From a virus (taxonomy: Duplodnaviria > Caudoviricetes): 64,000 bases of DNA. The position numbers and the translations under genes are program-made. Below, piece by piece: positions 1-64,000 of the stretch; positions within the stretch are counted from its first letter, which is position 1, and the number at the start of each line of letters is the position of its first letter. The DNA is taken from positions 45,729 through 109,728 of IMG/VR virus record IMGVR_UViG_3300021255_000042, one strand, 5' to 3'. Below the pieces are notes generated by a model, which was given only the letters and a program-made list of their open reading frames with translations, searched no databases and was not told the DNA's origin.

Positions 1-544
1 TTGCCTCCATATCGGCATCGCCATCGGAATAGTCGGTACGGTACGGCTTCTGGTATTTGTCGTAGATGCCCTTTTTCTTCCCTTGCTCCATAATCTTCTC
101 GTATGCCTTGAAATTGAGCTTCGCGGCATCGTAAAGGAACGCGGAAAGAACGTCAGCACGCGTCTTACCTTCGCTGGTGTAGCAACACCAACCACCGGCA
201 CTCATCCAGTTTTTACCTGAACCGGCAGCGTTGACGTGAATTGACATATAGAGGCATTTCTTTGCACCAACCTTCTTACAGATTGCGTTTACGAAGTTGA
301 CACGATACGCCAGTTCGCGGTTCTGCTCGGCCTTGGAGGAAGCGGCCTTGATGTCGGTGTTTGGGATCAACGGCTCATAGTCCACGACTACGTTAAAACC
401 GTCAGCTTCCAGATCGGCCTTGACTCTGGAAACTATCTCACGGGAATACACAGCTTCACGAAGGGTGCCGTCCGGCGAACGTTTGCCGGGCGTTGTCTGG
501 AGATGTGCTGTGCCAAGGATAACTGTAAAGTCTGCTTTATTCAT
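1..544 (-). CDS. N-acetylmuramoyl-L-alanine amidase (Amidase_3) endolysin, truncated by window start
   Basis: Not in the ORF track. Manual translation from ATG 544: MNKADFTVILGTAHLQTTPGKRSPDGTLREAVYSRE...YVSIHVNAAG, showing the H..E and SIHxNA zinc-amidase motifs. Confidence 0.85.
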   Translation of the reverse strand, partial: MNKADFTVILGTAHLQTTPGKRSPDGTLREAVYSREIVSRVKADLEADGFNVVVDYEPLIPNTDIKAASSKAEQNRELAYRVNFVNAICKKVGAKKCLYMSIHVNAAGSGKNWMSAGGWCCYTSEGKTRADVLSAFLYDAAKLNFKAYEKIMEQGKKKGIYDKYQKPYRTDYSDGDADMEA

Positions 545-743
545 AATCTATTGATACGATTGGTATAAACCACTCTTTTTCATCAAGGAACGGTTCGCCT
601 TCCAATTCAATCCAGGCACCGAAAATGCCCATCCAGTTCCTTCTGACTTCAACGATTTTGCCGCTTCTAAAAGCAAGCTCCATCAATTGCATTTCCGCAA
701 GCTCCTCGGAGGGCAGGATAAGAATGGTATCTCCAATCTTCAT
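537..743 (-). CDS. small hypothetical protein
   Basis: 68-aa ORF abutting its neighbours in the operon. Confidence 0.6.
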   Translation of the reverse strand: MKIGDTILILPSEELAEMQLMELAFRSGKIVEVRRNWMGIFGAWIELEGEPFLDEKEWFIPIVSIDYE

Positions 744-1030
744 TACTCTTCTTCAGCTTTGCTTTCATTGAAAGGTTCGTCTGAGCCTGGATTCATGCGC
801 ATCCGATACCTATCAACAAGTTCTCTCGTTTTGTATTCGTATTTGAGGTCGAGCCCCCAGACTGCTCCTACGAATCCAAGGAACAAACCAAAGGCTGTTA
901 TGACGGACGGGTCAATAACGCCTCTGGGCGGGATGAACAGAGAAATAAATACAAGAGCGATTCCTGCAATAAGAACAACTCCGGCAAGAGCGAATTGAAT
1001 GGCTTCTTTTGTGCCTTTACTCAGCTTCAT
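743..1030 (-). CDS. putative holin (2 TM)
   Basis: Two hydrophobic helices and a charged C-tail, upstream of the amidase. Likely start MKLSKG at 1030. Confidence 0.6.
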   Translation of the reverse strand: MKLSKGTKEAIQFALAGVVLIAGIALVFISLFIPPRGVIDPSVITAFGLFLGFVGAVWGLDLKYEYKTRELVDRYRMRMNPGSDEPFNESKAEEE

Positions 1031-1517
1031 TAGGCGTATCGGTTTGAGATTTTTGTTCAGGAACGATGACATTGAAGGTTATACCCGATTCACCACCGCC
1101 GTTGATCTCAAACTTATTGACCTGCGATTCTTTCACCGGGTACATCTCCATCAGGGCTTTACTTGCGCTAACTGCTACGCTTCTCAATGCTGCTGGAGAC
1201 AATGCTTTCCCACGGCGATCATAGTATATATCCCTGGAAGTCTCTTCAATGATGTGCTTAAGGTTAGCTGTGAGGAAACGCTTCATATTCTTCGCATCCT
1301 CAATTGACAGCTCTTCAAGCTCCTTGACGTACTCGGTAATACGAGGTTCCTGTAACAGAACCGCCGCCTTTTGGTTATTGAACATCTCGTCTTCCTTGCT
1401 TGTGTGGAAGACATCGGCGTAGCATTTAGCGGCATTGCCCGCGTAAGGGGCGCACCCATTCACGAACAACTCGCAAAAGATGCGCTCCTCCTTGGATATT
1501 TTGGATGCCACTGACAT
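1017..1517 (-). CDS. terminase small subunit
   Basis: N-terminal pattern ERIFCELFV...GNAAKCY...AAVLLQEPRITEYVKEL resembles the TerS HTH. Preceded by the late-promoter motif. Confidence 0.65.
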   Translation of the reverse strand: MSVASKISKEERIFCELFVNGCAPYAGNAAKCYADVFHTSKEDEMFNNQKAAVLLQEPRITEYVKELEELSIEDAKNMKRFLTANLKHIIEETSRDIYYDRRGKALSPAALRSVAVSASKALMEMYPVKESQVNKFEINGGGESGITFNVIVPEQKSQTDTPNEAE

Positions 1518-1541
1518 TGCTATATCTTTTCTTTTACTAAA

Positions 1542-1568
1542 TAATAGCCGTTACCTATTCTTTTTGTT
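1542..1568 (-). promoter_or_regulatory. putative phage late promoter AAC-N18-CTATTA
   Basis: One of 7 copies upstream of morphogenesis genes. Confidence 0.55.
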
Positions 1569-1818
1569 CATTCTTGGCACCGAGCAACTGGCTCATAATA
1601 ATCTTACGCCAAATCTCCCCCATACCCTCTATCGCGGCCTCAACATCTTCGATCGTTTTGATGAAGTCCATGTTGAAATTTATCTGGAGATCATAGCCGC
1701 TAATCTCCACCAGATTCTGACCTATATCCGGGTTGGAAACCACGAACACATCCCTGTCAGACACGGATTTGAAGACCACCTTTGGTTCTTCCTGCATTTC
1801 AGGTAATTTGCTTTCCAT
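1555..1818 (-). CDS. hypothetical protein
   Basis: ORF with likely ATG at 1818 (MESKLPE), just after the exonuclease stop. Confidence 0.6.
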   Translation of the reverse strand: MESKLPEMQEEPKVVFKSVSDRDVFVVSNPDIGQNLVEISGYDLQINFNMDFIKTIEDVEAAIEGMGEIWRKIIMSQLLGAKNEQKE

Positions 1819-1822
1819 TGTA

Positions 1823-2605
1823 TCAGATTTTGAAGTGTTTACGTGTCTTTTCGGTCTTGCTGACGGCAAGGGCTTCACCGCCTTCTCCAGAAGCATTCCT
1901 CATACGCTGGGTGAGAACGGCAACTACGTTCGTGGTGGCCGATACGTCCGCGTCCGCATCGTGGGCATCGTCCAGTTCAATTCCAAGCTTCTCGCAAATC
2001 AGCTCCAGCTTGTAGGAAACGATGTCGTCACGGTTACAGAGAGCGAGCTGTGCCAGAGGAATCGTGTCAACCAGGTCAGGATGCCAGTTGCCATAGAAGT
2101 CCTCGTGGCCGCGAACAACCTTTGAAAACTCCTTCATCAGACCGGCGTATTCCATCATCTGGCAAAGGAACCCCTCATCAAAAGGAATGTTCTGGCCGAT
2201 GATGAACGGCTTGTTGCTCTTGCCGACCTTAGGGCAAACGTCCGTGATGAACTGGATGAGGTCTGCCGCTACGGTTTCAAGAGGTTCACCTTTCTCTTCC
2301 AGGATTTCCATTGAAAGCCCGGAAACTTCGAAGGCCCTCTCGCCATAGCCCATCATTTCTTTCTCTTCCACCTCGTACTTGGTCTTAAGTACCTTCTTTT
2401 TCTTGCCGGTGGAAACTCCTTTGATTTCTTTCTTCTCGTAAGGCTTGATGTAGCGCACGAACGTTCCAATGCGTTCAAATGTATCAAGCCTGGTAGCGTG
2501 TACTGCAATCTGAGTGCAAGCATCTGTCTGGCAACTCAGGCCGCCGGTTTCAAAATCCAAAGTGAGTGCTACGATTATCGGTTTTTCTTGTTTCGGTGCT
2601 GCCAT
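1823..2605 (-). CDS. DEDDh 3'-5' exonuclease (Pol III epsilon-like)
   Basis: ExoI LDFETGG, ExoII GQNIPFD, ExoIII HDADAD. Confidence 0.9.
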   Translation of the reverse strand: MAAPKQEKPIIVALTLDFETGGLSCQTDACTQIAVHATRLDTFERIGTFVRYIKPYEKKEIKGVSTGKKKKVLKTKYEVEEKEMMGYGERAFEVSGLSMEILEEKGEPLETVAADLIQFITDVCPKVGKSNKPFIIGQNIPFDEGFLCQMMEYAGLMKEFSKVVRGHEDFYGNWHPDLVDTIPLAQLALCNRDDIVSYKLELICEKLGIELDDAHDADADVSATTNVVAVLTQRMRNASGEGGEALAVSKTEKTRKHFKI

Positions 2606-2609
2606 AATG

Positions 2610-3116
2610 TTAGTCGTTTAATGAATTAAAAATCTTTGCTGCTTCATAAAAGAATTCCTCCAGGGTACCATTATTGACAATTATGGCCTTGTAGAAATCC
2701 CTTGGGAGGATTGTGCGCTTATTGTCACGTTCGATACGGTCTGCGCCAATAGCCGGATCGTACTCACGGTCAACGTAGATTGGAACGATGTCATACCGGT
2801 CGCCGAATTTCTCAATCATTTCGACCAGTGCATCCTCATCTATGATATAGGTGCAGACATCATATTCGTCAAGCTGGGAAAGAGCCACCCAGTAATGGAA
2901 ACCGCCAAAGAGTGCGTATGCCAACATCTTTTCACGTGCTGGTACGCAAACATCTTCATCGAACCAATGCTCACGGCCCTGTTCTTCACCGGCACGCATC
3001 GGCCTGGTGGTATGGGACACAAGCTGGGGAATGTCAAGTTCTTCTTCCAAGAAGCGGACGAGAGTTGATTTACCGCTTCCAGAAGGCCCCACGATTGCAT
3101 AAATCTTCGTTTTCAT
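2610..3116 (-). CDS. gmk: guanylate kinase-like protein
   Basis: GPSGSGKST P-loop and VSHTTRPMRAGE motif. Confidence 0.85.
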   Translation of the reverse strand: MKTKIYAIVGPSGSGKSTLVRFLEEELDIPQLVSHTTRPMRAGEEQGREHWFDEDVCVPAREKMLAYALFGGFHYWVALSQLDEYDVCTYIIDEDALVEMIEKFGDRYDIVPIYVDREYDPAIGADRIERDNKRTILPRDFYKAIIVNNGTLEEFFYEAAKIFNSLND

Positions 3117-5284
3117 AATACTTCCAATACACTTTTACGATAGAACTGTAAGTTATTCTTTCCCTGGTAGTCGCTGTATTTTACGGCGGCAGAGCAGACG
3201 ATCAATTTGTCTTTTGCTGCGAGAAGTTGCGGCCTGAGCTCGTTGTATTCCTCAGACCACACGATACACTCGCAGCTGTCATTGTTTTGCTGGAGGAGGA
3301 GTTTGCAGAACACCTTCTTGTCACCGGTACGTTTGTCTTCGTACTTCTTTTCCTCCACATCCACGACCGTGGCGCATATCGCCACCTTCTTGTCCTCCAT
3401 TTCTGACGGAACAATATCTCCCAGGGTAACGTATGTTGCCTTACCCTTAATGAGCGTCTTGGCCTCGGAATTGTCATAGATGCGCTTGTAGTCGATGGCA
3501 CCCATGCCAGACACGGCGATTTGCTGCTGCGACCACCAATAATGTTTTCCACGCATTTCTGACGGCACGTCCTTCTCGGTGATTTCGAATCCGAGACGGG
3601 CGGCAGCTTTTTCCAGGATTGCAAAACGCTCCACTACGGATTCTGCACGCTCAATCTTGTCGAAGCAACCGGCGAAGATGAGATTGCGGATATGCCTTGC
3701 ATTGACTGGGCATTTGGTAGCTTCCTCTTCATTGTCGGGGTCATCCCAGTATTCGTACTTCTTCAACTTGTACTTGAAGATACGGTCGATAAAGTTCTCT
3801 ATACTTGTAAATTCGCCGTTCTTGTTGCGCTCATTGATAATCCAGTCAACCGCCTTTGTGCCGAGCATCTTAATCCTGGAAAGAGACCAGAAGATAGAAT
3901 TGGTTTCGTAGTCAGTGTAGAAAATCTGGCCGCTTACATTGATGTCAGGAGCAACAACGTGTGCCTGACTGCAAGCGTCCATTTCGCCCATAAGAGACAC
4001 GATTTCCTTGTCATCGGCCCACTGGAGAGCAACAGTATAAAAAGCGGTCGGATAGGCCACCTTCAGGTATGCTCCTGCGTAGGCAGTTGCGGCGTATGCG
4101 GTGGCGTGTGACTTGTTGAAGCAGTAGGTACCGGCGGCCTCGATCTGCGCCCAAATCTTATCGCGGTCTTCTGCCGGGCAACCATTCTTGTCGGCACCGG
4201 CCATGAACTTGTCACGCATTGCCTGGATTTTCTCGGTCTTCTTCTTGGAGACGAACTTCACAAGCTTCACACCGTCACCAAGGCTGAATCCACCAATCTC
4301 ACGGGCAAGGCTCACAATCTGCTCCTGGTACACCACAACACCGTAAGTATTTTTCAAGGAATTGTACGTTCCCCAGAGATAAACCGGCGCGATAAGGCCG
4401 TTCTTACAATCCACGAACTCATCGATATTTCCCATCGTGGCCGGGCGATAGATTGCGTTGGCGGCGATAAGGTGCTCGATGCAGGTAGGCTTCAGGTCGA
4501 TAAGGAACTTCGTGATACCACGTGAGCCAAACTGGAAGACGTTCTGCGTGAATCCACGGCCAAGAATGTCGTAAACGCGAGGATCATCCATCGGGCCGGT
4601 TACAATCGATTCCAGGCTCACGTCTTCGTGGTAATGCTCTTTTACAAGGTCGAATACTTCGTGGAGCTTTGACAACTCCTTCGTGGCAAGGCAGTCGTTC
4701 TTAAGAAGGCCCAATTCATCGAGTTCATAGCCATCGTTTTCGCTCACCAGGAGGCCGTCAACTTTCTTGATGGGAACGAAATCGAAGCATTCAACATCCT
4801 CGCCGTCCATATAGTCTGGAGTAACCAGGAGGGCAGATGCGTGAACGGAGCCAGAACGAGGCTGGAACATCAGCGTGCGGATGGATTCGAATAGCTGCGG
4901 ATAGTCGTTGATGAACTTGGCAATTTTCTTCTCGGTTGCGGCCAGCTTGAAAATGCCTGTGAAATCGCACTTGTCATCGTCAAAAATGGCGGTGATATAG
5001 TTGACGATATTGACGGGAATCTTCATCGTTCTGGCCACATCCTTGATAACGGCTTTGACCTTCAGCGTGGTAAGAGTACCGGCTGAGAAAACGCGCTGCT
5101 TCCCATCGTGGTTGTAGCGTTCTTCAATATATGCCTTTACGTCCTGACGGCGGTCGCTTTGATAGTCCTGATCCACGTCCGGCAAGCTGCCACCGGGCCC
5201 TTGGAGATAGCCATCACCGACAAACGTATCTATTGTCTGCACAGGCGCGTTGCTATGAACGCGTTTTACACTCGTTACTTTCAT
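3113..5284 (-). CDS. dnaE: DNA polymerase III alpha, C-terminal half (palm/fingers/HhH/OB), with a 32-aa intein-C-like leader
   Basis: SLPDVDQDY catalytic aspartates, HASALL, GLLKNDCLA, YQEQI, CFNKSHATAY, APDINVS. Confidence 0.92.
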   Translation of the reverse strand: MKVTSVKRVHSNAPVQTIDTFVGDGYLQGPGGSLPDVDQDYQSDRRQDVKAYIEERYNHDGKQRVFSAGTLTTLKVKAVIKDVARTMKIPVNIVNYITAIFDDDKCDFTGIFKLAATEKKIAKFINDYPQLFESIRTLMFQPRSGSVHASALLVTPDYMDGEDVECFDFVPIKKVDGLLVSENDGYELDELGLLKNDCLATKELSKLHEVFDLVKEHYHEDVSLESIVTGPMDDPRVYDILGRGFTQNVFQFGSRGITKFLIDLKPTCIEHLIAANAIYRPATMGNIDEFVDCKNGLIAPVYLWGTYNSLKNTYGVVVYQEQIVSLAREIGGFSLGDGVKLVKFVSKKKTEKIQAMRDKFMAGADKNGCPAEDRDKIWAQIEAAGTYCFNKSHATAYAATAYAGAYLKVAYPTAFYTVALQWADDKEIVSLMGEMDACSQAHVVAPDINVSGQIFYTDYETNSIFWSLSRIKMLGTKAVDWIINERNKNGEFTSIENFIDRIFKYKLKKYEYWDDPDNEEEATKCPVNARHIRNLIFAGCFDKIERAESVVERFAILEKAAARLGFEITEKDVPSEMRGKHYWWSQQQIAVSGMGAIDYKRIYDNSEAKTLIKGKATYVTLGDIVPSEMEDKKVAICATVVDVEEKKYEDKRTGDKKVFCKLLLQQNNDSCECIVWSEEYNELRPQLLAAKDKLIVCSAAVKYSDYQGKNNLQFYRKSVLEVL

Positions 5285-6621
5285 ATTGACATCGTGTGAT
5301 AAGCGTGACGGTCAAAGATGTTATTGTTAGCCTTGTAAGCCTTCTCAAATGCGGTCAATTCGTAGTCTGGGAAGATCATCCGCTTCGTGATAAAGCTCTC
5401 GGATGCGATTCCTTCCAGCGTCCTACAACGGCTCAGGGCAACGTAAAGCTGTCCGGGACAGAACATACCCTTTGAGTGGATGACGATGTTGTCAAAAGTC
5501 AACCCCTGGCTCTTATGGATGGTAATTGCCCAGGCAAGTGCAAGCGGGAATTGTTCACACGTTCCCTTTACAACTCGCTCAATCTTCTTCACTGGCAAGC
5601 CATTCTCAACGGTATCTACGGCCTTGTACTCGCATTGCTCCCAGATGTACGGGCCGATTTCCACGAGGTAGCCGTTGTCAAGCTGGACGAGAATGCTCTT
5701 CTCACCAAGCTCTTCCACAACTCCGAGAGAGCCGTTATAGTAATGACCTTCCTTATCGTTGACAAGCGTCATTACACGGGCACCGACACGAAGGCTGAGG
5801 GTTGTGTCACAAGGCGCGTTGGCCTCTGGGAAGTCGCCCTTTATCTTGCAATCGTAATTGTGTGTCGGTATGCCAAGCAGTTCCCGGTTGATATTCGCAA
5901 CGTCCTGACGGTGGGAGCAGATATGAATGTGCTTGCTATCGAAATTGGTACTCAGTTCCTTGTTACGCAGCTCAGAAAGAATCTGCAAATCGTCAAACGT
6001 AAGTTGGTAGTTGCGGATATGGTTCAGGATCGTGATGAAGTTTTCATCGGTCTGCCTGAAGATATGGGTGAGCTCAATAACACGGAACCCCTTCTCACGG
6101 AACACTGATGCGTTGAAGAAATAAGGGCCACGATACATACTTTCGATGAACTCGCGCTCATCGGCCTTGACAACCGGCGGGAGCTGATGAAGGTCTCCGA
6201 ACATAACGAGCTGGATACCTCCAAACGGTTCTGCATTCTGCCGGTACATCCTCAGCTTTTTGTCGATGAAGTCCATCACATCGGCACGCACCATACTGAT
6301 TTCGTCTATGATAAGGACATCGATGCAGTTTGCCAGGTACTTCTTGTTGGCAAAGAACTTGGAATCCGATGCAGCCGTAGGCCCAAGCGGGCCGAACGGG
6401 ATATTGAGGAAGCTATGAAGCGTGATTCCACCGGCATTTACTGCGGCCACGCCGGTAGGTGCCGTGATGATGAATCGCTTATTGATGTTTTCAACAAGGT
6501 ATTTTAGAAAAGTGGTCTTACCCGTACCAGCCTTACCAGTGATATAGATGGATTCGTTGGTATTCTGAACGATTTCAAGGGCCGTGGCCATTTCATTCGT
6601 TATCGTGATGTTAGGTGTCAT
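5281..6621 (-). CDS. Pif1/RecD-like SF1B helicase
   Basis: TGKAGTGKT, APTGVAA, IIDEISM, GDLHQLPPV, AWAITIHKSQGLT, GQLYVALSR. Confidence 0.92.
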   Translation of the reverse strand: MTPNITITNEMATALEIVQNTNESIYITGKAGTGKTTFLKYLVENINKRFIITAPTGVAAVNAGGITLHSFLNIPFGPLGPTAASDSKFFANKKYLANCIDVLIIDEISMVRADVMDFIDKKLRMYRQNAEPFGGIQLVMFGDLHQLPPVVKADEREFIESMYRGPYFFNASVFREKGFRVIELTHIFRQTDENFITILNHIRNYQLTFDDLQILSELRNKELSTNFDSKHIHICSHRQDVANINRELLGIPTHNYDCKIKGDFPEANAPCDTTLSLRVGARVMTLVNDKEGHYYNGSLGVVEELGEKSILVQLDNGYLVEIGPYIWEQCEYKAVDTVENGLPVKKIERVVKGTCEQFPLALAWAITIHKSQGLTFDNIVIHSKGMFCPGQLYVALSRCRTLEGIASESFITKRMIFPDYELTAFEKAYKANNNIFDRHAYHTMSI

Positions 6622-8339
6622 AGCTCGTCAATTGTAAACAGTTCATCTTTGTTGTCGAAAAGGATGTCATCACCTTCCTCTATTTCATCTGCATAAATTG
6701 TTATCGGCTCTTCCTCGCCGTCCCTGCGGACATAAAGCTGTGCATCACGGTCGATCTTCAAGGTCTTGCCATTTCCCAGGGTGACTTCAACATAGTCGCT
6801 GGAATCGATGTCTTCACCGATTATTGTGGTACTGGAAGGATAGAGCCCGGCCCTTTCGGGAAGTAGGAACCGCTCGAAGATGAGGTCATAACGAAGCGGA
6901 TCAATGAGGGTGATGCCAAGGAGGTACAACAGCAACGAACCCGCCGCCGAGCCTCGTCCACACCCAACGAGAATGTTGTTTCTACGGCTCCAATTACAGG
7001 TGTCGTACTGAACGAGAAGATAGTCAACATTGTTGGTAGATTCTATTATGTACTTTTCATACTCCATCTGCTTGCGGTACTTCTCCTGGCTTTCAGCGTC
7101 CTTCGGAACAAGCCGGTCGAAACCTTCTTCAAGAAGCTGGATAAACATATTGTGCGTGGTGCCGTACTTCTCTGCCTCTTCCGGTGTCATGGTGTATTTC
7201 GGCATAAAGTTGCGGTCGTTCTCAAACCTGGCGGTGGCGTGTTCCGCAATGAAAACTGCGTTGGAAGCGCACTCTTCGAACAAGGCTTCAATATCCCAGG
7301 CTTCTTCATCAAAGAGCTGGGTGAATAATGCGTAATGTTCGTCAACATCCTTAAAGTATTGCTCATCGCTCTGCTCATGCGCCGCGCCGGAAGCAATCTT
7401 GTTTAGGATAATCTTGTTCTTCGAATCGGTCTTGTCAAGATAATAGGCATCGGTGAGAAGAACCGGATCAACCGCATAGTCGGCATTGTCGTAAACCTTG
7501 TCGAAATACAGCTTGGCCGCTTCCAGGACACGGATGTCAATGCGCTCAGCCTTGTACTCAGTCAGATCAACCTGGAAGAAGATGTCGTCATAGCTTTCCT
7601 TCAGCTCTCTGACGGCCTTAGGATTGGCGATAATCCACTCGGACGAATACTTATCCAGGACGATAAAATTGCCCTCTCCACGGCGTTTTAATTCATCAAA
7701 CGTAATGGTCTGGTCTTCGCTGTCAACCATAACGGCCTTTTGAATGCGGAGTAGGTTTCTCAGGCCCTTCTGGGTACTGACATAGACCTTTGCGCCAACC
7801 AAATCCTCTCCGTAGTGGAAAGAAAGCGAATATCCGAATACGAACTTTAGGCCCTCTTCATCACAGCATTTTTGGAGATTGTAGCAGGCAGCCATCGTGT
7901 TCCGGTCGCAGATTCCGATTGCCTTGTGGCCGAGGAACTTCGCCTTCTTCACCCACATCTCAGGCATAAAGCTTCCGTTTAGGAGTTCGAACGGCGTGTG
8001 TACGCCCAGGTTGACAATCTCAACATCGTTCTTGGCCGGTTCAACCCTGGTGCCGACATACTTCAGGATGTTCAGCGCGAAGCCTTTTCTAAGGTCGAAG
8101 TAATACCAGTTGTCACCGAACTTGAACGTGATGTAGTTGATGTCCTCTGCCATAAGAATCGCCGGTTCCTCCATACTGTTGAAGATTACCTCGTTGTCCT
8201 TATTGAGCCTGAAGATGGAGTTGAGTTCACTCATATCTTCATAGTACACCTTGCCAAGACCTGGAAGCTCGACAACCTCATTGTCAACGACAGTGTATTG
8301 TATTTTGTTGGCTTCAAGCCATTCAAGTAATTCGTTCAT
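6618..8339 (-). CDS. dnaE: DNA polymerase III alpha, N-terminal half (PHP domain), with an intein-N-like tail
   Basis: HTPFELLNG PHP motif, GCGRGSAAGSLLLYLLGIT, DPLRYDLIFERFLLPER. Confidence 0.92.
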   Translation of the reverse strand: MNELLEWLEANKIQYTVVDNEVVELPGLGKVYYEDMSELNSIFRLNKDNEVIFNSMEEPAILMAEDINYITFKFGDNWYYFDLRKGFALNILKYVGTRVEPAKNDVEIVNLGVHTPFELLNGSFMPEMWVKKAKFLGHKAIGICDRNTMAACYNLQKCCDEEGLKFVFGYSLSFHYGEDLVGAKVYVSTQKGLRNLLRIQKAVMVDSEDQTITFDELKRRGEGNFIVLDKYSSEWIIANPKAVRELKESYDDIFFQVDLTEYKAERIDIRVLEAAKLYFDKVYDNADYAVDPVLLTDAYYLDKTDSKNKIILNKIASGAAHEQSDEQYFKDVDEHYALFTQLFDEEAWDIEALFEECASNAVFIAEHATARFENDRNFMPKYTMTPEEAEKYGTTHNMFIQLLEEGFDRLVPKDAESQEKYRKQMEYEKYIIESTNNVDYLLVQYDTCNWSRRNNILVGCGRGSAAGSLLLYLLGITLIDPLRYDLIFERFLLPERAGLYPSSTTIIGEDIDSSDYVEVTLGNGKTLKIDRDAQLYVRRDGEEEPITIYADEIEEGDDILFDNKDELFTIDEL

Positions 8340-9388
8340 AATCTGTTATCTAAGGTTGTCAATTTGAATTCTACTGGAGTTTTGATGTTTAGTGAGAAGG
8401 TGTCGAAGATTTCCCAGAAGTCCATTTCATCCCAGTCTTTTCCGTCACTCTCGATCCTTGCAATGTAGCAGTCGAAGTATTCGTTCAAGTCCATAGCGGC
8501 CTTGTTGATTGCCTCAGTTGCATCAGAATCATACCCTATCACAACCGTCCGCACGCCCTTGGATTGGAGCTTATAAATCTGGGTGTCTGAAATCTTCTTC
8601 CCAAACGTGGCAACGGCTGCAATCCTTGTGTTGTCGTACAGATTGAGTTTCCTGGTGAGGGCAATCACATCGAACACACCCTCACAAAGAATCACGGTGT
8701 CGGTCTCGTCCTCTATCACAGAATCATAGTTGTAGAGCAGCTTGACGAAATCGTTCTCACCCTCCTTGGAGCCGCTGTTGTTGTACCGGCGAATCTCGAA
8801 CTTTCCCTTCAGACGGGCCTGGCGATTGTATGCGTCAATCTTCTCCTTTGGCCACGTATGCCTGCTGATGTAGCCTACAACGTCACCACCGTCAATGATG
8901 GGAAACACCACATAATCGTCAAACTTGAAGTTCAGGCCGCGAGTGGTTCCAACTGGGAAGTACTCATAGTCGTCTGCCGTGAAGCCACGCGACTTAAGGT
9001 ACGGATTCCGAAAGCAACGCTTCCATCCTTCAGGCATATCGACCACGTTCAGTTCATCGTCAATCTCTTCCTCGTCTATGGTAGCGAACTGTGGAATTTC
9101 AAGCGGCTGGAAGGAAGCTGTCTCTTGAATCTTCAGATCAGACCGGCCAATATCTTCCAGGAGCTGATTGACATCGGTTGTCGTGTGGCCGCAGGAGAAG
9201 CAGTGGGCCATAAAGAGTTTCTTCTTGGCCGTCTCTTTCCCGATATAAATGCCGAACTTGCCACCTGCGTGACCACAATACGGGCAGTAAGGAACGATGA
9301 GGTTCTTGCGCCCGCCGTCCGGTTTGGCGTGAAGTTCGTTGGTGAGTTCCTGAATTAGAAACTCACGTTGTTCCCTATCGATATACAT
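8336..9388 (-). CDS. DNA primase (Zn finger + Toprim)
   Basis: CPYC...CFSC, ILCEGVFD, YDSD, GKDWDE. Confidence 0.88.
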   Translation of the reverse strand: MYIDREQREFLIQELTNELHAKPDGGRKNLIVPYCPYCGHAGGKFGIYIGKETAKKKLFMAHCFSCGHTTTDVNQLLEDIGRSDLKIQETASFQPLEIPQFATIDEEEIDDELNVVDMPEGWKRCFRNPYLKSRGFTADDYEYFPVGTTRGLNFKFDDYVVFPIIDGGDVVGYISRHTWPKEKIDAYNRQARLKGKFEIRRYNNSGSKEGENDFVKLLYNYDSVIEDETDTVILCEGVFDVIALTRKLNLYDNTRIAAVATFGKKISDTQIYKLQSKGVRTVVIGYDSDATEAINKAAMDLNEYFDCYIARIESDGKDWDEMDFWEIFDTFSLNIKTPVEFKLTTLDNRL

Positions 9389-10743
9389 CACGCAGCCTTG
9401 TTAATGTTCATTGTACGAACACGGTCATAGAACTGCTCGTGTTGGTAATCGGTAGCAATGCGGAACGGTTCGCCCTTCTTGAACCAACGGGCCTTTGCAA
9501 CGTGGATGCGCATCGTCTCTTCCTTCGCCTCACGGTCGGACTGGTTGAGCGTGATGAGGTGAGTAAGCGGCCTGGAAAGACCTTTGGCCTCGGAAGTATT
9601 GTACTCCGTCAGCACGTTCTTCTCATCATTGATCCACTCACGGTTCTCGATAGTGGCCTGGTAGGTAACAACCATCCAGACATCCTCATCGGCGGCCAGG
9701 TCTTTTAGGTCGTTGGCAACGGCAATTCTCTTGTGACGTTCGCCGTTCTCGCCCCATTGCCTTCCAGAAGAATCCGTAAGCAAGTCCATCGAATCCACTA
9801 TAACAACGTCAGGATTCACGCCGTAGCGTTTCTTGAACTCCGTGATGCCGTTCTTGATGTCGATGGTCGATACGTGGCAGTTGAACTTTGGATAGGATTT
9901 CACATAGAGCTTTCCAGATACACTCTTAAGCTCTTCCTCCATCTTTTCCAGTTCTGCGTCACGGATCGTGCCGGTCTCATACCTGAAGACATCACAGGCC
10001 GTAATAGCCGCCGAATAAGCGTTCACGGTCTCAGCCTTACTGCCCTCCAGCGAGAAATGAAGTACGTTCAATCCGTCACGGCAGGCGTTGGCTCCGATAT
10101 GACGGGCAACGTGGCTCTTTCCTACGCCGGTAGCGGCCATGAAGCAGGTAAGCTGGGTACGGAGGTCATGTGCTCCGTTGCGTTCGTCCAGCTCATCAAT
10201 ATAGAACCTGGTGATGGCACGCTTGCGGCCAACGGAGTTATGTTTCTGCCGGTTCTCCTTGAAGCGTGAACCAAACGTATCAATGACGTTCACATAGTCG
10301 GATTCGCGCAGGCTGAAGTTCTGAGACCAAGTAGCATAATCGTTCAGTTTGGTCTGGGCCTTCTCGTGTTCCTGCTTGTTGTAAAGCTCGCCTACCTCTT
10401 TGTAGGTTTTCTGGAAGCGGACTTGCTTTATGTACTGTTCAAGCTGTTCCAGGATTTCGTTTGTGCCGGTGACGTTGGCAGTATCGTATATGTCTTCTGC
10501 AAGGGTAACGGCACCGCGATCACTCGCAATCGACTGTTTGAGGATGCTGAATGATGGGCAATGCTTGTACTCCTTGTAGTAATTTGATAGGGCCGTGTGG
10601 ATTTTGATGAAGTCCTTGTCCGGCAGATAGTCCTTCTTGATGTTATCCACCACAACAGCCAGGATATACTCATTATCCAAGCAGGTGCGGTAAACATCCA
10701 TCAAGAATTCTTCCGTCAGGACATTATTTGTTTGATTCGCCAT
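9388..10743 (-). CDS. DnaB-like replicative helicase
   Basis: AATGVGKS Walker A, HFSLE, VIVDSMDLL. Likely start MANQTNN at 10743. Confidence 0.88.
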   Translation of the reverse strand: MANQTNNVLTEEFLMDVYRTCLDNEYILAVVVDNIKKDYLPDKDFIKIHTALSNYYKEYKHCPSFSILKQSIASDRGAVTLAEDIYDTANVTGTNEILEQLEQYIKQVRFQKTYKEVGELYNKQEHEKAQTKLNDYATWSQNFSLRESDYVNVIDTFGSRFKENRQKHNSVGRKRAITRFYIDELDERNGAHDLRTQLTCFMAATGVGKSHVARHIGANACRDGLNVLHFSLEGSKAETVNAYSAAITACDVFRYETGTIRDAELEKMEEELKSVSGKLYVKSYPKFNCHVSTIDIKNGITEFKKRYGVNPDVVIVDSMDLLTDSSGRQWGENGERHKRIAVANDLKDLAADEDVWMVVTYQATIENREWINDEKNVLTEYNTSEAKGLSRPLTHLITLNQSDREAKEETMRIHVAKARWFKKGEPFRIATDYQHEQFYDRVRTMNINKAA

Positions 10744-11317
10744 ATTCCACTCTGATTCTGAAGAGTTCGGGATATTTCTTATCCGTCTCTCGTTTACATT
10801 GTTCAATAAAATTACAATCGCCGCAAGATTCTGAAAGTGGGCTCCAGCCAAGCGTAGATGATTGACAAATTGCAAATCCGACAGGACGGTTCAGTAGCCT
10901 TTTCTTCGTCTGTTCCTCGGATTGCAGATAGATGTAGCGTGCAAGGGGGTGTTCGCTCCGGTCAGCTATGAGTTGAATCAATGCGTCCCTCGTAAGCCCT
11001 CCCTCTTCCAGCCATTTATCTTCGTAGTACCGTGCGCCTCGCTTGGATTCTTTCAGCCTCTTGATTGAAGACGGGCCGAATGCCTGGTTTACCGTCCAGG
11101 ATTCACGGTTCTTATAAGCGTGCGCCGTGCAGATGCAAAAGTCAACCAGTCTTTCCTTAGTGACTGCGCCGAACTCTTTCTCGAACAATCCTATGAATTT
11201 GGTCAAGACCCTGGCTGTCGAACCTCCCTGGGAAAACCGGAAGGAAGAATCAACCAGTTTCTTCTCGATCTCGCTAAAGACCTTCATTGTCTTCTTGACC
11301 CACTTTTCGCTCTCCAT
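10724..11317 (-). CDS. hypothetical protein with C-terminal Cys cluster (possible helicase loader)
   Basis: 197-aa ORF overlapping both neighbours, with a C..CxxC..C cluster. Loader role inferred from position only. Confidence 0.55.
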   Translation of the reverse strand: MESEKWVKKTMKVFSEIEKKLVDSSFRFSQGGSTARVLTKFIGLFEKEFGAVTKERLVDFCICTAHAYKNRESWTVNQAFGPSSIKRLKESKRGARYYEDKWLEEGGLTRDALIQLIADRSEHPLARYIYLQSEEQTKKRLLNRPVGFAICQSSTLGWSPLSESCGDCNFIEQCKRETDKKYPELFRIRVEYGESNK

Positions 11318-11921
11318 CTCGCGTTAAGTACTTTTTCATAAATTGTCGAGCCAGGTACAGGCGGCTCTTGACGGTTTCTATGTTGTGGGACTTAAGTGTC
11401 CCTCGTTTGAATTCAATATCGGCTATCTCCTTAAGGGAATAACCGGCCTGTTGTAAGAGAAGTGCGTCCCGATGAATCGGCTTCATCATATCGAGCACCT
11501 GAAGAATGTCATCGTTGTAATAGTCACGGTAATTATCGATCGACATAAACTTGTGAGAAGGTTTCTCAGTGTCGGGTATATTATCTTGGCAAGTATCGAT
11601 GTTGTCGCAAAATTGCTCACTCTCTTCCTCCTCGGCCCTCTTCTTCTCCAGCTCGAAAACGCAACGTTTGGTGCAGATGTGTAGCCAAGTCTTGATCGAA
11701 CGGGACGGATCGTAAGTTTCGATGCCCCGGTAGAAATTAATCAAGACCTCGTTATAGTTTTCACGGACGTTGCGCATACTTGTGGAGTACTGCATCACAA
11801 GCTTATAAATCATATTCTTGTAAGGCATAACATACTCCTGGAAGAGTTCGTTTCGTCTCTTTATGACTTCTGGCTCACGCTCTCGCTTTTCTCTTTCTTG
11901 ATTGCGTACACTGTCCACCAT
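11274..11921 (-). CDS. phage ECF-type RNA polymerase sigma factor
   Basis: Region 2 (YDPSRSIKTWLHIC) and region 4 (GYSLKEIA...ETVKSRLYLAR). Confidence 0.85.
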   Translation of the reverse strand: MVDSVRNQEREKREREPEVIKRRNELFQEYVMPYKNMIYKLVMQYSTSMRNVRENYNEVLINFYRGIETYDPSRSIKTWLHICTKRCVFELEKKRAEEEESEQFCDNIDTCQDNIPDTEKPSHKFMSIDNYRDYYNDDILQVLDMMKPIHRDALLLQQAGYSLKEIADIEFKRGTLKSHNIETVKSRLYLARQFMKKYLTRDGERKVGQEDNEGL

Positions 11922-12130
11922 TCGGTCGCAACTTCCTTGTTAAACATTAAAGTTGCTTTGTCAGTCAATTTGCGGGCAGCGCAGTATTTCCTCCAGCGGT
12001 TCTGAAGTGATAAGAACTTCAAGCGAACCTCATCATCGGAGGGTTTGGGACGCTTGTCAAGAAAGTCACAGAATTCAGTAAGAAGCTCCTGACACTTGTC
12101 CTTATCTGATTGGTAAATTCTGTTACTCAT
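11861..12130 (-). CDS. hypothetical protein
   Basis: 89-aa ORF coupled to its neighbours. Confidence 0.55.
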   Translation of the reverse strand: MSNRIYQSDKDKCQELLTEFCDFLDKRPKPSDDEVRLKFLSLQNRWRKYCAARKLTDKATLMFNKEVATEWWTVYAIKKEKSESVSQKS

Positions 12131-12624
12131 TAGATATGAAATTTATGGATGTAGTATTGCCAGATATGCAAGGCATCGGCCTCGTTGTCATCGATGCACT
12201 CAACCTTCCAGCGAAGCTTGGCGAACTTTATCATGGTCGCCTTGTCTGCGTTTCCATCGCCGGTCGCCCAGCTCTTTACTACCTTCACGTTGATGAAGGC
12301 CGGTTCTGGAAGGTCAAGTGTGTCGCATACCTCCAGTAGAATGCCCCTGAATTCAGAAAGCTTGCGTTGGTCGATGAAGTGGTTGTTCACGTTCACATCC
12401 TCTGCTACAATCTGTCTAATGTCGTACTTCGTAATGAAGTCAATAAGGGTGTCTCTGAAAGCCTTATGCTGCTTATTATTATTGCGGCGCATCGATTCCT
12501 CAAAGTTCCAGGTGCCACTCTCGTGGGTCGAATAGAACCCGCAATGGGTGGCAATATCAAGTCCTAAAACCTGATCCCTGGTTGGCTTCTGAGCCGATGC
12601 CTGTGTCATATCCTTTGTTGCCAT
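12130..12624 (-). CDS. RuvC-like Holliday junction resolvase
   Basis: VLGLDIAT, IVAED, KSWATGDGNADK, DDNEADAL. Confidence 0.85.
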   Translation of the reverse strand: MATKDMTQASAQKPTRDQVLGLDIATHCGFYSTHESGTWNFEESMRRNNNKQHKAFRDTLIDFITKYDIRQIVAEDVNVNNHFIDQRKLSEFRGILLEVCDTLDLPEPAFINVKVVKSWATGDGNADKATMIKFAKLRWKVECIDDNEADALHIWQYYIHKFHI

Positions 12625-14945
12625 TAAATGAATGAAATTCCGTTACGTTTATTTACCACCAGCTTGTAGGGATAGTTCTCGGCGATGTTTCCGTGGCTCA
12701 CGATCAAACTGGTAATCTGGAGGGAGTTCAAGGATTCGAAGATGTTTGCAAGGCCGGTTTCATCGGTCGCATCCAATATCTCATCCAGGATAAGGAGATC
12801 AAGCCCCTTACCTTCCGCGCAGCTTACATTGGTGAGTTTGTGCATTGCCAGGATGTTCGCCAGATTTACACGCGCCTTCTCGCCTTCGGAGAACTTATCG
12901 AACGAGCCGCAGTTCACACCGTCACGAAGAAGGGAAATGGAAATCTTGTCACGAACCTTCCCTGATTTAAGAATAGTGAAACCGGAGAAGGAAATGCGTA
13001 TATCAGAGCCAATCTTCTCCAGGAACTCGTTCGTGATATGTGCAAGGGCCTCAATCTTGGAGTTGGCAAGGTGGGTCTTGAACTCTACAAACGTGGTTTC
13101 CTGGGAACGATACTTAGCCAGTTCCTTTTCGACCTTCTCCTTGGCTGTGACGGCCTTTTCGTAGTCCTTCTGATACTTAACCTTACTCTGCTTCAAGTTG
13201 TCGATTACATCGTTCTCCAGGGCCTTCTCCGCGTCCGCAATGGATTCTTCAAAGGACTGGATGGAACCTTCGGCATTGGAGATGGCGCGTTCAGCATCCC
13301 TCTGGGCGTTTTCAGCCGTATCAGTCTCGCTATCGATGAACTGGAAAGCATCATCGAACATATCCGAGCGCAGGTCTTCGATGTCACGCTGAACATCGTC
13401 AATCTGGTTCTCTATGTCCTGACGGTCGTTCTTATGGCTTGATTCGATACGGATAAGCCGGTCAAGTTCAAGCTGGGAATCCGACACGCGCTTCGACCAG
13501 TCACTCTGCTTGGTGTTAAGAACGGTCTGCTTTTCGCGGGCCTTCTTACCGTCCTCGATGGTATTGTCGATGTCCTTCTGGGTGGCCTCGATGCGTTCCT
13601 CGTTCTCGGACTTGACACCTTCCAGATCGGCGAGGGAATCGCGCACCTGTTCAATATCAATGTCTTCTGAGAGGGAGAATTCATGGCCGCACTTAGGGCA
13701 GGTAATAACACCGGCAAGCTGCTTGTTGAGAGCCGCTATCTGACGGTCGAAATGGATGTTGTCGGAACGATTCTGGGCGATCTCTGCCTCCATCTTTCGT
13801 ACCTTTGCGGTAAGCGTGCGAATGGTTTCTTCAACCTCCGGCATTTCCGCATCGTACTCTTCCTTGAAGGCGTTGAATTCTTTAACCAGGGAATCGTGCT
13901 TGGTCTTGGCGGCTTTAACCGCATCGGCGCGTTGCTTGTCCTGGGCGGCCTGCTCTGCCAAATCACGTTCGAGTTCCTTCAGCTTGTTTTTCAGTGATGC
14001 AAGGCGGGTCATATAATCAGAGAACTGAAAGCCGTATTTAGCGAACAGTTCCTTGATGGCCTTATTGTCATCCTCGATACTGCCAGAGGCATTTTCGATT
14101 TCGGTGAGTTTGGTGTACACAGCATCCAGGTCGGCAAGGCGCGTCTCATAGTTGGTGATTGCTTCCTTGCGCTTACGAATAAGTGCGCGCTTGTCGGCAA
14201 TGAGCTGGCGAAGATTGGCGATGCGTTCCTCACGAGACTTTGCGCGTTCCTCGTTGGAAGAGACGGCCTTCTCAATCTGCTCTTCTATGGCCTCAATACG
14301 GCCCTGGCAAGTGGAGACATTCTTCTCAGCCTCATATACGCTATCCTGGATGGGTTTCATATCTTCCTGAAGGGCAGCTATGGATTCGTCCACCAGAATA
14401 CCGTTTGAGAATCGGTTGATGATTTCCTTCTTGTCCTTGTCGGAGCTGGAAAGGAATGAAGAATACTTGTGCTTGCAGAGGATATAGTTGGCATAGATGT
14501 CGTCCTTGGTGATACCGATAAGGTCAAGAACGTACTTGTTGTAATCGAGAACGGATGCCTGAGATACCGGCTCCCAGTCAAATTCGCCATCCTCCTTCTG
14601 GCCGTTGGAAAGAAGCACAGTAATTGCCTGCGGGTTCTTCCTGGAAATGACACGGCTGATGGTGGCGTATTGGCCGGTGAAGTCGTTGGAAAGCAGCAGT
14701 GAAACGGTGGCCTCATCCGCGTTATCGTTGATGATCTCGTCTATCTTGATGTTGCGGAGAGTTGCACCGGTAAGACCGACCGCAATGGCTTCAATAAGGG
14801 CAGACTTCCCAGACCCGTTCGAGAGCTGAGAATCGTTATCCATATTGTTGCCGAAAATCAGCGTGGCGTGGCTCTGCTGGATGGCATAGTCAAGCTCCTT
14901 AAATGCGCTGAAGTCTTTGGCGTGTATTTGTTGTAATCTCCACAT
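12624..14945 (-). CDS. SbcC/Rad50-like ATPase
   Basis: NGSGKS, coiled coil with CPKC zinc hook, FSEGEK signature, LILDE. Confidence 0.92.
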   Translation of the reverse strand: MWRLQQIHAKDFSAFKELDYAIQQSHATLIFGNNMDNDSQLSNGSGKSALIEAIAVGLTGATLRNIKIDEIINDNADEATVSLLLSNDFTGQYATISRVISRKNPQAITVLLSNGQKEDGEFDWEPVSQASVLDYNKYVLDLIGITKDDIYANYILCKHKYSSFLSSSDKDKKEIINRFSNGILVDESIAALQEDMKPIQDSVYEAEKNVSTCQGRIEAIEEQIEKAVSSNEERAKSREERIANLRQLIADKRALIRKRKEAITNYETRLADLDAVYTKLTEIENASGSIEDDNKAIKELFAKYGFQFSDYMTRLASLKNKLKELERDLAEQAAQDKQRADAVKAAKTKHDSLVKEFNAFKEEYDAEMPEVEETIRTLTAKVRKMEAEIAQNRSDNIHFDRQIAALNKQLAGVITCPKCGHEFSLSEDIDIEQVRDSLADLEGVKSENEERIEATQKDIDNTIEDGKKAREKQTVLNTKQSDWSKRVSDSQLELDRLIRIESSHKNDRQDIENQIDDVQRDIEDLRSDMFDDAFQFIDSETDTAENAQRDAERAISNAEGSIQSFEESIADAEKALENDVIDNLKQSKVKYQKDYEKAVTAKEKVEKELAKYRSQETTFVEFKTHLANSKIEALAHITNEFLEKIGSDIRISFSGFTILKSGKVRDKISISLLRDGVNCGSFDKFSEGEKARVNLANILAMHKLTNVSCAEGKGLDLLILDEILDATDETGLANIFESLNSLQITSLIVSHGNIAENYPYKLVVNKRNGISFI

Positions 14946-14947
14946 AA

Positions 14948-15994
14948 TCAGTTGATTTTATCAAGATACTGAAGCCCCATTTCACTGTCGATTTCCTTCT
15001 GGGAGCAGAAATTGGTGTACTCGTCCTTGATGCCGGACTTGTCGAACTTCTGGTCGAGGGCGTGTGATTCGATTTCAGTCACTTCGGTCTGCTCGGTCAC
15101 TATCTCAACCTTTGTAGCACCGGCATCGATAAGCTTCTGCTTGTCAACGTTCGGGGCCTCATCGGAATAGCAGGAGACCTTGACTTTGACCTTGTAACGT
15201 TCATCAGATTTAACCTCTTCCAGCTGCTCTATGAAGTTGTTGTCGAGCTTGGTGTAATCCACCTCCATATTCTTGTAGCGGATATTCACCTGGTTCTTGA
15301 CAAATTCATAGGAGCCGTCATCGTACAGGACTGTGTAACCCTTTTCCTCGTCCTCGCCGAACGTGTGCTGGCGCGATGAACCGATGTACTCGATCTTGGT
15401 GCCTGGGATGAGCTTGCGGTCATGGTAATGGCCGACAAGAACCGCATCGAAAGCCTTGAAGATTTTCGTAGGGAGTTCATCTTCGCCCGGCTGGGCGAGG
15501 CCACCGCGAATTCCCTGGTGGCAGTAGAGGATATTGATATAGTCGTTGTCGCCTACCTCGTACTCCTTGATGATACCTTCCAGTCGCTTTGTGAAAGAGC
15601 CGTTCTCTGGGAAGTAACTCATAACATAAAGATTGACCTTCTGGTACTCCAGGACGGTGCATTCATCGGCAACAGTAACGCCATCATAACCATCGAAAAT
15701 GTGGCTGTAGCCAAGAAGTGATTCCTGATCAACCAAATCGTGGTTTCCCTCCGCAATCGTGACGAACACGTCTGCTTCACGCGCTTTCATAATGGCCTGG
15801 CGCACCGCAAGGAGCACATCAAGCGTCTGGGAAGAACGTGACTGCCAAAGGTCGCCTCCAATAACAAGGTCGTCAATGTCACGTTCCTTGCAGATTGAAA
15901 GGGCCTCGTCCCAATTTTTATGGAATTCTGGAATGTTGTCCTTACTGATATGGATGTCGTTCATCAGTAAGGCGCAGGGGCGTTTCTGATTCAT
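14948..15994 (-). CDS. SbcD/Mre11-like nuclease
   Basis: DIH, GGDL, GNHD, GHYH metallophosphoesterase motifs. Confidence 0.9.
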   Translation of the reverse strand: MNQKRPCALLMNDIHISKDNIPEFHKNWDEALSICKERDIDDLVIGGDLWQSRSSQTLDVLLAVRQAIMKAREADVFVTIAEGNHDLVDQESLLGYSHIFDGYDGVTVADECTVLEYQKVNLYVMSYFPENGSFTKRLEGIIKEYEVGDNDYINILYCHQGIRGGLAQPGEDELPTKIFKAFDAVLVGHYHDRKLIPGTKIEYIGSSRQHTFGEDEEKGYTVLYDDGSYEFVKNQVNIRYKNMEVDYTKLDNNFIEQLEEVKSDERYKVKVKVSCYSDEAPNVDKQKLIDAGATKVEIVTEQTEVTEIESHALDQKFDKSGIKDEYTNFCSQKEIDSEMGLQYLDKIN

Positions 15995-16010
15995 AGTAAG
16001 AGGTTATAAA

Positions 16011-16048
16011 GGGGCACACAAACCTAATCGTGTGCCCCACCGTTACAC
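16011..16048 (-). terminator. intrinsic terminator-like hairpin after SSB
   Basis: GGGGCACAC/GTGTGCCCC inverted repeat followed by TTTA on the minus strand. Confidence 0.55.
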
Positions 16049-16052
16049 ATCA

Positions 16053-17381
16053 TTAACGCCTTCTTGCGGGACGACCTGCGCGGCGGCCTGCCGCCGGTTC
16101 GTTGGTGTCGTCATTTCTTTCTTCACGGGCCCTACGTGCAGGACGCTCTTCTGGCTCCGGTTCCGGTTCGGGTTCTTTCTCCTTCTCAGGCTCCGACTTC
16201 TCGGCTTCCTTGGCGGGCTTGCCAGCCTTCTCACCGGCCTCTGCTGCCTCGTCCATGATGTCCTGGATGTCGTTCAGGAGGTCTTGGTTGGTGTCGCGGC
16301 GGCTCGGCTTGATGTCAAGGCCGTTGGCCTCGATGAACTCCATGATGGAAGCACGAAGGTCTTGACCTTCCTCGGACTTGTCGTCCAGACCAGCCTCGGT
16401 AATCTGCTCGTATGTGTCCCAGAGCGTATCGAGGGTGGTAGCACCTTCACCAGCCTTGTCGTTGCCGTCACCACCGTTCATGGTGAAATGGCTGTTGTCG
16501 TCTGAAGGCAGGGAAAGCTTGATCTGGTCGATGCAGTCCTTGATGTCGTCGTCTTCCATAACATCGATGTCAAACTGCTCTTCGTACTGCTTCAGGAAAG
16601 CGATGGTTGCCTCCAGATGGAAGCGGGTGTAGCGATAGATGACCTCCGGCAGACGGGGAGCATCGAATAGGGCCTGGAGTTCAGCATCGGTAAGGGCGGC
16701 ATCATCACCACCGAGCATATCGATGTTGAAGGAGTAGCTGGTCTTGTTGTTCTCAGTGGAACGCGTGATTTCCAGCGGGTAGGCTTCATCGATGGAAGAG
16801 ATAGGGCAAGGTGCCTTGGGGTCTTTCTTGCGAAGCTTCTCCCACAGAGCGAGCTTGCGTTCCTCCAGTTCCTTGTACTGGGCGAAGGAGAGTTTGAGAA
16901 TCTGGAGACCGTCACTGCGCTTGTCGATGTCGAGGACGTACATACAACGCTTCGAATCGTAGCGGAGGCCACCGTTGAAGCTTGTGCTGCGAACCTTCTT
17001 GATGAGGGCTTCGTCATCGGAGTACTTCTCGCACACCTTGTCAACGAAGAGATCGATAAGGTCGTTCTCCAGCTTGGGAAAACGCTTCTTGGCATTGCAG
17101 ACACTCACCATAGTGGTCTTTTCCTTACCCTTGGCATCGGTGCCCTTGATCTTCAAAAGAAGCTCCTTGGTGTCGTACTCGTAGCCGAGGCGTTCCATCA
17201 CGGGTTCGCCGTTAGCATCGATAACCGGAGCGAGAGGGAGAATACGAACTGCAACAGTTCCGTCCTGATTGAATCTCAGGTACTTGGTAGTTTTCCTCGA
17301 TTCCTGGGAAAACTTTTTCTTGGCATCCTCTAAGGATTCCTGGTTCTGGAGGAATAGATTCCTCAAATTTTCTGTACTCAT
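16053..17381 (-). CDS. putative gp32-like single-stranded DNA-binding protein
   Basis: VRILP N-terminal motif, highly acidic C-terminal region, position in the recombination operon. Confidence 0.6.
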   Translation of the reverse strand: MSTENLRNLFLQNQESLEDAKKKFSQESRKTTKYLRFNQDGTVAVRILPLAPVIDANGEPVMERLGYEYDTKELLLKIKGTDAKGKEKTTMVSVCNAKKRFPKLENDLIDLFVDKVCEKYSDDEALIKKVRSTSFNGGLRYDSKRCMYVLDIDKRSDGLQILKLSFAQYKELEERKLALWEKLRKKDPKAPCPISSIDEAYPLEITRSTENNKTSYSFNIDMLGGDDAALTDAELQALFDAPRLPEVIYRYTRFHLEATIAFLKQYEEQFDIDVMEDDDIKDCIDQIKLSLPSDDNSHFTMNGGDGNDKAGEGATTLDTLWDTYEQITEAGLDDKSEEGQDLRASIMEFIEANGLDIKPSRRDTNQDLLNDIQDIMDEAAEAGEKAGKPAKEAEKSEPEKEKEPEPEPEPEERPARRAREERNDDTNEPAAGRRAGRPARRR

Positions 17382-17395
17382 TGAGCGTAATGATG

Positions 17396-17866
17396 TTATT
17401 TGTTACGGAAGTGAAGTTTCCACATCTCAGCCTGCGCATCAGCATAATATCCTTGGGCCTCTTTGGAAGAGAGTTCTTCCCTGGACGGTATTTTGATGCC
17501 CCACTGGGAGGCGGCGTGATGAATGATCATTCCAATAACATCATCCATCTCAATTGACTTTTCATTTTTCAGGTCGAAGTATTCGTACTTCTCCCCGTTG
17601 ATATAGGCGGTATGAATCGGGGCGTAAACCTCTTCAAAGTACCTATATAAAGATTCTACGCTTGGGTGATCCGGGAGTTGGTCTGAGATCAGCTTCAAGA
17701 CCGTTCCAAACAAGTATTTCAATTGAGGTAGAGGGCGATTCCTTGTATCATCGTACAAATAGAAGAGAAAAGTACCTTCTTTTGGCAGATGTGCCACCGA
17801 ATCTAATAGCTCTCTGGTGTCAGCGTTACCATTGTGGACTTCGATAACGCCTTGTTTCTTCATCAT
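17396..17866 (-). CDS. NinB/YbcN-like recombination protein
   Basis: RPLPQLKYLFGTVLKLISD...SVESLY pattern resembles the NinB family. Confidence 0.45.
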   Translation of the reverse strand: MMKKQGVIEVHNGNADTRELLDSVAHLPKEGTFLFYLYDDTRNRPLPQLKYLFGTVLKLISDQLPDHPSVESLYRYFEEVYAPIHTAYINGEKYEYFDLKNEKSIEMDDVIGMIIHHAASQWGIKIPSREELSSKEAQGYYADAQAEMWKLHFRNK

Positions 17867-17902
17867 TTCTTCATAAGGCGATTATATTTAATTGTTCGAA
17901 TG

Positions 17903-17910
17903 CAAAGTTA
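17903..17910 (-). promoter_or_regulatory. Bacteroidota sigma-A -7 box (TAACTTTG) for the replication operon
   Basis: Matches TAnnTTTG in an AT-rich intergenic region, 37 nt upstream of the first gene. Confidence 0.6.
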
Positions 17911-18040
17911 ATGAAAGTATTTTTGAAATATGCAATGAAAATTGAAAATTTCTTGATTATTTTTCAAACCTTTTTCAAGCTATATTGATTATCAATGATT
18001 TACAAATTCACTGCACATATCAAAAAATGTTCTTTTGCCA

Positions 18041-18508
18041 TTAACGCCAAAACTCGCTGGTAATGTCAATTTTCTCGTACTTGCCCTTCCCGTGCCGCCG
18101 GATTTCATAGAGCCGCTGGTTGGTCGTAGGCTTATTCAGAGGTCCTAATTCCTTGACATACGGGCCGACTTTGATGTAATCAAAAACCCAGTAGCAACGC
18201 TTGTCAACCTCGGTCTTACCACTATACAAAGCAACGGCCCGATGATTACCGGCATATACAGCCAGATCAAGCAACGTCTCGATGTCGTCCCCTTCCCCAA
18301 GGAACAACACGCAGTTCACGCCAAAGTTCTTATCCAGCAAATCATCAATGACGCTGGGAGTAAGCGGAATGCCGATGTTGTCCCTCAGTTCCGGCGAATG
18401 ACACCCAGGGCAGTTACCCCTGCAATTGGAAATGGATATTGCAAGGGTAACTTTTCCGGGTATTTCCTCCATTACAACGGAGGTCATAGATGGGACGAAC
18501 TTAATCAT
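18041..18508 (-). CDS. nrdG: anaerobic RNR activating radical-SAM protein
   Basis: CRGNCPGCH motif, adjacent to nrdD. Confidence 0.92.
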   Translation of the reverse strand: MIKFVPSMTSVVMEEIPGKVTLAISISNCRGNCPGCHSPELRDNIGIPLTPSVIDDLLDKNFGVNCVLFLGEGDDIETLLDLAVYAGNHRAVALYSGKTEVDKRCYWVFDYIKVGPYVKELGPLNKPTTNQRLYEIRRHGKGKYEKIDITSEFWR

Positions 18509-20690
18509 CTGGATTGGCGTAGAACCGGTGAGCCGCCTCTTCCTGGCGAACCTCGCTGAAATTGGAAATGCGTTTCAGGTAGCCGATAACGCGGGTTAGG
18601 TAGTCAAGATTCTTGCTACCGCACTTCGGGCAAACATCCAACGTGTCCTTCGAAATGTAACCGCACTCGTTGCAGACCGTGTTGCGACAGTTGAAGGTGA
18701 AATAGTTTGTGCCGTAGTGAGCGGCGGTGTTCAGAAGCTGGCGATACTGTTCTTTACTGAGGTGTTCCTGGATGTTCATGTGCAGCGCAGAGCCTCCATC
18801 CAGGTACTTCACGTAGTCCTCGCCGTGCAGCCGGAACTTGTCGATGATGGAAAGTGTGTCGTCCTCAGGATTGTAGAAGTATGAGCTGTACATTCCGTGC
18901 TTCTGGGAGACAAAATAGCCATCCTTCTTGTCCCAACGGTAGTTCTTGCCGGACAGATTCTCTCCAGGCACGAACTCGGTGTTGAACATACAATCCTTGG
19001 TCTTGTCGCGGCGGTTAACCACGTTGATGGTCTCCAGGATAGTATTGACGAACTCCTTGTAGTCATCGTTCGGAGAAACCTCGATACCCAGGAACTCAGC
19101 CGCATCAGTCAGGCCGTTCACGCCAATCGTGAGATACTGCTTCTTCATATCAATGAAACCGGCATTGTACACGTCCAGCATATCGGCCTTAAGGAAGTCC
19201 TTGATGATTTCGTTGAAGGCGGTCTGGTACTTATGAACACGGGTAACGATTTCTTCAATCGCGGCCTTTATATATTCATAAAGGTGTTCCTTATTGTACC
19301 AGTCGCGCTCCAGGCCCTTGTTGAGAGTAACCGGGGCGCACTCAGTCATATTCTCATCGCGGAATTTCTTGGTAGCGTCCTGGATGATCCGATTGAGATT
19401 AATGGTCATAACGCTCTTGGAGCCGGTTGCAACGGATGCAGTGCCCATTGAATACTGGTGGGTAGTGTGGTTGTGCTCTTCATCCAGGTCTTTAAGAGAA
19501 TTACGCAGGCGGCAGCAACTGGAAAGGGAATCAGGGCTGTTGGAAAGGTAGCAGAAGAAGCTATGGCCCTCGCTCCACATTTCGGCTGTGAAGTCAGCGT
19601 AGTCCTTGTCAACGAAGTCATCACCACCATCGGTAAGCAGAGCCATCGTTTCAACCGGGAAGGTAAGGATGTAGTGATTCCGTTCTTCGTTGAACCACTT
19701 CATAAAATGCTTCTGGAGCCAGCTGAGGGTTTCCCACTTGGGCTTGGTTCCATCCGGGAAATAGAAGTCACCGAACACGCCCTCAAAGTAGGGCTTGTCG
19801 AAGTAGCCGATATTCCAGAACACGGTCTGATACCCACGATTACCGGCGGGCATATTCATCGAGTGAACGACTTGCTGGAAGCAGTTGTCGATGACCTTGG
19901 TGAGAGTGCGCTGCTTGGCATTGTTCTCCACCACCTCATCCAGTCTTTCCAGATAGTTGTTGCCGTAGTCCTTGCGGATGAAGTAGTCAAGGTACATCAG
20001 GAATTCAGGTGTGGCGACCGCGCCCATAAACTGGGAACTGATTGAATAGACGAGGTTTATGAACTCGCCGCAGAAGGATTTGAGGTCGGTCGGTGCTATA
20101 GATACACCTCCAAGACCCTGCAATCCATTCTCCAGGAAGGGGTACATCGTAATGGCAACACAGTACGGATAGCCAGGTGTTCCGCTTTCATCGTGCTTGT
20201 ACAGCACATGGGATTCCAGGTCTTTAATGTACTGCTGGGCAAGATTGCGACCATAGATGGCCTTGATCTTGTCCTGCATGATATAGCGGTTCTGCTTGAT
20301 GTTGTTCTCTTTGTACAATTCCTGGCCAAGTGTGACGATGTTCTTGCGGTTCACGTTTGCGTTTGCATCGAACTTGGAACCTGTGGCCGCATTGGAAGCC
20401 TTGATGTAGTCACGGATGAAATCGCGCTTCTTCTTCAGGTCGAGGCCGCGATCGAACGTCTCTATGTATTCTACGGCCACTTTCTTGTTGACAGACATAA
20501 GAGCTTCAACCACCTGACGGCGAATCTCCTGGGAAGACATACCGTCATACAAATAGAGGTTGTCAACGATAGACGTGACAATTCCTTCGTGGCATTCCTG
20601 CCCAGATGATGCAAAAGCCTGGTGGATGCCGTCAATCAATTTGGCCCTGTCGAATTCTTCGAAGGTGCCGTTCGTTTTGCTTACTTCCAT
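18501..20690 (-). CDS. nrdD: class III anaerobic ribonucleotide reductase with ATP cone
   Basis: N-terminal ATP cone, SSCCRL, CxxC..CxxC, glycyl-radical motif TRVIGYL. Confidence 0.95.
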   Translation of the reverse strand: MEVSKTNGTFEEFDRAKLIDGIHQAFASSGQECHEGIVTSIVDNLYLYDGMSSQEIRRQVVEALMSVNKKVAVEYIETFDRGLDLKKKRDFIRDYIKASNAATGSKFDANANVNRKNIVTLGQELYKENNIKQNRYIMQDKIKAIYGRNLAQQYIKDLESHVLYKHDESGTPGYPYCVAITMYPFLENGLQGLGGVSIAPTDLKSFCGEFINLVYSISSQFMGAVATPEFLMYLDYFIRKDYGNNYLERLDEVVENNAKQRTLTKVIDNCFQQVVHSMNMPAGNRGYQTVFWNIGYFDKPYFEGVFGDFYFPDGTKPKWETLSWLQKHFMKWFNEERNHYILTFPVETMALLTDGGDDFVDKDYADFTAEMWSEGHSFFCYLSNSPDSLSSCCRLRNSLKDLDEEHNHTTHQYSMGTASVATGSKSVMTINLNRIIQDATKKFRDENMTECAPVTLNKGLERDWYNKEHLYEYIKAAIEEIVTRVHKYQTAFNEIIKDFLKADMLDVYNAGFIDMKKQYLTIGVNGLTDAAEFLGIEVSPNDDYKEFVNTILETINVVNRRDKTKDCMFNTEFVPGENLSGKNYRWDKKDGYFVSQKHGMYSSYFYNPEDDTLSIIDKFRLHGEDYVKYLDGGSALHMNIQEHLSKEQYRQLLNTAAHYGTNYFTFNCRNTVCNECGYISKDTLDVCPKCGSKNLDYLTRVIGYLKRISNFSEVRQEEAAHRFYANPDD

Positions 20691-20693
20691 TAT

Positions 20694-21311
20694 TTAGAAT
20701 GTTATGTCTTCGAAGAGTTCGGGGATGGTGCGCTTGAATTCCTCAAACAAAGGAATCATTAGTTCACGCATCTGGGGATGGGCCGCCTTGGAGCAACGAA
20801 GCTTGAAGATGGTTCGCCACTCGCGCATATTGGCGGTTACGATGATGTCGGTTTTCAGGGAATTCGGCAGGACAGAACGTGCCTGCTGTGGAGTCCAACC
20901 TTCGTCCAGGAGCTTAAGATATTTCTGCTCCGCGAAGGCCATAGATTCCTCCCAGTCCTTCTTGCTTTCTTCCGATACGCTGTCGAACCAGTTGGGAAGA
21001 ATGAAGGTGACTTCGCCGTTCTTGCCATAGTTGCAATACCTGGTTGATTCCTGGGAGAAGGAGGCGAGACGGTGACGTACAATCTCGTGAGAAACGCCAC
21101 GATCGCAGACAAAACGCACGGTTGCCTTTTCGTGTTCAAGGACGGATTCGTGGCCGCGTCCAATAACCATGCGAACAAATTGACTGGCACTGTCTTCCGT
21201 AATTTTACCCTCGGACTTGTAACAGTTTCGTCCGGCCAGCTCAATACTGGAAAGAATTGCCTCTCGGTTCAGAGGCGAGAGGATTTCGTAGTAAGGCTTG
21301 ATGATGTTCAT
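20694..21311 (-). CDS. thyX: flavin-dependent thymidylate synthase
   Basis: GHESVLEH, RHRLASFSQESTRY, QQARSVLP. Confidence 0.95.
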   Translation of the reverse strand: MNIIKPYYEILSPLNREAILSSIELAGRNCYKSEGKITEDSASQFVRMVIGRGHESVLEHEKATVRFVCDRGVSHEIVRHRLASFSQESTRYCNYGKNGEVTFILPNWFDSVSEESKKDWEESMAFAEQKYLKLLDEGWTPQQARSVLPNSLKTDIIVTANMREWRTIFKLRCSKAAHPQMRELMIPLFEEFKRTIPELFEDITF

Positions 21312-21406
21312 ACCTTATAGATGTGTATAGGACACGCACCCAGGGTATGGGTATCGCGTCATTGATGTGTAACTGGGGAAGATGGAGTGTTTCAACTATG
21401 GGATGG

Positions 21407-21437
21407 CAAAGATGAACAAAGAATTCAAAAATCCAAA
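21407..21437 (-). promoter_or_regulatory. sigma-A-type promoter TTTG-N19-CATCTTTG for thyX-nrdDG
   Basis: One mismatch to the Bacteroidota consensus, with canonical spacing. Confidence 0.55.
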
Positions 21438-21444
21438 ACAAAAA

Positions 21445-21816
21445 TTAAAAATTGCCGGAATTTTGTGCAACCTTGTTCATTTCTCTGCGGAGACGGATGT
21501 ATTTTACCTCCCTGGAAGGCGTTGGCTTGATTGGCTTTTTGGGCGACAATCCACTATGATAGTATTCGCGTAGGGCAAGTCTAAACTTCTCCGTCTTGAA
21601 AAACGGATTCAGGGAAGCATAAGTGACCGCCTCGATTAAGTACGGGCTGGGAGCAATATCCCCGCTGGCTTCCAGGATCAACCTATACTCCAGCGGGGTT
21701 ACACGTGATAGAAAATATCCAACCCGCGTTTCGAGGAAACTACGCCTCTTCTTTTTTCGCCCCGGCTTTTTTCGGCTTTTGCACTTTGTCGGCGGGACGG
21801 GCTTCTTCGTTTCCAC
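21445..21816 (-). CDS. basic hypothetical protein
   Basis: 123-aa GTG-start ORF, overlapped by a 47-aa ATG ORF at 21740-21883. Confidence 0.5.
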   Translation of the reverse strand: METKKPVPPTKCKSRKKPGRKKKRRSFLETRVGYFLSRVTPLEYRLILEASGDIAPSPYLIEAVTYASLNPFFKTEKFRLALREYYHSGLSPKKPIKPTPSREVKYIRLRREMNKVAQNSGNF

Positions 21817-21931
21817 TCTTGTTGGGTTTTTCTTCTACTCTGGGGGATTCCGGGATAATAACCGGATGCTCATTGCGCTCCATAATGGAGGCGTCTTTTG
21901 GTGAACGATGAATTTTCATTACTGTATATTA

Positions 21932-23707
21932 TTAAACCATGTACATCATTTGGAAGAAAGTTGTTACACCATGATTACCTGCGTGATCGCAATAGCGGAC
22001 GGTACACTTACGGCTGTTTGCGGCAATTACACAACCCCAGTCACGATAGCTGGATTCGAACACAACGGCCATATCCGGCGAGCTGATACCATTCGGAAGG
22101 GTGAACAAATCTCCGCTATGAGCCATTGAAACCGCACCCTGGATGAAGACGATGTTGCCTTTTTGACGGGCATACACACCAACTTGACCACTGCACTGCT
22201 TCCAGCCGGTATCTCCCTGGATGGGTTCATAGCTGTCGGAAGAAGATGCGGCACCAATATTGGCGCGAATCTGAGCCTTCTTAGTCTCGTCCGTTGCCAT
22301 ATCGGCAAGGAGATTCGCCTTCGTGGGGCAAAGGCTTTTAACATCGCTCTGGCCCATCGCATCGATATGGCCACGGAGAACGGCCTTGGTATTGGCACCA
22401 CCGACAAACTGAGAGAGACCGCCGGTAAGCAGGCCATAGCGATTGTCGGACTGGGTGCGGGTGTAGATGGACGAAGTGTCTGCCTTCAGAGCCATCGCCG
22501 TATTGTAGCTGGAAACCAAAACGTACTTCGTGCTGAGAAGTGTGCCGCCCTCCTTGATGGCCGGGCCGATATTCACATAGCTTGCACCGGTGATTTCCAC
22601 TTCACCCAGGGCGTTTGCAATCGAGAACAGCTTGCTTCCACTGGTGACGTAACCAATGTTGGCCATCACCTCGTTCGCGCTGTCACGGAATCCGATCGCC
22701 TTCAGCATATCGGCACTCGTCTTGGCATAGGTGGACTTGATAATGAGACCAACCGCATCGGCAGACTTGATGGTTGCCACTCCGTTGATTCCGACCGCTG
22801 AAGTGCTTCCAGTCACCTCAATAACAGCCACGCCCTTACCGTTGCCAATCTTCGTGTCACGGTAATAGGAGTTGCCGCCATTGTAACCCAGCATATTGAT
22901 GTTGAGAACGCCCGCATCGGAGCTGGTGCCATCGTCATAAATATTGGTGCTGGCGAGTTTGACCGAACCACCCTTCACAGTATTGGCCGAGAATCCGAGA
23001 GACGTAGAAATGCCGCTGGAGCCGATGGTAAAAAGAAGATTGCTGCCAACGTAGAACTTTACGTTGCCGCCGTTATCAATGACGATCTTGTGCCAGGAGC
23101 CGTTCTCTTTCTTGGTCTGGATGATGAAGTCGGTACCATCCCAGTACATCTTACCCTCGTGATTGCCTGAGTTATTGTTGATACCGCCCTTCGTGGTGAG
23201 CGCGGTATTCATCGTAACAGCACCCTGGAAGGTAACTGCACCGGCAACCGCTTGGTTTCCAGATGCGGCGTTGAGCAGGAGGGCGTACTTGCCGAAGAAC
23301 GCGTCCTTCATCGTCAACGCACCGGTAGAGGTGAACTTGATGTACTGAGGAACAGCGTTGGTAATCGGGTCAAGCGAAGACGGGACGGACGTGCCAATCG
23401 CGCATCCGTAGATATGACGGCCAACTTTCTCGGTGCCGCTTGCGTAGTCAACGTTCTCGATGGAATTGGCTTCGTAAATATAACGAGGCCACGTTGAAAC
23501 GCCGGTTGCACCTGGGAAATACCTCAGTTCGCCGTTGATGAAAACGTAACCGCTGGAGATTGTAGTGCCGGACACCTCGCATCCACTGACTACGAAATTA
23601 TCGCACCCAGTAAAGATGGAGTTCAACGCAAGCGAAAGCTCTTGCAGATTGATTATGTCGTCCACATAGGTGTAGCGGCCACCAGTCTGTGCGTTAAAGT
23701 GTTTCAT
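21932..23707 (-). CDS. tail fibre / baseplate-attached fibre protein
   Basis: Gly/Ser/Thr-rich beta-type protein following baseplate J/I-like genes. Likely start MKHFNAQ. Confidence 0.65.
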   Translation of the reverse strand: MKHFNAQTGGRYTYVDDIINLQELSLALNSIFTGCDNFVVSGCEVSGTTISSGYVFINGELRYFPGATGVSTWPRYIYEANSIENVDYASGTEKVGRHIYGCAIGTSVPSSLDPITNAVPQYIKFTSTGALTMKDAFFGKYALLLNAASGNQAVAGAVTFQGAVTMNTALTTKGGINNNSGNHEGKMYWDGTDFIIQTKKENGSWHKIVIDNGGNVKFYVGSNLLFTIGSSGISTSLGFSANTVKGGSVKLASTNIYDDGTSSDAGVLNINMLGYNGGNSYYRDTKIGNGKGVAVIEVTGSTSAVGINGVATIKSADAVGLIIKSTYAKTSADMLKAIGFRDSANEVMANIGYVTSGSKLFSIANALGEVEITGASYVNIGPAIKEGGTLLSTKYVLVSSYNTAMALKADTSSIYTRTQSDNRYGLLTGGLSQFVGGANTKAVLRGHIDAMGQSDVKSLCPTKANLLADMATDETKKAQIRANIGAASSSDSYEPIQGDTGWKQCSGQVGVYARQKGNIVFIQGAVSMAHSGDLFTLPNGISSPDMAVVFESSYRDWGCVIAANSRKCTVRYCDHAGNHGVTTFFQMMYMV

Positions 23708-24239
23708 TATTGAATTGAATTGAATATGTTTTACCTGCAAGTTTGTACTTATCGACCTGATACGCTACCATAGCCAGGTAATCAGCCCTGGAAATCTTGG
23801 TGGTATCGATTGCCGGTGAATACACCATAAAGCTCTTGTTGCCGAACGCTTCGTTCTCGTCCTCGTTGAACAAGATCATATTGTCGGCGATTGCATCGGA
23901 TTCCCCTTCAAACCGTGTGACCTGGTGCTCAACGCCGGAAGCCTCCGTATTCTCCCAATGCAGTTCCGCGCCAAGGTGGCTGGCTGTCTGGATGGTAATG
24001 CCCTCTCCAGGGTTCAGGAAATACTTGCGGAACTTATGGTTCAGGAACCACTCAAATTTGATAACCTGGGAAGTCATAGCCGCCTCGATTCTTGTTTCTG
24101 CGGCCCAATACTTAAAGGCATCGTTCAAGTCCTGCAACGGCTTCAATATCGACTGAAGAAACAGTATCAGCTTTCTCCCACCAATATAGTGAGGGACAAG
24201 CTGATTGACTGTTTTATCGAAATTAATTCCGTATCTCAT
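23694..24239 (-). CDS. baseplate wedge protein (P2 gpI-like position)
   Basis: TSQVIKFEWFLNHKF and VDKYKLAGKTY motifs, plus synteny. Confidence 0.55.
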   Translation of the reverse strand: MRYGINFDKTVNQLVPHYIGGRKLILFLQSILKPLQDLNDAFKYWAAETRIEAAMTSQVIKFEWFLNHKFRKYFLNPGEGITIQTASHLGAELHWENTEASGVEHQVTRFEGESDAIADNMILFNEDENEAFGNKSFMVYSPAIDTTKISRADYLAMVAYQVDKYKLAGKTYSIQFNNETL

Positions 24240-24250
24240 TGTCGTGCCGG

Positions 24251-25162
24251 TTAGGATTCAACAACAAATGTCATAGCAGACCTCCAGCCCTGGAAACCAG
24301 CTTCCTCGCCGGTCTCCGTACTTTGCTTCACATAGCCGCTGTTCGGAACAAAAGAACGAGTAACCCTTTGCTCATAAGTCAGCGTGTCAGCTGCCGGATC
24401 AACCGGAATGAGGTGGTCATCGTCATCATACATAACCACAAAGATTCCCTGGCTTGCGGATTCCGGGTTGATGTAAACATCCACAACGTGCTCTGCGGAC
24501 TGGATGGCATCAATAATCTTCTGGGCATAAACCGCTCCGTTGAAATCAACCTGGGAAATGAAATCGTTCAGAGACTTCTCGATGTTCTGGTAGAGGTCGT
24601 CTTCGGTAACGGCACCATCGTAGTAAACCGTGACCCTTGGAATAAGGATGTCACCCTTACGGCTGACGGCTTCCAGATGCGTACCGGCGAAGGCGATCTG
24701 CTTCAGGTAGGCGCGAATGGCAATCAATTCGTCAGTTTCGATGCGCTTATAACTGCCAGGATCGCCGGTCGCCAGCTTAAAGATGAGTTTCTTGTCGTAG
24801 AAGCCTTGCTCCTGAACCTCAGAATAGCTCACCTTGGTAATGATACGCTTGGATTCGTCAACGGTCGGATAGTTGAAGGTGGTTCCGTCATCGCTCACCT
24901 GGAGTTCATCGCCGGACTGATACTTCAACAGGGCACTTGCGTAGTATGCGGGCGTGCCGTTGATACGGTTCTGGATGTCAACTGCGATGTCGGTCTGAAA
25001 CACCTCCATAATGTTCTCGAACGACCAAATGCACGCAGACACCACCCAGGTAAACGCGTCCAGGATAGACATCTTGGAATCGTTCTTGAATTCGGTAAGC
25101 TGGAGGTATTCGTTGCGCTTGTCAACGGCTTCCTTGTATATTTCAGATAGTGTCCTTGCCAT
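24251..25162 (-). CDS. baseplate J-like wedge protein
   Basis: C-terminal IEKSLNDFI..DFNGAVY..KIIDAIQSAEHVVDV. Start MARTLSE. Confidence 0.7.
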   Translation of the reverse strand: MARTLSEIYKEAVDKRNEYLQLTEFKNDSKMSILDAFTWVVSACIWSFENIMEVFQTDIAVDIQNRINGTPAYYASALLKYQSGDELQVSDDGTTFNYPTVDESKRIITKVSYSEVQEQGFYDKKLIFKLATGDPGSYKRIETDELIAIRAYLKQIAFAGTHLEAVSRKGDILIPRVTVYYDGAVTEDDLYQNIEKSLNDFISQVDFNGAVYAQKIIDAIQSAEHVVDVYINPESASQGIFVVMYDDDDHLIPVDPAADTLTYEQRVTRSFVPNSGYVKQSTETGEEAGFQGWRSAMTFVVES

Positions 25163-25163
25163 T

Positions 25164-26036
25164 TTATGATGCAGTATAAATTGTTCCGTTAATATTGAAT
25201 ACCCACGCACCAGACTGATTCCAAGCACTTTCGTTGATGATGGTCTGGATGGCTGTCATACCGGTCGCAGTGGGTTCAGTTGTCAAATAGACGGTGCAGT
25301 TACGGCGCGTGCCGTAGTTGTTTACGATGTTCACCAGGTAATCATCGATAACCTCCGGCTCAATATGGGCACCTCTCAGGTCAAGCTCCTGAAGGCTCAT
25401 ATTGTAGATCGGAGACAGGTCTTTGATAAGCATCCCGGTAAGATTGAGTACGACTGTCCCGCTGAACAAGAATAGACCCTCCAGCGAATACTCGTTTGAC
25501 TTACTGGTGAATTCATCCACGACAACCGGATAGAGAGTATAGAGGTTTCCGTTCAGCTCGGTCGTGTCAAAGGAGAGCAACGAGAAGTCACCGAATATCC
25601 GAATGACACGCTTATCGACCTGGTTGTCAAAGAAATGTTCAACCTTGACTTCGGTGTGTGTGAGATTGATTGCCTGGAGTTCGGAGTTGTCTCCCCAATC
25701 CACAAGCATCGTCCCCTCGCCGCTTACAATGATAGTCGAGAACTCAATGTCTTTCGGGACGTGAATCTGGAAGACTTGGTTCTCGGAAGGATTCTTGACA
25801 TAGACGTGACGGGCACCATTGGCGGGCCGGTAGTTCTTGTTCCTGATCTCGTCCACGATACCCTGGTTCAGCACAAAATAGTCGTGGTACTCCAGCACAT
25901 CACCGGCCTTCAAATCGTACTCCATAGAAAGCCAGGAGTTCGTTATCAGGAGGTCGTAGATGCCTTCGACAGAGCCGTAGAGTTCTATGGCTATGTCGAA
26001 GATGTTCTGGTTCTTTTTTACTATATACTGTGCCAT
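25164..26036 (-). CDS. LysM-like baseplate protein (gpX-like N-terminus)
   Basis: YIVKKNQNIFDIAIELYGSVEGIYDLL..N LysM-like pattern. Confidence 0.6.
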   Translation of the reverse strand: MAQYIVKKNQNIFDIAIELYGSVEGIYDLLITNSWLSMEYDLKAGDVLEYHDYFVLNQGIVDEIRNKNYRPANGARHVYVKNPSENQVFQIHVPKDIEFSTIIVSGEGTMLVDWGDNSELQAINLTHTEVKVEHFFDNQVDKRVIRIFGDFSLLSFDTTELNGNLYTLYPVVVDEFTSKSNEYSLEGLFLFSGTVVLNLTGMLIKDLSPIYNMSLQELDLRGAHIEPEVIDDYLVNIVNNYGTRRNCTVYLTTEPTATGMTAIQTIINESAWNQSGAWVFNINGTIYTAS

Positions 26037-26725
26037 TAGTTCGTTGCGTCTGCGTTTGTCGTGTCAAGCTGGAGGGACAGTTGACGCGTGTTGAAATCAT
26101 AGCTTGCGGAAATAACCGGCGTGCCGTCATCCGAGAACTCTTGTTGGAGGACGTTCGAGAGATCATTCCCTATCATATTGCTCTGCTGCCAACGGATCAG
26201 ACCAACGCCGGTTACTGGATAGCGGTAGTTGTTGGTAGGCACGCAGGCCAGCATCATGTTCGTGTTCTGGCGGTTGGCCTTGACCACATTAAGGTCGGTT
26301 TCTTCGGCAGAGTAAAGCTTGGCGATTCCTCCTTCCAGCATCAGGAAGAAGGAATTCTCGGAGATACGGAGAAGCTGGGAAGCGAAGGCGTTCTCGAATT
26401 CGCCACCATACAGCGCAGTCTTCACCAGGAACCAATCTGAGCCGTCAACAGGGTTCTGGACGTATGCCGAGTTGGTCTCTGAATACACGCGCTTGATGCG
26501 CACATAGAATTCTTTGTACTTTCCGGTATAAGGAATCACGAAGTACAAACCCTTGCTCCAAATGGAATCCAACGGTAAAGCTGCTGGAACAACGATCTCG
26601 CCATAGATGTACCTGGTGAGGCCGTTTGGATTGGAGACCCAGGAGAAGTCGTGTAGTTCGTACTTCGCCTGGGAAGGGAGTGTTATGTCTCCGGTGTTGA
26701 TATGTATTTCGAAGTCTCTACGCAT
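26036..26725 (-). CDS. putative baseplate protein
   Basis: 229-aa ORF in the baseplate operon. Confidence 0.5.
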   Translation of the reverse strand: MRRDFEIHINTGDITLPSQAKYELHDFSWVSNPNGLTRYIYGEIVVPAALPLDSIWSKGLYFVIPYTGKYKEFYVRIKRVYSETNSAYVQNPVDGSDWFLVKTALYGGEFENAFASQLLRISENSFFLMLEGGIAKLYSAEETDLNVVKANRQNTNMMLACVPTNNYRYPVTGVGLIRWQQSNMIGNDLSNVLQQEFSDDGTPVISASYDFNTRQLSLQLDTTNADATN

Positions 26726-29418
26726 TATATTCCATTTATAGTCCTATACGACACATCAAACCATTCGTCAATATTAAATATCTGGAAGAAGCAACCGCCA
26801 TCGTTTCTTGTATCGTCATCAGAAATTGAAATCTGGAATGATGAGCCAGACACATTTGTTATAGTCGGCTTTACAGAACTATTGTTGGCTGTGTCAAGAC
26901 CAGTCGCCATAACTATATAATGATCTACCGAAAGTCCCCAAGAAGATGGCATCGTAATAGTATATAGTCCCGTATCAGCCCTGCTAACAATTAATTGCGA
27001 GTTATCAAACGTTCTATATTTCAATACCGTTGCAGAAGAAGTAGAAGCACCTCTAAGCACACCCTGGGCAATACAACGCAAATCCCTTCCGTAAATTCCG
27101 GTGGTTGCTATATTTGCACGGCTAATAACAATCCATCCAAAAAACGTTGTTTTTGTTCCATACCCCTTCAGAACAATTATTTCACGGCTAAATCCAATAG
27201 ACGATAGTGCCAAACCATTCTCAAAAAGTTTGTTTCCTCCACCAGCAACTTTTATAGTATATGAACCAGATGCGACACTACCGCCCTCTGTCATATAATG
27301 CGTAAAAGTCAATGTCCTTCCACTCTGCGATGGATCGCAAGGAAGCTCTAAGTCTCCGCTACCTGTAACAGATATATTGTCAAAATATAAATATGGACGA
27401 TTCAGAATATCCGTTGCGCTGCCATCTGGATCATCCCAATCCCAATATATCTCATTAACATTTTTCCATGCAAATCTACTCTGAAGAACCCCATTAACGT
27501 GTACATTATCCAATGTAGCACCCGTAGAGTACATTTTGCCATCTTGTTGAACCCTAAATGGTGCCGTACTTCTATTTGCATGGGTTGAACCGGCCCAAAT
27601 ACGAATGGATGTTTCTGCATTCCCTTCCGAACAAATACCTGCATTCGCTAATTGTAAACACCCACTACCAGATACGCTAAGTGTTCCTGTAAGTGAAAGG
27701 GAGCCGGTATCAGTCCACGCAATTTTACCACTTGCAAAACTGCCACTTCCATCAGGGCTTAATATCCAAGCTGGAGAATTGCCATTTCCACTCTTTACAG
27801 TTCCACCGTAAAAAGTCAAGTTCCCAGACACATCCCATCCTATCTTTCCACTTGCAATACTGCCACTTCCATTTGCCGCCCATGCAATTTTACCTCCTGC
27901 CAACTTACCACTTCCGTCTGCTTCAAATCTCCACGCTGGGCCAGCTAATATTCCAGAAGAGCCAATAATAACAGAACCACTGCTCTGCGTAAATCCATCA
28001 TTATTACATAAGTCGCTTCCAGACCAAATATGTGTATTGTCAAATTTCCAGCCAGCTATCCTATGGCCATTTGTACCGAGCCTAAATACAAGATTACCAC
28101 CTGCATACCCAGCCAATTCATGGAAGTTATCGTGCGCTGTAATATAAATTCCAGTTCCGGCTGCAATATTAGCAGTAAGCCCGGAAACCGCTACATTGCT
28201 AATGTCTGAAGAAGAAACATACAACCCAGCATTACCGTTCGTTCCAACAATCATCGCATAGGTTCCATACAACTTCTCATCATCGAAGTGCCAACCAGCA
28301 ATGAAGTTCGAGCTTCCAAGTGCAAAAGCCTGGTGATATTTGGTAACAGTTTCGTTATCAATGGTTTCTTCCGTAGCTGGAAGCCAAGCCTCCAAGCCAT
28401 AGTCGCCAGAAGACGTATAGTACATCTTAACACCACCATCGGTTTTCAGGGCGGCGGTATAAGCATTTGCCGTATTCTGATAGTTGTCTGATGCGAGAAC
28501 CATAATCGCTGAGACATTGCTATCAAGAACTACGTGAGCCTTATGGATTGCGTTTTCAGAGATCAGCCAGTTACCAATCTTTCCAGAACCGGCTTCAATT
28601 TGACCCTTATACTCTGCGCTACCGTTTGCATAGAACTTAATGTTGCCCTTTGCAAACTCAGCATTACCATCGCGCTTCAACTGATAAATCGTGTCGCCAT
28701 TATTATCCTTTGCGATGATAGAACCAGAAGAAAGAAGCTGGAGAGAATAACCCGACACGGAATCAACGGTCGATATTCCTCCAGTCTCTATATTCCAGCC
28801 GCCAATCGAGGCCCCGTTGGAGTTGATATGGAAGACCTCGCTGGTGATGGTATGGCCGGTATTCGAAGGATCAGGCACGGCCTTGTAGCCGTAAATACCT
28901 GCGCCCGCCGTATCAGGGCCAAGATACACACCGGTCAAGGAATTGTCGGAATCCTTTGCACCGGCAAAAATCTTCGGGGTGACGATTGATGCACCGCCGA
29001 TCGAGGTGCGCCTTCCATCCCAGTCCTGAATCCAGTCGAGCATCGAGCTTTCCCTTACAACCGTGAACGGGAAGCTGGAAAGTATCTCAAATGCGCTGAG
29101 CGTCACTTTCACTCCAAGGCTTCCGTTCAGTATGGTTGTCGGAATGGCCGTAATCTGCAACCGAACCGTGTAGGTATCGATTGCCGTCAGGGAATAAGTG
29201 ATGTTGTTATTCGACCTGGAAGGGATTGTGATGTTGGAAGTCGTAATTGCCAGCTTCACATCACCGCGCACCACGTTTATGTCGGTGTAGGCGTATGTCA
29301 GAACCGGGTTAGAGCCGTCAAAGTCCGCGTGAACAACACACGAACTTGGACTGAATACCACTGAGCAAGCGTCACTTACTGCGGTCAGGGTTATGCCATT
29401 TCTTCCTAATTCCGACAT
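26725..29418 (-). CDS. tail fibre/spike-like structural protein
   Basis: Repeated IGGW/IAGW and GSGxxAxGKIxW beta motifs. AT-richer C-terminal half. Confidence 0.65.
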   Translation of the reverse strand: MSELGRNGITLTAVSDACSVVFSPSSCVVHADFDGSNPVLTYAYTDINVVRGDVKLAITTSNITIPSRSNNNITYSLTAIDTYTVRLQITAIPTTILNGSLGVKVTLSAFEILSSFPFTVVRESSMLDWIQDWDGRRTSIGGASIVTPKIFAGAKDSDNSLTGVYLGPDTAGAGIYGYKAVPDPSNTGHTITSEVFHINSNGASIGGWNIETGGISTVDSVSGYSLQLLSSGSIIAKDNNGDTIYQLKRDGNAEFAKGNIKFYANGSAEYKGQIEAGSGKIGNWLISENAIHKAHVVLDSNVSAIMVLASDNYQNTANAYTAALKTDGGVKMYYTSSGDYGLEAWLPATEETIDNETVTKYHQAFALGSSNFIAGWHFDDEKLYGTYAMIVGTNGNAGLYVSSSDISNVAVSGLTANIAAGTGIYITAHDNFHELAGYAGGNLVFRLGTNGHRIAGWKFDNTHIWSGSDLCNNDGFTQSSGSVIIGSSGILAGPAWRFEADGSGKLAGGKIAWAANGSGSIASGKIGWDVSGNLTFYGGTVKSGNGNSPAWILSPDGSGSFASGKIAWTDTGSLSLTGTLSVSGSGCLQLANAGICSEGNAETSIRIWAGSTHANRSTAPFRVQQDGKMYSTGATLDNVHVNGVLQSRFAWKNVNEIYWDWDDPDGSATDILNRPYLYFDNISVTGSGDLELPCDPSQSGRTLTFTHYMTEGGSVASGSYTIKVAGGGNKLFENGLALSSIGFSREIIVLKGYGTKTTFFGWIVISRANIATTGIYGRDLRCIAQGVLRGASTSSATVLKYRTFDNSQLIVSRADTGLYTITMPSSWGLSVDHYIVMATGLDTANNSSVKPTITNVSGSSFQISISDDDTRNDGGCFFQIFNIDEWFDVSYRTINGI

Positions 29419-29436
29419 ACAGGTGCTTTTGAAAAA

Positions 29437-29463
29437 GAATAGCCGATATGCCGACTATTTGTT
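29437..29463 (-). promoter_or_regulatory. putative late promoter AAC-N18-CTATTC
   Basis: Motif lies 19 nt upstream of the ATG at 29418. Confidence 0.6.
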
Positions 29464-29466
29464 TGG

Positions 29467-29853
29467 CTATTCCGCTTCAAAGGGCGATTTCGGAGCGTCT
29501 GCGTCATCAAGTTTTCCGGCTCCGAAATCCCTGCCGATTTGCTTTGCGTAACCCCTGAAGAGTTGCATTGTATTCCAGGTTGCAATCGCATCCGCATCGT
29601 CAGGGTCAAGCATATAGTTGTTGACAATGGCCTGCATTGCATCGGAACCATACTCGTGATTAATGATGGCGGCCACGATAGAGCCATAATCTACCACGCC
29701 GGGCTCCAGGGTGACGGAATCCCAGCGATACTTGCCCTGATCCTCATCATTGACTTCCTGGAGATTGTAGTTGAGCGTCAAAACCGGCACGCCCAGATGC
29801 CTTGAATAAGATACCGCCTTGGGTATTTCATTACCGTAATTCCATGTTTTCAT
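29467..29853 (-). CDS. hypothetical protein coupled to the DGR RT
   Basis: 128-aa ORF with a TAATG overlap with the RT stop. Confidence 0.65.
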   Translation of the reverse strand: MKTWNYGNEIPKAVSYSRHLGVPVLTLNYNLQEVNDEDQGKYRWDSVTLEPGVVDYGSIVAAIINHEYGSDAMQAIVNNYMLDPDDADAIATWNTMQLFRGYAKQIGRDFGAGKLDDADAPKSPFEAE

Positions 29854-31328
29854 TATGCTGCTTGTGTTTGAAATAATCGAGTTCTTAACCTGTAATTCTT
29901 TCTAAGTTTGACTATCTGGAGGTGGCCTTTTATGTAGCAGAGCTTCCAAAAGAACTGGAGTTTGTTGCTCAGGAATTCACGCGCTCGAATAGCATAGCTG
30001 TTTGTGTGAACCATCGTTCCAAGATAAGAATTCAGGCTGTCAATATCATGTTCCAGGAGCTTTGTATGCTTGACAGACAATTCACCATATTCGCTTTTCT
30101 CACACACCATCTCGAAACAGAAATTCTCAAACAATTTGAGCTTGTTGACGAACGATGACACAGAACGGTTTGATGTGAACCGTCTTCCAGGCTTAAGAAA
30201 CGTACCAACGAAATTAACGCCCTTACGGGCCTCCTGAACGTAAACCTTATCACAGTGTAACGAAAGCTTCAAGTTCTCTTCCAGCCAATCACAAGCCATC
30301 TTGTGTATGCGCGTGACAACCTTCTTCCCATCGAAGTCAAGCGTAGTGGGCACCACAATCACAAAGTCATCAACAAACCGGATATATTCGCCACCGCACT
30401 CCGCAAGCAATGCCAAAATCCATTCATCAAAGAACGACATATAATAGTTAGCGAAGAGCTGGGAGGTGAGGTTGCCTATTGGCATACCTTTACTCCGGTC
30501 GATGCAGAAAAGGCTCTTGTGGGGCGGCAGATAATCCCAGAGCTTTACGTTACCCTTTCGGATGCAGTTATCCTGAGGACAATGGTTAATAATGATGTTG
30601 CAGAGATACAGAAGCGTGTCTTTGTCGTCCCCTTGGTACTTGGTCTCTATGAGCTCCGTAATCAGCTTAGTCATTATAGCCTTGTCGATTGTCATAAAGA
30701 ATGAACGGAGATCAAACTTTCCTATCCACGCCTCACGCGTATATCCCTGAGTTACTCTATCAATTTTCTTCTCCAGGGTGTCAACTGCCATAAGGGTTCC
30801 GAATCCTTCACGGCAGTTAAATGATACATTGCCCTGGGAAACGAACCGTTCTTCGAACAATGGGTTCAACCGGAGACAAACCCAGTGCTGGACGATACGG
30901 TCGCGGAAATTTGCCGCAAACACCTCACGTATCTTTGGCCGTGTTACTATGAAGCAGATGCTCGTAGATGGCTCATAGCGTCTCTCATCGACTTCCTGCA
31001 TCAGATGAAGCAGGTCGTCTTCGTAAATAGAACGATAAAAGGTACATTGACTACTTGACTTCTTTTTCTTACAACAGTCTTCAAACGCCTCAATCCATCC
31101 TGCTATCCTATCATCACCAGATGCCGCAACAGCACGCACATAGTTGTTGTTGTACTTGTTGTTGTTGTTCACGTTGCCATTATTGAAGTTCACGTTCCAG
31201 GCGTTGTTGGCCGAGTTCTCCGTGGAGGCCGCTAATACGCACACTATGTTTTTCTTAACTAAATCCGATGCTTTACGACCGAATCCAGTGGTGCGCCCAT
31301 TTAATGAATGATAAGAGTACCCAATCAT
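29853..31328 (-). CDS. DGR reverse transcriptase
   Basis: REVFAANFRDRIVQH, KFDLRSFF, GMPIGNLTSQ (DGR-type GxxxSQ), YIRFVDD. First in-frame ATG at 31328. Confidence 0.95.
   Translation of the reverse strand: MIGYSYHSLNGRTTGFGRKASDLVKKNIVCVLAASTENSANNAWNVNFNNGNVNNNNKYNNNYVRAVAASGDDRIAGWIEAFEDCCKKKKSSSQCTFYRSIYEDDLLHLMQEVDERRYEPSTSICFIVTRPKIREVFAANFRDRIVQHWVCLRLNPLFEERFVSQGNVSFNCREGFGTLMAVDTLEKKIDRVTQGYTREAWIGKFDLRSFFMTIDKAIMTKLITELIETKYQGDDKDTLLYLCNIIINHCPQDNCIRKGNVKLWDYLPPHKSLFCIDRSKGMPIGNLTSQLFANYYMSFFDEWILALLAECGGEYIRFVDDFVIVVPTTLDFDGKKVVTRIHKMACDWLEENLKLSLHCDKVYVQEARKGVNFVGTFLKPGRRFTSNRSVSSFVNKLKLFENFCFEMVCEKSEYGELSVKHTKLLEHDIDSLNSYLGTMVHTNSYAIRAREFLSNKLQFFWKLCYIKGHLQIVKLRKNYRLRTRLFQTQAA
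31121..31230 (-). repeat. DGR template repeat (TR)
   Basis: 110 nt with 15 AAY codons. Aligns ungapped to 31923-32032 with 17 mismatches, all at TR adenines. Confidence 0.97.
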
Positions 31329-31369
31329 AATCGTAATTAACAAAAAGGTCTCGTGCCGCGAATACTAAT

Positions 31370-31786
31370 TCACTCGCCTTCTGGATCGCTGGGCCTGCCT
31401 TTAGAAAGGTCGCGTTTGGTTTTCCTTTCCCAACCAAATAACTGTTTACCAATGCTCTCAGTGTATTGGAGATAGGCCGCTTTCTGTTTCGGGCTGATAA
31501 AATGGATGCTTTTACTTCGGGAGCAATATTCGTAGAGGGAATCCAACAACGATTTTACCTCTTCGAAGGACAAAATTGCTCCTTCAATAGCTTCCAGCCT
31601 TACTTGGCTATCCGTATGCTTTAATGCAACACGCACATAGGCTTCCGTTTCCATAAGGGAATCGGTAAGGCTATCGGCCACGTGTTGTAAACGCCGCGAA
31701 TTAGTTGGAATCCTATCACCGACAGGAATCCACCAGCAGAATAGATTTTCGATTTGTCGTCCGACCGATGATTGCTTAGAAGTCAT
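31370..31786 (-). CDS. Avd-like DGR accessory protein
   Basis: 138-aa helical protein between VR and TR, ending IGKQLFGW (Avd-like). Assignment rests largely on position and size. Confidence 0.7.
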   Translation of the reverse strand: MTSKQSSVGRQIENLFCWWIPVGDRIPTNSRRLQHVADSLTDSLMETEAYVRVALKHTDSQVRLEAIEGAILSFEEVKSLLDSLYEYCSRSKSIHFISPKQKAAYLQYTESIGKQLFGWERKTKRDLSKGRPSDPEGE

Positions 31787-31866
31787 TTAGTCAATGTACC
31801 ATAAATCGTTAATTATTAATAAGTTACAAAATCACATCGATTTTCAAAATCAATTTGGCTTTTTCG

Positions 31867-31892
31867 AGGCCGCCGCGTCAAAGCGGCGGCCT
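31867..31892. other. GC-rich hairpin/cruciform downstream of VR (DGR homing cis-element and/or terminator)
   Basis: AGGCCGCCGC-gtcaaa-GCGGCGGCCT, a perfect 10-bp stem 25 nt past the target stop. Confidence 0.8.
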
Positions 31893-31917
31893 GAAAAATC
31901 GACTTCAAGGGCTACAC

Positions 31918-34900
31918 CTAAAATGCCGCAACAGCACGCACATAGAGGAAGTCGTACTTGTAGGAGCCGTTCACGTAGCCACTATTGAAGTACACGTCCC
32001 AGGCGTGGTTGGCCGAGTACTCCGCGGAGGCCCAATACCAAGATTCCGTCCACTGCGTAAAAACGCCCGCTGTCTTGGCTTTTGCGAAAATCGCATTGGG
32101 AGTGCCAACCGTGTAACCCTTGGATTTGTACCAATAGCATCTACAAAGCTCTCCTGAACTCGGTAAGTACCAATTGTGCTTTTTGAACTTGTCATTAAGC
32201 ACTTCTCCAGTTCGCAACACTGTCGGCTGATAGGCGTAACAGTAAGAAGCGGCAGGATAGTAATACTGCTGATACTTAACGGTGCTGCTGTTAGCATTAA
32301 CCAAGTTCGTAATACAAGTCGTAACATTCTGATACTCCGATTCGGTTGCCGTCTCTGAAGGAATAGGGAGATTAATGCCCGAATCGTTTAATATTTTGTT
32401 ACGATGTTGTATAATTCTCAGAGTCTTCAACTTTCCAGAAGGAATCTTGTCACCTACATGGTAAGTCTTGCCGTCCAGAGAAATCTCCGAAGTAAGAGTA
32501 ATGAGCTGCATATCTCCAGGCGCGGTATTGGCCGCGAAAATCTTGAAGCCGTCAGCATCACCGGTACTCGTTTCATCACGATAAGATTCATCGGTTACAT
32601 AAGAACCACTGATACCTGACGTAATATTGTCGATGGAAACAACGTCATACACATTGTATGTAGGCTCATCGGAAAGCGTCAAACCGGCAAATCCGTTGGT
32701 GGCATCATTGTACAAACCCCATGCTCTGGAAGTAGGGGCGGTGTCCTGGAGAGCAGTCATTCGGCGGTCTGTGCTGTCATCAGGATTGATGTAGAAACAA
32801 ATACCAACCGGTGTCTTATCTTCGTCCAAACTGTCAGAATACGAACCATCCGCATACACATAGTCACCAACCTCAGCTGCTCGGTCATATATACCAACAG
32901 TCTTCGCACCATTAATGGTCGTGTAAGAGCCATTGTTGAACGTTTCGATAGCAACACCTACCGTAACGAAGTCAGCTTCGCTGGAAAGCTGGGAAACGTG
33001 CAGCACACCGGTCTTTGTGTTCATAGACACCTGACCGTTCAACGAAGGGTTGGTCACGCTCCAGGTAATCTTTGTAAAGTTATTGGCATACCTGGAAGAA
33101 GGATTGACGATGTACTGGTAGTCAGCATTCGCCTCGTGGGTGTAGGTATCACCACCAATACCGGCAGATGTCAGAACCGTCTTGTTGTAGGTCATCAAAA
33201 GGCCCTTATGGTCTGCGGAGTTCACGTCATCTACGTTGCCCCACTTGTCGATGATCAACGCCTTCATTGCAAAGGTGATTGACGAACCAGCTGAAGGCTC
33301 ATTCACAATCATCGAACCGGTGAGCTTGGAAGTTGCGATACCGGCCAGCCACTCAATCATCGCCGCAGATGCAGAAGTCCAGTTGATATTCTCGATCTGG
33401 ATGTAGTTCACATTGGCGTTGGCATTGAATGCACCGAACGCAAGACCGTAAGAGTTGAAAGAACCTACATTGGAACCTATGCGTATGGTGTGCAGGTACT
33501 GATAGCCGTCAAACGTAATAGTGGTCACGTTCGGTACGTTGTCTATCTCAATGGTGGTCAACTTACCAGGCAACTTCACAGTCACAAGGTTCTCGGATTC
33601 CGGCAGGTTAACCTCAGTAATGGAGGTACCTGAGAGATTTATGGTAGCCGCACGGATTAGCTTCGTTCCGTCAAACGTACCCTTGATTCCAACACAACCT
33701 TCCAACGAAATGGACTGTAGGCCGGTGGCGTTCTCGATAACAAATTGCTGAGGACGGAAGGCCGGTACGCTTTCGCCAGTTGTGCTGTCGGTATAGAACA
33801 CGGTCGGCTCGGCAGTAAAGCTGGTAAGACGCTTACCTTGGAGTGTGAATGTGGAATCGGCCTTACAGCTGATATTTCCAACATTGCCGAAATTGCGGTA
33901 GTAGTTGGACGCGAAGATAGCAACACCAGTATCACCTTGCACACTTCCCAGGTTGAAATTGTAAGTCTGACCAGGTGCAAGTCTGACGTGCGGATCGATG
34001 GTGTTTGCACCAACGTTCGCGGTCGGATAGATATACTGGTGAGGTGTAACCTGGATGACGTAGGACGCGACTGTTCCGTCCGGGTTAGGATAGCCCTGGA
34101 AACCGAAGGAAGAAGCCGTGTCGTCCAGACCGATAGAACCAGAAGCAGCATACTCGAAATCACCCCAACGTGCATACGAGGCCGCATACACGAGACGGCG
34201 TTTCATATACTGACGTTCGGCCTCCAGTTGATTACCAATAGACTGAGTGATTGGAGGAACTGCGCGACCACCCGTTGATACAAAACCGGTAGAAGCAGGG
34301 TACTCGTAACGGATGCGGGCCTGTTCATTCCACGCAACAGCCGGGAAATATTCTTGCACAGAGAAGAAGTACTTGTGCAGGAATCCCCAAGGTGTTGTCT
34401 TCTGAACATCGGTAAGACCGGGCAGATCATCGTTCACGCTCACCATACGGCTCATTGCGGAAAGAATCTCGTGCATCATCGACTGGAGTTCCTTGGTGTC
34501 CTCGTACATCAGCTCGCAAAGGTTGAAGAGAACATTTGCGCCGCCCTCATAGAGAGACTGGTTGCTTCCTTCCGCGCACGGGTGCATACGGTCGATATAA
34601 TACGGCTTGGTCTGGCGGCCCGTATTGTCGGTCGGGAAGATGGTATCAAGGTCATCCTGGTGAAGTTCGAAGAGGAGTGTGCTCGGATCAAGAACGTAGT
34701 AGGTGTTCTTCGAGCAGTTATCCGTTCCAGCGATGAAGAAATTCACGTATGCGTAGTGGAACTTCAGGGAATCGACTTTGAAGTAGCTTCCAATGTTCGC
34801 CTTGGCGTGAGAAGCTATGGCCGAAATGAACGCCGCATTCAGAGCCGAATAGTTACTCTGGTTGTCAGAGGTGATTGCGCTGGAAGTCATCGAATCCGTG

Positions 34901-37900
34901 CTAAGGTTCCTAACTGCGTAAGCCGTGCCGTTCCACATTCCAGCGTGTACGAAGGATTCGGCCTCGTTATCGTAGCGGAACAGACAGTAACGGTAGGTTC
35001 CCTGTGTGAGCCAGTAAGCCATCGTAGTATCGAGGTTTTCATCGATGATGAACTGCTCATAGGTTCCGTTGTAGTAAGTGATGCGAGGGTTGTGCAAATA
35101 AAGGAAGTTCCACGCGTCCTTTACTTTCGCCAACACAGAATCCTTCAGCACCTTCTGGCCATTAACGGTCTGGGCAACGAATTTATCCACGTCAATATTA
35201 ACCTCGTCTGCGGTAGGATAGCCGAAACCGTCACACTCACCATCTTCGAAGTGCGGAAGAACCTTGTGATCCCAAGGCACACGCATATCGGTAAGCGGGC
35301 TGTTGTTCTCTGCACCTTCCAGCATCACGAAATTGCCGTGCTGCGACTTCACAAATCCCCAGGTCGGATCATCCATCTTTCCAGGGCCAAACGTACAGGC
35401 ACCACGATACAACGGAGTTCCGCCCTCTGTTTCCTGAGTGAAGTAGAAGAACGGTTCAGTGTACTTTGCAACGCGAGCCAGAGAGTTGGATTGCTGGATG
35501 GAGTTCTTGCCTACGATTTCGGTGTGCAGGTCGTTGTAGGAACGAGTACCACCGCAAAGGTGGCTCTGCATAGCCGAAGCGTAGTTAATCTTGTTCACCA
35601 TCTTCTGGCCAAGCGGAACACCAAGAGCGACCTTGTAGCCCTTTCCACGATACATTCCGTTCGTGTCAATCCAACCATCTTGAACCTGGATGGTGCCATT
35701 AGTTACTTCATAGGTTCCATCCACCAGGCCACCAACGAGCGTCACGGTGCCATCATTGTTCAAGGTCTGGGAGATGGAGCTGTGAATCTTCGTCAGCTCG
35801 ACCGTAATCAGGAAGTCAACGTCCTTAATCTTGGTCTGGATGTTCGAGTAGTAGTACGTGTTGGCGGTCGTACCCTGGCGGCTGGAAACGAGGCACTTCA
35901 CAGTGTTGTCCTGCTGCCATGCGAGGTAGGAAGCCTTACAAATGGTGCCGGACAAATCCGGGTTGATTGTGCCGTCAGCGTTATACTGGTAGATTTCCCA
36001 GTAACATTTTTGTTTTGCGGAAAGGAACTGATAAGGCTCCACTCCGTGATAAATAAGGACACGTTTGCCTTGCGCACGCACCTTAGCAGCCGAAATTAGT
36101 CCTGTCTCAGAATCCAAAATATCGTTATCGTGACGCACCTTCAGTTTCTCGGCAGAAGTCGGGAGCGTGGAGATGTAGTTCTTGACGATATTTGTAGCTG
36201 AGAGCTGCTTATTCGTGTAGCAACGGATAGAGTAGATGTCAACGTCAGCAGAGTTGGAGCCAATGACGATACCACCATTACTCATTGCGCCGGTGCAGAA
36301 CTCATTGTACCTGTTGATAGCGAAGTTGAATTCACGCTTAATGCTGCCATTGATAAGGATGCGCACCAGGGCCATAGGAGTTGCGCCAGTCTCAGCAACC
36401 ACGGAATGGTTGATATTAATGCTGAAGTGGGTACGCACGCCTTCTTCCCATTGCCAATCCTGCTGGGCTTCAACGTTGTTAGAGGTGGTGAGCAAATAAC
36501 CACGGAGCGCATCGAAGCGAAGACCAATCATCTGGTTGGTCGCATCAGTCTCATTGATACCTATGAGCTGAGCATTCTCAGGGTCGGTAACGTTGCGCAC
36601 TTTCATATCGAACTCCAGCGTCATAGAGGATTCAGGGTTCGAGATGAATTGGGCGAACGGGTTGTACTGGATGGTGAGCTTCTGACCGGCCAGAACACGG
36701 AGAATCTTCTGGCTGTCATCCGGACTGATAATCCAACCATCGTTTACACCTGAGAAGCCAACCCAGGTAGAAGGAATCTCAGCATTACCATCGCGGGCAT
36801 TGAGAATGCGCTTGAAATTCGTCTCGGTATTGTTACGAATCTTCGGGTTAATCAAGAATGTAGAACCGGCGGTCGGTGAAAAAGAATCTGAATTGTCAAC
36901 AGTAAGGCTGATAGCATCCGTGCCAATCGATTCCATAAGAGCGTCATAGGTGCCAGTAATTGTTCCTTCGACATCGGTAGTACGTCTCCAAACATGGAAA
37001 TAAGCATCGTAGCTTGCCGCCTCTTCAGAACTATCGCTGGAAGCCTCAATTTCGACCGTCACGTTCAGGTCACGGCGCACGTTTGTGGGCACGATGTCTT
37101 CCACGCGCAGGTATTCTATGAGGTTTTCATCTTCCAGGGCGTTCTCAGAATAGTTACTGATTATAAACGCAAGATTCAACGATGCAGTTGTATCGAGAAC
37201 AATCTGATTGTTGGAATCCAACATAGGTACGAATACGGCATATCCACACAGACGAGCCTGCACATAGTTGGTGACGGAAGACAGCATCTCCTGAATCATC
37301 ACATACGGCTGCGTCTTCTGGGCGGTTGTCACCGTTGCGTTGTTGATGACCATAAACCGGTTCACCAGAACGTCACTGGTAATTGTATTGCCATCACCGT
37401 CCGTACACGTCAGCCAGGCCGTCACGGTATGAACGCCATGCGACAGGATGCCATAGCCGGTCTGATCCGCGATCGTCCTGGTAAAGTTCTCGGTCGTGTA
37501 TTGCGTCAATCCCAGTGTGTACTCCAAGGTCATCTCCTGGGTCGCGCCGGAAATCTTCAGATGCAGGGTTTTTGCGACCGATCCGTACACCTGGTAAGCA
37601 ATCGTGAAGCCGCCGCCAGCCGCATCGATAGGAACGTTGTAGTTCTGCTGGTTGACGAGGTAAAGCTGGGTAAGGACGATGGAGTTGAACACCAAACGTC
37701 CAGTCACGCCGGTTTCCATACCGGTTGCCTGCACACGGACTTGGTTGTCACCCGGAGACAGGTACTCGGAAATGTCAAACTCTTCGTATGCGCTCGGCGA
37801 AGTAGGATCGAACGTGAACGGACGGGTGGAAACCTGGAAGCTTCCTCTTGTCACCCACTCACCTACGGAATACACCTGAATCTGCACGGCAACGATTTCA

Positions 37901-38229
37901 GCCGTATCGGAGCCGCCGTCAACAGATGTGAAACGCAAGTGGAGCTTGGCCGTGCCATCGATACTAATGATTGAATCCGTGTTGTCTGGACTTAACACGG
38001 AGACAGTGGTATTCGCTCCTGGCAAAGTGACCACGTGATTCACAGGCTCGTAAGTGGTGGAGCCCTGCTTGATTGCGTAAACTGCGTTTTGAATAAGTTC
38101 CGCTACGGCATTCTGGTTTTCAATGACTGCCGTAACAAGAAGGTTGAACTCACTCGCTGACAATTTACCTTCGGCAGTAGTTCCACCATTTTCGGTCTTG
38201 GGAATCAAACTTGAAATGTTTGTTGCCAT
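31918..38229 (-). CDS. giant DGR target protein (CotH-kinase-like core, LRR-like repeats, C-terminal CLec fold)
   Basis: 2103 aa. WYLPSSGEL...YWAS...VRAVAAF CLec motifs, DNCSKNTY..DDLDT motif, located in the tail operon. Confidence 0.85.
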   Translation of the reverse strand: MATNISSLIPKTENGGTTAEGKLSASEFNLLVTAVIENQNAVAELIQNAVYAIKQGSTTYEPVNHVVTLPGANTTVSVLSPDNTDSIISIDGTAKLHLRFTSVDGGSDTAEIVAVQIQVYSVGEWVTRGSFQVSTRPFTFDPTSPSAYEEFDISEYLSPGDNQVRVQATGMETGVTGRLVFNSIVLTQLYLVNQQNYNVPIDAAGGGFTIAYQVYGSVAKTLHLKISGATQEMTLEYTLGLTQYTTENFTRTIADQTGYGILSHGVHTVTAWLTCTDGDGNTITSDVLVNRFMVINNATVTTAQKTQPYVMIQEMLSSVTNYVQARLCGYAVFVPMLDSNNQIVLDTTASLNLAFIISNYSENALEDENLIEYLRVEDIVPTNVRRDLNVTVEIEASSDSSEEAASYDAYFHVWRRTTDVEGTITGTYDALMESIGTDAISLTVDNSDSFSPTAGSTFLINPKIRNNTETNFKRILNARDGNAEIPSTWVGFSGVNDGWIISPDDSQKILRVLAGQKLTIQYNPFAQFISNPESSMTLEFDMKVRNVTDPENAQLIGINETDATNQMIGLRFDALRGYLLTTSNNVEAQQDWQWEEGVRTHFSININHSVVAETGATPMALVRILINGSIKREFNFAINRYNEFCTGAMSNGGIVIGSNSADVDIYSIRCYTNKQLSATNIVKNYISTLPTSAEKLKVRHDNDILDSETGLISAAKVRAQGKRVLIYHGVEPYQFLSAKQKCYWEIYQYNADGTINPDLSGTICKASYLAWQQDNTVKCLVSSRQGTTANTYYYSNIQTKIKDVDFLITVELTKIHSSISQTLNNDGTVTLVGGLVDGTYEVTNGTIQVQDGWIDTNGMYRGKGYKVALGVPLGQKMVNKINYASAMQSHLCGGTRSYNDLHTEIVGKNSIQQSNSLARVAKYTEPFFYFTQETEGGTPLYRGACTFGPGKMDDPTWGFVKSQHGNFVMLEGAENNSPLTDMRVPWDHKVLPHFEDGECDGFGYPTADEVNIDVDKFVAQTVNGQKVLKDSVLAKVKDAWNFLYLHNPRITYYNGTYEQFIIDENLDTTMAYWLTQGTYRYCLFRYDNEAESFVHAGMWNGTAYAVRNLSTDSMTSSAITSDNQSNYSALNAAFISAIASHAKANIGSYFKVDSLKFHYAYVNFFIAGTDNCSKNTYYVLDPSTLLFELHQDDLDTIFPTDNTGRQTKPYYIDRMHPCAEGSNQSLYEGGANVLFNLCELMYEDTKELQSMMHEILSAMSRMVSVNDDLPGLTDVQKTTPWGFLHKYFFSVQEYFPAVAWNEQARIRYEYPASTGFVSTGGRAVPPITQSIGNQLEAERQYMKRRLVYAASYARWGDFEYAASGSIGLDDTASSFGFQGYPNPDGTVASYVIQVTPHQYIYPTANVGANTIDPHVRLAPGQTYNFNLGSVQGDTGVAIFASNYYRNFGNVGNISCKADSTFTLQGKRLTSFTAEPTVFYTDSTTGESVPAFRPQQFVIENATGLQSISLEGCVGIKGTFDGTKLIRAATINLSGTSITEVNLPESENLVTVKLPGKLTTIEIDNVPNVTTITFDGYQYLHTIRIGSNVGSFNSYGLAFGAFNANANVNYIQIENINWTSASAAMIEWLAGIATSKLTGSMIVNEPSAGSSITFAMKALIIDKWGNVDDVNSADHKGLLMTYNKTVLTSAGIGGDTYTHEANADYQYIVNPSSRYANNFTKITWSVTNPSLNGQVSMNTKTGVLHVSQLSSEADFVTVGVAIETFNNGSYTTINGAKTVGIYDRAAEVGDYVYADGSYSDSLDEDKTPVGICFYINPDDSTDRRMTALQDTAPTSRAWGLYNDATNGFAGLTLSDEPTYNVYDVVSIDNITSGISGSYVTDESYRDETSTGDADGFKIFAANTAPGDMQLITLTSEISLDGKTYHVGDKIPSGKLKTLRIIQHRNKILNDSGINLPIPSETATESEYQNVTTCITNLVNANSSTVKYQQYYYPAASYCYAYQPTVLRTGEVLNDKFKKHNWYLPSSGELCRCYWYKSKGYTVGTPNAIFAKAKTAGVFTQWTESWYWASAEYSANHAWDVYFNSGYVNGSYKYDFLYVRAVAAF
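31923..32032 (-). repeat. DGR variable repeat (VR)
   Basis: Encodes ASAEYSANHAWDVYFNSGYVNGSYKYDFLYVRAVAA at the target C-terminus. Confidence 0.97.
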
Positions 38230-38247
38230 CTTGTAAATTGTTATAAA

Positions 38248-40659
38248 TTAGAAACTTATCGGGAAGTCGTATGTGAACATATCGGTCGTTGACACAACAC
38301 ACTCAAAGTAGTCCTGGTCGCTAATAGCATAATCCAGAACTATCGTGTCGGACGTTTGATCAATAGAAGGATTGTTCGTCCAAAAATCGGTGTCTTCCAC
38401 CAACCCAGACGAACCAACCGTGTACTTATGCCAACGGAACGCGATGCCGGTAAGGTCAGTCACCAGCTCGCCACGGAAGTAAAGCTCGGCCTTCAAAGTG
38501 GTCTGGCAATCTCCATTGTGGAAACTGGAACCGGTACTGGAAGTGACCTTGACCGTGTAACCGGCGATGATTACCTTGCGAACCGTGAATGTATCGTAGC
38601 TGGAGGTGGCCGCAACCGCGTAGTTACACCTCAGTTCAAGAATTCCGTCCTCGCTCCAAAGAGTAGAAAGCGGCTGAACCGTGTAAGTGTAACTCGTTGC
38701 GCCGGATATATCAGTCCATACCCCTTCGGAATTCTTGTACTGCCACTGGAAAACTGCCTCGTCCGGCGTGAAGTTTTTGCAGATTGCCGTAAGAACAAGC
38801 GTCTGCGGAGTGAAAGCATCGAAACCACTGTTGCCGCCCTTAATGACAACCATCGTGTCATTGCCTTCAATCTTAATCGTGCGGCCAATGACTTCGCGCT
38901 GTGCATCCTGAGAAAGATTATCCCAGTCAAGGGTCACGTCACTTCCGAACGTCACGGAACCGGCGGCAGTCCACCGAATGTTGTTGTTCGCCAGGTAGCC
39001 GGAGCCGTCCACACGGAGAACAAACGAATTCGTCCGCGTGCCGATGCTTCCGTTGCCGTCATAATTCAGCTTCAAGAGGGGGTTCTGGATGGTGCCACCA
39101 ATACCGCCACGGCTGAACCAGGCACCGTAATCGTCAGTAGTGTCGAGTACGGAATCGGTAGGTTGGTACTGGGTGACAACCTTTCCAGATTCAAGCTGGA
39201 AGGCAGACACACAAACCTCGTCCGCATAGGGAACGAGTGTGTCGGCGGCAATTACAGATGCGCTCTCGGAAATCGAATCTTCGTCAGCATCGGCGAACGT
39301 GGGCGTGAGCGTGAATGTCAAAGATTCAGACGCAAGGGCGGGTGTAATCACCTCAAATGAAACCGATTCACGTTTCCAGGCATTTAGTTCGTGGGCTTCG
39401 ATATATACCGTTCCTATCAGGAATCCATTCTGCTGGATGGAGAGCGTCACCGGCTTCTTCGCGTTCACCCAGAACGAGAGGCAATACTGCTTGGCTATGT
39501 GCGAGTTAAGCCACGAAGAAGTCTGGGCCGTGACAGTCGCGCCGCCGGTCAGCTTGTACATCTTTCCTACCCCGGTCGGATTGGTGATTGTGGTGTCCTC
39601 AGCACACGCACCGGAGATTGTTGGCGACAGGGAGTTAATGAAAGCGTTGCGATGAATCTTACCGGCATAGAAGGTGGAGCCAAACCCATTCTCGTCCCCC
39701 GCCGTCAACGTACCCGATACGTGTGCCGAGCCGGAGGTAAATAGTTTCTGGAGATAACCGCCATATCCATCCAGCCGCCCGAACACCGGATCAACCATTC
39801 CAGTCAACCGGCCAAGGCGCATCTGAGAAGCATCGCCGAAATTGGCAACGCTGGAAAGAAGGATGATATTGAAATCGGCAATCCAGACCTCATCATTGTT
39901 TTCGAGATCTGGAAGAGCTATCTTGACCGAACGAAGATGTCGTCCAGACCAATCTACCGTAATCGCGTGAAGCTTGTACTGCCAACTTGTCGTAACGGCA
40001 ACATCAACTGTTCCGTCAACACGCACACCGTCAACATATTCCAGGGATGCCGTTGCGGTGAGTGATTTTGATGCCTTAATCTTGTAGGAAATCAGCACGC
40101 GGTTCGGATTGGCCACGTACTTATAGAAATCCTGCTTCAGCTTCACCGTCCCTTCGGTTGAATTCTTGGTGATGTGAAGGATGCGGTTATTGTCGTTCTG
40201 GGATTTGATATACTGGAGGGTTGCAAGCTGCGGGTTCTCCAGGATATACTGCGTCTGTGGGTCTTCATTGTTCACAACGCCCAACGAAACCGGCCATGAC
40301 AAGCTCGCATTGCGCCCAATCCCGTCAATCACATCCATATACGGAGCCTCGCTGTCACTTGCCGTCAGATAGAGTGCGCCTGAACGATCGGTATCAAAAA
40401 GGTTCGTGACGCGAGCAAAGTCGAGAATCTGGGAGGAGGAAGGCGCATCTCCTTCCAGGAGGGCACCAACGAAGTACGGCTGTTGACTATTGTCAGACAA
40501 AGTATCGACACCGGTTTCCAGGACGGCCATCAACGAATAGATTACGTTCTGCCCGTCAAAATACTGTCGTCTAACTATGTCGCCAACGTGAAGTCCTTGC
40601 GTCTTTTTTGAATCAGAGCGCAAGGACACCTTGAACTGTCTATAACTGAATACTGCCAT
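38248..40659 (-). CDS. tail structural protein with carbohydrate-binding/Ig-like domains
   Basis: Beta-rich 803 aa, with FQWQYKN...WTDISGATSYTYTV Ig-like segment. Confidence 0.6.
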   Translation of the reverse strand: MAVFSYRQFKVSLRSDSKKTQGLHVGDIVRRQYFDGQNVIYSLMAVLETGVDTLSDNSQQPYFVGALLEGDAPSSSQILDFARVTNLFDTDRSGALYLTASDSEAPYMDVIDGIGRNASLSWPVSLGVVNNEDPQTQYILENPQLATLQYIKSQNDNNRILHITKNSTEGTVKLKQDFYKYVANPNRVLISYKIKASKSLTATASLEYVDGVRVDGTVDVAVTTSWQYKLHAITVDWSGRHLRSVKIALPDLENNDEVWIADFNIILLSSVANFGDASQMRLGRLTGMVDPVFGRLDGYGGYLQKLFTSGSAHVSGTLTAGDENGFGSTFYAGKIHRNAFINSLSPTISGACAEDTTITNPTGVGKMYKLTGGATVTAQTSSWLNSHIAKQYCLSFWVNAKKPVTLSIQQNGFLIGTVYIEAHELNAWKRESVSFEVITPALASESLTFTLTPTFADADEDSISESASVIAADTLVPYADEVCVSAFQLESGKVVTQYQPTDSVLDTTDDYGAWFSRGGIGGTIQNPLLKLNYDGNGSIGTRTNSFVLRVDGSGYLANNNIRWTAAGSVTFGSDVTLDWDNLSQDAQREVIGRTIKIEGNDTMVVIKGGNSGFDAFTPQTLVLTAICKNFTPDEAVFQWQYKNSEGVWTDISGATSYTYTVQPLSTLWSEDGILELRCNYAVAATSSYDTFTVRKVIIAGYTVKVTSSTGSSFHNGDCQTTLKAELYFRGELVTDLTGIAFRWHKYTVGSSGLVEDTDFWTNNPSIDQTSDTIVLDYAISDQDYFECVVSTTDMFTYDFPISF

Positions 40660-40660
40660 A

Positions 40661-42472
40661 TTACACCAATTCGGTTACAAGGTCTCCTGAGCAAGAATCG
40701 CTCACCCAAAGAGAGCCGTTAGTTACTGACATTTTCTGCACCTCCAGCTCGTACACCCTCATCTTCTTGCGCACAGTCAAGCTGTCGAAGGTAGCCTCAT
40801 AGCCACCGTACAAAGTATCACTGAGGATGGCCCAACCAGAACCGGCGAAGCCACTGGAGAAGGCCGTAGTGCTAAGAGAGCCGGTAAAGGTCGTGTTGCC
40901 ATTAAGGTGCATTCCTCCAGTCACACCCTCAATGAAAACCGCATCGGCAAACATCAAGGCGTTCTCAATTAAGCGAGTTTTGTAAGTATTGCTGATGATT
41001 GAGAATGCCGTACCCTCGACAGGCTTCTTGAACGTAAAGAACTCCGCATTGGCATCCACCGTGTCGAAGTTAACGCTGGCAGAGTATGCGAGGTTCAGGT
41101 TCTTAAATAGCGAGGTGGTCGGAGCCAGATATATTTGAACTGGAAGGTTGACTGTGTGGCTGTTCTCGGAGTTGTCAACGTAGGTGTACGGAAGGCCGAG
41201 AACGAACTTGGCCGAATCGTTTGTGATGTACGGGCCGGTAGTGCTTCCCAGACGAATCCGATGCGAGGAAACAAAACCGCAATCGCTTCCGTCCACATAA
41301 TAGGTCTGGATGACGGTCGGCCCGGCGTTTCCACAACCGGCCTGGAATGAGTTGGGGAAGTTGCCATCGCCAAACGGAGACACCATATTATAGGTGCCTG
41401 CGGCGTTCTTGATGGCCGTCTGAAGAGCTATGTAGTTCGTGGCCGTTGATCCGTCAACGTCACCAAGATTCAGAACCATTCCAGGCGCAGAGAGCGAAAC
41501 GATGTCGGTGGTGCCGGTCTTAACCTTCAGGATGTACTTGTCCTTGAACTTGAAACCCTTCTCATTCTTGATATGTACGTTCTCATCCAGCTTCAGATAC
41601 GCGATGGTAGAATCGTTCTCGTCAACGTAGGTGTAGAACCACTTCGTATTGTTGGCACCAAGCTCAAACCCGTTCAAGGCCACCAGCTTACCACCGACAT
41701 TATAGTCGCCGTCAACAGTCAAGTCGCCGAATACGTGCAGGTCTTTTGTCTGCCAATCAACTGTCGGCAAATTTGAGTTGGCCGCATGATAATAGATGCT
41801 GGAGACATTGCCAGTGACGTTGTAGATTTCGTTATCGTGAGCGAACACCTTCCCGGACTTGAATGTAGAAGCAACTACATTTCCGCTGAACTCGACATCA
41901 GAATAGGTGGTTTTCAGCTTTCCGTCAACGGCATCCACGTAGAGGATATGGTTATTTCCAATATAGATACCGGCAGTGCTGAGTGTGAGCTTACCGCCAA
42001 CGCTCGCATCATCATCAACGCTCAGGTTTCCGAACACGCTGGCCGTATTGGTCGATACATCATCTACGGTCGTTCTGGTAACTGTGAAGATGGCCACATT
42101 CCCAGCACCGGCCACGAATCCATACTTGGCATTCAATGCGCCGGTCATTGAATCGCCTGTGCGGGCAACATAACCGATACCAGTCTCGCCTCCACCTCCT
42201 CCAGCTCCACTTGCGCTGATTGCATTGATAATGGAGTTGGCGAAAAGATATGCAGAATTCTTGGTGAGAATGTCGGTATATGCAGCCATCTGGGTATTGA
42301 TAGCTTCTGCGTCAATCTCACCGCCAGGAGTGGTCGGAGGGTTGGTCGTTACGTCAGGTACATCAACCTGGCCAGCCGCAACCATCCCATCGTACAGCCT
42401 TGTATAAAGGTCGTACAGTACGGAAGTCGGATCGAGCGTGCTCGGATCAAAGTTGAGTTGTGCTGCTGCCAT
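40661..42472 (-). CDS. tail structural protein
   Basis: C-terminal FSSGFAGSGW...DSLTVRKKMRVYELEV..NGSLWVSDS motif typical of Bacteroidota phage tail proteins. Confidence 0.6.
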   Translation of the reverse strand: MAAAQLNFDPSTLDPTSVLYDLYTRLYDGMVAAGQVDVPDVTTNPPTTPGGEIDAEAINTQMAAYTDILTKNSAYLFANSIINAISASGAGGGGGETGIGYVARTGDSMTGALNAKYGFVAGAGNVAIFTVTRTTVDDVSTNTASVFGNLSVDDDASVGGKLTLSTAGIYIGNNHILYVDAVDGKLKTTYSDVEFSGNVVASTFKSGKVFAHDNEIYNVTGNVSSIYYHAANSNLPTVDWQTKDLHVFGDLTVDGDYNVGGKLVALNGFELGANNTKWFYTYVDENDSTIAYLKLDENVHIKNEKGFKFKDKYILKVKTGTTDIVSLSAPGMVLNLGDVDGSTATNYIALQTAIKNAAGTYNMVSPFGDGNFPNSFQAGCGNAGPTVIQTYYVDGSDCGFVSSHRIRLGSTTGPYITNDSAKFVLGLPYTYVDNSENSHTVNLPVQIYLAPTTSLFKNLNLAYSASVNFDTVDANAEFFTFKKPVEGTAFSIISNTYKTRLIENALMFADAVFIEGVTGGMHLNGNTTFTGSLSTTAFSSGFAGSGWAILSDTLYGGYEATFDSLTVRKKMRVYELEVQKMSVTNGSLWVSDSCSGDLVTELV

Positions 42473-43431
42473 TATTTCTGTACTTTAACTTTATTGGTAA
42501 GGAATCCTGAGTGGGCTGACTTCCAAGCCGCAATCTTCGCCTTCATAGCGATAAAATTCGGAAGCTGGGTGACAAGGGGTTGCGGGCCCATCATAGTGGT
42601 GGTCTGAGCCTGGGAGAGATAGCCTACGATGTCGGAAAGAACATCGGCCAGCTCACCACCCAGGACAGCATCATCGGTTCCGCTTGTAGAGCCAAGATGA
42701 ACGGTGCCGTCTTCGACCTGAACCTTGGAGCCGCCCATCTCAATGATAACCTTGTTATCGTCCAGGGTGATTTTAGCGTCACCGTGGACGAACTCAATCT
42801 TGTCCTTGTTGATTTCGGCGGTACTGTCATCATCACCGGCGGTCACTTTCTTCTTCTCGGTGTCAAGCACCTCGGTCATCGTATTTTCATCGCCGTCAGT
42901 GACCTCAGTGGTTATCTTGTCCTTCTCATAAATAGTCTGGGAATGAACACCGGTTTCCTCCAGCTCGTCAATATCAGGGCCGTCCTCGGAACTGGCATCG
43001 AAATCCTCACGTTCCTTGACCTCGATGACAACCTTATCGTGAGAATCAAGCTGGATGAGGTCAACGTGTGAGAACATCGTGACATACTCAACGCCGGAGG
43101 CCGGATCACGAACAATCGTCACGTCAGAATACAACTTAGGGATAATTACATATCCCTTTGTGTTATCCTGGATGGCACTCAGATATACGTTCTCGTGAAG
43201 TCCGGCATCGGGGTTTTCGGATGCGTCAACAACAGAGCTGACATATTCCTGAACATCGATTGTACCGGCAAACTCGCCGTCAAGGTGTATGGCCTTCACA
43301 TAACCGACTATCTGTCCGACATCATACAATTTGCCGGCCTTATCAGCAATGCCATGTAAGGCGATCCTTTGAATCGCCTCACGAATGGTTGCGTTCGAGC
43401 CCGCACCGGTATGACCTTTTTGATTGCCCAT
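42472..43431 (-). CDS. baseplate central spike (gpV/gp5-like)
   Basis: N-terminal OB-like region, beta-helix-like repeats, synteny after the hub. Confidence 0.6.
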   Translation of the reverse strand: MGNQKGHTGAGSNATIREAIQRIALHGIADKAGKLYDVGQIVGYVKAIHLDGEFAGTIDVQEYVSSVVDASENPDAGLHENVYLSAIQDNTKGYVIIPKLYSDVTIVRDPASGVEYVTMFSHVDLIQLDSHDKVVIEVKEREDFDASSEDGPDIDELEETGVHSQTIYEKDKITTEVTDGDENTMTEVLDTEKKKVTAGDDDSTAEINKDKIEFVHGDAKITLDDNKVIIEMGGSKVQVEDGTVHLGSTSGTDDAVLGGELADVLSDIVGYLSQAQTTTMMGPQPLVTQLPNFIAMKAKIAAWKSAHSGFLTNKVKVQK

Positions 43432-44924
43432 TATTCAGTGCCAGAATCCTTATCCTTGTCGCGTGAAATGCAGTACGGCATCTTCAAGGTCTGCTTGTAC
43501 CCATCATTCACACCGAACTTGGTAGTTATTTCTTCTATCAAATAATAGCCGTTTTTGGCCGTGAATCGGTTATCAAGAAGGTGAATTTCCATACCAGATT
43601 TCAGCCCAAGATCACCCATAATTGTCAGGGAACCATCAATGCCATTCGAGTTGTAGGATTCGAAATATTTGATAGCATCCTGGAGTAAATCATCGTGGGA
43701 GATACCTATACGCGGGGACGCATACGGAATGATATTATATGAGGACAGGTCAACCTTCTGGTTGGATTTGCCAAGTACGGTGGCACCGGCCTTCAAAGCC
43801 TTCTTGGAAAGGGTCGTCTCATTAAGAACCTGGTATTTATCATTACCATCGTTCTTCTCCCAGTCATAATCTGGATTCAAACGTATGGTGATATGATATT
43901 GCTTCCCCTTCCCTTCAATGGTGTCCCAGGACGTTGCTTCTACGGCCAAGAAATTCTTGTCCGTATTCATCGTGGTCAAGCCATTGTTGGTAACGTGGTA
44001 ATCAAACCTGACTTCCGGTATCTTTGAGGAATCCTGATTGATCTCTGGAATGGAATCACCATTCAGCTTCGAGAAGTAAGACCACCCAACTGCAAGATAC
44101 GGCTCGGAGCCATCGCTTTTGATGAAGGAGTATAACCGCGCATTCTTCGCCCAAGTCGTAAGAACATCAGCAACCGTAAAATCTTTAGGAATGCTGGTCT
44201 TTACTTCGATATTTTTCGACTTCGGATATAACTTCAGACCGGCCTTTTGAAGAAGGTCGTCAGTCAGTATGTCCGTAATTTTATAATTCTTCACCCTGGT
44301 ATGAGCAGGGCAATTGATTTTCTTCAGGTAACTGGCAAGGTCTTCACATTCCAGCTCTATAGGATCATCGATACTGCATTTCGTAATGTAGCCATCGAAC
44401 ATAATACAGCTGGAAGAGTTAGATGCCTGCGGACACATCGACTTTTTATAAGTCTCACGAATCGCGGAATCATTGAACACAGTCTTCCCTTTTGCGCTCG
44501 TCTTGGCAAATTCCGCAATCTCGGATGCACTATATCCATCCATATCGTGCAAATAGCCAAGACGAATCCGAATACGCTGGCCAACCTTGAAATCGCTGAC
44601 ACCAGCACGCCTCGTAGTATTCCGCGTAACCATCACCAGGCCGCCATCCTCAATAGACACGCTAACGCCGCTTGCGACATCTTCTATGTTCGTCTGGGTA
44701 ACGGTCTCACGGATAACCGTACCGCGAGGGAATTTCACCTTCGCGGTATTAAACAGCTTCTTGTAGGAATCTACGATCTCGATTTCCTCCACCTCAGTAA
44801 GCATCTTCATCTTCGACACTTCCGTAGGCTCATTAACCAAGCTCTGGCCTTGTTCCTGCTCCCATACTTGAATGAGACAGGCAAGTATCACAAAGCCGCG
44901 ATTTTCTTGAACTATCTCACTCAT
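43431..44924 (-). CDS. baseplate hub (gpD/gp27-like)
   Basis: AKVKFP, FKVGQRIRIRLGY, FDGYIT..IELECED, GYYLIEEITTKFG..GYKQ. Confidence 0.7.
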   Translation of the reverse strand: MSEIVQENRGFVILACLIQVWEQEQGQSLVNEPTEVSKMKMLTEVEEIEIVDSYKKLFNTAKVKFPRGTVIRETVTQTNIEDVASGVSVSIEDGGLVMVTRNTTRRAGVSDFKVGQRIRIRLGYLHDMDGYSASEIAEFAKTSAKGKTVFNDSAIRETYKKSMCPQASNSSSCIMFDGYITKCSIDDPIELECEDLASYLKKINCPAHTRVKNYKITDILTDDLLQKAGLKLYPKSKNIEVKTSIPKDFTVADVLTTWAKNARLYSFIKSDGSEPYLAVGWSYFSKLNGDSIPEINQDSSKIPEVRFDYHVTNNGLTTMNTDKNFLAVEATSWDTIEGKGKQYHITIRLNPDYDWEKNDGNDKYQVLNETTLSKKALKAGATVLGKSNQKVDLSSYNIIPYASPRIGISHDDLLQDAIKYFESYNSNGIDGSLTIMGDLGLKSGMEIHLLDNRFTAKNGYYLIEEITTKFGVNDGYKQTLKMPYCISRDKDKDSGTE

Positions 44925-44925
44925 A

Positions 44926-46056
44926 TTAGATATGGTTGCTTATCCACATTATGCCTTTGTTCCGTTCCTTACCATCGGTAAGCTGGGTGGTTTCTGATTT
45001 TCCGGTCTCAACCTCTTTCTTCTTCCTTTCCAGGAGAGACTTATACCAACCGGAAAGATCGGTGTTTGCAAGCGCATCGTTCAGTGCAACAATAGTGTCT
45101 GCCGTGATTTGAACGTTGTCGCTCGGCTCAACCGCCACGCAGGTAATGGTGTACGGCTGGATATTCTTGAAGGTCTGCGATTCAAGCTTGAAATCCTGGA
45201 TGATGATGTTGTCAACACCGAACTGCTTGAACAGAAGATGATTTACCTGAACCACTCCGTTGTACTGGCAAATCTTGATGAGCCGCTTCACATCGTCCTG
45301 CGGATAAACGCCTGGAAGGTTGGAATTAATGGCACCGCTTATGGAGAAGCAAATGTCACCACCGGACACCAGCTCTTTCCTCGTATAATCGCGGCCTTCA
45401 ACTTTGTTGAGGATCACGTTTTTGGATGTGGTCTGGGAAACCTGCGGGGTAACGTCATAGAAGAAAATCTGCTTCGATTTGACAGTCCTCTTCGTAGGCC
45501 CCTCCATATACGTTATATCCATAGGCTCCTTAACCTTGTAGCTAAGGATAAGGGCTTCAGGAACAAGTCTGCCGAAAGCGTCAAGAGCGTTCACCTGGTC
45601 GTTGCTATCCTCCAGCTTCAAAACACCGAGACCGCTGTCAACCTTCTCACCGGCATCTATGATTATTTGGCTATTAGCCGCCTGGTTCTCCAGAATGTTC
45701 TTGCGTCTCTCGCGGTCGGCCTTAATTTCAGCCTGCCGCGCCTCGTTCTGGGATTTGATTTCATCGATGGCTGTCCGAACGTTCTTGTGGCCAAGCCACC
45801 TGAAGGCTGCATTCACGTAACCGCTACCAATCTCCAGGGCGACATTTGCATAATGTTCTGCAAGCTGAAAGCCGATTCGCTTTGCGGTGTGAACAATCAC
45901 ATTCTCGTAGGCACGCTCACTCTTATAGTAAAGCATCCCATCGCGGTTCTGGAACCTCGCATAATATGTGTTGCTGGAGAGTATGTTCTGCGTTGCAGCA
46001 CCTACACTCCAGACAACGTGCTCCCAAGGAAGCAATTGACTTACCGGTATAGCCAT
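44926..46056 (-). CDS. tail tube initiator-like protein (DUF6046-like)
   Basis: KNVILNKVEGRDYTRKELVSGGD motif, located after the tape measure gene. Confidence 0.55.
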   Translation of the reverse strand: MAIPVSQLLPWEHVVWSVGAATQNILSSNTYYARFQNRDGMLYYKSERAYENVIVHTAKRIGFQLAEHYANVALEIGSGYVNAAFRWLGHKNVRTAIDEIKSQNEARQAEIKADRERRKNILENQAANSQIIIDAGEKVDSGLGVLKLEDSNDQVNALDAFGRLVPEALILSYKVKEPMDITYMEGPTKRTVKSKQIFFYDVTPQVSQTTSKNVILNKVEGRDYTRKELVSGGDICFSISGAINSNLPGVYPQDDVKRLIKICQYNGVVQVNHLLFKQFGVDNIIIQDFKLESQTFKNIQPYTITCVAVEPSDNVQITADTIVALNDALANTDLSGWYKSLLERKKKEVETGKSETTQLTDGKERNKGIMWISNHI

Positions 46057-46057
46057 T

Positions 46058-49000
46058 TTATACTAAGTTGGCGGCGTTGGCATCGAAGTCTGCCACAACC
46101 TCGATAAGTGCCTGGGCCATTTGTTGTTTCAAGTTGTTCACCGTTGCAGCAACATTCGGGTCGCTCATATCAACGGACTCTACGTTCATCAGGTTCTCGA
46201 TCTTGACAATAATCTGCTTCGGCGTTGCAGACTGGGAACGATACTGATTTGTGTAGCCATTATTATTCGTTGGCGTTGGTGTAGGCGTAGGAGTTGGTGT
46301 CGGGGTGGTTCCACCAAGCTGATTCTGAAGTGCTTCAAATTGTCCCTGCGCATTCATTACGCCAAGGCCAGGTATCTGAAGACCATTGAAGTTAACTCCC
46401 TTCCAAGCCTCATCTGCGAAATATCCAGCAAGTAACGGCTTAAGTTTGTCGTTCATCGAATTGTAAACGGCAAACAATGAACTCATTACACTGTTAGCAA
46501 TTTCAAGGGCATCTGCGGAATCCTTAAAACCATACTTAGGGTTTGTCGGGTCGAGATAAATGTCATTAACCCTTTGAAGCCACTCTTGTGTCCCAAAACC
46601 CCTTAAGAATTGCATTCCGGGATCGCCAAACACAGAAGGAAGCCACTGTTCAAGAAGTCCTTGGTTAACGGTTCCCTTCGTCTCATACTCTTCCATAGCA
46701 TCTGTCAATGCCTGGAAAGGAGCCATCAATTGTTCGGCAATTGGTTGCCAGAACCTCACATATCCAGGGATAGTTTGAATGTCGTTCCACGACATCTTCT
46801 TCAAACTATTGAATTCAGGATAAGCAAGGTCAGGATTAGCCTCAGGTATATATCTTGAACGGGCACCGGCCAAATATGTCTTTGCCAAAGACGCATTCTG
46901 TGCTCCGATTATATTATTTGCCAAGAACTGTTGAAGCGCAACAGCACTCGGATTTTCTACGTCTGCCGCAAGTCTCGCAAGCGTTACAGAAGCAGCATCG
47001 ACCTGATCAAGCCTGTGCATCAGGTCAATGCCCTCCCAAGTGGCAGATGCGCGTTCTCTTACTGTATAAGAATCGCCGTGTGCTCTATCGGTTACATATT
47101 TATCTCTAAAGGATTCGCTATAATTACCAATATTCGCTGCGCCAAGCGTTGAAGCGATTCCGCGCATCAGTTCCGCACTTCTTCCTTGTTCGAGCCAAGT
47201 TTTGAATGTTTCACCGCCTGGAGTTTCAATAAACGGTTTAGAGTTGTCCTGCTCGCCACCCTCTTCACCATTTTTAGCCCTCCAATATCTACGATACAAA
47301 TCGATAGACATTAAAAGCTTTTCATTCTGGGTATGGAGCTGGCTATTGACAATTCTCATATTGCCAATCAAAACACCATCAACGGTGTTCATATTAAGCT
47401 TCTCCAGACCAAGAGAACGGAAAGACGCAGACCATTCACGAGCCGCTTTTGTTGCTTCCCACTCACTCTCAGCAATTTTATAAAGTGCCAGGCCAACTGC
47501 TGTGAAAACACCAAGAACAGCACCACCGGCAACACCAAGAGTGCTCAAAATGGCTGGAAGCTTTGCACCAAGTGCCATACCGCCAATTGAACCGGCAATA
47601 CTACCGATCATACTCGCAGTACTTCCTTCTTCTCCAATTTTTGCTCCAAGAACAGCACCACCAACTCCTCCAAGCATTGTTCCGAGACCACCAACAATAG
47701 GTGCTGCCTTAATCCTTGCATACCTACCCCATACAGCCATACTGTGCTTCCGGTGGGCACCAATCATTCCAACACCTCCAGCACCACCAACGCCTGTAGA
47801 AGCATTAAGCGCATTGTTCGCACGAACAACACCCCACATACTTTGACCAAGGTTATTGAACCGAATGGCAAGCTGCCCGATTTTAGCCGCACTCGTTCCA
47901 ATATACCGGCCAAAATTCAGCAATGCGTTAACTGCACGAAGTGGAACCAATACGAGCGATAGGACAAGCTGCATTTTCAGCCACAGCTTGATAATCGGCT
48001 CAAACATTTTGTACAGTTTAAGCAGAACACCGCTTACATCGAACAATGTTTTGGCCAGATCAGCAATTGTGAGACTGAATCTCTTAATAAGGTCAATCGT
48101 CTCCTGAGATTTGAGGCCAGAAATTACTGAATTAAGAGCATCCCTTATAGGCCCCTCCAAATCCTCAAACGCCTGCATACCAGCCTCCGTAAATGAAGAC
48201 GTAAGCTGATACCACAAGCCCTGGATAGTATTCTTCTTGGCCTCTGCAAGCCGAGCAGACATACCCTCAGACATAAAGTTCTCTTCAATGATCTCATTCC
48301 ACTTATCAACGTGCGCCGCCAACGCAGATGCACCGGAAGCAGCCGTTTTATGGAAGAGCTGACCAAATTGACCGAGAGTAAGATTCCTGGCATTAAGTTC
48401 CTGGAAGAGTTCAATGAGCGGCCTAATTCTGCCATTCTCATCAGTTCTGGAAATTCCCAGCTGTTCCCACATCGCAGCTTGCGCCTTCGTAGGCTTTGCG
48501 ATGTTGAGAGCCATTGTACGCAGAGTTGTACCGGCCTGAGAACCCTTGATACCGGCATCGCCCAAAATACCGATTGCAGCGGTGGCCTCTTCGAACGAGG
48601 TTCCATTTCTGGAAAGGAGTGACCCAGCGTACTTGTAGGATTCAGCAATCTCCATCAAAGTCGTATTGGACTTCGTGAAGGTCATCGTCATAATATCAGC
48701 CGCCCGGCGAACCTGGTTCGGAGAAATGCCGAAGCCGGTCATAATGTTGGTCACAACATCGGCAGTCTCTCCCAGGTCATTATCACCCACAAGGGCAATA
48801 TCAGCAATAGGACGAATAGACTTGTTGATTGCCTCGATGTCGAAACCAGCCATAGCAAGGAACTTGGAAGCATCCGCAACTTCTGGTGCCGTAAATTTCG
48901 TCTCGACACCCACATTACGGATGATGCGCTCCATACCCTTGAAGCGGTTCTCGAATGTAAACGGATTCTTGTCATGCGCCCCCAAGATATTCTTGGTGGT

Positions 49001-49630
49001 CTGCATTAGATTGTTGTATTCGGTAGCGTCCTTGATGACGTTGCTGACGAGCGTTCCTATACCGGCGATACCATAGGCGATGCCCATACCTTTGACGAAA
49101 TCAAAGACACCAACGCCACCAGTATCAATGAGAGTTTGACCGAGAGCCTGGTAACGGACGTTTCCTCTTCCAGTCCGTGCGCCGCGATTTGATATAAGGG
49201 CCCGCTTTCCTGCGTTCGTAGCCTTTTGTGCTTTCTGAGTGTTTGCGCCAGCCGCACCGCCACGCCTTCCACCTCCAGGAATTACCGCCGTGCCTCCAGT
49301 GCTTTTTACAGCAGCGGACGAGCTACCACCAACCACGCCTCCAGCAACAAGGCCGGAAGACTTCATTCTCGTTTCAAGCTGGGTGAGTTTGCCGAGAAGC
49401 CGGTCGATTTTCTTCTCTGCCTGGCTCGTGTTGATCTGGATGACAGGTGCTTTCTTCGACCACGTAGCAAAACGCTGGTTTACGGCGTTTATCTGGCTAT
49501 TAAGTTGATTGAATTGGTTGCGGGCCTGTTGTAAATTCTTAGTAGCCGCTACGAAACTCTCTATGGACGCAACGGCTTGCTGGGAAACGACATTTATATC
49601 GTAATTTACAACGTAATTATCACCAGGCAT
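46058..49630 (-). CDS. tail tape measure protein (TP901-type core)
   Basis: TKFTAPEVADASKFLAMAGF, GIKGSQAGTTLR, helical Gly/Ala-rich body. Confidence 0.93.
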   Translation of the reverse strand: MPGDNYVVNYDINVVSQQAVASIESFVAATKNLQQARNQFNQLNSQINAVNQRFATWSKKAPVIQINTSQAEKKIDRLLGKLTQLETRMKSSGLVAGGVVGGSSSAAVKSTGGTAVIPGGGRRGGAAGANTQKAQKATNAGKRALISNRGARTGRGNVRYQALGQTLIDTGGVGVFDFVKGMGIAYGIAGIGTLVSNVIKDATEYNNLMQTTKNILGAHDKNPFTFENRFKGMERIIRNVGVETKFTAPEVADASKFLAMAGFDIEAINKSIRPIADIALVGDNDLGETADVVTNIMTGFGISPNQVRRAADIMTMTFTKSNTTLMEIAESYKYAGSLLSRNGTSFEEATAAIGILGDAGIKGSQAGTTLRTMALNIAKPTKAQAAMWEQLGISRTDENGRIRPLIELFQELNARNLTLGQFGQLFHKTAASGASALAAHVDKWNEIIEENFMSEGMSARLAEAKKNTIQGLWYQLTSSFTEAGMQAFEDLEGPIRDALNSVISGLKSQETIDLIKRFSLTIADLAKTLFDVSGVLLKLYKMFEPIIKLWLKMQLVLSLVLVPLRAVNALLNFGRYIGTSAAKIGQLAIRFNNLGQSMWGVVRANNALNASTGVGGAGGVGMIGAHRKHSMAVWGRYARIKAAPIVGGLGTMLGGVGGAVLGAKIGEEGSTASMIGSIAGSIGGMALGAKLPAILSTLGVAGGAVLGVFTAVGLALYKIAESEWEATKAAREWSASFRSLGLEKLNMNTVDGVLIGNMRIVNSQLHTQNEKLLMSIDLYRRYWRAKNGEEGGEQDNSKPFIETPGGETFKTWLEQGRSAELMRGIASTLGAANIGNYSESFRDKYVTDRAHGDSYTVRERASATWEGIDLMHRLDQVDAASVTLARLAADVENPSAVALQQFLANNIIGAQNASLAKTYLAGARSRYIPEANPDLAYPEFNSLKKMSWNDIQTIPGYVRFWQPIAEQLMAPFQALTDAMEEYETKGTVNQGLLEQWLPSVFGDPGMQFLRGFGTQEWLQRVNDIYLDPTNPKYGFKDSADALEIANSVMSSLFAVYNSMNDKLKPLLAGYFADEAWKGVNFNGLQIPGLGVMNAQGQFEALQNQLGGTTPTPTPTPTPTPTNNNGYTNQYRSQSATPKQIIVKIENLMNVESVDMSDPNVAATVNNLKQQMAQALIEVVADFDANAANLV

Positions 49631-49651
49631 TATATAATGACTTTTATGAAA

Positions 49652-49679
49652 GAATAGCTCCGATAACTATCTTTTGGTT
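49652..49679 (-). promoter_or_regulatory. putative late promoter AAC-N19-CTATTC
   Basis: Lies between the terminator and the tape measure ATG. Confidence 0.55.
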
Positions 49680-49686
49680 ACGGAAA

Positions 49687-49714
49687 AGCCTCACTACCGT
49701 GAGGTAATGAGGCT
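49687..49714 (-). terminator. intrinsic terminator after the chaperone -1 frame ORF
   Basis: AGCCTCATTACC-tcac-GGTAGTGAGGCT-TTT on the minus strand. Confidence 0.7.
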
Positions 49715-49919
49715 ATTTCTTGGTCGTTGAGGCTAAAGCTGCGAGAGAGTTTGCCGCCTTTATTTGCACTTGGTGAGCATCAAACCATGCCGCATCGTTG
49801 GCGAAAATGGCGAACTCTTCTTCTGACAGCTCTTCGATTTTTACAGCTGGGAAGTAATGTCTGATGTAAATCGTGAAGTGACGGAGATAATCATCGTCCG
49901 CTACTTTCCAGCTTTCGAT
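49713..49919 (-). CDS. tail assembly chaperone -1 frameshift extension (gpGT-like, 68 aa)
   Basis: Not in the ORF track. Open -1 frame IESWKVADDDYLRHFTIYIRHYFP...TTKK entered at slippery A-AAT-TTA (49919-49925). Confidence 0.8.
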   Translation of the reverse strand: MESWKVADDDYLRHFTIYIRHYFPAVKIEELSEEEFAIFANDAAWFDAHQVQIKAANSLAALASTTKK

Positions 49920-50284
49920 AAATTTACCAGACGACCGTTGCGGGCCTCGATGACCTTGGCGAACTGGTTCATGGTGCCGAACAGGAACATATTGTCATCG
50001 TTGACAAGTTCGATGTCGCCGTCCACGAAGCAGTCTTTCGCAAGCTGGCGCATTGCGGAAACCTGGTCTTTCTGGGAGGCCGTGATGTACTTGCTGAACG
50101 CGGCGAGAGACGGTTGCTGGAAGTAGCCGACATAGTGCTCCTTCTCATCGACATCAGGAATTCCGTACACGAGAAGAGGGAAAACAGCCTTCAGTTTCTT
50201 GGTCTCTTTCAGTTCAGCGACCTTCTTTTCGATCTCCTTCTGGAGCTCCTTCGGGAGTTCGAGCATTTCGAGTTCTTCGTTCAT
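49901..50284 (-). CDS. tail assembly chaperone (gpG-like)
   Basis: 127 aa between tube and tape measure genes, with a slippery site near its end. Confidence 0.8.
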   Translation of the reverse strand: MNEELEMLELPKELQKEIEKKVAELKETKKLKAVFPLLVYGIPDVDEKEHYVGYFQQPSLAAFSKYITASQKDQVSAMRQLAKDCFVDGDIELVNDDNMFLFGTMNQFAKVIEARNGRLVNLSKAGK

Positions 50285-50319
50285 AACTTTGATGTTAAAA
50301 TTAAACTATATCTGTAAAC

Positions 50320-50346
50320 GAATAGAATAGCTGGAAACTCTCGGTT
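50320..50346 (-). promoter_or_regulatory. putative late promoter AAC-N18-CTATTC
   Basis: Lies between the tube terminator and the chaperone ATG. Confidence 0.6.
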
Positions 50347-50362
50347 TTCAAAAACACGAAAA

Positions 50363-50387
50363 AGGGAACGGATTTTCACCGTTCCCT
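50363..50387 (-). terminator. intrinsic terminator after the tail tube gene
   Basis: AGGGAACGG/CCGTTCCCT stem followed by a T-run on the minus strand. Confidence 0.7.
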
Positions 50388-50442
50388 CCCGACATTAGTT
50401 TAATTTGAGCAGTTATGGAGCGAAAAGCAGCATCAAATAAAC

Positions 50443-50892
50443 TTAGGCGACCACGATGTCGAACGGGTTCAGGTCGAACTCCTTGGTCAGAGTGGTATCG
50501 TCCTGTTCTGCCTCGAAACCGTCTTCGTTGAAGATACAACCCTTCAGGGTCACAGTTTCGGTAGTCCAGTTGTCGGTACCAAGCTCGTTGGCGAAGGAGA
50601 TCACCAGGTCGAACTCGCCGATGTTGAACAACGACCCGGCCAGAGCGCGGAGCTGTACCTGGGTGTTGTAGTCCATTGTGATCGATGCAGTGCATTCGGT
50701 GTTACCGAAGCCACGGTTGACGACCTTGCCGCCCAACCCATAGTTGTTTCCGATGTTGCGTTTCTTGTTCCACTTGATTGCGGTTACGCCACTGAGGATA
50801 GTAGGGTTAGCATTGTTCGACCCGGTAAGTGCCGGAGCCGTCAACTCAATCATTGCCCAAGAGTAGGCTACGTTGTTGATAATTGTTGGCAT
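50443..50892 (-). CDS. tail tube protein
   Basis: 149 aa after the sheath, INNVAYSWAMI...NYGLGG pattern. Confidence 0.8.
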   Translation of the reverse strand: MPTIINNVAYSWAMIELTAPALTGSNNANPTILSGVTAIKWNKKRNIGNNYGLGGKVVNRGFGNTECTASITMDYNTQVQLRALAGSLFNIGEFDLVISFANELGTDNWTTETVTLKGCIFNEDGFEAEQDDTTLTKEFDLNPFDIVVA

Positions 50893-50906
50893 TTGCTACT
50901 ACTGTT

Positions 50907-52241
50907 TTAGGATTGGGAAAGAGCGAAGCCTTCAGTTACCTCGATGGTCTTGGCGGTGCCAAGAGGAATCAGGGTGTACTTCAGGATAAGCTTGTCGCTT
51001 TTCAGGACGTTCTGGTCGGCGGGAATCACGATGGAGCCGATGCCGCTCACTTCCTCTGCGCTGACCATTGCGTTCAGCACGTCAGAAACGAGGTTGGTGA
51101 AGATCGCAATCTGAGCCGTAGAGAGATGACCGTTTGCAGGGTCAACCTTCAGAGGTGCGTTCACGTAAGGCAGGAGAGCCGCACGGACGACACGGCGAGA
51201 CTTGTTGATCACGCGGTTGCGGGACAGGGTGCGATAGTCGCCATCGCTGGCGGTACGGTCGCTGGAGAAGTACACGTGGCCTTCAAGACCAGCGTACTTG
51301 ACAGGGAAGATGTAACCCTTGTCCTCCAGAGCATCGAGCTGAGCCTTGGTCAGCGAATCGTAGTCGGTCGTGCTGGCGAAGTGTCCGCTGGAAACGGTGA
51401 GGTCGCCGAAGCCGAATTCGATGCCACTGAAGAAGTCGCGGAGGTCGTGCTGCTGTACCCAGCCGATGGATTCACCTACGCTGCCAAGAACGAGCTCGGC
51501 GAGGGCGAGGCCAACGGTGCCAACCGGGGCGTGACTGGTCATACCTATCTGCATAGCAGCCACGTTGCTGTCAACGTCCTGAGCGAGCAGAACAGAGACA
51601 TAACGGTGAGAACCGATGATGGTAGGAATCTGGCTGAGAGCCACGGTAGCCTGAGGATCGGAAGCGGTCTTTACGTTGCCGGTGTTGGCGTTCAGGAGAA
51701 CCACGAGCGGGGCGTGATAGTTGTTCGCCAGGTCGTTGGCTGCGGTCTGGAGATCAGCAACCATCGTCTCGACCACGTAAGGATCGGTAGCGGGAGTAGA
51801 GCCTGCCTTCCACAGCATCTGCTCAGTCCATACGCCGATTTGACTGATCTGGCCCTGGGCGGCTTGCTGCATCTGACGCAGCGCGTTCCAGTTAGAGGAG
51901 CAGTCGGCGAACATCACGAACAGACGGCCCGAACCACCCAGACGGGTGAAGAAGTTCTTTATGTGGTAGTAAGCCACACCGTTCAGGAGATAGTCAGCGG
52001 AAGTGGAGGCAGTGAGTTCAGTCCAGGCGGCGATACCGGCTTCTACAGCATCGTCAATCGAGTTGAGCTCGACAACGGTGTCCTGAAGCTTGGAAGCGGC
52101 AGCGGAGCCCGGCGTGGTGCTCCAGAAATTGGAACGACCACTGATGTCAAAGAGGAGACCGCACACCTTTTCGGAAAGATTGACAACCGAAGTTCCAATG
52201 TTTCCGTCAGAGTCAGTCATAAATACACCACCAAGTGCCAT
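50907..52241 (-). CDS. tail sheath protein (DUF2586-like)
   Basis: LDALEDKGYIF..Y.G..G.YFSSDRT..DY..LSRNRVINK..R, PADQNVL. Confidence 0.85.
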   Translation of the reverse strand: MALGGVFMTDSDGNIGTSVVNLSEKVCGLLFDISGRSNFWSTTPGSAAASKLQDTVVELNSIDDAVEAGIAAWTELTASTSADYLLNGVAYYHIKNFFTRLGGSGRLFVMFADCSSNWNALRQMQQAAQGQISQIGVWTEQMLWKAGSTPATDPYVVETMVADLQTAANDLANNYHAPLVVLLNANTGNVKTASDPQATVALSQIPTIIGSHRYVSVLLAQDVDSNVAAMQIGMTSHAPVGTVGLALAELVLGSVGESIGWVQQHDLRDFFSGIEFGFGDLTVSSGHFASTTDYDSLTKAQLDALEDKGYIFPVKYAGLEGHVYFSSDRTASDGDYRTLSRNRVINKSRRVVRAALLPYVNAPLKVDPANGHLSTAQIAIFTNLVSDVLNAMVSAEEVSGIGSIVIPADQNVLKSDKLILKYTLIPLGTAKTIEVTEGFALSQS

Positions 52242-52255
52242 TGCTTATACTGTTT

Positions 52256-52525
52256 TTAAGATTTGTAATACGGGTTTTTGAAGAGAACGGCCCTACTTCC
52301 ATTCGGAGCACCGGAAGCCTTCAAGAATGCGCCACCACGCGGAGTGACATACAGTTCAGGTTCGTCTGGATAAAGAGCCAGAACTTTCTTTGCGTAGTCT
52401 GGAATCTCTGAAACCTCAACCGTCTTCTCGGAGATCACCTTACTCTCCTGTACAGGAGCTTCAACTTCAGCCTTTACCGAAGCTGCGGGCATCTCTTCCT
52501 TTTTTACTGTTTTCTTCTGTGCCAT
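52256..52525 (-). CDS. small hypothetical virion-associated protein
   Basis: 89-aa ORF between capsid and sheath. Confidence 0.6.
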   Translation of the reverse strand: MAQKKTVKKEEMPAASVKAEVEAPVQESKVISEKTVEVSEIPDYAKKVLALYPDEPELYVTPRGGAFLKASGAPNGSRAVLFKNPYYKS

Positions 52526-52544
52526 AGCTGTTTTGAATTGAAAA

Positions 52545-52574
52545 TGGGAGTGGAGTTGTTATGCCCCCACTCCC
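52545..52574 (-). terminator. intrinsic terminator after the capsid gene
   Basis: TGGGAGTGG/CCACTCCCA stem followed by TTTT on the minus strand. Confidence 0.7.
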
Positions 52575-52603
52575 AGGTTTTCACTTTTGTTCCCTAAGAA
52601 CAC

Positions 52604-53917
52604 TTAGCTGATCGTCACTACGCAAGTTGCGGTGATACCGTCAACGGTAGCGGTGATGTTGGCAGAGCCAGAAGCAACGCCAGTCACCTTACCGTTCTGG
52701 TCAACGGTGGCCTTCGTAGTGTCAGAGGAAGCCCAGACCACATTCTTGTAAGTGGCATCAGCGGGGGCGATGGCACTTACCTTCAGGGTGTCGTCCGAAG
52801 AACCGGCGGCAACGGTGAGGGTGCTCTTGTTCAGGGTAACGCTGGAAACGCCGATCTTGTAGGTCGTCCAAACAACGATCTCGGAAGGAAGAACGATGTT
52901 CACGTCCACCTTCATACGCATCTGGAAGAAGTACAGCTCGGAGTTGGCCTGGAGCTGGGAAATCTTCACGCTCTCCTGATCGGTGGCGTAGTCGCAACCG
53001 AGCCAGAGGCAGGAATCCTCACCGCTGGAGAACTTACCGAGGGCGATGGTGTTCTCAGGAACGCCGTCAATCACGACCACGCGCTTACCACGGAAGCGAT
53101 AGCGGTTGACTTCGGTGTTCTCGGTGTACTTCACGTCCTTGCTGGAGAGGTACTGGTCGTACAGATCCCACAGCTCCCAGCCCATCACGAAGCAAAGCTT
53201 CGAGTTCTTGCGGAGCTTCTTGGGGCAAGCCTGCCACATGGAGAAGAGGGCAGCTTCGACCTTTGCACCGGTATCGAGGGCGGTATTACCGGCCAGGATA
53301 ACCTTTCCGGTAGCCTCCTCATTGCTACCGGCCTCTGCGCCAAGGTTGGCGAGAACGCGGGCCATGAAACCATCGAAGTACTTCATCGGGCCAGCCTCGC
53401 TTTCGCCACCGATCGCAACATTGTCGTTGCTGTCGGAAACAATAGCGGTCTTTCCAGAAGGAGTGGCACCACCCTTACGGGAGCACCAGATGGATTCGCC
53501 GATATACTGGTCTTTCTTGTCAACCAGGAGACGGAGCATGGTGGACTGCACCTTGGGATCGAGCTCACGGAAAATGAGCTGGCCGTCCGGCTGGAAGGGC
53601 TTCCAGTAGTCCTCGAAGTCACGAGGGTTGAACTCCAGATAGACCATGAAGTCCTGAGGCTCCAGATAACGCTCGGTGAACGTGTACTGGTTGAAATCTG
53701 CGCTGGAGTTTCCACCATGAGTAGAGGTGGGAGTAGCAACGTTGTCCTGGATGATCTTACCGAGACCAACGTGAGGCAGGGTCAGCTTATGCTGGATGCC
53801 GGGCTTGATGTGAATCAGACCTTCGGCATAGGTGTCATTACCCTGCATAGTGTACACAAGGAGGTCTTCAAGAACCTCACCTGCATACGAATTCGCGGAA
53901 TAGTGAATTGTTGCCAT
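52604..53917 (-). CDS. major capsid protein with C-terminal Ig-like (Big_2) domain
   Basis: Follows the protease/scaffold gene and has strong codon bias. C-term VSSVTLNKSTLTV...VVWASSDTTKATVDQNGKVTGVASGSANITAT. Confidence 0.8.
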   Translation of the reverse strand: MATIHYSANSYAGEVLEDLLVYTMQGNDTYAEGLIHIKPGIQHKLTLPHVGLGKIIQDNVATPTSTHGGNSSADFNQYTFTERYLEPQDFMVYLEFNPRDFEDYWKPFQPDGQLIFRELDPKVQSTMLRLLVDKKDQYIGESIWCSRKGGATPSGKTAIVSDSNDNVAIGGESEAGPMKYFDGFMARVLANLGAEAGSNEEATGKVILAGNTALDTGAKVEAALFSMWQACPKKLRKNSKLCFVMGWELWDLYDQYLSSKDVKYTENTEVNRYRFRGKRVVVIDGVPENTIALGKFSSGEDSCLWLGCDYATDQESVKISQLQANSELYFFQMRMKVDVNIVLPSEIVVWTTYKIGVSSVTLNKSTLTVAAGSSDDTLKVSAIAPADATYKNVVWASSDTTKATVDQNGKVTGVASGSANITATVDGITATCVVTIS

Positions 53918-53932
53918 TATTACTGTTGATGA

Positions 53933-55225
53933 TTAGAATTTCTTGAACTCGAACTTCTCACCAACGACCTTGTTGACGGCCTCAGCCATCTTTTCCTCGG
54001 CGGTTTTCAGGGCCTCTTTCGCAGCCTCTGCGTTGGCGGGATCATTTGCAATTTCCTTGGTGATTTGCTTGCGCTCCGGGATGGAAGCGAGAGTGTCTTT
54101 CACCAGGTCGAAGTTGGAATGGGCCATTTCAGACCATTTGGCCTTGGAAGCCTCGTCAATTTTGCCTGCTGCAACAGCAGCATCGATGGTAGCAGTGATC
54201 TCGGCTTCCCTGGCTGCGGCCTCAGCGTCCTGGTACACTTTGAGAGCGTCCTGAGCCTTCTGAAGCTCTTCAGCGGCGTTGGCTGCCTCGGCCTCCTTGC
54301 CAGCGTACTTCACCTTCAGAGCCTCCAGCTCGTCCTTGACGGAATTCAGCTCGGCAAGCTTTGCCTGGGCATCCTTCAGGGCGGCCTCAGCGTTCTGAAG
54401 CTCGGTAACGCGTGCAGTGACCGGAGCCAGCTCCGTTTCCGCAGAGAATCCAAGTTGTGCGGCTACCGCAGAGAAATTTTTTGTTTCCATTGCTGTAACT
54501 TGATTTGATTGGATTTGTTGTTCTTCTGAATTATGAATAGCCGACATCGCTTCCACGAGTTTATTCACGTCAACTTCGTTCATCACGGAGCTGAAGGCTT
54601 CACGGAGCGATTTTTTGTCGGTAATACCTTCGATGGAATTCTTCACCTTGTCCTGAACCTGCTTCGAGGTCTTGATAACATGGTCTTTCGCAATGAAGCC
54701 ACGCTTGACGGCCTCCTTTGCAGTGAAGTAGGTGCCATCCTCGTTCTCACCACCATTCATAATGGCTTCAACCTCTTCCTTCGAGAGACCGAAACGCCGC
54801 TGATAAATAGTGGAAAGCTGGCTCTTGAACGCGTCAATCATCTGCTTCACACTGGGGTCATCGGTGTCCTCGCTGTAATAGAAGGGATTGTGAATCATCA
54901 GAATGGAATAGTCGTGCATATAGAGGTTGTCACCGGCGGCCCAAATGACACTGGCCATAGAAGCGGCGATACCCTCAATCACGCAGTCCACCTCAATAGG
55001 GCAACCCTGAATGATGGAAAAGGTGCTCATACCATAAAGGATGGAGCCACCCTCAGAGTTAATGAGAACAATAATCTTACTCGGCTTCACGCAGTCCTGG
55101 AGCCAGAGGAATTCTTCGTTGAAACGCTGGCAGGAATCGTGATACACCGAATCGAAGAAGCGGATGACTGCGGGCTTGTCTTGGATAGCCTCGCCAACCA
55201 CATATTTCAGTTCACTTGTGTTCAT
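53933..55225 (-). CDS. ClpP-type prohead protease fused to a coiled-coil scaffold
   Basis: INSEGG, GIAASMAS, MIHNP, followed by an Ala/Glu/Lys-rich C-terminal domain. Confidence 0.9.
   Translation of the reverse strand: MNTSELKYVVGEAIQDKPAVIRFFDSVYHDSCQRFNEEFLWLQDCVKPSKIIVLINSEGGSILYGMSTFSIIQGCPIEVDCVIEGIAASMASVIWAAGDNLYMHDYSILMIHNPFYYSEDTDDPSVKQMIDAFKSQLSTIYQRRFGLSKEEVEAIMNGGENEDGTYFTAKEAVKRGFIAKDHVIKTSKQVQDKVKNSIEGITDKKSLREAFSSVMNEVDVNKLVEAMSAIHNSEEQQIQSNQVTAMETKNFSAVAAQLGFSAETELAPVTARVTELQNAEAALKDAQAKLAELNSVKDELEALKVKYAGKEAEAANAAEELQKAQDALKVYQDAEAAAREAEITATIDAAVAAGKIDEASKAKWSEMAHSNFDLVKDTLASIPERKQITKEIANDPANAEAAKEALKTAEEKMAEAVNKVVGEKFEFKKF
54535..54561 (-). promoter_or_regulatory. internal late promoter AAC-N18-CTATTC upstream of the nested scaffold ATG (54490)
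   Basis: Exact motif 45 nt upstream of the in-frame METKNFS. Confidence 0.6.
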
Positions 55226-55247
55226 CACAAAATATCGTTTTGAAAAA

Positions 55248-55274
55248 GAATAGAATCGGATTTATTAAATGGTT
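55248..55274 (-). promoter_or_regulatory. putative late promoter AAC-N18-CTATTC
   Basis: Intergenic, upstream of the protease gene. Confidence 0.6.
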
Positions 55275-55279
55275 GATTT

Positions 55280-56008
55280 TTATTCCGGCTCCGTAAACCC
55301 AGCTGCAATATCGTCTTCAGGGTCATGGTGGTCTCCGTGGTCTTCAGGACGAATACTTTCATCCTGGTCGCTATGGTTCGTGAACGGAGGAATGACAACA
55401 TGACAGTCAACGTAATCGGCGTAACGATACCCGGAATATTCGTTGAACCAAATCTGGTAATCTATCCAGTAAGGCTGGAGGCCATCATCAAAAGAAAGCG
55501 GCTGATCCCAATAAGCAAGCTGAAAACGATTAACAAGGGCTGGAAAATCTGCCTTATGAGCTTGAATAGCTGCATTGACCTTATTGAACACCTTCAGTCC
55601 ATCCAGCTCCACAACCTCATCGCTGTTGTTCAGACGATTCAAGATGTAGTGGATTCGCATCGTACCCTTACCCTCACCGATGCGGGACTGGCCCACATTG
55701 TAATACACGTTAATATAATGTATGAGGACGGCTGGGAAAGCAAGTGCATATTCTTCGTTGTGCTTGCTGTTCTTGATACGGGCCAGCTGACCATTGTCGA
55801 ACTTAATTGTCTTGAAAAGAAGCGGGCTGTTCGGATCGTTGTCATCAACCCGAATCTCCGACAATATTTTCTTCACGGCGTAATACGCTTCTACAAGCGC
55901 ATTAACACCAACCGCCTCTTCAATGGTCTTAACGCCGGTAGAGGTAACGACCTCTTCCTGCTCAACTACCGCCTGGGCGACTTCTTCTTGTGTCTTGCTT
56001 ACTATCAT
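55280..56008 (-). CDS. putative neck / tail-terminator protein
   Basis: FPAVLIHY motif and synteny with the virion morphogenesis gene. Confidence 0.5.
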   Translation of the reverse strand: MIVSKTQEEVAQAVVEQEEVVTSTGVKTIEEAVGVNALVEAYYAVKKILSEIRVDDNDPNSPLLFKTIKFDNGQLARIKNSKHNEEYALAFPAVLIHYINVYYNVGQSRIGEGKGTMRIHYILNRLNNSDEVVELDGLKVFNKVNAAIQAHKADFPALVNRFQLAYWDQPLSFDDGLQPYWIDYQIWFNEYSGYRYADYVDCHVVIPPFTNHSDQDESIRPEDHGDHHDPEDDIAAGFTEPE

Positions 56009-56511
56009 TACGGCAAACCAGCAAAAATCTTTGGTGTCAATTCCTTTATCTTTCTATCAAGCACCGTTGAGTGCCCGATGAATTGTCTCTGTATGCTGCG
56101 CCTCCCAGTATTACCGTAGGTGTAAGTACCGCTTGGCGCATTATGAACCGCCGCATAACAAAAACCCTTATGCCTGGCTGCGGTCAAATATTTTGATGGG
56201 TTCGTGTAAATCCGAACACCACCCTTGTTCGGCCCAGGCGCATCGTTCAGGTACTTCCATTCGATCGAATTCATCATCGTGCCGGTCTCCCTGAGGATTT
56301 CGTGCTTATAGTTCCGCTTCCTCGGTTTCCATGTGCGCGAACCGCTCGTGTTCAGCCGGTGCATATCGAACGACTGCTTGAATATGTCAACTGCGGCCCT
56401 GGCAAGTTCGACCTCAAAATTCCATACATTCAACTGGAAGCGGTGAGAGGCGTGCATCCATTGCTGCACGAACATCTCAGGTTTCAACTGTATGCCGCCC
56501 TTCTTAGCCAT
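56008..56511 (-). CDS. phage virion morphogenesis (Mu gpG-like) protein
   Basis: WKPRK..ILRETGTMMNSI, YAAVHN, IQRQFIG. Confidence 0.8.
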   Translation of the reverse strand: MAKKGGIQLKPEMFVQQWMHASHRFQLNVWNFEVELARAAVDIFKQSFDMHRLNTSGSRTWKPRKRNYKHEILRETGTMMNSIEWKYLNDAPGPNKGGVRIYTNPSKYLTAARHKGFCYAAVHNAPSGTYTYGNTGRRSIQRQFIGHSTVLDRKIKELTPKIFAGLP

Positions 56512-57352
56512 TCAGGTATTTCTCCTTTATCCGTTGAACTATCTCGGCCAGCCTGCCGGAATCGTTCGTGTTCACTTGGAAGTAAGGATGCTCATCCGAG
56601 AATATCCTACCTCCCAAGGCAACGCTCTCCTTAAACGTTGGATTGAACCAGTCCGGCATCGAAGGAATCTTCAGCGCGGCATTCTGCACCTTATCCAGCT
56701 TGAAGTTCGCATCATCGACTTCAACCAGGTAGCACCGGCACTGATGTTCAATCGGCGGGATCAGCCATTCCGGGAAGCGGCTCTTCGGTGCCGTGAATCC
56801 TTCGTACTGGAGGTGCCAGGGACGCACACGCTCATCGCCCTGCGTCATATACATCAACTCCGTGTCAGCCGGTATCACCACAAGAGCATCGGCTATCATC
56901 ATAGCATACTCAATATCCAAATTCTCAACATGGGCGTACTGAGAATTGTACGTCTTGCACACGCCTACAAGCAGCTCACGAATTTCATCTTCATCCAGCT
57001 CCTTCTCACGCGCCTCTTCAGCCACATTGTCTGCCTCGGACATCATCTGGTATTCCTCGGCAACGGCAAACTCTGCCAGGTTGTTGATTGCAGCTATAAT
57101 AATGTCTGCGCGTGCGCGGTCGAGTTCGGAGAGACTTTCGAGGTTGGACTGGATGAGTTGTATCGCATCGTCCCACTCCATACCGAAGCCGTGAATCGCG
57201 TGGTGGATTGCGAAGTCGGCGCGAAGGGCCATAAGTTCCTCCATCACTTCCCAGGGCTCTTCCATACCGTCACGCTCGTCCAGGAAACGCTCGAAGATTG
57301 CGAGGATAGCAAGATATTCCTTCTCCTTATCCTCGTCCGAGATTTCAGGCAC
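56504..57352 (-). CDS. MuF / SPP1 gp7-like minor head protein
   Basis: YMTQGDERVRPWH...PPIEHQCRC. Only a GTG start; probably reached by frameshift from the portal. Confidence 0.88.
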   Translation of the reverse strand: MPEISDEDKEKEYLAILAIFERFLDERDGMEEPWEVMEELMALRADFAIHHAIHGFGMEWDDAIQLIQSNLESLSELDRARADIIIAAINNLAEFAVAEEYQMMSEADNVAEEAREKELDEDEIRELLVGVCKTYNSQYAHVENLDIEYAMMIADALVVIPADTELMYMTQGDERVRPWHLQYEGFTAPKSRFPEWLIPPIEHQCRCYLVEVDDANFKLDKVQNAALKIPSMPDWFNPTFKESVALGGRIFSDEHPYFQVNTNDSGRLAEIVQRIKEKYLNG

Positions 57353-57390
57353 CTTCTGTGCAACGGCCCTGGAGAGTTCGTTCGCGCCCT

Positions 57391-58722
57391 TTAACGCCTC
57401 TCCCTTAAAAAATTTACCGCTTTTTCTCCCCTACGATGACCGTATCTTCGATAATACTCCTCGTCCGACATAATGTGATGGTCGTTTGGGCTTGTGGGGC
57501 CACCCACAGAACCACCGCCGACCCCATCCATAACATTAAGCTGCCGACCAACGACAATCCCAAAGTTTTTCTCAATTTCGTCAGCACTGACTTCATAACG
57601 CTCAGTAATAAATTCGTAGAGTTTAATCTGATCTTCATCAGACATTTCGATTTGCTTGCAGTACTTGAATTCGTTTCCAGCCTTCAAGAATCCCATTTTT
57701 ACGAGCCTGGGGATTATCTGCTCGTTCATTATGTTCTCGATGGAATCGCGGTACGCCTCCACGCGGTCGCGGAAGATGTCTTGGTGCGCACGGGTTGCGC
57801 CAACATAAGACTGCGTAGCACCGGCCATAGATTCAGAACCGAGGATAAGGTTCGAGACATCACGGTCAACCATCGCAATAAGGCCGGTGAAGATGTGCTC
57901 TGAATTCGACATCGTGAATGTCTTGATGTCAATTTCATCATCCAGGCCGGTCACGATGACCTTATTGGTGGCTGCGCTGGCGATGTCATTTGCCAGACGC
58001 TTACGATCGTTGTTGTTGTCTGCCGCCGCCTTGCCGTGAATGATGGGCTGGCCGTAGGTGTGTGAGAAATTCACGTAGTTGGCCATCGTGAACTTCTTGG
58101 CAAGGATAGACGGGGTTGTGGCCGCGAAAAGACCAATGCCGCCGGTATCAATCAGGATGTAGTTGTCGCGGTATTGCTCATCATCAAAGCTCCAACCAGG
58201 AACCCAGCACCCAGAACGCTGGCAAATCCTGCGCTGGGAAGGATATATGTTGCGGCGTTCGACCTGATTTACCTGAGCCAGACGACCGGTAAGCGGGCAA
58301 ATGTCAGGCATAATCTCGAAGCCGGTATAGCCGTACAGCTGGGCCTCGACAATGCCCCAGATAATCTTGGTAAATTCAGTTCCCTGGATTTTCTTGGTTT
58401 CCTCGTTGTCACGAACATACTTGCCCTTTTCATTCTGGTGGCAGAGCATATACCGTTCTCCGATAATCTGGGATTTGAGGGTTTCCAGGGTGCCCACGAG
58501 GTGCGCGTCCTGTTGTACGCACGCTTCGTAAAGGTCGATGAGCTTACTACGGTCATCGACAACAAAGCCGTTCTTCGCATCCTTCGGACGGATGGAGCGG
58601 AATCGGCAGTATCTCTCTATTTCACGAACATATTCCTGAATCGTCTTCTTGCTGGTGCGGAAAACAGCATCAAGCAATTCGAGATCAAGCTTCTCTTCGC
58701 TACTATTTGTTACTACGTCCAT
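57391..58722 (-). CDS. portal protein (DUF935 / Mu gp29-like)
   Basis: LIDLYE..QDAHL, EAQLYGY, FSHTYGQP, VSNLILG. Likely start MDVVTN. Confidence 0.85.
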   Translation of the reverse strand: MDVVTNSSEEKLDLELLDAVFRTSKKTIQEYVREIERYCRFRSIRPKDAKNGFVVDDRSKLIDLYEACVQQDAHLVGTLETLKSQIIGERYMLCHQNEKGKYVRDNEETKKIQGTEFTKIIWGIVEAQLYGYTGFEIMPDICPLTGRLAQVNQVERRNIYPSQRRICQRSGCWVPGWSFDDEQYRDNYILIDTGGIGLFAATTPSILAKKFTMANYVNFSHTYGQPIIHGKAAADNNNDRKRLANDIASAATNKVIVTGLDDEIDIKTFTMSNSEHIFTGLIAMVDRDVSNLILGSESMAGATQSYVGATRAHQDIFRDRVEAYRDSIENIMNEQIIPRLVKMGFLKAGNEFKYCKQIEMSDEDQIKLYEFITERYEVSADEIEKNFGIVVGRQLNVMDGVGGGSVGGPTSPNDHHIMSDEEYYRRYGHRRGEKAVNFLRERR

Positions 58723-58744
58723 TGCAGCAATACGTTTTATTGAA

Positions 58745-58771
58745 GAATAGCTCAAAACCCCATTTTCAGTT
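58745..58771 (-). promoter_or_regulatory. putative late promoter AAC-N18-CTATTC
   Basis: Lies 23 nt upstream of the portal ATG. Confidence 0.6.
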
Positions 58772-58898
58772 TTCTAAACTGTGCTTTGAATATGCCGTTC
58801 CAGATTCGACTGATTATTAAGTCGAATTTTTGAATAATTGTAAGTGGTTGTAAACCAGCATCTTCTGAAATTTTATTATATCAAAAACACATTTTCAT

Positions 58899-58929
58899 TT
58901 TGATACTTTTGGAATAATACATATCTTTG
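58899..58929 (+). promoter_or_regulatory. Bacteroidota sigma-A promoter TTTG-N19-TATCTTTG
   Basis: Perfect consensus upstream of the plus-strand operon. Confidence 0.75.
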
Positions 58930-58952
58930 CCGAAACTTAATTTAAGTGCCTT

Positions 58953-59489
58953 ATGTTCAATTACTATCGCATCAAAACAGACTGGCTTGCCGAGCAAGAA
59001 GACGGCAAGCTCCAGAAGACGAAGACTGAAGAACTGGTCTTTGCCTCATCCTACACAGAGGCCGAAAAAGTGGCCTATGCTCTCGCTGAGAAGTATGAAC
59101 GCGCCAAATTCGGCAGCTTCGAAATCGAGATTGTCAAGACGAAAATCTCCGAACTTCTCTACAGCAACATCCTCAGCACTGAAGAGACCACCGTCTGCGG
59201 CCTGATCAACAGCTACTTTGAGGAGCCCGACACGACCGGCATCGGTATGTACCAGGTAAAGGTGTATTACACCGAGGTCGATGAAGTATCTGGAAAGGAG
59301 AAACATAAGACCGAGACCATCTTCACACCGGCCCAGTCCAACTCCGATGCCAGCTACGCCGTCCTCGGCTACCTCAAAAAGATCGGCGAACAGCGTGACT
59401 ACGTTGTACGTGACGCAAAGTTCGACAAAGCTGAGGCCATCCTTCTCCCGACTGACGTTTACCAGTCAAAAGTAAACGCATTAGCTTAA
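58953..59489 (+). CDS. DUF4494-like protein
   Basis: QEDGKLQKTKTEELVFASSYTEAE and YQVKV...VDEVSGKEK motifs. Confidence 0.7.
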   Translation: MFNYYRIKTDWLAEQEDGKLQKTKTEELVFASSYTEAEKVAYALAEKYERAKFGSFEIEIVKTKISELLYSNILSTEETTVCGLINSYFEEPDTTGIGMYQVKVYYTEVDEVSGKEKHKTETIFTPAQSNSDASYAVLGYLKKIGEQRDYVVRDAKFDKAEAILLPTDVYQSKVNALA

Positions 59490-59935
59490 TGCCGGTTGTG
59501 GTTCCTGGGAAATCCACGGCATTACAACCTTCAGAGCACTCCTTCCCAGAATTTCCCGACCTGCTCTTCGGGGTCACAGTTGAGGGCACCAGCTTCTTTG
59601 ATGCCACTGATTATCTTCAAAAAATACAATCGCCCGCTTCCGTAGCGGACTTCTTCGAGCAATACAAGGCTCCGATCGCCTCCCTGGTGGATTCTTATGG
59701 AATCAAGGAAGACGAAGCGTGTATGCTTGCGCCGAACAAACACCTCATAGTTGACGGTAACTTGGTTTACCTTTTTATCTCTTTCGTGCAACCCGAATTC
59801 CTCGCGTATATGTGTGACCAGATGCAGCAGTTGTTCACTACCGGATTCTGCGTATCTGACACATTTATATACAACCTCGCCAAGACGAGGCTCAGCAAGG
59901 AGGTTCTACAAGAGATAATCAATGGGCAAGTTTAG
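59489..59935 (+). CDS. hypothetical protein (possibly KilA-N-like DNA binding)
   Basis: FFDATDYL...FISFVQPEFLAY pattern. Confidence 0.5.
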   Translation: MPVVVPGKSTALQPSEHSFPEFPDLLFGVTVEGTSFFDATDYLQKIQSPASVADFFEQYKAPIASLVDSYGIKEDEACMLAPNKHLIVDGNLVYLFISFVQPEFLAYMCDQMQQLFTTGFCVSDTFIYNLAKTRLSKEVLQEIINGQV

Positions 59936-60284
59936 CGAAGCAAGGAGAATCCTTGTATTTAACTCTGCAAAACGACTGGTGGCAATCTGCCAGTCCGTGA
60001 ACGCAACCGCAGAAATGTTTGGTGTCACCACGCAGGCAATCTTTTATGTCTGCTCCGGCAAGAGCATTTCCTGTAACCGCTATTATTTCCGTCACCTTGA
60101 AGAAGACATCGAAGTTACGCTGGATGATTTGGGCACGCTCAACGTCCAGACCTACGACCAGCTGTGCGGTAAGGAACGTCCGGTTTACCCGAACAGCAAA
60201 ATGTCCCGCAAGGGGATGAAGTACAAGAAAAGAATCTATGTAGCACCATCAACCCCCAAAAACAATGAAGAAAATCAAGGTTAA
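59922..60284 (+). CDS. NUMOD1-like HTH DNA-binding protein
   Basis: [27 protein letters not shown]...YYFR. Confidence 0.55.
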
Positions 60285-60708
60285 CGTTCTCAACGAATCG
60301 GCCTACGAGCTGCCGATTTACCAGACAAAGTATGCCGCCGGTCTCGACCTGAAGGCAAACATCGCAGAACCAATCACTCTCAGGTCTCTCGAACGCGTCC
60401 TCGTACCGACCGGCCTGAAGATGGAAATCCCCGTAGGCTATGAAGGCCAGGTACGCCCCCGCTCCGGCCTCGCCGCCAAGTTCGGCATCACCGTCCTCAA
60501 CACGCCCGGCACAATCGATGCCGACTACCGAGGTGAAGTCAAGGTAATCCTCGTGAACCTCTCTAACGAACCTTTCGTCATCAATCCTGGAGAACGCATC
60601 GCCCAGATCGTCTTCTCCAAGGTCGAGCAGGCAGAACTCATTCCCTCCCTCTTCCTCTCCGAGACGGATCGCGGAGAAGGCGGTTTCGGCCATACTGGAA
60701 GCAAATAA
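60265..60708 (+). CDS. dut: trimeric dUTPase
   Basis: [39 protein letters not shown]. Confidence 0.97.
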
Positions 60709-60719
60709 TTTGAGCAACT

Positions 60720-62648
60720 ATGGAGCAAAAAGTAGCCGAACTGCTTAAAATCATCAAGCAGCACAACAAATCCTATCGCAACGGCAAACCGGAAGTAACC
60801 GATGCTGTTTACGACAGAGAAGTTGAAATGCTCCGCGAACTCGATCCCGACAACAGCTGGTTCCATCGCCTGGAGCCAGCTGAAGTTCGGGCGAGACGCA
60901 AGAGCACCCTCCCGATTCCGATGAAGTCGCTGAACAAGGTGAAGGACATCGCCGACTTCAAGGGATGGCTTCGAAACGCCGGTGTAAACAATGACGATGA
61001 AATCGTAATCATGCCGAAATTCGATGGCCTTTCCCTGCTCTGCAACGAAGAGACTGGAGAAGCGTGGTCTCGCGGCGGCTCAGAAAACGAAGGCCAGGAC
61101 TGCACAAAGCACCTGAAAGCCGCCTGCGCACGTCACAGCAACTACTGGCCGTTCACCTACGGCGAGTTCGTTTTCAGTGTGAAAGGCTGGGAAACGAACT
61201 TCTCCAGCAAGATCAACCCGGAGACCGGCACCAAGTACAAGTCTCCCAGAAACACGGCGGCGGGCCTCCTCAACCGTGACGAGCCTTCTGACGACCTCCG
61301 CTACGTTGAATTCTACCGCTACGGCACCGACCCAGACACGGTTGGCCTCTACGAGAAATTCGATGACCTTCTGGCCGACCTTTGCGAATCCTTCTCCCAG
61401 AAGAAACTGTATAAGGTGTGCCATGCCGATGACGTGAAAGAAGAAATGTTCAACGAGTTATTCAAGGAGTGGCGCAAGGAATACTACATTGACGGACTGG
61501 TAATCTACGTGAACAATCTGAAACGCTGGGAATCGCTCGGACGTGCCAAAACCTCAGGAAACCCCAACTACGCAATCGCCTACAAGAGCCCGGACTTCAC
61601 GGACGCTTTCGATACCTGCGTGAAGGGTGTTGACTGGAAGGTAAGCAAGTCTGGTGCCCTGAAACCGGTTGTCAGCATCGACACAGTTGATACCGGCGAC
61701 TGTCAAATGGATTCCCCGACCGGCTACAACGCCAAGTGGATCAAGGATATGAAAATCGCTAAGGGAGCACGGGTACTCGTCACCAGGTCTGGCGGCGTAA
61801 TTCCGAAAATCCTTGAAACTATCAAACCCGCAAGCTTCAACGACATCACGGCCCTCTGGAATGAGATGGATAACTGCCCTCACTGCGGTGCGCCTACGGC
61901 GTGGAGCGGTACTGGAGTAGAACTGTGCTGCACGAATCCGATGTGTCCGGGCATCCGTCTCGCCAAGATCGTGTTCTTCTACCTCACCTGCGGTGCCGAG
62001 AACATCGGTGAGGAAACTCTGTCACGCCTTTTCAACGCCGGTTACAATTCCATCAACGCCATGCTGAACATCACGTTCAACCAGCTCCTGGAAATTGAGG
62101 GCTTCGGTGAAGGTATGGCAAACGTCATCATCGACAACAATAAGATGATCCGGGCTGGCATTCCTCTTCCGACACTGATGCACGCAAGCGACCAGTTCCC
62201 AGGAATCGGCGCAATCAAGGCCCAACAGATTCTTGACGGACTGGACGGCAAGGTTGAAGATGCACTGTACAATGGTGAGCCGGTGTCTGAGCTGCTGCCG
62301 CCGGAGGAAGAGATTGCCAATATGCCGGTTACTCTTCAGAACTTCTGGAACAACCTCACGAAGTTCCAGCGATTCGTTGAGCTGAACGGACTGGTGATTC
62401 GCCGAGCAACTGTTGTGACGGTTGACAAGAATGGTAAGTACAAGAACATGGCCGTCTGCTTCTCAGGCGTGCGCAACGCAGACCTGGAAACAGCAATTGT
62501 CAAGGGCGGCGGCAAGATTGCAAGCGGAGTGTCAAAAAAGACAACTCACCTGGTCGTTAAGGATAAAAGTGCAAATTCTGCAAAAATTCTTAAGTCCAAA
62601 GAGCTTGGAATCCCTATTCTTACTATGGATGAATTTCTGTCGTTCTGA
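60720..62648 (+). CDS. ligA: NAD-dependent DNA ligase
   Basis: PKFDG, PRNTAAG, IDGLV, IAYK, RSGGVIP, Zn finger, BRCT. Confidence 0.93.
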   Translation: MEQKVAELLKIIKQHNKSYRNGKPEVTDAVYDREVEMLRELDPDNSWFHRLEPAEVRARRKSTLPIPMKSLNKVKDIADFKGWLRNAGVNNDDEIVIMPKFDGLSLLCNEETGEAWSRGGSENEGQDCTKHLKAACARHSNYWPFTYGEFVFSVKGWETNFSSKINPETGTKYKSPRNTAAGLLNRDEPSDDLRYVEFYRYGTDPDTVGLYEKFDDLLADLCESFSQKKLYKVCHADDVKEEMFNELFKEWRKEYYIDGLVIYVNNLKRWESLGRAKTSGNPNYAIAYKSPDFTDAFDTCVKGVDWKVSKSGALKPVVSIDTVDTGDCQMDSPTGYNAKWIKDMKIAKGARVLVTRSGGVIPKILETIKPASFNDITALWNEMDNCPHCGAPTAWSGTGVELCCTNPMCPGIRLAKIVFFYLTCGAENIGEETLSRLFNAGYNSINAMLNITFNQLLEIEGFGEGMANVIIDNNKMIRAGIPLPTLMHASDQFPGIGAIKAQQILDGLDGKVEDALYNGEPVSELLPPEEEIANMPVTLQNFWNNLTKFQRFVELNGLVIRRATVVTVDKNGKYKNMAVCFSGVRNADLETAIVKGGGKIASGVSKKTTHLVVKDKSANSAKILKSKELGIPILTMDEFLSF

Positions 62649-62701
62649 CGGGATAATTTATTGGTTATTAGTTTTAGTGTTATTAATTATGTGGTTAGTC
62701 T

Positions 62702-62736
62702 GGAGGTCGCCTGTGAAGGCCACCTCCTTTCTTTTT
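62702..62736 (+). terminator. intrinsic terminator of the ligase operon
   Basis: GGAGGT...ACCTCC stem followed by TTTCTTTTT. Confidence 0.65.
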
Positions 62737-62739
62737 ATA

Positions 62740-62798
62740 GAGAAAGCCCCGCGTTTCGCAACGCAGGGCAATCGGAGCCAATAATGTCAAATTCAACC
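62740..62798 (-). ncRNA. candidate ~60-nt small RNA
   Basis: Perfect minus-strand promoter (62803-62833), then a 10-bp GNRA-capped hairpin plus UUUCU. No ORF. Confidence 0.5.
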
Positions 62799-62869
62799 TC
62801 GACAAAGATACATATTTCCACTAATCAAGCAAAATTTTTTGTATTATTTGCACATTTTTCAAAATATGT

Positions 62870-62900
62870 TTTGGAAGTTAGGTTCAGTTTTGTATATTTG
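62870..62900 (+). promoter_or_regulatory. Bacteroidota sigma-A promoter TTTG-N19-TATATTTG for the recombinase
   Basis: Perfect consensus. Confidence 0.7.
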
Positions 62901-62930
62901 CACTCGAAAGTGAAACAAATTTAAGTGCCT

Positions 62931-63521
62931 ATGGCAAAGAAAAACCAGCTAACTGCCGCTGACATATTTACTTACGTTGAATACAAGAACCTGGTTGACC
63001 GGCTCCACGAGGACGGCGAATACCGTATCGAACTGTTCGCACGCCTACAATTCTGCACCGCCTGCCGCGCCGGAGACGTTCTTAATTTCCGCTGGAAGGA
63101 CATTTTGCACCAGGATAAGCTTGTCGTGACGGAGCAAAAGACTGGAAAAACACGCGCCATCACTTTCAATACGACCGTCTGCAAGACCTTCGGCGACCTG
63201 TACAAGCTGCTTGGAGAACCAGACAAAGACCAGCTCATCTTCAAATCTCCCTACGGAGAAGATAAGCCAATCTCCATCCAGTTTGTCAACCGAGAACTGA
63301 AACGCATCAAAAGAAAGTACCGCCTGAAGATCGGCAACTTCTCCACGCACACCTTTCGCAAAACCTTCGGGCGGTACGTGTACGACAAGAACAACCACAG
63401 CGCGGAATCCCTTATCCTGCTGAACAAGATATACAAGCACTCCAGCCTGGAAATCACTAAGACCTACATCGGCATTACTCAGGACGAAATTGACGGAATC
63501 TTCAACTCCATCCAGTTCTGA
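62931..63521 (+). CDS. tyrosine recombinase, catalytic domain only
   Basis: CRAGD (R), EQKTGK (K), HTFRKT (HxxR), KHSS...TKTYIG (H, Y). Likely start MAKKNQ. Confidence 0.92.
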   Translation: MAKKNQLTAADIFTYVEYKNLVDRLHEDGEYRIELFARLQFCTACRAGDVLNFRWKDILHQDKLVVTEQKTGKTRAITFNTTVCKTFGDLYKLLGEPDKDQLIFKSPYGEDKPISIQFVNRELKRIKRKYRLKIGNFSTHTFRKTFGRYVYDKNNHSAESLILLNKIYKHSSLEITKTYIGITQDEIDGIFNSIQF

Positions 63522-63612
63522 TATAATATACCCAATTGAAGCGTGAATCTTTCACGCCCTTTGCATCTTCCCTTGCCGCCGGTCAATTTTTTACCGGCAC
63601 ACACGCATCAGT

Positions 63613-64000
63613 ATGAGCAAGAAAGACATCGGGCGTTTTGATTCGCTACAGTACGACTGCAAGAAATGCGGGCGGCACTGTGATCTGGAATTCTTCGACC
63701 ATACAGCCCCCATGACGAAATATATGCGTCAGAAGGGCCTGTGCTTTCATTGTGCATTCTGGGACAAGTTCGAAAACGAGCCTGAGAAGTACGAGGTGGT
63801 CGGCGGCAACATATATGAACACGGGTCGCCACTCTTTATGATCAACACAAAGAGCGGCAAAGTCAGGCTCCGCTACTTCATCGGCTTTGACCGCAAGCTC
63901 AAAAAGCTCCACTTCTCCAGGTTCATAGGAAGGGTGCCTGAAGGGATGGATATACCAGACACGGGCGTATTCATTGCGATGAGCACCTTCAAGCGTATCG
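63613..64000 (+). CDS. hypothetical Zn-finger-like protein, truncated by window end
   Basis: Not in the ORF track. MSKKDIGRF...CKKC...CFHC, open to the window end. Confidence 0.6.
   Translation, partial: MSKKDIGRFDSLQYDCKKCGRHCDLEFFDHTAPMTKYMRQKGLCFHCAFWDKFENEPEKYEVVGGNIYEHGSPLFMINTKSGKVRLRYFIGFDRKLKKLHFSRFIGRVPEGMDIPDTGVFIAMSTFKRI

Follow-up and report, generated by a model that had tools for sequence, protein, structure and literature searches.

We found that the DnaE polymerase of a gut phage, a 110-kb 'Gratiaviridae'-type Bacteroides phage, is encoded as two separate polypeptides cut exactly between PER and SLPD, and that the cut ends carry tags which, by sequence-profile and structural-model comparisons, are the remains of a split intein. 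Selection has retained the tags, most likely because they would clasp the two DnaE halves together. The explanation as a whole, in which a dead split intein at the PDxD motif left docking remnants that would give a two-chain, non-covalent polymerase, is one that we consider probable.

A DnaE gene cut at its active site

The window analyzed here is a 64,000-nucleotide stretch of phage DNA. The features of the locus are as follows.

6618..8339, minus strand: DnaE N-half (573 aa), with the N-terminal domain, the PHP domain, the initial third of the palm (PF07733 positions 3-99) and the tail
6852..6878, minus strand: FERFLLPER, the final N-extein residues, whose end is the break point (PER codons 6852-6854)
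6621..6851, minus strand: tail (77 aa), predicted remnant of a split-intein N-fragment
5281..6621, minus strand: Pif1/Dda-like SF1B helicase gene (446 aa), between the DnaE halves
3113..5284, minus strand: DnaE C-half (723 aa), with the head, the remaining palm, fingers, HhH and OB domains
5189..5284, minus strand: head (32 aa), predicted remnant of a split-intein C-fragment
5171..5188, minus strand: SLPDVD, the first C-extein residues, with the +1 Ser and two catalytic Asp residues, uninterrupted in this phage
4109..4114, minus strand: Lys-Ser junction inside CFNKSH, empty in this phage

All the domains of DnaE (Pol III alpha, family C) are present across the two halves: PHP, palm with PDxD, fingers, HhH and OB (Pfam matches PF02811, PF07733, PF17657 and PF14579, and a weak OB match). 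The break lies inside a single Pfam domain, PF07733, of which the N-half matches positions 3-99 and the C-half positions 93-260, and it divides the match to PHROG 405 at 440/441 (coverage 37-440 in the N-half and 441-1053 in the C-half). The original prediction, made from the sequence of the window, had placed the break exactly between PER and SLPDVD, and the ORF coordinates and both profiles agree with it. It had also described a helicase gene between the halves with ATGA overlaps on both sides, and an empty CFNKSH site. Both junctions do read ATGA, the start and stop of the helicase gene overlapping its neighbors, and the CFNKSH region is uninterrupted. The helicase has a P-loop and matches its family profile over its full length (Pfam PIF1, PF05970, E = 2e-30; Dda-like helicase phrog_325, E = 9e-79 over residues 5-425). 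The ATGA overlaps would couple translation of the N-half, helicase and C-half.

The split is not a chance event, because it recurs with homologous tags in 675 protein clusters and 80 IMG/VR loci. In unsplit relatives (Chryseobacterium MA9V-3 and Bacteroides DAC16), PER runs directly into SLPD with no insert. We found no unsplit DnaE carrying the insert among 50 significant tail-profile matches. A search for a natural locus with tail and head in one reading frame also came up empty; the records from L061, L078, L088 and Cbastvirus are all out of frame. The paper defining this phage family does not mention the DnaE split.

The tags derive from a split intein

The resemblance of the tags to split-intein fragments, noted in the original prediction, is borne out by profile searches. 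A profile of the tail, searched against 1.84 billion proteins, matches genuine split-intein N-fragments on RNR and PolA as well as DnaE N-halves. The best of these intein matches is to an RNR intein N-fragment (P0168, E = 2.8e-6), and three PolA/RNR pieces follow (P0173, P0175 and P0176, E = 3e-4 to 8e-4). All four carry Pfam Intein_splicing or Hint_2, each matched N-fragment sits at the extreme C-terminus of an N-extein, and where the real inteins have Cys1 and T-x-N-H the tail has Ala and D-x-x-A at the aligned positions. Multi-stretch matches of the tail profile to LapA, TPR and PepSY were rejected as repeat artefacts. When we compared the joined tail and head to the joined halves of a split RNR intein from a phage (L086/L087), hhalign gave a colinear match (probability 96%, E = 2.5e-9). 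With the tail by itself the E-value is 4.5e-8. The head by itself reaches P = 0.0012 and aligns precisely to C-fragment residues 1-31, and in a ranking of 2185 ORFs it takes places 4-5; its homology is short, with modest scores, and a reversed-head control adds nothing to the joined match. Scans of viral and metagenome contigs for relatives of P0176 and P0152 returned nothing, and a DNA-pattern search for them found one locus (L088).

Structural comparisons point the same way. The core of an AF2 model of the tail has a pLDDT of 71-82, and its top five Foldseek matches, in a comparison proposed in the original prediction, are all Hint folds (rmsd 1.6-2.1 over 42 columns), as are 13 of the 13 VIA rows, including residues 52-101 of the Npu DnaE N-fragment; individually these matches are weak, with Foldseek E-values above 1 (none at 0.001 or better) and VIA Z ≤ 3.7. 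In a PDB profile search with the tail, inteins account for 4 of the 8 weak matches, at the block-B region. The head has no secondary structure in a poor AF2 model of C-half residues 1-220 alone (pLDDT 59), which is weak evidence that it may need a partner.

It is extremely unlikely that the resemblance to inteins is due to chance or convergence, with the tags being generic beta-strand extensions left by gene cutting. Such a reading would suit the Pfam results for a single tail (E = 0.084 and 0.33 only) and the weak comparison to real inteins at the FNK|SH site of this gene (P = 0.004 for the tail, no match for the head), but it sits poorly with library-significant matches to real N-fragments that all lie at N-extein C-termini, with the colinear profile match, and with structural neighbors that are exclusively Hint folds. 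The break also coincides with the point at which canonical inteins are split and endonucleases are inserted.

Loss of the splicing residues

The tail corresponds to the C-terminal two thirds of an intein N-fragment and is strongly acidic (net charge -16). It begins with Ala at position 1, after which about 40 residues are deleted, and continues with a block-B region reading D-R-D-A, an acidic GDD strand and a conserved extension. In the head, the block-F region and the first strand, which is basic, remain, and Gly-Pro-Gly-Gly takes the place of the last strand with its His-Asn. The likeness to a split-intein C-fragment is closer than was first proposed: the head covers the first 31 C-fragment residues and only about the last five are lost. 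Between them, tail and head include both of the long antiparallel strands that working split inteins use for mutual capture.

As predicted, TxxH and the terminal Asn are absent; block A was predicted to be missing too, but its position 1 survives, as Ala. Across homologous phages, position 1 is A in 135 of 144 distinct tails, and G, C or M in three each, the Cys being retained in a distant branch; the nucleophile expected there (Cys, Ser or Thr) is absent from this phage. Block B reads DxxA in 125 of the 144 and TxxH in none, and nearly all tails have Ala in place of its His. Among the 53 distinct heads, the final residues are GG, SG, HG, NG, GA, RV or SS (mostly Gly-Gly, Ser-Gly and His-Gly), and none ends in Asn, Gln or Asp. 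This survey upholds the view that the intein is catalytically dead. Judged by its residues, the remnant cannot splice, because Cys1, the block-B Thr and His, the last strand and the terminal Asn have been lost. The +1 nucleophile on the C-extein, the Ser of SLPD, is present, but it says little because the same Ser belongs to the DnaE motif in unsplit relatives.

Could the halves still be joined covalently, by a non-canonical route through the +1 Ser or another nucleophile? The retention of that Ser, and of Cys at position 1 in the distant branch, would allow it, and there are inteins of classes 2 and 3 that have Ala at position 1. We regard it as very unlikely, however. All splicing routes known to us need a C-terminal Asn, Gln or Asp for cyclization, found in 0 of the 53 heads; the block-B His is almost always Ala; the fold lacks its last strand and some 40 N-terminal residues; and the DnaE motif accounts for the Ser.

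Selection on the tags and a proposed assembly

Both tags are under purifying selection (pN/pS: tail 0.25, head 0.46), and the tail persists even between clades with only about 30% identity in the polymerase body. The tags have opposite charges throughout the family (mean of -13 for the tail and +3 for the start of the head), and working split inteins likewise carry opposite charges. From the purifying selection, the acidic nature of the tail and basic nature of the head, and the retention of two interface strands, we infer that the tags dock.

In the mechanism that we propose, DnaE, the phage's sole replicative polymerase, is made as two polypeptides, cut one residue ahead of the catalytic PDxD at a site once held by a split intein of the 'fractured'-gene type. 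The tail and head remnants would still associate, their association would place PER beside SLPD, and the palm domain would then be completed without a peptide bond to yield a two-chain polymerase.

Alternatively, although we think this unlikely on balance, the intein-derived tags may be idle in assembly, with the halves joining through the split palm and the tail conserved for some other role, for example as an acidic extension binding the helicase, the clamp or another replisome part. The palm pieces might assemble unaided by tags, and phage enzymes that have been split by homing endonucleases, such as T4 gp39/gp60, assemble without intein remnants (bioRxiv 10.1101/2022.08.31.505936). The last 12 residues of the tail, nearly invariant in the Bacteroides-phage clade, are outside the intein homology and are folded with low confidence, and some of the conservation may therefore relate to a different partner. 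A marine clade of Cellulophaga phages manages with much shorter tags (52 + 17 aa, compared to 77 + 32 aa here), in which a full Hint-like fold is impossible because of their length. Against an idle role, the elements that pair in split inteins (block-B hairpin, GDD strand and first head strand) are precisely those that even these minimal tags retain; the opposite charges are family-wide; and the head is under purifying selection with no other obvious role.

Inteins are usually seen as selfish elements that either splice or are lost, and a dead intein in an essential gene is expected to be lethal. The essential polymerase of this phage tolerates one, and the apparent reason is that in its split form the remnant becomes a module for joining subunits, which suggests a third fate for inteins, beyond loss and continued parasitism. 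If the docking interpretation is true, the tags are small natural heterodimerizing modules (77 + 32 aa here and 52 + 17 aa in the marine clade), adapted already to reconstitute an enzyme that is split at the active site. The full texts that we searched contain no report of a natural split intein that does not splice.

Comparison with known systems

In 'fractured' genes, a phage or environmental gene is cut by a split intein and a free-standing homing endonuclease gene lies between the halves; three DnaE loci are among the examples, and the inteins retain all five catalytic residues (Dassa et al. 2009, PMC2677866). Our locus is similar in that the cut falls at a conserved catalytic motif of the host gene, with intein N- and C-fragments on the cut ends, the two halves are on one strand and one gene apart, relatives have GIY-YIG or HNH endonucleases in the gap, and the tail's nearest relatives by sequence are split inteins of this type on RNR and PolA. 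It differs in having lost all the catalytic residues except the +1 Ser, in the deletion of about 40 + 5 residues of the fold, and in its gap, where a helicase gene but no endonuclease gene is present.

The cyanobacterial split DnaE inteins (Ssp and Npu) share the same host protein, a two-gene DnaE, and an acidic N-fragment with a basic C-fragment, and the model of our tail superposes on Npu N-fragment residues 52-101. The insertion point differs, being at the palm PDxD here and in the fingers (before CFNKSH) in cyanobacteria, where the DnaE halves are at distant loci and the inteins trans-splice, which that of this phage cannot do. Splicing-dead split inteins have also been engineered as affinity or docking tags (review PMC9033041). 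They have inactivating changes of the same type (Cys1 to Ala and loss of the terminal Asn) and retain fragment association, but they are laboratory constructs, whereas ours, if docking is true, is a natural version kept by selection.

In phage T4, topoisomerase gp39/gp60 is split by a mobA homing-endonuclease cassette, which brings with it a translational bypass of 50 nt (Manning and Atkins, bioRxiv 10.1101/2022.08.31.505936). There too an essential replication enzyme has been cut by a mobile endonuclease; the T4 enzyme works as non-covalent subunits, as we propose for DnaE, but it has no intein remnants.

Endonucleases and a stop-containing insert in related phages

The suggestion that the helicase occupies the endonuclease slot did not hold up. 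Only the helicase, and no free-standing homing endonuclease gene, is present between the DnaE halves of our phage, but relatives have GIY-YIG or HNH homing endonuclease genes beside the helicase, between it and the head and just before the head, and some relatives have neither gene in the gap. The endonuclease domains in the gap between the DnaE halves are:

L006/L007: GIY-YIG + NUMOD1
L020/L030/L048: NUMOD4 + HNH_3
L084: GIY-YIG

We also observed, in relatives only, a conserved hairpin and an insert of 7-12 nt that begins with a stop codon, located ahead of the catalytic Asp about 35 codons into the downstream half and adjoining an HNH endonuclease gene. The insert is absent from this phage, whose SLPDVD motif has no gap. 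As in T4 gene 60, then, the downstream half in these relatives has, beside an HNH gene, a coding gap whose first codon is a stop, though the gap is 50 nt in T4. By sequence analysis, this insert calls for ribosomal recoding, as in gene 60. Re-initiation was ruled out in L083 for want of an in-frame start codon, and in L061 because the first Asp would be lost. We see an even chance that two things are both true: that a non-splicing split intein has been domesticated as a charge-matched polymerase clasp in hundreds of Bacteroidota phages, and that the mobile cassette of the sister phages (homing endonuclease, head, 10-bp hairpin and 7-12-nt stop-insert) yields an active polymerase only through a short programmed bypass or frameshift, a second gene-60-like system. 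Relatives also have full HNH-containing inteins, or mini-inteins, exactly at the Lys-Ser junction of CFNKSH.

A DnaE gene split around a helicase

The phage, whose record is about 110 kb in size, encodes DnaE in two pieces. These and the helicase gene between them are packed tightly on one strand, with ATGA at both gene junctions, the stop codon overlapping the following start codon each time:

6618-8339, minus strand, DnaE N-half, 573 aa
5281-6621, minus strand, helicase, 446 aa
3113-5284, minus strand, DnaE C-half, 723 aa

In Pfam searches, domain PF07733 is divided over the two polymerase genes (positions 3-99 in the N-half, 93-260 in the C-half), with PHP upstream of the break and the fingers, HhH and OB-like region downstream; PHROG 405 is cut between the halves at 440/441. 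The N-extein ends with PER and the C-extein starts with SLPDVD. At the break the N-half bears an extra 77 residues, called the tail here, and the C-half an extra 32, called the head. Among family profiles, the helicase hits PIF1 at E 2e-30 and a Dda-like PHROG family at E 9e-79. Everything that the original prediction had read from the sequence is present: the split DnaE, the PER/SLPDVD break, the tags, the intervening helicase and the ATGA overlaps. In Pol III alpha, the known insertion points are concentrated in the fingers and the PHP domain (PMC4760082).

This DnaE clusters with the 'Gratiaviridae' of Benler et al. 2021, who tied the DnaE of that group to Cellulophaga phage phiST and do not mention a split or an intein in it (PMC8008677). 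We found the same split with a homologous tail in 675 protein clusters and 80 IMG/VR loci (57-89% identity), and also in lineages further away (L085 and L088). In the marine Cbastvirus phages phi13:1, phiST and Larrie the cut is identical, the halves lie next to each other and the tags are shorter, at 52 + 17 aa. DnaE is unsplit and has no insert at the break point in Chryseobacterium phage MA9V-3 and Bacteroides phage DAC16.

The tags derive from an intein that has lost splicing

Searched singly in Pfam, the tail matches nothing but Intein_splicing (E 0.084) and Hint (E 0.33). We built a profile from 31 diverse tails and searched it against 1.84 billion representative proteins; 50 of these matched with E-values no higher than 0.001. 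Leaving aside DnaE N-halves and a small number of artefacts from repeat proteins, the matches in a single stretch fell at the extreme C-termini of four proteins: an N-fragment of ribonucleotide reductase (RNR; P0168, E 2.8e-6), P0175, which is a related piece, and the PolA fragments P0173 and P0176. All four have Pfam Intein_splicing or Hint_2 at the matched place, begin the intein with Cys, and have T-x-N-H where the tail has D-R-D-A; they are split-intein N-fragments of the working type. Two phage loci with split RNR inteins of this kind (L086 and L087) supplied the C-fragments that belong to them, and an endonuclease gene separates the halves. In both loci (L086:1287-5496, L087:1485-4968) two different split inteins break the RNR gene into three, and endonuclease genes lie between the pieces; among active inteins, one of these is the nearest to the DnaE tags.

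When tail and head were joined locus by locus (55 distinct pairs) and the resulting profile was compared with a joined real RNR split intein, the match had a probability of 96% and an E-value of 2.5e-9, in a single colinear alignment of tag positions 4-108 with intein positions 43-144 of 149. The tail alone gave E 4.5e-8, and the head alone fell exactly on C-fragment residues 1-31 of 36 (P 0.0012); a reversed head brought no gain over the tail. A PDB profile search gave 8 weak matches, half of them inteins, aligned from block B through the ELKxGD strand. The AF2 model of the tail has six strands (mean pLDDT 65, core 71-82). Its top five matches in Foldseek, a check proposed with the original prediction, are all Hint folds (rmsd 1.6-2.1 over 42 columns, E above 1), and its VIA rows are all inteins or Hedgehog (13/13, Z 2.4-3.7), including Npu DnaE N-fragment residues 52-101. 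Individually these structural scores are all weak; because all the structural matches are Hint folds, and in combination with the sequence statistics, the proposed intein origin of the tags is well supported.

The prediction that the tags are catalytically dead also held. Of 144 distinct tails, 135 have Ala at position 1, three Gly, three Cys and three Met; at the place of block B, 125 read DxxA and none TxxH. The 53 distinct heads end in GG, SG, HG, NG, GA, RV or SS, never in Asn. About 40 residues of the intein fold are deleted after position 1, as are about the last five residues, and the +1 Ser is part of the polymerase motif. No known splicing chemistry remains in the tags, and its loss is well supported. 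Heads ending in HG and a branch with Cys1 (P0152, P0162, L088) look like stages of decay. The tags fail four defining tests of a functional split intein and so should not be classed as one; the arrangement is a decayed form of the fractured gene (Dassa 2009). The literature searched contains no description of a split intein that is naturally unable to splice.

The endonuclease slot lies beside the helicase

Gap content varies among loci. Most have the helicase alone, and in three (L061, L078, L088) the gap is empty. Between helicase and head, L006 and L007 have an added GIY-YIG+NUMOD1 endonuclease, and L020, L030 and L048 a NUMOD4+HNH_3 endonuclease. A GIY-YIG endonuclease is the only gene in the gap of L084, and L083 has a Bro-N protein there. 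Since endonucleases are found directly before the head in relatives, this is a slot in which homing endonucleases have landed repeatedly. The helicase, originally proposed to occupy the slot, is its neighbor. Some relatives have an extra small ORF between N-half and helicase: Cys-rich, 64-65 aa long and weakly matching the ferredoxin-thioredoxin reductase beta chain in L057:7716-7913 and L072:7704-7898, and 124 aa long with no family match found in L049:7713-8087.

Selection on the tags and a predicted docking role

With synonymous sites saturated (pS about 0.8), pN/pS is 0.25 in the tail and 0.46 in the head, compared to 0.12 and 0.15 for the palm next to them. Between clades with only about 30% identity, tail and polymerase body are conserved to the same degree. 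Tails are acidic (mean charge -13; -16 in the window phage) and the first 16 head residues basic (mean +3, minimum +1), a polarity identical to that of working split inteins, whose charged antiparallel strands Dassa et al. emphasise (PMC2677866). Even the minimal marine tags retain the block-B hairpin, the GDD strand and the first head strand. Folded alone, a C-half fragment gave an uninformative model with the head unstructured. From the low non-synonymous change, the opposite charges and the kept strands we infer that the remnants would still capture each other and hold the two palm pieces together. This predicted docking role is likely, and the two-chain DnaE would resemble the endonuclease-split T4 topoisomerase with its non-covalent subunits.

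The last 12-13 residues of the tail (window 6621-6659; FDN-KD-x-LFT-I-x-EL) are near-invariant in the Bacteroides-phage clade. They lie outside the intein homology, have a low-confidence fold and are absent from the Cellulophaga clade; this extreme C-terminus may bind another replisome partner, e.g. a clamp or the helicase.

Further elements in the DnaE genes of relatives

In relatives, though not in the window, the head ORF can end directly after SLP (8 loci, 12 contigs in all).

Stop-codon insert loci (also L089, L091, L092 and L094)
L020:3772-3890
L027:9114-9230
L028:9031-9150
L030:9543-9660
L048:5931-6050
L052:9013-9130
L061:7755-7880
L083:8237-8355

The insert, of 7, 8 or 12 nt, opens with TAA, TAG or TGA and lies between the Pro codon and the first catalytic Asp codon. 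All insert loci have a 10-bp G+C-rich hairpin that ends on the first base of the Pro codon; it folds at -19 to -24 kcal/mol and shows compensatory changes from locus to locus. The 45 other distinct heads, same-peptide heads included, reach only -2 to -12 kcal/mol. Insert-carrying genomes that are 95-100% complete have no second DnaE, and L083 lacks any in-frame start codon ahead of the Asp codons. The insert is present in all three loci with HNH endonucleases. Hairpin and insert probably form a cassette for a short programmed bypass or a +1/+2 frameshift, associated with an HNH homing endonuclease and similar to T4 gene 60 and mobA (bioRxiv 10.1101/2022.08.31.505936).

The CFNKSH site in the C-half is uninterrupted in the window (4109-4114), as originally read. 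Some relatives have inteins at its Lys-Ser junction, either HNH-containing or mini-inteins.

Inteins at the CFNKSH site of relatives
L005:9258-10100
L009:10190-11035
L010
L064:8932-9765
L070:10841-11392
L084:4261-4791

These carry Cys1, T-x-N-H, a terminal Asn and +1 Ser, some with an in-frame HNH domain, and look active from their residues. In L063, the DnaE gene is frameshifted directly upstream of the intein at this site.

Follow-up and report, generated by a model that had tools for sequence, protein, structure and literature searches.

Comparative evidence for a programmed -1 ribosomal frameshift at the portal-MuF junction of gut Bacteroidales phages

The 3' end of the portal gene in a gut Bacteroidales phage very probably carries a programmed -1 ribosomal frameshift signal of the classical type, through which a portal-MuF fusion protein would be made. 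The phage is represented here by the window, i.e. the whole stretch of DNA analysed (64,000 nucleotides), and all portal-MuF features lie on its minus strand. A slippery heptamer, A_AAT_TTT, and a downstream hairpin are kept across relatives without a conserved MuF start, from which we infer that some ribosomes slip and that MuF is made as a tail of the portal protein. A frameshift from portal into MuF had been proposed in a first-pass annotation of the sequence; comparison of 61 unique junctions strongly supports it, while the product has not been shown experimentally.

Computationally, we observed the signal, its conservation and covariation, the -1 phase of the two genes, a coding signature in the MuF frame, the lack of a conserved start and a set of loss-of-signal controls. 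The canonical criteria for a -1 signal that can be judged from sequence are fulfilled: an in-phase X_XXY_YYZ heptamer, a structure 5 nt downstream, an open -1 frame without a conserved start, conservation of both signal and phase, and coupling of signal loss to the gain of a separate start.

Portal and MuF genes in the window

The portal gene (57391..58755, minus strand) is of the Mu type (DUF935) and matches the Portal_Mu profile (PF06074) with an E-value of 8e-44 and 150.8 bits against a cut-off of 23.9, over profile positions 2-336 of 336. As listed, the open reading frame begins at TTG 58755; the true start is likely to be ATG 58722, judging from the resulting length of 443 aa, which matches that of a 93%-identical database homologue (P0004). 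The 3' end reads ...GCG GTA AAT TTT TTA AGG GAG AGG CGT TAA, with the TAA stop at 57393-57391. A near-length protein search returned portal-only relatives (431-485 aa), the outcome to be expected from gene callers that take no account of a frameshift.

The MuF gene lies directly downstream of the portal gene, both in the window and in relatives; a position immediately downstream of the portal gene is the context rule for MuF given in PMC5576092. The window MuF matches Phage_Mu_F (PF04233) only weakly (25.2 bits, below the cut-off of 29.6), through a core at 56726..56869 (minus strand) that corresponds to residues 183-230 of the -1 product, and 24 of 26 aligned relatives match the same profile (E<=0.01; best E 1.7e-8). 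A PDB sequence-profile search with the MuF alignment gave no match, nor did a Foldseek search with the MuF AlphaFold model at E<=0.001.

The slippery site and its conservation

In the window, A_AAT_TTT occupies positions 57415-57409 (minus strand) in portal phase, 22 nt before the portal stop, and a second heptamer, T_TTT_TTA, overlaps it in the same phase at 57412-57406. The -1 frame is closed upstream by a TAG at 57433-57431, after which it is open (GRKSGKFFKGEALKGANELSRAVAQKVPEISDED...) as far as the MuF stop at 56506-56504. Read from the slip, the -1 frame (56504..57415) comprises 303 codons (KFFKGEALK...) and the stop. The predicted fusion consists of the portal through Asn-Phe and 301 further residues, with AVNF followed directly by FKGEALK at the junction, and would measure 739 aa if translation begins at ATG 58722 and 750 aa if it begins at TTG 58755. 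The predicted junction peptide is AVNFFK in the window phage, where the 0 frame would give AVNFLR, and NFSSGEGAVGPTPLSNIVALK in the cultured Bacteroides phage BS-TP1. The accession of BS-TP1 is PQ571274.1 and its host is B. salyersiae BG8. Every coordinate that the first-pass annotation had given proved correct.

Related portal 3' ends, which had been named as a check on the proposal, were compared in 112 portal-MuF junctions (70 unique sequences); these come from contigs of phages, from prophages in cultured Bacteroidales and from BS-TP1. An in-phase A_AAT_TTT is found 22 or 25 nt upstream of the portal stop in 61 of the 70 unique junctions, and its seven bases are invariant in all 61, three portal third-codon positions included. 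Around it, neighbouring portal third-codon positions show all four bases. The codon before the heptamer specifies V, A, E, T, G, S, L or K, always with a final A. MuF stands in the -1 phase relative to the portal in 61/61 heptamer-bearing junctions, and the portal stop varies between TAA, TGA and TAG. Relatives retain the heptamer, a hairpin with covariation and the same -1 phase between portal and MuF, and a result that would have refuted the proposal, random phase or no heptamer in homologues, did not occur.

Part of this conservation is due to protein constraint, as Asn-Phe is conserved at the amino acid level in the portal even where the signal has been lost. In junctions that lack the hairpin and the -1 phase, AAC or TTC stand in place of the heptamer codons. 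We know of no test of slippage on A_AAU_UUU in Bacteroidota.

The pair of overlapping heptamers had been put forward as such; both are indeed present in phase, and A_AAT_TTT is probably the main slip site on comparative grounds. T_TTT_TTA was rejected for that role, being unconserved (TT occurs there in at most 16 of the 61 junctions) and separated from the hairpin by only 2 nt.

A covarying hairpin downstream of the heptamer

A putative stimulatory RNA hairpin with the portal stop codon at its apex spans 57371..57403 (minus strand) and is supported by its folding energy (MFE -12.9 kcal/mol) together with covariation. It starts 5 nt past A_AAT_TTT (spacer 57404..57408, minus strand); the outer stem pairs GGAGAG (57403-57398) with CUCUCC (57376-57371), and the inner stem pairs GCGUU with GGCGC. 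Taken alone, the window hairpin is no better than dinucleotide shuffles (z -0.31), so that chance is not excluded from the window sequence, whereas the comparative evidence is clear. In relatives the conserved helix reaches up to 10 bp, the window version being among the weakest, and the core stem begins 5 nt past the heptamer in nearly all of them. Every heptamer-bearing junction folds to a hairpin, at -11.5 to -26 kcal/mol; folding is weak (-2.7 to -6.4 kcal/mol) where a working signal is absent.

In the alignment of 49 distinct sequences, pairing holds in 90.3% of cells, compensatory changes occur in 7 of 10 pairs (112 cells), and the six outer pairs have no breaks. The covariation score was reached by none of 500 shuffles, and slid controls gave 44-74% pairing. 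A caveat is that the alignment behind the pair counts had been fitted to the structure by a covariance model: a structure defined by hand on an ungapped subset was followed by covariance-model realignment. On a plain MAFFT alignment, RNAalifold gave only a spurious 5-bp helix, which was discarded because the 3' arm had been aligned in two registers.

The covariance model matches each locus once, in every case at the 3' end of the portal gene, and nothing else in 545 kb; in the window its match at 57365-57416 is the only one in 64 kb. No family was matched in an Rfam scan of 57200-57600, and the covarying 52-nt cassette is a candidate RNA family. Two further readings of the region were tried and set aside: an intrinsic terminator, as no T-run follows the hairpin, and a Bacteroides -7 promoter box, as the TAnnTTTG-like match is unconserved and many relatives have GCAAATTTT.

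MuF without a conserved start, and alternative explanations

Across relatives, the first ATG/GTG/TTG of the MuF frame lies in scattered positions between codon 7 and codon 83. In the window it is the GTG at 57350..57352 (minus strand), 41 nt after the portal stop, and the description of MuF as having only a GTG start was confirmed to this extent. The codon is not conserved, being GAG in a 71%-identical relative (L003), and is probably an ordinary Val codon rather than a start, with some independent initiation not excluded. In at least eight lineages (L003, L018-22, L020, L034, L026-group, L072/76/98, L083 and BS-TP1), the first start lies past a conserved EY..I...F helix that AlphaFold2 models at pLDDT 90-98. 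The stretch of MuF upstream of any start evolves as coding sequence: differences per codon position are 0.36/0.34/0.58 there and 0.44/0.28/0.67 downstream of the first ATG. Further, the MuF frame is intact throughout the relatives.

Nine unique junctions have no working signal (L038, L065/69, L102, L120/121, L037, L104 and L043). All except L043 possess a separate ATG, located between -5 and +23 relative to the portal stop, and MuF is in another phase in five. On the tree built from portals, these junctions fall inside groups that carry the signal, amounting to at least three independent changes.

The alternative that survives best is that MuF is self-translated, from GTG 57352 here and, in relatives, from starts that vary or are non-canonical, with the heptamer reflecting Asn-Phe constraint and the hairpin serving coupling, mRNA stability or processing. 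It draws on the GTG lying 41 nt past the portal stop, on the finding that some relatives have either an ATG between +23 and +56 or a stop-start overlap of the form GTGA, and on the Asn-Phe conservation that outlasts the signal; because of these possible starts, free MuF could also be made in some lineages. As an explanation of the junction itself we consider it unlikely. The start position is not conserved, is lost to GAG in L003 and falls beyond a well-folded conserved helix in at least eight lineages, and the portal stop is TAA, TGA or TAG by turns, so the GTGA overlap is not selected for. In addition, the synonymous positions of the heptamer and the wobble base preceding it are invariant only alongside the hairpin and the -1 phase, and coupling needs no constant -1 phase, yet that phase is found in all 61.

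Slippage of RNA polymerase on the A3T6 run, yielding mRNAs one base longer or shorter, is very improbable. Transcriptional slippage on long A/T runs occurs in bacteria and phages, and the window has a T6 run, but most relatives have only AAATTTTC, a T4 run far below the ~8-9-nt runs that support polymerase slippage, and a covarying hairpin at 5-nt spacing is the hallmark of ribosomal frameshifting and not of slippage by the polymerase. An assembly indel in the T-run had been listed as a possible refutation. This reading, or that of gene decay, with portal and MuF really one open reading frame or MuF a pseudogene, is suggested by the homopolymer at the junction, but can practically be dismissed: independent metagenomes, isolate genomes and a cultured phage together supply 61 distinct junctions with the same arrangement, and the MuF frame is intact and bears a coding signature.

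Proposed mechanism and implications

Under programmed ribosomal frameshifting, a ribosome at A_AAU_UUU would have its P site occupied by tRNA-Asn, paired to AAU, and its A site by tRNA-Phe, paired to UUU, while the hairpin 5 nt downstream would resist unwinding. A fraction of ribosomes would slip back one base to AAA_UUU and go on in the -1 frame, passing the portal stop inside the hairpin and translating the whole MuF frame. The predicted products are a plain portal of ~443 aa and a portal-MuF fusion of ~739 aa. In the fusion, a disordered linker of ~20 residues would tie MuF, a minor head protein like SPP1 gp7 and Mu gpF, to the portal C-terminus. This predicted linker, the first ~20 residues after the slip (57356..57415, minus strand), would run from the portal C-terminus to the folded MuF body; in an AlphaFold2 model built from a 26-sequence alignment, residues 1-18 of the -1 product have pLDDT below 50 and order begins at about residue 21. 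As the portal C-terminus faces the capsid interior, fusion subunits co-assembling in the dodecameric ring would put a few MuF copies inside the head, and the MuF copy number would be set by frameshift efficiency.

Slippage itself, its efficiency, the entry of the fusion into the portal ring and the cutting of the linker by a head protease are only inferred. The sub-stoichiometric amount of fusion is likewise an inference, for which there are no efficiency data. For most members of this clade of Bacteroidales phages and prophages, we lean towards the view that MuF lacks an independent start and arises solely by frameshift extension of the portal, so that recoding efficiency fixes the MuF copies per virion.

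If true, the counting and portal-vertex delivery of a one-or-two-copy internal head protein would be explained by a covalent portal fraction set by translation. It would also mean that the MuF gene is systematically mis-annotated. The MuF of BS-TP1 is annotated from an internal ATG, which leaves a 113-nt 'gap' and loses the conserved helix. The clade is testable, as it includes a cultured phage and prophages in the type strains Bacteroides oleiciplenus YIT 12058, Phocaeicola coprophilus DSM 18228 and Bacteroides gallinarum DSM 18171.

Comparison with known systems

Programmed frameshifting in phage structural genes is textbook knowledge for tail chaperones and for some capsid and tail proteins. 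Our literature search found in-frame portal-MuF fusions and many tail-chaperone frameshifts, and no report of recoding at a portal gene.

Fused portal-MuF genes are described for Microbacterium phage clusters EA3/EA5/EA8 and EB in PMC7302621. A search for longer relatives returned one in-frame fusion only, the metagenomic protein P0003 (828 aa; Portal_Mu+Phage_Mu_F), which aligns to both window proteins (E 5e-8 with the window MuF) and carries PF04233. These cases establish that a portal-MuF fusion is tolerated in nature. As proposed for the window phage, their end product is a portal with a C-terminal MuF domain; they involve no recoding and carry MuF on every portal subunit, whereas the window phage would make mostly plain portal, with only the frameshifted fraction fused.

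In SPP1, as here, the gene directly behind the portal gene encodes a minor head protein of the MuF family, gp7. This protein binds the portal protein gp6, is present in 1-2 copies per capsid and enters the procapsid via the portal (Droge et al. 2000; Stiege et al. 2003; summarised in PMC5576092). SPP1 gp7 is translated from its own start as a separate chain and binds the portal non-covalently, whereas a covalent link set by translation is proposed for the window phage.

The G/GT frameshift of lambda and most long-tailed phages is also of the -1 type (Levin et al. 1993; Xu, Hendrix & Duda 2004, as cited in PMC7911831 and PMC3483164). In both systems the downstream frame lacks an independent start and is expressed solely by extending the upstream protein at its C-terminus, so that virion assembly is supplied with two products at a fixed ratio, although at the portal-MuF junction this remains a proposal. 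The window phage has a G/GT-like tail chaperone pair of its own (50284-49715), upstream of a 1190-aa tape-measure-like open reading frame. The first-pass annotation had pointed to a shared 9-mer, and two copies of GGTAAATTT are found in the window, one at the portal end and one at 49928-49920, in phase near the end of the 127-aa open reading frame that precedes the 1190-aa one. The chaperone slip site is A_AAT_TTA at -22 of the stop in the window phage and in five relatives (A_AAT_TTT in one), the same heptamer type and the same distance as at the portal-MuF site. The latter works like G/GT but is not a member of the lambda-type chaperone pairs, because it joins portal and MuF head proteins rather than tail chaperones upstream of a tape measure, and its presumed purpose is the tethering of a minor head protein to the portal ring. 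Lambda G/GT frameshifting is not known to need a downstream hairpin, unlike the portal-MuF site with its strongly covarying one.

Sites that combine a heptamer with a stem-loop include those of E. coli dnaX (A_AAA_AAG), IS3-family orfAB and Rous sarcoma virus gag-pol (A_AAU_UUA). They belong to other genes and hosts, and an upstream Shine-Dalgarno-like stimulator is not evident at the portal-MuF site; Bacteroidota make little use of Shine-Dalgarno pairing. Common to all is an X_XXY_YYZ heptamer followed, after a spacer of 5-9 nt, by a stable downstream structure, and the AAU_UUN slip type of the portal-MuF site is that of Rous sarcoma virus.

Portal and MuF genes

The virus record is 109,728 bp long with direct terminal repeats, and the window is part of it. 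The portal ORF (58755-57391, minus strand) is of the Mu type (PF06074, E 8e-44), and its true start is probably the ATG at 58722, because a homologue with 93% identity has 443 aa. Its 3' end reads GCG GTA AAT TTT TTA AGG GAG AGG CGT TAA. On the same strand, the -1 frame is closed by a TAG at 57433-57431 and then stays open for 308 codons to a stop at 56506-56504. The product of this frame is a MuF-like minor head protein; on its own, the copy in the window scores 25.2 bits against a Pfam cut-off of 29.6, and PF04233 is matched by 24 of 26 aligned relatives. All coordinates in the first-pass annotation proved right, including those of two overlapping in-phase heptamers, A_AAT_TTT and T_TTT_TTA, as did its placement of a hairpin starting 5 nt past the first of these. 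Directly 5' of the slip site, the portal carries the motif SDEEYY[KR]RYGH.RG (57436-57480, minus; residues ~425-440), which is strongly conserved clade-wide, follows a Gly-rich low-complexity stretch and is of unknown function.

Related junctions

Portal scans of viral contigs gave 80 related loci (L-numbers below; 62-94% identity), and scans of prokaryote genomes gave 48, mostly prophages and several in cultured strains, with hosts in Bacteroides, Phocaeicola, Alistipes, Segatella, Parabacteroides, Butyricimonas and Muribaculaceae. A phage collection supplied the cultured Bacteroides phage BS-TP1 (L082; PQ571274.1, 111.7 kb, 67% portal identity). Portal stop, frame of the MuF homologue, open-frame start, first start codon and in-phase X_XXY_YYZ heptamers were recorded per locus, and the 112 usable loci comprised 70 unique junctions.

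L085, L086 and L092 are phage contigs of this Bacteroidales-associated clade in MAGs labelled Eubacteriales, Eggerthellaceae and Clostridiales; these Bacillota or Actinomycetota bins most likely hold mis-binned phage contigs. One identical junction sequence, with the first MuF-frame start 227 nt past the portal stop, is shared by prophages of several genera (L098, L100, L101, L107 and L125, in Bacteroides ndongoniae, B. propionicigenes, Phocaeicola coprophilus DSM 18228, Alistipes sp. i18-0019-D1 and B. gallinarum DSM 18171, respectively). Their wide, near-identical spread resembles that of the Mu-like Hankyphage (PMC6199706), although identity with it is not established. Ten further portals of 62-66% identity (L105, L106, L108, L116-L119, L124, L040, L057) have different 3' ends without N-F-L motif, heptamer or hairpin, and are directly followed by an ATG-started gene (MRITLEQFCEQ... 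in most) for which tblastn gave no match to the window's MuF; it may be another MuF type or a replaced gene. In L060/L061 (3716-4314), one GC-rich lineage, the -1 frame is open for 598 nt within the portal gene, probably by chance of base composition.

Slip site and hairpin

An in-phase A_AAT_TTT lies 22 or 25 nt 5' of the portal stop in 61 of the 70 unique junctions. Comparing the portal 3' ends of relatives, as the first-pass annotation had proposed, thus found the slippery site conserved and the -1 phase constant, with MuF in the -1 frame in 61/61 heptamer junctions. All seven bases are invariant across these junctions, three of them at portal third-codon positions, and at the third-codon positions flanking the heptamer on both sides all four bases occur. 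The codon preceding AAT encodes eight different amino acids and ends in A in every case. Both heptamers noted in the window are present and in phase, but only one appears to be used: T_TTT_TTA occurs in at most 16 of the 61 junctions and would lie only 2 nt before the hairpin, which makes it improbable as the main site and leaves A_AAT_TTT as the functional site inferred from the alignment.

Every heptamer-bearing junction folds into a core stem starting 5 nt past the heptamer (-11.5 to -26 kcal/mol), as against folds of only -2.7 to -6.4 kcal/mol at junctions without a working signal. Stem sequences vary by lineage (GGGAGAG/CUCUCCC, GGAAGGAGAA/UUCUCCUUCC, GGGAAUGAAG/CUUCAUUCCC, GGGAACGG/CCGUUCCC, GGGAGCG/CGCUCCC), and conservation, as judged from these sequences, is structural and not at the sequence level. 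A covariance model, built on an ungapped 13-sequence alignment and later rebuilt, found one match per locus in 61 sources, all at the portal 3' end, with no further match on either strand in 545 kb and a single match in the 64-kb window. The model-based alignment comprises 49 distinct sequences; pairing covers 90.3% of cells, compensatory changes occur in seven of ten pairs (112 cells), and no sequence breaks any of the six outer pairs. The covariation score was reached by none of 500 column shuffles, and with the 3' partner displaced by 1-3 columns pairing fell to 44-74%. This alignment was fitted to the model's own structure, a bias in favour of that structure; per-sequence folds and a hand-aligned subset agree with its result. 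At -12.9 kcal/mol, the hairpin of the window itself ranks with the weakest and, taken alone, does not reach significance (z -0.31); its region has no match in Rfam.

Start codons of MuF

GTG 57352, the only start that the first-pass annotation gave for MuF, is the earliest ATG, GTG or TTG in the MuF frame. It is unconserved among relatives, being replaced by GAG in L003 (71% portal identity). When the -1 products are aligned from the slip site on, the position of the first canonical start ranges over codons 7-83 between lineages. This start lies past a conserved EY..I...F block in L003, L018-22, L020, L034, the L026 group, L072/76 (a junction also present in several isolate genomes, e.g. L098/100/101/107/125), L083 and BS-TP1. 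AlphaFold2 (26-sequence alignment; mean pLDDT 87.8) models this block as a helix at residues 27-48 (pLDDT 90-98) and residues 1-18 past the slip as disordered; translation from the late starts would therefore leave out a folded element that is conserved. Between the hairpin and any start, pairwise codon differences are 0.36, 0.34 and 0.58 at positions 1, 2 and 3 (0.44, 0.28 and 0.67 downstream of the first ATG), a pattern indicating protein-coding selection on the start-less stretch in the -1 frame. The portal stop varies among TAA, TGA and TAG, so the GTGA overlaps of some lineages look incidental rather than conserved for translational coupling.

In BS-TP1 (3756-3900), the deposited MuF (gp44) starts at an internal ATG 113 nt past the portal stop. 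Read in the -1 frame, this 'gap' has no stop and codes for the conserved N-terminal helix, and the region has the same heptamer and a hairpin (GGGAGAGGGG/CCCCUCUCUCC); the deposited annotation marks no frameshift. It places a head protease downstream.

Nine of the 70 unique junctions lack a working signal. The hairpin is absent in L065/69 and L102 (AAC TTT; ATG 7 nt past the stop; MuF phase +1), L120/121 (AAT TTC; ATG overlapping the stop; MuF phase +1) and L038 (AAT TTC; ATGA overlap), and is kept in L037 (G_GAT_TTT) and L104 (TCT TTT), both with an ATG at +23, and in L043 (G_AAT_TTT), with no ATG nearby. Except in L043, all have an ATG of their own at -5 to +23 of the portal stop; only 3/61 signal-bearing junctions have one at -10 to +30. 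In a portal tree (quick IQ-TREE search, midpoint root), signal-less rows are nested among signal-bearing ones, with five parsimony changes, at least three forced by well-supported branches. This topology suggests that the common ancestor of the sampled clade had the signal and that several later losses each went along with the gain of a start codon.

Tail-assembly-chaperone-type site

The window has two copies of GGTAAATTT, one at the portal end and one, as the first-pass annotation recognized, at a tail-chaperone-type slip site. The second copy lies in a 127-aa ORF (50284-49901, minus), whose stop follows an in-phase A_AAT_TTA (49925-49919, minus) at a distance of 22 nt. The -1 extension of about 70 codons runs to 49715, just upstream of a tape-measure-like ORF of 1190 aa (49630-46058, minus), and the segment 49715-50284 (minus) reads as a tail-assembly-chaperone-type -1 frameshift. 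The homologous ORF in five relatives, including BS-TP1 and one phage without the portal signal, has A_AAT_TTA (A_AAT_TTT in one) at -22 of the stop and -1 extensions of 63-66 codons. The two sites thus have GGTAAATTT and the distance to the 0-frame stop in common. This slip type is therefore used at the only frameshift site established for tailed phages, which by analogy supports its competence in the host.

Proposed mechanism and comparison with known systems

The signal is most likely a classical tandem -1 slip at the portal end. tRNA-Asn would shift from AAU to AAA and tRNA-Phe from UUU to UUU, with the hairpin as stimulator, and unshifted ribosomes would terminate six codons on, within the hairpin. 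The shifted product would run through the portal to ...AVNF and continue FKGEALK..., giving 739 aa from ATG 58722. Portal C-termini point into the capsid interior. A frameshift efficiency of ~10-15%, not measurable here, would put one or two fused subunits into each dodecamer. SPP1 gp7, the model MuF protein, is portal-bound at 1-2 copies per capsid (PMC5576092).

Full-text literature searches found no report of recoding at a portal gene. Covalent portal-MuF fusion is tolerated in nature, since P0003, a metagenomic protein of 828 aa, has both domains in one frame and aligns with both window proteins, and fused portal-MuF genes exist in several Microbacterium phage clusters (PMC7302621). The mechanism proposed here is canonical; the gene pair and its presumed purpose are new.
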